From IMG/VR virus record IMGVR_UViG_2713896902_000007, positions 1 through 15,120 of that record: 15,120 nucleotides of DNA. One strand, written 5' to 3'. Shown here in pieces: positions 1-15,120 of this stretch; positions within the stretch are counted from its first letter, which is position 1; every line of letters starts with the position of its first letter. Source of the stretch: a virus. Taxonomy: Duplodnaviria; Heunggongvirae; Uroviricota; Caudoviricetes. Both the position numbers and the translations under genes were made by a program. Below the pieces are notes generated by a model. It ran no database searches. It was not told the origin of the DNA and was given only the letters and a program-made list of their open reading frames with translations.

Positions 1-555
1 ATGCTTATTGGCTATGTACGTGTGTCAACAAATGACCAGAACACAGATCTACAACGTAATGCGCTGAACTGTGCAGGATGCGAGCTGATTTTTGAAGACA
101 AGATAAGCGGTACAAAGTCCGAAAGGCCGGGACTGAAAAAACTGCTCAGGACATTATCGGCAGGTGACACTCTGGTTGTCTGGAAGCTGGATCGGCTGGG
201 GCGTAGTATGCGGCATCTGGTCATTCTGGTTGAGGAGTTGCGCGAACGTGGCGTTAATTTTCGCAGCCTGACGGATGCTATTGATACCAGCACACCGATG
301 GGGCGTTTTTTCTTTCATATGATGGGTGCCCTGGCTGAAATGGAACGAGAACTGATTGTTGAACGAACAAAAGCTGGACTGGAAGCTGCTCGCGCACAGG
401 GACGAATTGGTGGACGTCGTCCCAAACTTACACCAGAACAATGGGCACAAGCCGGAAGATTAATTGCAGCAGGAACTCCTCGCCAGAAGGTGGCGATTAT
501 CTATGATGTGGGTGTATCGACTTTGTATAAGAAGTTTCCGGTCGGAGATAAATGA
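1..555 (+). CDS. Serine recombinase / DNA invertase (Hin/Gin/Pin/Cin family), apparently full length
   Basis: 184-aa ORF starting MLIGYVRVSTNDQNTDLQ (catalytic-serine N-terminus typical of the family), resolvase-like core, C-terminal HTH (GVSTLYKKF). Length fits the ~185-195 aa of these invertases. The ATG is base 1 of the window, so promoter and any crossover site upstream are unseen. Confidence 0.9.
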   Translation: MLIGYVRVSTNDQNTDLQRNALNCAGCELIFEDKISGTKSERPGLKKLLRTLSAGDTLVVWKLDRLGRSMRHLVILVEELRERGVNFRSLTDAIDTSTPMGRFFFHMMGALAEMERELIVERTKAGLEAARAQGRIGGRRPKLTPEQWAQAGRLIAAGTPRQKVAIIYDVGVSTLYKKFPVGDK

Positions 556-593
556 AACCGTAGCACGTCGTATGCAAGATCGTGCTGCGGTTT
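554..593 (+). terminator. Stem-loop immediately after the invertase stop codon (putative terminator)
   Basis: aaaccgtagcacg (558-570) pairs with cgtgctgcggttt (581-593) as a 13-bp stem (one G-U wobble) around a 10-nt loop, starting 2 nt after the TGA; the downstream run is only moderately U-rich. Confidence 0.35.
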
Positions 594-612
594 ATGCTTA
601 TCACTTAAAGAC

Positions 613-1482
<870 letters not shown>

Positions 1483-1572
1483 CTAACCCTTTGAATTTAC
1501 ATAGCGCAAAAAGATACCTTTCCTCATAATGTGAGCTAATTTTATGTTTCGTTTGATGATTGGACCGGTCTC

Positions 1573-1597
1573 GAAAACCGTAGGCACGTAGTATGCG
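1573..1597. repeat. Imperfect ~25-bp direct copy of the invertase 3' flank
   Basis: gaaaaccgtaggcacgtagtatgcg (1573-1597) closely matches gaaaccgtagcacgtcgtatgcaag (554-578); a ccggtc motif precedes both (537-542 and 1565-1570). The two copies bracket the GIY-YIG gene. Confidence 0.4.
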
Positions 1598-1788
1598 TTA
1601 ATTTATGAACAAACTACTTGTCTGCTGTTTTTCTGTCATTAGTCGTATATAGAATGATTCTCTATGCCTAACAAAGCATCACCAGTGCTAGATTACGTTG
1701 TAGTCACTGTTTAAATATCCAGATAAAACATTTCCTTCTGGGTTGAATGAGTGATAGAGTTTCACCCATTAGACCCCTTGGAGGAATT

Positions 1789-3222
1789 ATGTCTGAATTT
1801 GAAGTGTTGGCACAGCATCTGCTGAAGGAAGCCGAGGCGGAAGAAAAGCTGCGACAGGAAAATGATAAAAAGCTTATCGAGAAAGTGCTGGAAATCTATG
1901 ATCAGAAGTATGTGGCTGAATTACTGAGAAAAGTCGGAAAAAATGAGTGGAGCCGTGAAACCATTAACCGCTGGATTAATGGCAAGTGTTTACCAAAATC
2001 GTTGACTTCAGTAGAAGAGTCTCTTCTGCGTAAGATGCTACCAGAACCACCTGCAAACCATCCGGAATATGCTTTCCGCTTCATTGACTTATTTGCTGGA
2101 ATTGGAGGGATACGGAAAGGTTTTGAGGCCATTGGAGGCCAGTGTGTTTTTACCAGTGAATGGAATAAAGATGCTGTGCGTACATACAAGGCCAACTGGT
2201 TTAACGATGAACAGGTGCATAAATTCAATCTCGATATTCGGGAAGTCACGCTGAGTGATAAAACCGATGTATTGGAAACGGATGCTTATGCATATATTGA
2301 TGAGCATGTGCCGGATCATGATGTGCTTCTTGCGGGGTTCCCGTGCCAGCCATTTAGCCTTGCTGGTGTTAGTAAGAAAAACTCACTTGGTCGTGCGCAT
2401 GGTTTTGAATGTGAAGCACAAGGAACACTTTTTTTTGACGTGGCACGTATTATACGAGCAAAAAAACCGGCAATTTTTGTGCTGGAAAATGTCAAAAATC
2501 TGAAGAGCCATGATAAGGGTAAAACTTTCAAAGTCATTATGGAGACCCTTGACGAGCTGGGCTACGAAGTTGCCGATGCTGCAGAAATGGGAAAAAACGA
2601 TCCAAAGATTATCGATGGGAAGCATTTTTTGCCTCAGCATCGTGAACGCATTGTTCTGGTCGGATTTAGACGAGATCTGAATATTCACAAGGGGTTTACC
2701 TTGCGTGATATCAGTCGTTTTTATCCGGAACACCGCCCATCATTTGGTGAATTGCTGGAGCCTGTAGTCGATAGTAAATATATACTTACGCCAAAACTAT
2801 GGGAGTACCTTTATAACTACGCCAAAAAGCATGCAGCCAAGGGGAATGGTTTTGGCTTTGGGTTGGTCAATCCTGAGAATAAGGAAAGCATTGCACGCAC
2901 ACTTTCTGCCAGATATCACAAAGACGGATCAGAAATTCTTATTGATCGTGGTTGGGATATGGCAACGGGAGAGGCTGACTTTATGAATGAGAGTAACCAG
3001 GCTCGTCGACCACGCAGGCTGACTCCCCGAGAGTGCGCACGCCTTATGGGGTTTGAAAAACCTGGAGGGAAACCATTCCGTATTCCGGTTTCAGATACTC
3101 AGTCATATCGGCAGTTCGGTAACTCCGTTGTGGTGCCAGTATTTGAAGCCGTTGCCAGACTTCTGGAACCCTATATCCTCAAAGCTGTTTCTGCTGATGC
3201 TGGTAAGACTGGGCAGCCTTGA
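1789..3222 (+). CDS. ecoRIIM: DNA cytosine-5 methyltransferase, Dcm / M.EcoRII family (CCWGG expected)
   Basis: Collinear with E. coli Dcm / M.EcoRII as I recall them: [14 protein letters not shown] (AdoMet motif I), [11 protein letters not shown] (catalytic PC motif), ENVKNL, C-terminal QFGNSV. Preferred start is ATG 1789 (GGAGG at 1780-1784, 4-nt spacer), giving 477 aa; the track start at 1747 has no obvious SD. Confidence 0.9.
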
Positions 3223-3228
3223 GAACAC

Positions 3229-3251
3229 CTCCCGGCCTTTTAAGCCGGGAG
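3229..3251. terminator. Hairpin between the convergent M and R genes
   Basis: ctcccggc (3229-3236) / gccgggag (3244-3251), 8-bp stem with a 7-nt loop, lying in the 34-bp gap between the two stop codons. No clear U-tract on either side. Confidence 0.3.
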
Positions 3252-3256
3252 TCAGC

Positions 3257-4465
3257 CTATGATAGTTCAGCGTAAAGTTCTATCAGCTCAGTAATGAATG
3301 CTCCGAGCGTTATTAATTCTTCTCTAACTGCTTCTGGGTATTTTTTATGTAAAGTTGATGGTACAACGAGTCTGACACCCGCATCTTTCATTTCTCGGTA
3401 TTGTGCTGAAGAAACACCTTCTTGCAGCGTAAATAAATGTACCTGATGGATTTTATTTGCTTCATTCAGTATCTGACGCCAGCGATCTTTGCAGGTGGTC
3501 TTTACTGCCAGCATACGTAAGTTTTCTACAGGAAATTCAACGTTATGATATGCCTCTGCTGAAGGAAACAGGAAATCTGGTTTTTTATTACCTTCAGTAA
3601 CTGCCTGAGTGGAGAAATGCCGTAGTCCGTGCTCGATAAAAAGCTTCTCTAGGTGAAGTTCAAGTGATTTACCTGCCCTTGATTTACGTCGATTACTGAC
3701 AGAGTTGGCTAATGCAATAAACTCATCTACAGAATCGAATCCTTTCTTAATAATATCAAGAACATGTAATTCCTCGACGAGTAGAAAAATATCATACTCG
3801 ACACGCCGACGGTCAATCAGTTGCTCATCTGGATCCTTGGAGTTTTTAGCATAATGGCCAGCAGCATATTGAATAATTTCGTTTCCAGAAGGAAAACGCT
3901 TCTTCCAGTCTTCAGGAATAACATATTTATGATTTACTGGAGTTTGCTGAAGAGACAATCCGCCCAAAATTTGTCCGGCAGGGCCGGAAATTAGGGTTCC
4001 AGGTATGATTTCGCCAATAGCAGACTCGATGATATCCTCTTCATCGGGATTGACGCAGACCCATATATCTACCTCGGAACAGTCAGTGTTCTGTTCGTTT
4101 AACCTGAAGGCAAGAATTGTGAGGGCTCCTGTATTTTCAGGGTTCTGTAATGGACTTCCTCTCCCCCAGCGCGTAATTCTTTTTTCGTTTCGGGTCTTAC
4201 CAAAATAACGGTTGTTGTAATAAATTGCGCGTGCTTGGGTATCAGGGCAATCATGGGATGATACATGCGCAGTAAGGAAGACTGAAGGGTTCAGTTCGCG
4301 AGTATGATTGATAGATGGAAAAAGCTTTTCAACGATATTTGAGGGGATATAAAGTCCGACCTGATGGCCACCTGTTGCGCCTGTGTCGTTTGCAGAAAGG
4401 CGTTTGATGTAGATAAAGTAATTCCCGCTTGCGATATCAAGCAGCCAGTTATGAAAAACCGACAT
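3257..4465 (-). CDS. ecoRIIR: Type IIE restriction endonuclease, R.EcoRII-like
   Basis: Translation MSVFHNWLLDIA...KRLSANDTGATGGHQVGLYIPS... matches my recollection of R.EcoRII (N-terminal effector domain plus C-terminal catalytic domain) along its length. It is convergent with the Dcm-like methyltransferase, as in the EcoRII system. Start preferred at the second ATG (4465; AAGGG 6 nt upstream); 4471 is the alternative. Confidence 0.85.
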   Translation of the reverse strand: MSVFHNWLLDIASGNYFIYIKRLSANDTGATGGHQVGLYIPSNIVEKLFPSINHTRELNPSVFLTAHVSSHDCPDTQARAIYYNNRYFGKTRNEKRITRWGRGSPLQNPENTGALTILAFRLNEQNTDCSEVDIWVCVNPDEEDIIESAIGEIIPGTLISGPAGQILGGLSLQQTPVNHKYVIPEDWKKRFPSGNEIIQYAAGHYAKNSKDPDEQLIDRRRVEYDIFLLVEELHVLDIIKKGFDSVDEFIALANSVSNRRKSRAGKSLELHLEKLFIEHGLRHFSTQAVTEGNKKPDFLFPSAEAYHNVEFPVENLRMLAVKTTCKDRWRQILNEANKIHQVHLFTLQEGVSSAQYREMKDAGVRLVVPSTLHKKYPEAVREELITLGAFITELIELYAELS

Positions 4466-4540
4466 ATACATCCCTTTGTTAACATACAGTCAGGGTTAAC
4501 ATTTTTCCATAGTTATAGATAAGCGGCTAGGAACTTAAGG

Positions 4541-4573
4541 GAAAAACAAAAAACCCGCATAAGCGGGCTTTTG
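4541..4573. terminator. Short GC hairpin flanked by A-run and T-run (possible bidirectional terminator)
   Basis: cccgc-ataa-gcggg (4554-4567), followed by cttttgtg on the plus strand and preceded by gaaaaacaaaaaa (a U-run when read on the minus strand). Lies between the R gene start and the crr-like repeats. Confidence 0.35.
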
Positions 4574-4856
4574 TGTCACTCGAGAGCCGCGGCTCCTTTG
4601 CGTATCCTTTTTTGTCTCCTCACCGTCTGGTCGGTGTCCTGCTGAGACTGCTAACTTCCTGTTTTTGTTGGTGTTGTCCTTACACCGTCCAATCATGATT
4701 GGTGGGCTGGCGGAGTTTGAATAAATATTATATTGCTTTGATTTTTAACGATTTTGTTTAATTCAGTTTTTGTGCGTATACCTAATCGTATACCAATGGC
4801 TGTAAGTTAATGTGAAATGAAAGCGCATTTTTACTTGGATTGATGCTATATCGTAC

Positions 4857-5164
4857 AGGAAAAAAATTTTTTTTCGAAAGAACTGTTCACACTGTTCACC
4901 CTTTGATTTTATCCTTTTATTTCAGAGTGATAGGTGGTTAATAATGGGTGAAGGGTGAACATTCGATTCTTCACCTCCGGCATTCTGCCGGTGTGACTCA
5001 TACCGGTGATTAATCCCCCGTACTGAAAATCGCACAGGGAGAAAAAAGTTTTTTTTGATTTGATTGTTCACACTGTTCACATTTCGTTTTTCTCTTTTAA
5101 TTTCAGTGTGATAACGAGTGAATATACGGTGAAGGGTGAACAGTGGATTGTTCACCTTCGGGGG
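4857..5164. repeat. crr-like cis replication region: two ~125-bp direct repeats carrying TGTTCAC(C) iterons
   Basis: Repeat 1 is 4857-4980, repeat 2 is 5037-5164, with a 56-bp spacer. Each contains tgttcacactgttcac plus inverted ggtgaaca/tgttcacc copies. This matches the described architecture of P4 crr (two 120-bp repeats about 60 bp apart, type I iterons bound by alpha), and it lies just downstream of the alpha gene. Confidence 0.7.
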
Positions 5165-5173
5165 ATGTCGGGA

Positions 5174-5200
5174 TAAAAAAAAGACCGGCAGATGCCGGTC
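5174..5200 (-). terminator. Rho-independent terminator downstream of alpha
   Basis: On the minus strand: hairpin gaccggca-tctg-ccggtc (5183-5200 on plus) followed by a U8 run (A-run 5174-5182 on plus), about 8 nt after the alpha stop codon. Confidence 0.55.
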
Positions 5201-5207
5201 AGGTGGG

Positions 5208-7541
5208 TCAGGTTGTTGCAGGGTCGTCACATTTTGGCAGCCAGTCGCCGTAGCTTTCCTCTTTCAGTGTCAGGTTGGTCTGTATCCCCTGTTTGGTATG
5301 GCGCTTCTCGTAATTCAGTCCGTATTCCTTCAGCATCACCGGCAGCCCCAGTCCGAACATTTTCAGACTGAGTACGTTCCGGTAGCCGTTTGCCTCCATG
5401 TAGGCCAGATAGGCGTGATAGAGGTATTTACGGTAATTACGCGGGATGATACTGGCGTTCCCCATATACATGCCGCTGGTCTGCGGCAGGGTTTCCAGAT
5501 AGCCGATAAAATCAAACGTCGGGTCGGCATCCCGTTTGATGTTCAGCGCCTCGTCTGAGTTCTGCTGGGACTGAAGCAGTGACCGGGCGAGCATCGGGTC
5601 GCTGAACTTCTGCATCAGGTGACGCACGATGACCGCCAGCTCGCGGGTGATTTTGTCCTTAAGCTGCGGGTCGCGCTCCTGCGGGGCTATCTGTTCCGGG
5701 AAGTGAATAATCACCCGCCGGCGTGACACGCCGCCGCTGCGGTCGGTGAAGCGCATCGGGTTATTGTTCACGGCCAGAATCACCGCCGGGATATGCGTGG
5801 AGTATGCATCCCGGTATTTCGGGTCAACGGACACCGCATCGCCGCCGGTGATGGCCTTGAGTCCGGCACCGTCGCCGCTCCATTTTTCCTGGTCCGGCAG
5901 GCGTATCAGTGAGAAGCCAGTTAACGCGGCACGTTCACGCGGGGATTCCAGCGTCTCAATGGTGGCCGACGTGGCGTTATCCTCCCCGGCCAGCAGGGTG
6001 GCTATTTCGGCCATGATACTTTTGCCGCTGCCGCCGGGACCGGTCACCTCCAGAAAGAGCTGCCAGTCGTAGCGGTTTGCCAGCACCATAAACAGTGCGG
6101 CCAGAATCACGTCGCGTTTTTCCGCACGGCCACCGGCGGCACGGTCAAGCCAGCGCCAGAACGCGGGGGCGTGGGTTTCCAGCGTTTCCCCTTCCACCGG
6201 CGGGGTGAAATCCACATCGCACAGGGTACGCATCCAGTGTGACGGACTGTGCGGGTGGAACGTGCCGTTCTGTGTGTCGAGCACGCCGTTACGAAAGCCA
6301 ATCAGGCGGCGGGAGGGGGCTTCCTGCTGCGGAATAATCAGCTTCAGGGTGTCCACCACGGAGGCCACCTTCCCGGAGGAGAACGGCGCGCGCAGACGCT
6401 GAAACAGCCCGGCCACATCCCGGGCAAAGTCCTGTGGCGGCAGCACCTTCCAGACACCATTTTCATAACGGGACAGAAGCTGGCCGTTGGCATCGACCGC
6501 GAGCGCCTCGCCGTAATGCTCATAGATACGCATGGCCTTTTCGCTGGTACTCATGGCGGAAAACTCCGCTTCGCTCATGGTGTCGAACGGGCTTTCAGCC
6601 GGTGGCCGGATGGCATCGTAAATGGCCTTACGGGTGGCTTCCCCGCCGTACTGCGTGAAGGCATCATTCCAGTCACCGAAGACCGGCGGCAGGGCAACAA
6701 CACCTTCACACGCATCTGCGGCTGCGGCGGCTTTTTTCTGGCCGTCACCGCTGAGGTCACGGTCTGCGGCAAGGACAATCTGACAGGCCGGATGCTTCTG
6801 CCGGGCAAGGCTGGCCAGAGAAAGGAGGTTCACGGAAGAAAGCGCCACCATCACCGTTTCACCGGTCAGGTGATGTACGGTAAGTGCGGTCGCGTATCCC
6901 TCCGCTATCCACAGACGTTTTCCGGCCTGATTCTGTCCTTCAAGGATGTGACAGGTGCCCCTGACCTGCCCGCCTTTCAGGGTGCGCTTACGGCCGTCAG
7001 CGCTGATTAACTGAAGGTTAACCAGTTCGCCGCTGTCGTCATACAGTGGCACCACAAGGTCACCGGCGCGCCAGCTCACGCCACCGGCTCTGTGTGTGCC
7101 GGTCAGCATCCGGCATTCCCGGCCGGGAAAGCCCTTGCGGGTCAGGTAGGCGTTACCGGTTCCGGTACGGGTTTTCGCCATCAGGGTTTGTGCCAGTGCG
7201 GCGGCGTTCTTCCGGGCAGCGTCTGTTTCAGCACCGGCGGCGGCCGTCACTGCCGGGTCAGCCGGGGGCAGGCTGCCGGTCACGGCAGCCACCTTTGTGG
7301 CCGCGTCGGACGGGGAGACACCAAACACCTTTTCAACCAGTTTCAGGCCGTCACCGGCACCACACTGATTGCAGTACCAGGTGCCGCGCCCCTCCCTGTC
7401 ATCAAAACGGAAGCGGTCACTCCCGCCACAGACCGGACAGGGCTGATGACGGTTCTTCAGCACCTGAATCCCCAGCGCCGGGAGAATACGCGGCCAGTGG
7501 CCGAGCGCATGGCTGACGGTGGCGGTTACGTTCATTTTCAT
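5208..7541 (-). CDS. alpha: P4 alpha-like primase-helicase (replication initiator)
   Basis: 777-aa ORF (the length of P4 alpha). N-terminal zinc-finger primase signature CPVCGG...CNQCG, Walker A-like GPGGSGKS in the helicase part. AAGGAG lies 9 nt upstream of the ATG. Flanked by crr downstream and iterons 4.9 kb upstream. Confidence 0.9.
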   Translation of the reverse strand: MKMNVTATVSHALGHWPRILPALGIQVLKNRHQPCPVCGGSDRFRFDDREGRGTWYCNQCGAGDGLKLVEKVFGVSPSDAATKVAAVTGSLPPADPAVTAAAGAETDAARKNAAALAQTLMAKTRTGTGNAYLTRKGFPGRECRMLTGTHRAGGVSWRAGDLVVPLYDDSGELVNLQLISADGRKRTLKGGQVRGTCHILEGQNQAGKRLWIAEGYATALTVHHLTGETVMVALSSVNLLSLASLARQKHPACQIVLAADRDLSGDGQKKAAAAADACEGVVALPPVFGDWNDAFTQYGGEATRKAIYDAIRPPAESPFDTMSEAEFSAMSTSEKAMRIYEHYGEALAVDANGQLLSRYENGVWKVLPPQDFARDVAGLFQRLRAPFSSGKVASVVDTLKLIIPQQEAPSRRLIGFRNGVLDTQNGTFHPHSPSHWMRTLCDVDFTPPVEGETLETHAPAFWRWLDRAAGGRAEKRDVILAALFMVLANRYDWQLFLEVTGPGGSGKSIMAEIATLLAGEDNATSATIETLESPRERAALTGFSLIRLPDQEKWSGDGAGLKAITGGDAVSVDPKYRDAYSTHIPAVILAVNNNPMRFTDRSGGVSRRRVIIHFPEQIAPQERDPQLKDKITRELAVIVRHLMQKFSDPMLARSLLQSQQNSDEALNIKRDADPTFDFIGYLETLPQTSGMYMGNASIIPRNYRKYLYHAYLAYMEANGYRNVLSLKMFGLGLPVMLKEYGLNYEKRHTKQGIQTNLTLKEESYGDWLPKCDDPATT

Positions 7542-7555
7542 GGTGTTGTTCTCCT

Positions 7556-7876
7556 TCAGTGCAGTACCGGCGCTTTTATGTGACGGGCACAGAGTTCATC
7601 CATCACAACCAGCCCGAGAAAGGACAGCGACGGCGCGGCCTTCAGGGGGCCGGATTCCATTAAATCTTCCAGCAGGGCACAGGCTATCTGACGCCCTTTT
7701 TCCTCACCGTGCTGGCGCAGATAAAAGCCTTCCAGCTCAGCGGCGATGGCCGCCTCCAGTGACTCAAGGGTGAGATGCGGGTAGCGGTGCTGACGTTCGC
7801 ACACGGTCAGCCAGGCACAGGCGACAGCGCGACGGTAAAGGGCAGCGCGTAAGACGGGCGGTAAGGGTGTTTTCAT
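7556..7876 (-). CDS. cnr: Small protein immediately upstream of alpha (P4 cnr-like by position and size)
   Basis: 106-aa ORF with SD GGGAGG 7 nt upstream; it occupies the position of the P4 copy-number regulator. Assignment is by synteny and length only. Confidence 0.5.
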
Positions 7877-8011
7877 TTGCTTTCCTCCCTGTGACAGATG
7901 ACTGCATTCCGTGCCGGTTGCATTAACTGATAAGGCATATCTGCGTCTCCTGAAGACGTGCGTATCCCTGCGCGAATACGCACATTTAATTTTTCGGGTG
8001 TCGTTTTTTAA

Positions 8012-8467
8012 TTACAGATAATTGCGGTAACTGTTATCCGGGGTGATTTCCGGGTCAGGCTCCGTGCGGGGAATTTCCCGCCATTCCCGCGCCACCGGTG
8101 CCGCCCGGCTGGCCGGAACAGGGTCCTGCGGGTAAATATCCAGATATTTCTCCCGCCATTTCTGTAATTCCGGGTCTCCGGCCATTTCTTTCAGTACCGC
8201 ATGCCGGTTTACGGGGCTGCGTCTGAACAGGTCAGGACGGTCACAGGTAAATTCCCGCAAAAAACGCCCCAGCGGGATGTCTGTGGTGCGCCCGTCAGCG
8301 AGGATACGCACAAGGATACTGAATTTACGGCGGTACGGGTTCCAGACAATGTCCGGGCAGCGGTACGGCATTTCCCACGGAATACCGTCTTCCAGAATGC
8401 CGACCACGGCCACATCGGGAAAACCGGCAGAACGGTAAATCTCACCGGGCTGGGGAAAATCAAACAT
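8012..8467 (-). CDS. P4 orf151-like hypothetical protein
   Basis: 151-aa ORF in the expected position of the left operon; its start overlaps the end of the preceding gene by 8 bp (8460-8467). Confidence 0.55.
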   Translation of the reverse strand: MFDFPQPGEIYRSAGFPDVAVVGILEDGIPWEMPYRCPDIVWNPYRRKFSILVRILADGRTTDIPLGRFLREFTCDRPDLFRRSPVNRHAVLKEMAGDPELQKWREKYLDIYPQDPVPASRAAPVAREWREIPRTEPDPEITPDNSYRNYL

Positions 8468-8747
8468 GCGTCCTGTCTCCCCGGTCTTTCTGCTGGGCGA
8501 GAAAATCGCGGCACAGGCCTTTGGCTTTCAGCTCATTCAGCACAAAATCAATATCTTCATTCAGGTAACTGAAAATATGCGGAATGTAGAGCTGATGCAG
8601 GCCGGAGAGTTCACGGTGAATCAAATCACCCCCAACAAACTGGGATACGGCGCTGGCGCGGTTGAGCTTATGGTAAGCCTCAATGCTGAGGTGTTCACGG
8701 GCGTCATGACGCGCTGAGACGGTCTGAGGGGCTTTTTTATTACGCAC
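8460..8747 (-). CDS. epsilon: P4 epsilon-like protein (putative helper-prophage derepressor)
   Basis: 95-aa ORF with a GTG start at 8747 (GGGGG 6 nt upstream), syntenic with P4 epsilon. Identity is inferred from position and size; I cannot verify the sequence from memory. Confidence 0.45.
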
Positions 8748-8937
8748 GGGACACCCCCATCACCGGCAGACGGGCAGCAAGGGAGAGCACATAGTCACGG
8801 ACAAGGGAACGGCGGGCACTGCGTTCATCACCGGCGACGGTGCGAAGCATGCAGATACGGGGATGACGGTCTGCGCGACGGACAGCGGCAAACACAAAGA
8901 CAAATTCAGGGTGTGAGGGGGTAAGGGTTGTAGCCAT
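8740..8937 (-). CDS. Small ORF (65 aa) with a strong SD, first gene after the immunity-like leader (kil-like by position)
   Basis: ATG at 8935-8937 preceded on the minus strand by AAGGAGG with a 7-nt spacer; stop at 8740-8742, 3 bp from the epsilon-like GTG. In the track it is the in-frame 3' part of the 211-aa ORF 8740..9375, whose upstream part I consider non-coding. Confidence 0.25.
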
Positions 8938-8939
8938 AA

Positions 8940-9232
8940 GGCAGCCTCCTTCGAGTAGCAAATAACTGCTATCGCCGGAGTTCTCACGCTCGATGGCGAT
9001 AGCCCAGACGGGGGTGAGAATACCGGCCTCGAAGAATACCGGCCAGCCCGGAGGCTGCCCCGCCTGAGCTACCATTGACTCAGTGGCATAACATGTGATT
9101 GCGAACAGGATCATACCTGCACGGCAAACCACACGCCACACCATAATCTGGCGCTCTGTGGCGTTGATTGCGACACAAAAAAAGACGCATGGCGCGTCAT
9201 ATGTCGCCTTCGAGTTACACGGGTTCTCACGC
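8940..9232 (-). promoter_or_regulatory. Putative P4-type RNA immunity leader (seqA/seqB/seqC-like complementary elements)
   Basis: Direct repeats ccttcgagt ... gttctcacgc occur at 9207-9232 and 8947-8989. Between them, 9012-9034 (gggtgagaataccggcctcgaag) is complementary to both. 9050-9059 (ggaggctgcc) is the reverse complement of 8940-8949, which overlaps the SD of the small ORF. Confidence 0.35.
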
Positions 9233-9326
9233 CCGGCTGCCGATTTTGCGGCAGCGGAAAAACTATATCCGCAAATGCCGGAAAAAGGCAAGCCAGAAAA
9301 AGGGAGTTTTTGCAGAACAGGCATCA

Positions 9327-9593
9327 TCATGCGTCGTACCCCCGTTTGCGTCCGGCAATGCGCCCGGCCATCCATGCAGTGACTTCAGAGTGCAGCCAGG
9401 CCACATTTTTACCGCCAAGACTCACCTGCGGCGGAAATTCCCCCTTACGGATGAGTTCATAGATGGTCGAGCGTGACAGGCCGCACAGGTGCATCACTTC
9501 CGGCAGACGTAAAAAACGCTCCTGCGTGATGTCCGGCAGCGGAATCAGTGGCGTTACAGGAGCGGGAGACGGGGAAGAAAAAACAGCTTGCAT
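9327..9593 (-). CDS. vis: Vis / AlpA-family DNA-binding regulator (excision and late-control protein)
   Basis: 88 aa, with the characteristic AlpA HTH: [26 protein letters not shown]...NVAW...EVTAWM. It is the first gene of the leftward operon, facing the iteron cluster. Confidence 0.8.
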
Positions 9594-9695
9594 CGGGCTA
9601 CCTCGTTAATGTCCATACAGCACCGGATAAGTCCGTCCGGCTTCGGGTAGCGCTTTATTTTGTGAATATTTTCAGCAGACGCAACAGGGGGGATT

Positions 9696-15120: not shown

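Follow-up and report, generated by a model that had tools for sequence, protein, structure and literature searches.

An intact EcoRII-type restriction-modification cassette at the attachment-site end of an Escherichia coli prophage integrated at ssrA

EcoRII is among the best-characterized of the type IIE restriction enzymes, and prophage-borne restriction-modification (R-M) systems are well documented. The prototype EcoRII system is that of the conjugative IncN plasmid N3 (pN3; NC_015599), in which the genes for a methyltransferase (M; 477 amino acids; 30097-31530, plus strand) and an endonuclease (R; 404 amino acids; 31564-32778, minus strand; PDB codes: 1NA6, 3HQF and 3HQG) are arranged convergently across a gap of 33 bp. 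A second relative is the chromosomal dcm-vsr locus of E. coli K-12: Dcm falls in the same methyltransferase subfamily (PRK10458) as the enzyme described below, with which it would share the target CCWGG, but it is a solitary enzyme whose gene overlaps the vsr repair gene and has no endonuclease partner. Defence cargo close to the attachment site of a mobile element is also familiar in E. coli from the P4-like satellites, where the hotspot corresponds to the interval between psu and int and where R-M systems are among the known cargos (Rousset et al. 2022, PMC9122126); moreover, the tmRNA gene is a known integration hotspot shared by prophages and P4-like satellites (PMC10121019). Finally, the type IV restriction enzyme CMoRE, which depends on 5hmC or glucosyl-5hmC in its target DNA, has been described as a single-gene defence (PMC12923530).

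The DNA analysed here (IMG/VR record IMGVR_UViG_2713896902_000007, positions 1 to 15,120; hereafter, the window) carries a methyltransferase gene at 1789-3222 on the plus strand. Its open reading frame has two possible starts, at 1747 and 1789; the latter is preceded by a ribosome-binding site (GGAGG, 1780-1784), gives a product of 477 residues, which is the length of M.EcoRII, and is the start adopted in RefSeq, such that this start, the one originally noted, is the better choice; translation is unlikely to begin at 1747, an in-frame ATG farther upstream. The product has the sequence of WP_001288444.1 and matches the Pfam families DNA_methylase (4.7e-78) and, at its N-terminus, DNA_meth_N (7e-27); together with a score of 927 bits against the NCBIfam model PRK10458 ('DNA cytosine methylase'; cut-off 710), this places it in the M.EcoRII/Dcm subfamily. 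It aligns without gaps to M.EcoRII of pN3 at 90.4% identity, compared with 64% amino-acid identity to K-12 Dcm. Six C5-cytosine methyltransferase motifs are found, all at the positions that they occupy in the pN3 enzyme: I (FAGIG, 102), IV (PCQ, 185, with Cys186), VI (ENV, 233), VIII (QHRER, 283), IX (TPRE, 412) and X (GNSV, 444). Within the segment running from motif VIII to motif IX (residues 301-420), the identity to M.EcoRII rises to 95%, and on this basis the enzyme is predicted to be specific for CCWGG.

The endonuclease gene lies on the opposite strand at 3257-4471, an open reading frame of 404 codons that matches in length both the pN3 gene and the chain of R.EcoRII in the structure 1NA6; from the RefSeq start at 4465, which is where the pair was originally taken to end, the product would have 402 residues. 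Both Pfam domains of the family are present at full length, EcoRII-N spanning residues 18-165 (3.9e-61) and EcoRII-C residues 229-393 (4.8e-71), and hence the two-domain architecture of R.EcoRII is retained, with its N-terminal B3-like effector domain and C-terminal PD-(D/E)XK catalytic domain. The match to 1NA6 extends across residues 1-403 (E = 1.5e-242), and the alignment to R.EcoRII of pN3 is gapless at 85.9% identity. In that alignment, 27 of the 27 functional residues published for R.EcoRII (PMC2770665) are kept: the catalytic residues E271, D299, K324 and E337 (4/4), the residues that read out the CCWGG half-site (K328, D329, R330 and N260), those lining the pocket for the flipped base (R222, E225, Y226, F229, R265 and A266) and thirteen contacts of the N-terminal domain, including N28, H36, Q37, Y85, R94, E96 and R98. 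Additionally, R88, the residue mutated in the 1NA6 protein, is conserved. The original prediction of a complete EcoRII-type (CCWGG) pair is therefore upheld by concordant Pfam, NCBIfam and PADLOC assignments, pairwise identities and intact catalytic and recognition residues, and the alignments reveal no disruption of the endonuclease active site. The pair is intact and ordinary, representing a known kind, the classic EcoRII system; that both enzymes would be active, and specific for CCWGG, is suggested by their 86-90% identity to the pN3 proteins. There is one private substitution close to the active site, D339N, two residues beyond the catalytic E337, at a position occupied by aspartate in all of the relatives compared, that of pN3 included.

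The two genes are separated by a convergent intergenic gap of 34 bp (3223-3256), and the tail-to-tail arrangement with an intervening hairpin, as originally proposed, is correct. The hairpin (3229-3251) consists of CTCCCGGC, a 7-nt loop and GCCGGGAG, with a GC stem of 8 bp; its folding energy is -16.3 kcal/mol on the plus strand and -20.0 kcal/mol on the minus strand (z about -2.4 and -2.5, respectively), and 4 of 200 shuffled sequences fold as well. The stem is shared with the 33-bp gap of pN3, whereas the loop differs. The hairpin is followed by a T-run on neither strand, and it was not called in the terminator scan. Upstream of the methyltransferase gene, a block of approximately 82 bp (1707-1788, plus strand) is near-invariant between the window and the plasmid cassettes of pN3 and AR_0119, although these cassettes are otherwise only some 80% identical; the homology begins at 1706/1707, and the sequences farther upstream are unrelated. 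The block probably contains the promoter and, given that autoregulation has been published for M.EcoRII-type enzymes (PMC3874152, section 17), may also serve as the operator for autorepression. A search for inverted repeats with a seed of 6 found no operator-like element upstream of the methyltransferase gene, only a TTTAAA palindrome being seen, and in the promoter scan, which gave eight sites for the region where 6.9 would be expected, no strong sigma-70 match preceded either gene. On the other side, the region upstream of the endonuclease gene occupies 4472-4544 (minus strand), within which homology to the plasmid cassettes stops at approximately 4533. In its architecture, therefore, the window has the convergent gene pair, the hairpin gap of about 33 bp and the conserved upstream block of the EcoRII cassette.

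Near-identity to the characterized EcoRII system allows a mechanism to be proposed. The methyltransferase would methylate the C5 position of the inner cytosine of CCWGG, and would probably repress its own promoter through binding of its N-terminal domain to the block at 1707-1788. The endonuclease would be an autoinhibited dimer, in which the N-terminal B3-like domains first bind additional CCWGG sites, following which the C-terminal PD-(D/E)XK core would flip the central base pair and cut unmethylated CCWGG. Transcription of the two genes would converge on the shared hairpin. A lysogen would, in this way, restrict incoming DNA that carries several unmethylated CCWGG sites.

It was also noted originally that no vsr gene follows the methyltransferase gene, and this observation holds: a tblastn search of the whole window with K-12 Vsr gave a best E-value of 1.7, which is noise. 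As a distinguishing trait, it does not stand up, since the prototype cassette of pN3 equally lacks vsr, its convergent layout leaving no room for one, and the absence of vsr is normal for EcoRII. Conversely, in contrast to K-12 Dcm, the methyltransferase in the window has a cognate endonuclease gene after it and no match to Vsr, such that a dcm-vsr-like locus can be ruled out. The host locus itself is nevertheless pertinent to what the cassette might do, as 98.8% of E. coli genomes (5359 of 5426) have dcm-vsr. Since Dcm already methylates CCWGG, assaying for CCWGG methylation by methylome sequencing, as originally proposed, is of no use in ordinary E. coli; moreover, most DNA arriving from other E. 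coli would be protected beforehand, and the defensive benefit may be narrow. Thus, it could be argued that the cassette is chiefly selfish and stabilizing, or is decaying, rather than being an effective defence, the methyltransferase being redundant with Dcm and the endonuclease perhaps weakened by D339N. The frameshift seen in the neighbouring CMoRE gene of strain ETEC1730 illustrates that decay does occur in this region. However, neither open reading frame is truncated, all known functional residues are intact, and the allele is conserved at 99% identity or above in 263 records, although so tight a cluster may equally mean recent spread. Dcm is reported to attenuate post-segregational killing by EcoRII (PMC3874152), which lends weight to redundancy, but the same neutralization of the addiction role argues against selfish stabilization as the selected function in E. 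coli. Overall, we regard a selfish or decaying cassette as unlikely.

The 263 records also illustrate how the cassette is distributed. A further 150 or so records match it at approximately 80% and represent plasmid EcoRII, and none of the E. coli genomes has a copy with between 90 and 99% nucleotide identity to the window allele. EcoRII in E. coli therefore falls into two separate lineages, one of plasmid type and the other of prophage type, which are some 80% identical at the nucleotide level. The window and pN3 cassettes differ accordingly in their setting, the former being on a prophage chromosome and flanked by CMoRE and attP, and the latter on a conjugative plasmid and flanked by plasmid genes, and D339N is seen in the window copy but not in pN3. 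In the INPHARED collection, the cassette is present in no isolated-phage record: the sole DNA matches are to the attachment region of phages LLS and Ayreon, and the best matches to the endonuclease protein among isolated phages reach 38-40% identity.

The pair is the last cargo ahead of the attachment site of a temperate prophage of approximately 41 kb, integrated at ssrA (tmRNA) in E. coli. This is most readily seen in strain R12, where tail genes, pin, CMoRE and the two R-M genes are followed directly by ssrA without any satellite, the integrase gene being 40 kb away, and where the prophage is flanked by a 188-bp direct repeat (92.6% identical). Similarly, a circular phage form of 43.7 kb carries, in order, CMoRE, M, R, attP, dinI and int, and a lambda-like prophage has the three-gene block behind its lom and tail-fibre genes; other related prophages have pin and CMoRE, but not the R-M genes. 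The pair thus shows the attributes of temperate-phage cargo, in that it lies within the attachment repeats, past the tail-fibre module and beside attP, and varies among relatives. In the window, the prophage side begins with a Pin-type serine DNA invertase from the tail-fibre region (1-555, plus strand; Pfam Resolvase and HTH_7), annotated as pinE beside the tail-fibre genes in R12, followed by CMoRE (613-1386, minus strand), which diverges from the methyltransferase gene across 402 bp (1387-1788). The boundary with the satellite is an attachment-site repeat (4545-4721), delineated by alignment to R12 and ETEC1730, which matches attP of the ssrA-integrating phage LLS. Over its first part (4545-4698), it is similar to the DNA that follows ssrA, with a terminator called at 4549-4572, and the remainder (4699-4721) corresponds, in degenerate form, to the 3' end of ssrA. 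Scans for tRNA, tmRNA and Rfam families detected only the C4, isrK and c4-a1b1 RNAs of the satellite, and no RNA gene within the R-M genes or next to them; the ssrA fragment went uncalled because it is too short and degenerate.

Beyond this repeat lies a separate element, a P4-like satellite (4722-15120, its start being placed at about 4699-4722), with genes for the alpha primase (5208-7541), delta (10876-11376), psu (11450-12022) and the integrase (13927-15120); a cargo gene resembling HEC-07 (12294-13877) is located in the psu-int slot (12023-13926). The arm-type repeats of the integrase, at 4775-4797, recur next to int in ETEC1730. The satellite has inserted at the ssrA site of the prophage, and consequently its primase (alpha) end abuts the R-M pair. 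The original description of the pair as lying next to the satellite is thus accurate for the alpha/att end (approximately 4699-4722), which is 228-250 bp away, but not for the cargo slot, which it was said to adjoin; the slot is 7.5 kb away, towards the other end of the satellite. In this respect, the locus differs from the P4 hotspot, whose cargo sits between psu and int, as the R-M genes sit on the prophage, outside the satellite attachment repeat at 4699-4721. Indeed, their location at 1789-4471 rules out that they are satellite cargo.

A rival reading, developed from the original suggestion of a composite defence island, holds that the R-M pair is part of, or functionally coupled to, the satellite, the pair and the cargo slot making up a composite island that recurs. 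The short distance to the satellite att end would be in keeping with this, as would the presence of three defence-type loci (CMoRE, the EcoRII-like pair and the HEC-07-like cargo gene) within 15 kb and the precedent of R-M systems in the hotspot of P4-like satellites (PMC9122126). Yet that hotspot is at the opposite end of the satellite, and both the degenerate ssrA 3' fragment and the attachment repeat of the prophage intervene. Moreover, each is found without the other: satellites with the same end adjoin ypjA where the R-M genes are absent, and the R-M genes occur without a satellite. The junction between the two is seen in just six complete E. coli genomes, as against 263 records that have the R-M allele, which points to incidental tandem integration and not to a recurrent composite unit. 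Coupling to the satellite is thereby largely refuted, and we consider it very improbable; 'defence island' survives as a description of three defence loci in 15 kb, but not as the name of a composite unit. Instead, we are confident that 1707-4544 constitutes an intact EcoRII-type type IIE R-M cassette, carried as accessory cargo at the attachment end of the ssrA prophage, and that the satellite is independent of it, the adjacency being a by-product of tandem integration.

The consistent neighbour of the pair is CMoRE. The gene in the window encodes a GIY-YIG type IV restriction enzyme (PADLOC PD-T4-3, E = 2.7e-140) that is, as judged by eye, about 99% identical to the crystallized CMoRE of E. 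coli O157:H7 (PDB code: 9U75). It is contiguous with the R-M genes in 243 genomes, or about 92% of the loci with this allele (263 records). By comparison, the CMoRE of PMC12923530 is a single-gene defence, and term searches of that paper gave no indication that it is paired with an R-M system of the EcoRII type. CMoRE would cut DNA containing hmC or glucosyl-hmC, which is not expected of an EcoRII-type enzyme, and the two systems would then cover complementary cytosine states. From the contiguity in 243 genomes and the conservation of the allele at 99% or above, we tentatively raise the possibility that CMoRE and the EcoRII-type genes constitute a co-selected and co-mobilized module of three genes that sorts DNA by the state of its cytosines: unmodified CCWGG would be cut by the endonuclease, 5-methyl-CCWGG would be recognized as self, and hmC- or glucosyl-hmC-containing DNA would be cut by CMoRE. 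Its recent spread appears to have been as a single unit, on temperate phages with at least two types of tail module; alternatively, the genes may simply have hitch-hiked with a single successful attP-int module.

On its own, the pair matters little, as EcoRII is already well characterized, and both R-M systems on prophages and the tandem arrangement of elements at the tmRNA gene are well documented. What the analysis changes is the reading of the region as a composite island, which is replaced by that of two separate mobile elements side by side, with the R-M genes outside the satellite cargo slot. More broadly, the prophage type of EcoRII, being almost always linked to CMoRE, offers a testable case of layered restriction, directed at both unmodified and hypermodified phage DNA.

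The methyltransferase gene (M; 1789-3222, plus strand) encodes 477 residues and lies tail to tail with the endonuclease gene (R; 3257-4471, minus strand; 404 residues) across a 34-bp gap (3223-3256). An in-frame extension of M to an ATG at 1747 is possible; the start at 1789 is favoured because of the GGAGG at 1780-1784. Pfam matches to DNA_methylase and DNA_meth_N in M, and to EcoRII-N and EcoRII-C in R, are all full length; M scores 927 bits against the NCBIfam model PRK10458 'DNA cytosine methylase' (cut-off 710), and PADLOC labels the two genes MTase_II and REase_II. The M protein is already in RefSeq as WP_001288444.1. Within the gap, a hairpin at 3229-3251, CTCCCGGC-N7-GCCGGGAG, has folding energies of -16.3 and -20.0 kcal/mol for the two strands (z about -2.5); it is followed by no T-run, and a terminator scan made no call there. 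No Vsr-like sequence was found in the whole window. The open reading frames, domains, fold and Vsr search therefore bear out the original prediction of a tail-to-tail pair with a hairpin in the gap and without vsr.

The feature is real and intact, and is an EcoRII orthologue of a very well-known kind. The classic EcoRII system is that of the IncN plasmid N3 (pN3), where M (30097-31530, plus strand) and R (31564-32778, minus strand) are 33 bp apart. Gapless alignments give 90.4% identity (431/477) between the two methyltransferases and 85.9% (347/404) between the endonucleases, whereas M shares only 64% identity with K-12 Dcm; R additionally matches the EcoRII crystal-structure chain 1NA6 with E = 1.5e-242. 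Homology to the plasmid cassette spans 1706/1707 to 4533, and the hairpin stem is common to both gaps, but the loop is not the same. R keeps every functional residue listed for R.EcoRII from the study of its DNA complex (PMC2770665): the catalytic residues (E271, D299, K324 and E337), those reading out CC:GG (K328, D329, R330 and N260), the flipped-base pocket (R222, E225, Y226, F229, R265 and A266) and the N-domain contacts (N28, H36, Q37, Y41, R81, Y85, K92, T93, R94, E96, R98, T100 and R101). The alignment to M.EcoRII, Dcm and R.EcoRII proposed as a check found no disruption of these residues of the endonuclease. A private D339N substitution (codon 3457-3459) lies two residues past the catalytic Glu337; position 339 is Asp in pN3, 1NA6 and four close Escherichia coli relatives. 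Motifs I, IV (PCQ), VI (ENV), VIII, IX and X of M occupy the same positions as in M.EcoRII, and between motifs VIII and IX the two proteins are 95% identical. Judged from the sequences, the pair is predicted to be specific for CCWGG, and R probably behaves as a type IIE enzyme.

Immediately 5' of M lies a block of ~82 bp (1707-1788) that has hardly changed between cassettes with ~80% identity elsewhere. Published work on such methyltransferases describes autorepression in which an N-terminal helix-turn-helix domain acts at an operator overlapping the promoter (PMC3874152), and the block would fit a putative operator of this kind for M. Over 5426 complete E. coli genomes, the cassette falls into a chromosomal allele class (at least 99% nucleotide identity; 263 records) and a plasmid class (~80%; about 150 records); no record had its best match at 90-99% identity and, thus, the two classes are discrete. 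In PLSDB, 80% or more of the query is present in 1929 plasmids, almost always with an identity of about 80%.

The chromosomal setting points to a prophage. In E. coli strain R12, this gene block abuts the 3' end of ssrA (the tmRNA gene) and closes a ~41-kb prophage, ordered integrase, lambdoid regulators, terminase, head, contractile tail, tail fibres, pinE, a GIY-YIG gene, M and R. A 188-bp direct repeat (92.6% identical) on both sides of this prophage comprises 36 nt from the 3' end of ssrA and 152 nt downstream with a terminator, and window 4545-4721 is a copy of it. This unusually long att homology of the ssrA-integrating prophage (L003, 7558-7744 and 48608-48795) brings a substitute terminator for ssrA; the window copy terminates in a degenerate version of the final ~23 nt of ssrA (4699-4721) with two 1-nt deletions. 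Strain CT01 has a 43.7-kb circular record that looks like an excised phage; it carries tail-fibre assembly and acyltransferase genes, GIY-YIG, M, R, an attP-like region, dinI and int, and in a lambda-like prophage the GIY-YIG-M-R block follows lom and the tail-fibre genes. In related prophages with pin and GIY-YIG but without the restriction-modification (R-M) genes, homology ends near 1583-1596. Its presence or absence across several prophages marks the R-M pair as a swappable accessory cassette of the tail-fibre-to-attP region of temperate phages; no close homologue was found among the isolated phages in INPHARED. The window begins exactly with the pin ATG, and its final position, 15120, is exactly the first nucleotide in the start codon of the satellite integrase, so intact ssrA and the remaining prophage lie just outside it.

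The GIY-YIG gene (613-1386, minus strand), which lies upstream of M in divergent orientation, is called PD-T4-3 by PADLOC (E = 2.7e-140) and is, by eye, about 99% identical to the crystallised CMoRE of E. coli O157:H7 (PDB code: 9U75). CMoRE is a recently characterised type IV GIY-YIG nuclease that degrades 5hmC and glucosyl-5hmC DNA and spares C or 5mC DNA (PMC12923530). This activity is compatible with an adjoining 5mC-writing methyltransferase, and we infer that it complements an enzyme cutting unmodified CCWGG. The gene is contiguous with M and R in 243 genomes, which corresponds to about 92% of the 263 allele records, and occurs alone in 823; this tight linkage could instead come from hitch-hiking on one attP-int module. 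The near-constant pairing alone is mildly new.

The rest of the window, from 4722 onwards, is a P4-like satellite. Arm-type repeats (CGTATACCTAAnCnTATACCAAT) at 4775-4797, which recur beside int in strain ETEC1730, form the integrase arm-type sites of this end (CGTATACCTAATCGTATACCAAT), and two blocks of iteron-like GTTCAC/GGTGAA repeats lie downstream of alpha (4880-5160); these resemble the crr/ori-type alpha-binding sites of P4. The alpha primase (5208-7541) is followed by genes for DUF5375, derepression, Ash/Icd-like and AlpA proteins, an immunity region with Rfam matches to C4 antisense RNA, isrK and the c4-a1b1 target (8992-9268, minus strand), delta, psu (11450-12022), a single cargo gene (12294-13877, plus strand) and the integrase (13927-15120). 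The cargo gene (527 residues; 35% GC) matches the PADLOC candidate HEC-07 (E = 6.8e-29), resembles NsnC in a C-terminal stretch and has no Pfam match; in ETEC1730, the same slot holds a SIR2 gene and an ATPase pair. The defence hotspot of P4 is this psu-int interval (PMC9122126), which places it 7.5 kb from the R-M genes at the opposite end of the satellite, and the claim that they adjoin the cargo slot fails. The whole tandem array is seen in ETEC1730, the closest genome that shares it: prophage, R-M, satellite and intact ssrA. There (L001, 12562-13880), pin is cut short by an IS66 insertion and CMoRE carries a frameshift; M and R are intact. The R-M/satellite junction occurs in six of the 5426 genomes, and in genomes without R-M, satellites with the same end adjoin ypjA. 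The tmRNA gene is a documented hotspot for many prophages and P4-like satellites (PMC10121019). The adjacency is incidental: 'composite defence island' holds as a description, and not as one unit, the two being independent mobile elements in tandem.

Absence of vsr, also advanced as a distinguishing feature, is normal for EcoRII cassettes; the nearly universal dcm-vsr locus (5359 genomes; 98.8%) would serve as the source of Vsr. CCWGG is under-represented in the window, with 14 sites (330, 1082, 2997, 3061, 3999, 5888, 7377, 7811, 9396, 10025, 10597, 11590, 11844 and 14905) against 26.6 +/- 4.8 in dinucleotide-preserving shuffles, 200/200 of which had at least 14; the satellite has nine, where about 21-25 are expected. 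Measured against this shuffle baseline only, the scarcity may mean that these mobile elements avoid restriction of the EcoRII type. Dcm reportedly weakens post-segregational killing by EcoRII (PMC3874152). Since host Dcm methylates the same sites, a native-host methylome cannot separate its activity from that of M; for the same reason, M is largely redundant in E. coli, and restriction should mainly strike DNA from dcm-negative sources.

Follow-up and report, generated by a model that had tools for sequence, protein, structure and literature searches.

The window analysed here, the whole stretch of 15,120 nucleotides, carries a locus that we identify with high confidence, from sequence comparison, as an ortholog of the PLE-seqA-cI-seqC-kil/eta region of P4; it would be the lysogeny-maintenance switch of a P4-like satellite prophage, in an allele whose specificity is not that of P4. 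The system as such is already known, the mechanism having been established for P4, in which the parts of the immunity system (PLE, seqA, cI/seqB, seqC, kil/eta and timm) were described by Ghisotti (1992), Sabbattini (1995), Forti (1999 and 2002) and Briani (2000). Every hallmark of P4 immunity that can be examined in a sequence is present at the locus, namely the CI fold, seqA, the complementarity of seqB, seqC together with kil, the nesting within eta, and synteny. The functional steps described below are transferred from P4, because the analysis is a comparison of sequences.

RNA-based immunity of the P4 type had been proposed for this leader in an initial annotation made from the sequence. 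That proposal is borne out by an orthologous locus (94.6% identity between window positions 8600-9700 and P4 X51522 8028-9137), by matches to three Rfam families and by three-way compensatory variation among relatives. The locus has little value as a discovery, the P4 mechanism having been worked out in the 1990s and the RNA families being already in Rfam; it serves rather as a positive control, in which a reader of raw sequence was able to recognise an antisense-RNA switch.

Correspondence with the P4 immunity region

The likeness to P4 extends well beyond the leader, with window positions 4861-12186 matching P4 4291-11624 at 97.3% identity. The P4-matching stretch sets in close to attP, takes in alpha, epsilon, vis, ori, sid, delta and psu and reaches cos, and the order of genes, vis - eta/kil - epsilon - orf151 - orf106 - alpha primase, is that of the P4 left operon. 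The leader had been placed between vis and an epsilon-like gene, and both flanking genes are as described. The gene vis (P4 orf88; 9327..9593, minus strand) encodes an AlpA-family regulator that matches Pfam Phage_AlpA at 74.2 bits, P4 having ORF88 at the matching place, while epsilon (8460-8747) matches the Pfam Derepression family at 170 bits.

Against this background P4 and the window agree wholly or almost wholly in the promoter, the seqA hairpins, the terminator, the CI framework, kil and box 1 (GUGAGAA/UUCUCAC), whereas in each of the three elements box 2 is unlike at 3 of 8 pairs. The window also has a 9-nt deletion in the spacer between seqA and CI, and a +1/-1 pair of indels between CI and the start of kil. 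The deposited P4 sequence has an ORF of 137 aa annotated across the region, whereas the corresponding frame in the window is open for 196-211 aa. Alignment to the cI, seqA, seqB and seqC region of P4 had been recommended as a check on the proposal, and in the pairwise alignment the differences from P4 are gathered in three short blocks, which are the three elements themselves and which are still complementary to one another.

A PLE-type constitutive promoter is predicted on the minus strand at 9262..9291 (-35 TTGCCT, 18-nt spacer, -10 TATAGT), inside the eta ORF. It is the sole sigma-70-like match in 8650-9650 and is identical in sequence to P4; furthermore, the 'consensus -10 sequence' of the P4 record X02534 falls on the -10 element of this promoter. 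The upstream target, seqA RNA (9178..9255, minus strand), is recognised by the Rfam isrK model at 70.7 bits (gathering score 50), and a match to c4-a1b1 (Rfam RF03163) lies at 9216-9268 on the same strand, with 50.4 bits against a gathering score of 46.7. Two hairpins make up the 5' part of seqA, the second of which carries box 1, GUGAGAA (9224-9230), in its loop. Box 2, CUCGAAGG (9207-9214), is single-stranded and stands directly ahead of the terminator, and the 3' end consists of a terminator-like hairpin (9184-9198) followed by a U7 tract, the sole such match on the stretch.

The CI RNA gene is matched by the full-length Rfam C4 model (RF01695) at 8992..9079 on the minus strand (74.3 bits, gathering score 45, E = 2.9e-13). 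Folded alone, CI RNA forms a cloverleaf-like structure of -48 kcal/mol, and the mature RNA probably lies within about 8998-9073. Its seqB element comprises two parts: box 2', UCUUCGAG (9028-9035), in the loop of the second CI hairpin, and box 1', UUCUCAC (9014-9020), in a single-stranded stretch 3' of the same hairpin. Outside box 2' the CI framework is identical to that of P4 CI, and the P4 record X02534 has a region of dyad symmetry annotated at the place that matches CI. The CI RNA of P4 is 69 nt long and is processed by RNase P and PNPase, and t1, t4 and timm sites belong to the P4 system. C4 and IsrK are regarded as structural homologues of P4 CI RNA and seqA respectively (PMC3632133, PMC4825925), and pairing of CI with seqA, upstream of cI, and with seqC, downstream of it, leads to termination (PMC4825925).

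The downstream target, seqC (8948..8987, minus strand), has box 1 GUGAGAA at 8981-8987 and box 2 CUCGAAGG at 8948-8955, the latter extending into GGAGG (8945-8949), the ribosome-binding site of kil. Between CI and seqC, at 8968..9003 on the minus strand, a perfect 9-bp inverted repeat (I4), with arms GGCGAUAGC and GCUAUCGCC at 8995-9003 and 8968-8976, would form a hairpin that presents seqC box 1 in an 18-nt loop. One of its arms is the 3' strand of the CI closing stem, to which this hairpin is an alternative. Across 43 relatives its pairing is complete (100%), and double-sided changes are seen at 2 pairs, in 4 sequences; we take this as modest support from the comparison.

Complementarity and covariation of the three elements

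The composite motif described in the initial annotation is indeed repeated directly in the leader, and each part is unique to its two copies in the window. CCTTCGAGT has its sole occurrences in the 15-kb window at 8948-8956 and 9207-9215 (expected 0.04), and GTTCTCACGC at 8980-8989 and 9223-9232 (expected 0.05); a repeat search recovered the same two direct-repeat pairs (D1 and D3). The complementarity claimed for a central element at 9012-9034 is likewise present. This element reads GGGTGAGAATACCGGCCTCGAAG on the plus strand and contains GTGAGAA and CTCGAAG, whose reverse complements, TTCTCAC and CTTCGAG, stand in both repeats (inverted repeats I1 and I2). Folding of the minus-strand RNA, the other check recommended at the outset, gave -157.2 kcal/mol for the leader 8925-9258 against a shuffled mean of -121.4 (z = -5.6), and in the minimum-energy fold the upstream repeat (seqA) is paired with the central element (seqB). 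The duplexes of seqB with each target are of 7 bp and 8 bp, and all three elements are perfectly cognate in the window.

For comparison, 81 loci were fetched by exact match to the CI 5' hairpin and 120 stretches by a looser CI-framework pattern, the two sets partly overlapping; all were retrieved through the conserved CI framework, have related enterobacteria as their main source and are kin to one another, and the sample is neither independent nor unbiased. The seqA and seqC of relatives were extracted by alignment columns. Among 43 aligned close relatives, 98.8% of cells are paired in seqA:seqB and 99.5% in seqB:seqC; the corresponding values are 80.9% and 81.0% after shuffling, a control that inflates significance, and 41-53% and 37-51% when the elements are slid. 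Changes on both sides occur at nine of the 15 pairs in seqA:seqB and likewise at 9 of 15 in seqB:seqC. One position is G-C in 29 of these relatives and G-U in the other 14, and is compatible with pairing only on the minus strand; it is therefore a signature at the level of RNA and marks the minus strand as the RNA.

A second count covered 147 unique loci. The box 2' of the locus itself has an exact 7-mer complement on the upstream side in 127 of them and on the downstream side in 124, against about 0.4% for non-cognate comparisons; for box 1 an exact cognate 7-mer complement is present upstream in 144 and downstream in all 147 (non-cognate, 1.5% and 0.01%). The same loci hold 27 variants of box 2 and 13 of box 1 in 48 combinations, and the two boxes therefore reassort. 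The slid control and this reassortment argue for a genuine signal in the alignments, and the three-way compensatory variation shows that the complementarity of seqA, seqB and seqC is evidently under selection. In a few relatives (for example L079 and L036) box 2 of seqA does not match the seqB of the same locus; hence box-2 pairing at seqA is not strictly kept everywhere.

A further complementarity lies outside the two boxes. The ribosome-binding site of kil with its spacer, GGAGGCUGCC (8940..8949, minus strand), is the perfect complement of GGCAGCCUCC at 9050-9059, in the first hairpin of CI. The 10-nt sequence occurs nowhere else in the window than at these two sites, one on each strand (expected 0.04; inverted repeat I3), and the minus-strand RNA around the kil start reads CUCGAAGGAGGCUGCCUUAUG, with the AUG at 8937-8935. 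The initial annotation took this 10-nt complement for a mask of the Shine-Dalgarno sequence. The complement exists, is perfect and does lie over the Shine-Dalgarno, but the masking role did not survive, there being no covariation, and as a third functional interaction the pairing was rejected as unsupported.

We consider it unlikely that pairing of CI hairpin 1 with this site is the main mask of the kil ribosome-binding site and a third selected interaction. Besides being perfect and unique in the window, the complement is found in P4 too; it would be topologically compatible with the box-2 duplex, preceding box 2' on the 5' side in CI and following box 2 on the 3' side in the target, and 97.9% of its cells are paired in the 43 close relatives. 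However, in those relatives not one pair has changed on both sides. Where the hairpin diverges, the target stays constant as GGAGG(C/U)UGCC and still perfectly matches the canonical hairpin, whereas with its own divergent hairpins the paired positions number 7.0/10 for GGCAGCCGAA (n=8), 8.0/10 for GGCCGACUUC (n=5) and 4.0/10 for GGGCGGAGCA (n=4). Furthermore, the Rfam structure puts five of the 10 CI bases involved into the hairpin 1 stem, and 8940-8949 is under constraint in other capacities, as ribosome-binding site, as spacer and as eta codons, in which it has probably been conserved. The relation between 9050-9059 and 8940-8949 is thus probably not a selected pairing, and masking of the kil ribosome-binding site is better explained, on the comparative evidence, by the covarying box-2 duplex of seqB with seqC.

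Of 5426 complete E. coli genomes, 1048 contain sequences like the region, with at least 99% identity over the 381-nt region in 64 of these. The prophage of E. coli H10 has an immunity region (window 8900-9280) that is 100% identical, and this prophage sits at tRNA-Sec (selC), the integration site of phiR73; a search of the whole window found no tRNA gene. Many P4-like prophages of E. coli are cryptic, and boxes are mismatched or deleted in some relatives (L035, L045, L079 and L036), as might be expected if the locus were the decayed remnant of a defective prophage with a nonfunctional immunity circuit. We think this very unlikely, given that the window itself has three perfectly cognate elements, that the promoter, the terminator, the full-length CI, kil, eta, vis, epsilon and alpha (777 aa) are all intact, and that near-identical copies recur in the 64 genomes just mentioned.

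The eta reading frame and the proposed switch

The 65-codon ORF starting at 8937, to which the initial annotation had drawn attention, is present and corresponds to P4 kil by position and near-identity. Its product (8740..8937, minus strand; 65 aa) is Icd-like and matches the NCBIfam model phage_ICD_like at 76.1 bits. The longer ORF called mechanically at 8740-9375 (211 aa) has PLE, seqA, CI and seqC inside it and kil in the same frame. The eta start is likely to be the AUG at 9330-9328, which overlaps the vis stop UGA at 9329-9327 (AUGA, 9330-9327) and gives an eta homologue of 196 aa (8740..9330, minus strand). Of 141 unique relatives, 120 have no stop in the kil frame over at least 119 codons ahead of the kil AUG, against 2-12 stops in the other two frames; most of the exceptions have a different frame open throughout. 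PGAP places, in the E. coli H10 prophage, a 591-nt CDS with a 4-nt overlap with the upstream regulator gene. PMC10111431, citing Forti 1999, presents Kil as a truncated Eta that is made on read-through; full-length Eta, according to the same source, is made only from the upstream late promoter and coupled to the alpA homologue, and its translation prevents termination.

The 211-aa ORF is the eta of P4, a conserved and real gene that coexists with the RNA elements embedded in it. The initial annotation had set a conserved 211-aa protein against an RNA mechanism, an opposition that does not hold: eta is real and the RNA elements are nested inside it, so that the one does not refute the other. 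The converse idea, that the 211-aa ORF is a spurious translation of an RNA gene, was rejected in view of the open frame in divergent relatives and of the published eta. For annotation this means that a CDS labelled "Ash" in Pfam or "Icd-like" by PGAP overlies three RNA elements, and that the CDS and the RNAs are both real.

Pfam Phage_ASH (PF10554) matches aa 37-158 of the 211-aa ORF, exactly the leader, at 77.8 bits (cut-off 26). As the stretch matched by Phage_ASH is the seqA-CI-seqC leader, the conservation of this family would partly reflect RNA constraints. Among close alleles, paired +1/-1 indels between CI and the kil start restore the frame and alter the local peptide, a pattern that suggests selection for translatability more than for that segment of peptide.

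It is accordingly possible to ask whether the region is merely protein-coding (Ash/Eta, 196-211 aa), the complementarities being by-products of coding and no RNA regulator being present. The Phage_ASH match, the frame open in most relatives and the PGAP CDS all fit such a reading, but it does not account for complementary covariation among three separate segments or for a G-U pair tolerated on one strand only, it leaves three structure-aware Rfam matches above threshold unexplained, and it sits poorly with paired indels that change the local amino acids while restoring the frame; we hold it to be extremely unlikely. A test of this kind, for CI RNA and immunity from a clone with a frameshifted eta, has reportedly been carried out in P4. 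PMC10111431 has both functions side by side.

The least credible reading is that the repeats act as operators in the DNA, bound by Vis, a repressor or some other protein, and not as pairing elements in RNA: an AlpA-type DNA-binding Vis is encoded next to them and repeated motifs close to promoters are frequently operators, but the relation that has been maintained is complementarity of a central with two flanking elements and not identity to a shared consensus, the G-U pair of 14 of the 43 relatives would be an A-C mismatch on the opposite strand, and the elements, on the downstream side of the promoter, belong to structured RNAs that Rfam recognises.

On the reading that we prefer, a nested RNA switch orthologous to that of P4, the locus would work as follows. 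PLE, inside the eta ORF, would transcribe leftward through seqA, cI and seqC, and its transcript would be processed, as the P4 literature leads us to expect, to the small stable CI RNA. Through seqB, CI would pair with two bipartite targets on nascent PLE transcripts, seqA, whose target stands just ahead of the intrinsic terminator, and seqC, whose box 2 abuts the kil ribosome-binding site. Such pairing would cause premature termination and would block the translation of kil, which would otherwise be the first gene translated from PLE transcripts. An untranslated kil would expose a terminator inside kil that is expected from P4 to be Rho-dependent, and termination there would keep epsilon, orf151 and the replication gene alpha off. 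Transcripts from the late promoter PLL would have vis as their first gene and then full-length eta, translated through the AUGA coupling; ribosomes crossing the RNA elements would make transcription from PLL insensitive to immunity. The processing of the RNA, the sites of termination, the dependence on Rho and the immunity in trans are steps that we infer from P4. The logic of a nested eta and a PLL bypass is described in PMC10111431, and the mechanism is also summarised in PMC4825925.

Predicted allelic specificity and likeness to known immunity systems

Relative to P4, box 2 of the targets seqA and seqC has changed from UUCACAGG to CUCGAAGG, at 3 of 8 positions, and seqB has changed from CCUGUGAA to UCUUCGAG, with three complementary changes and in addition a C-to-U that gives a G-U pair. 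The cognate duplexes of seqB with its targets are about 6 kcal/mol more stable than cross pairs between the window and P4, as calculated for the seqB segment with intramolecular structure ignored. These three coordinated swaps in box 2 suggest an immunity specificity unlike that of P4. Since box 1 is kept, box 2 is different and the cognate duplexes are the more stable by this margin, the comparison predicts that cross-immunity with P4 would be reduced or absent; some residual cross-reaction may occur, box 1 being identical.

A broader proposal can be made tentatively, and we regard it as quite possible while not leaning towards it. P4-like satellites may use a combinatorial RNA address of two boxes, which would define many mutually heteroimmune groups; the present element would then be a hybrid, with the box 1 of P4 and a box 2 that is not of P4, and would be partly cross-immune with P4, and eta would be kept open mainly for the ribosomes that erase the switch, the sequence of its peptide not being what is selected. 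With a modular table of covariation, the immunity types of P4-like satellites are perhaps predictable from two short boxes, and predictable immunity types would bear on which satellites coexist in, or exclude each other from, a given host.

Several known systems resemble the locus. In the immI region of P1 and P7, as described by Citron and Schuster in 1990, the c4 antisense RNA is said to pair through a'/b' with a1/b1 and a2/b2 and so to control icd-ant. The two share the Rfam families C4 and c4-a1b1, recognition by two boxes, and upstream and downstream sets of targets; in both, the downstream set overlaps the ribosome-binding site of an Icd-like gene, and the alleles differ by compensatory changes. 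The cargo is different, being the antirepressor ant in P1/P7 and epsilon with the replication genes in the window. No ant-like gene was found after kil, where epsilon, orf151 and alpha stand instead. Moreover, the P4-type locus of the window, unlike that of P1/P7, lies within the eta ORF, with PLL as a bypass. The locus works like immI and yet is no immI locus, because no ant gene follows the Icd-like gene.

The upstream element of the window matches the isrK model, at the 70.7 bits given above, and so resembles the IsrK / STnc1160 - orf45 - anrP region of Salmonella Gifsy-1. P4 seqA has been called a structural homologue of IsrK, and STnc1160 has been suggested to correspond to CI (PMC4825925). 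IsrK of Gifsy-1, however, is a trans-acting sRNA that activates translation of orf45-anrP (PMC4825925), whereas the element in the window would be a target of CI in a repressive circuit.

More distant likenesses are found among the linear-plasmid prophages N15, phiKO2 and PY54, which have C4-like RNAs; the type of phage and the neighbouring genes differ, and the RNA core alone is common. Partial matches at the nucleotide level, with 76-82% identity, link window positions 8967-9275 to phiKO2, PY54 and related Klebsiella phages, and in annotated records of the phiKO2/PY54 type the match adjoins Icd-like or repressor genes.

A parallel in specificity is provided by the P4-like retronphage phiR73, which, as reported by Sabbattini (Virology, 1996), is heteroimmune to P4 through changes in seqA, seqB and seqC. 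While phiR73 is a retronphage and no retron was seen in the H10 prophage or in the window, the principle is common to both: specificity is set by coordinated change of three complementary elements.

Coding frame and RNA elements of the immunity leader

The long ORF eta (196-211 aa) spans seqA, CI, seqC and, in the same frame, kil, the 65-aa Icd-like ORF (8740-8937, minus strand). Its match to the Pfam family Phage_ASH (PF10554) coincides exactly with the seqA-CI-seqC leader in the eta frame (window 8902-9267), and part of the conservation of the Ash protein family must therefore derive from constraint at the RNA level. In the PGAP annotation this CDS is called 'Icd-like', a name drawn only from its C-terminal kil part.

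Among related immunity loci there is a minority of exceptions to this frame relationship, nine of the more divergent relatives from viral contigs (L084, L099, L114, L131, L144, L170, L111, L127 and L171), where the long open frame across the RNA elements is not that of the presumed kil AUG; the frame of this AUG contains 4-10 stops and another frame contains none. Either kil starts elsewhere in these loci, or it does not lie in frame within eta there.

Within the CI RNA itself there is a perfect 12-nt direct repeat (9017-9028 and 9033-9044; GGCCGGUAUUCU on the RNA strand). Its copies precede box 2' and box 1', the seqB complements of the two target halves, and so provide both recognition boxes with the same starting context. 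The two copies are identical in the window, whereas those of P4 differ at one position.

Mismatched target boxes in related loci

In two relatives, L079 (3702-4056) and L036 (8591-8945), seqA box 2, which corresponds to window 9207-9214, belongs to a different allele than the locus' own seqB and seqC, and in L036 the same is true of seqA box 1. Both loci are apparent recombinants; with seqA boxes from another allele, pairing with seqA is partly lost, and seqC remains cognate. In two further loci, L035 and L045, it is seqC box 2 that is affected, by small deletions. Such mismatched or deleted boxes may be the mark of defective prophages, or the box-2 pairing of seqA may be dispensable.

Flanking genes and integration

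Immediately beyond the P4-homologous part, which begins at 4861, lies an EcoRII-type restriction-modification pair (1747-4471), comprising convergent genes for a C5 cytosine methylase (491 aa, plus strand) and an EcoRII endonuclease (404 aa, minus strand) with both Pfam domains, EcoRII-N and EcoRII-C. Between this system and a DNA invertase (1-555; 96% identity to a phage invertase) is a gene for a 274-aa GIY-YIG protein (613-1437, minus strand), which matches the PADLOC defence model PD-T4-3 over nearly its full length (464 bits); together with its neighbours, it looks like a small defence island adjoining the satellite.

A P4-type tyrosine integrase (13927-15120, minus strand; Arm-DNA-bind_3, Phage_int_M and Phage_integrase domains) occupies the right end. 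The integration site is not visible because there is no tRNA gene within the window; the E. coli H10 prophage with an identical immunity region is located at tRNA-Sec.

In P4 the interval from cos/psu to the integrase holds gop, beta and cII; here it is occupied by a 527-aa ORF (12294-13877, plus strand). Neither Pfam nor NCBIfam gives a match for this ORF; it scores 99 bits against HEC-07, a candidate-defence model of PADLOC, and less against NsnC. Its position and defence-model match fit the defence hotspot described for P4-like satellites (PMC9122126).
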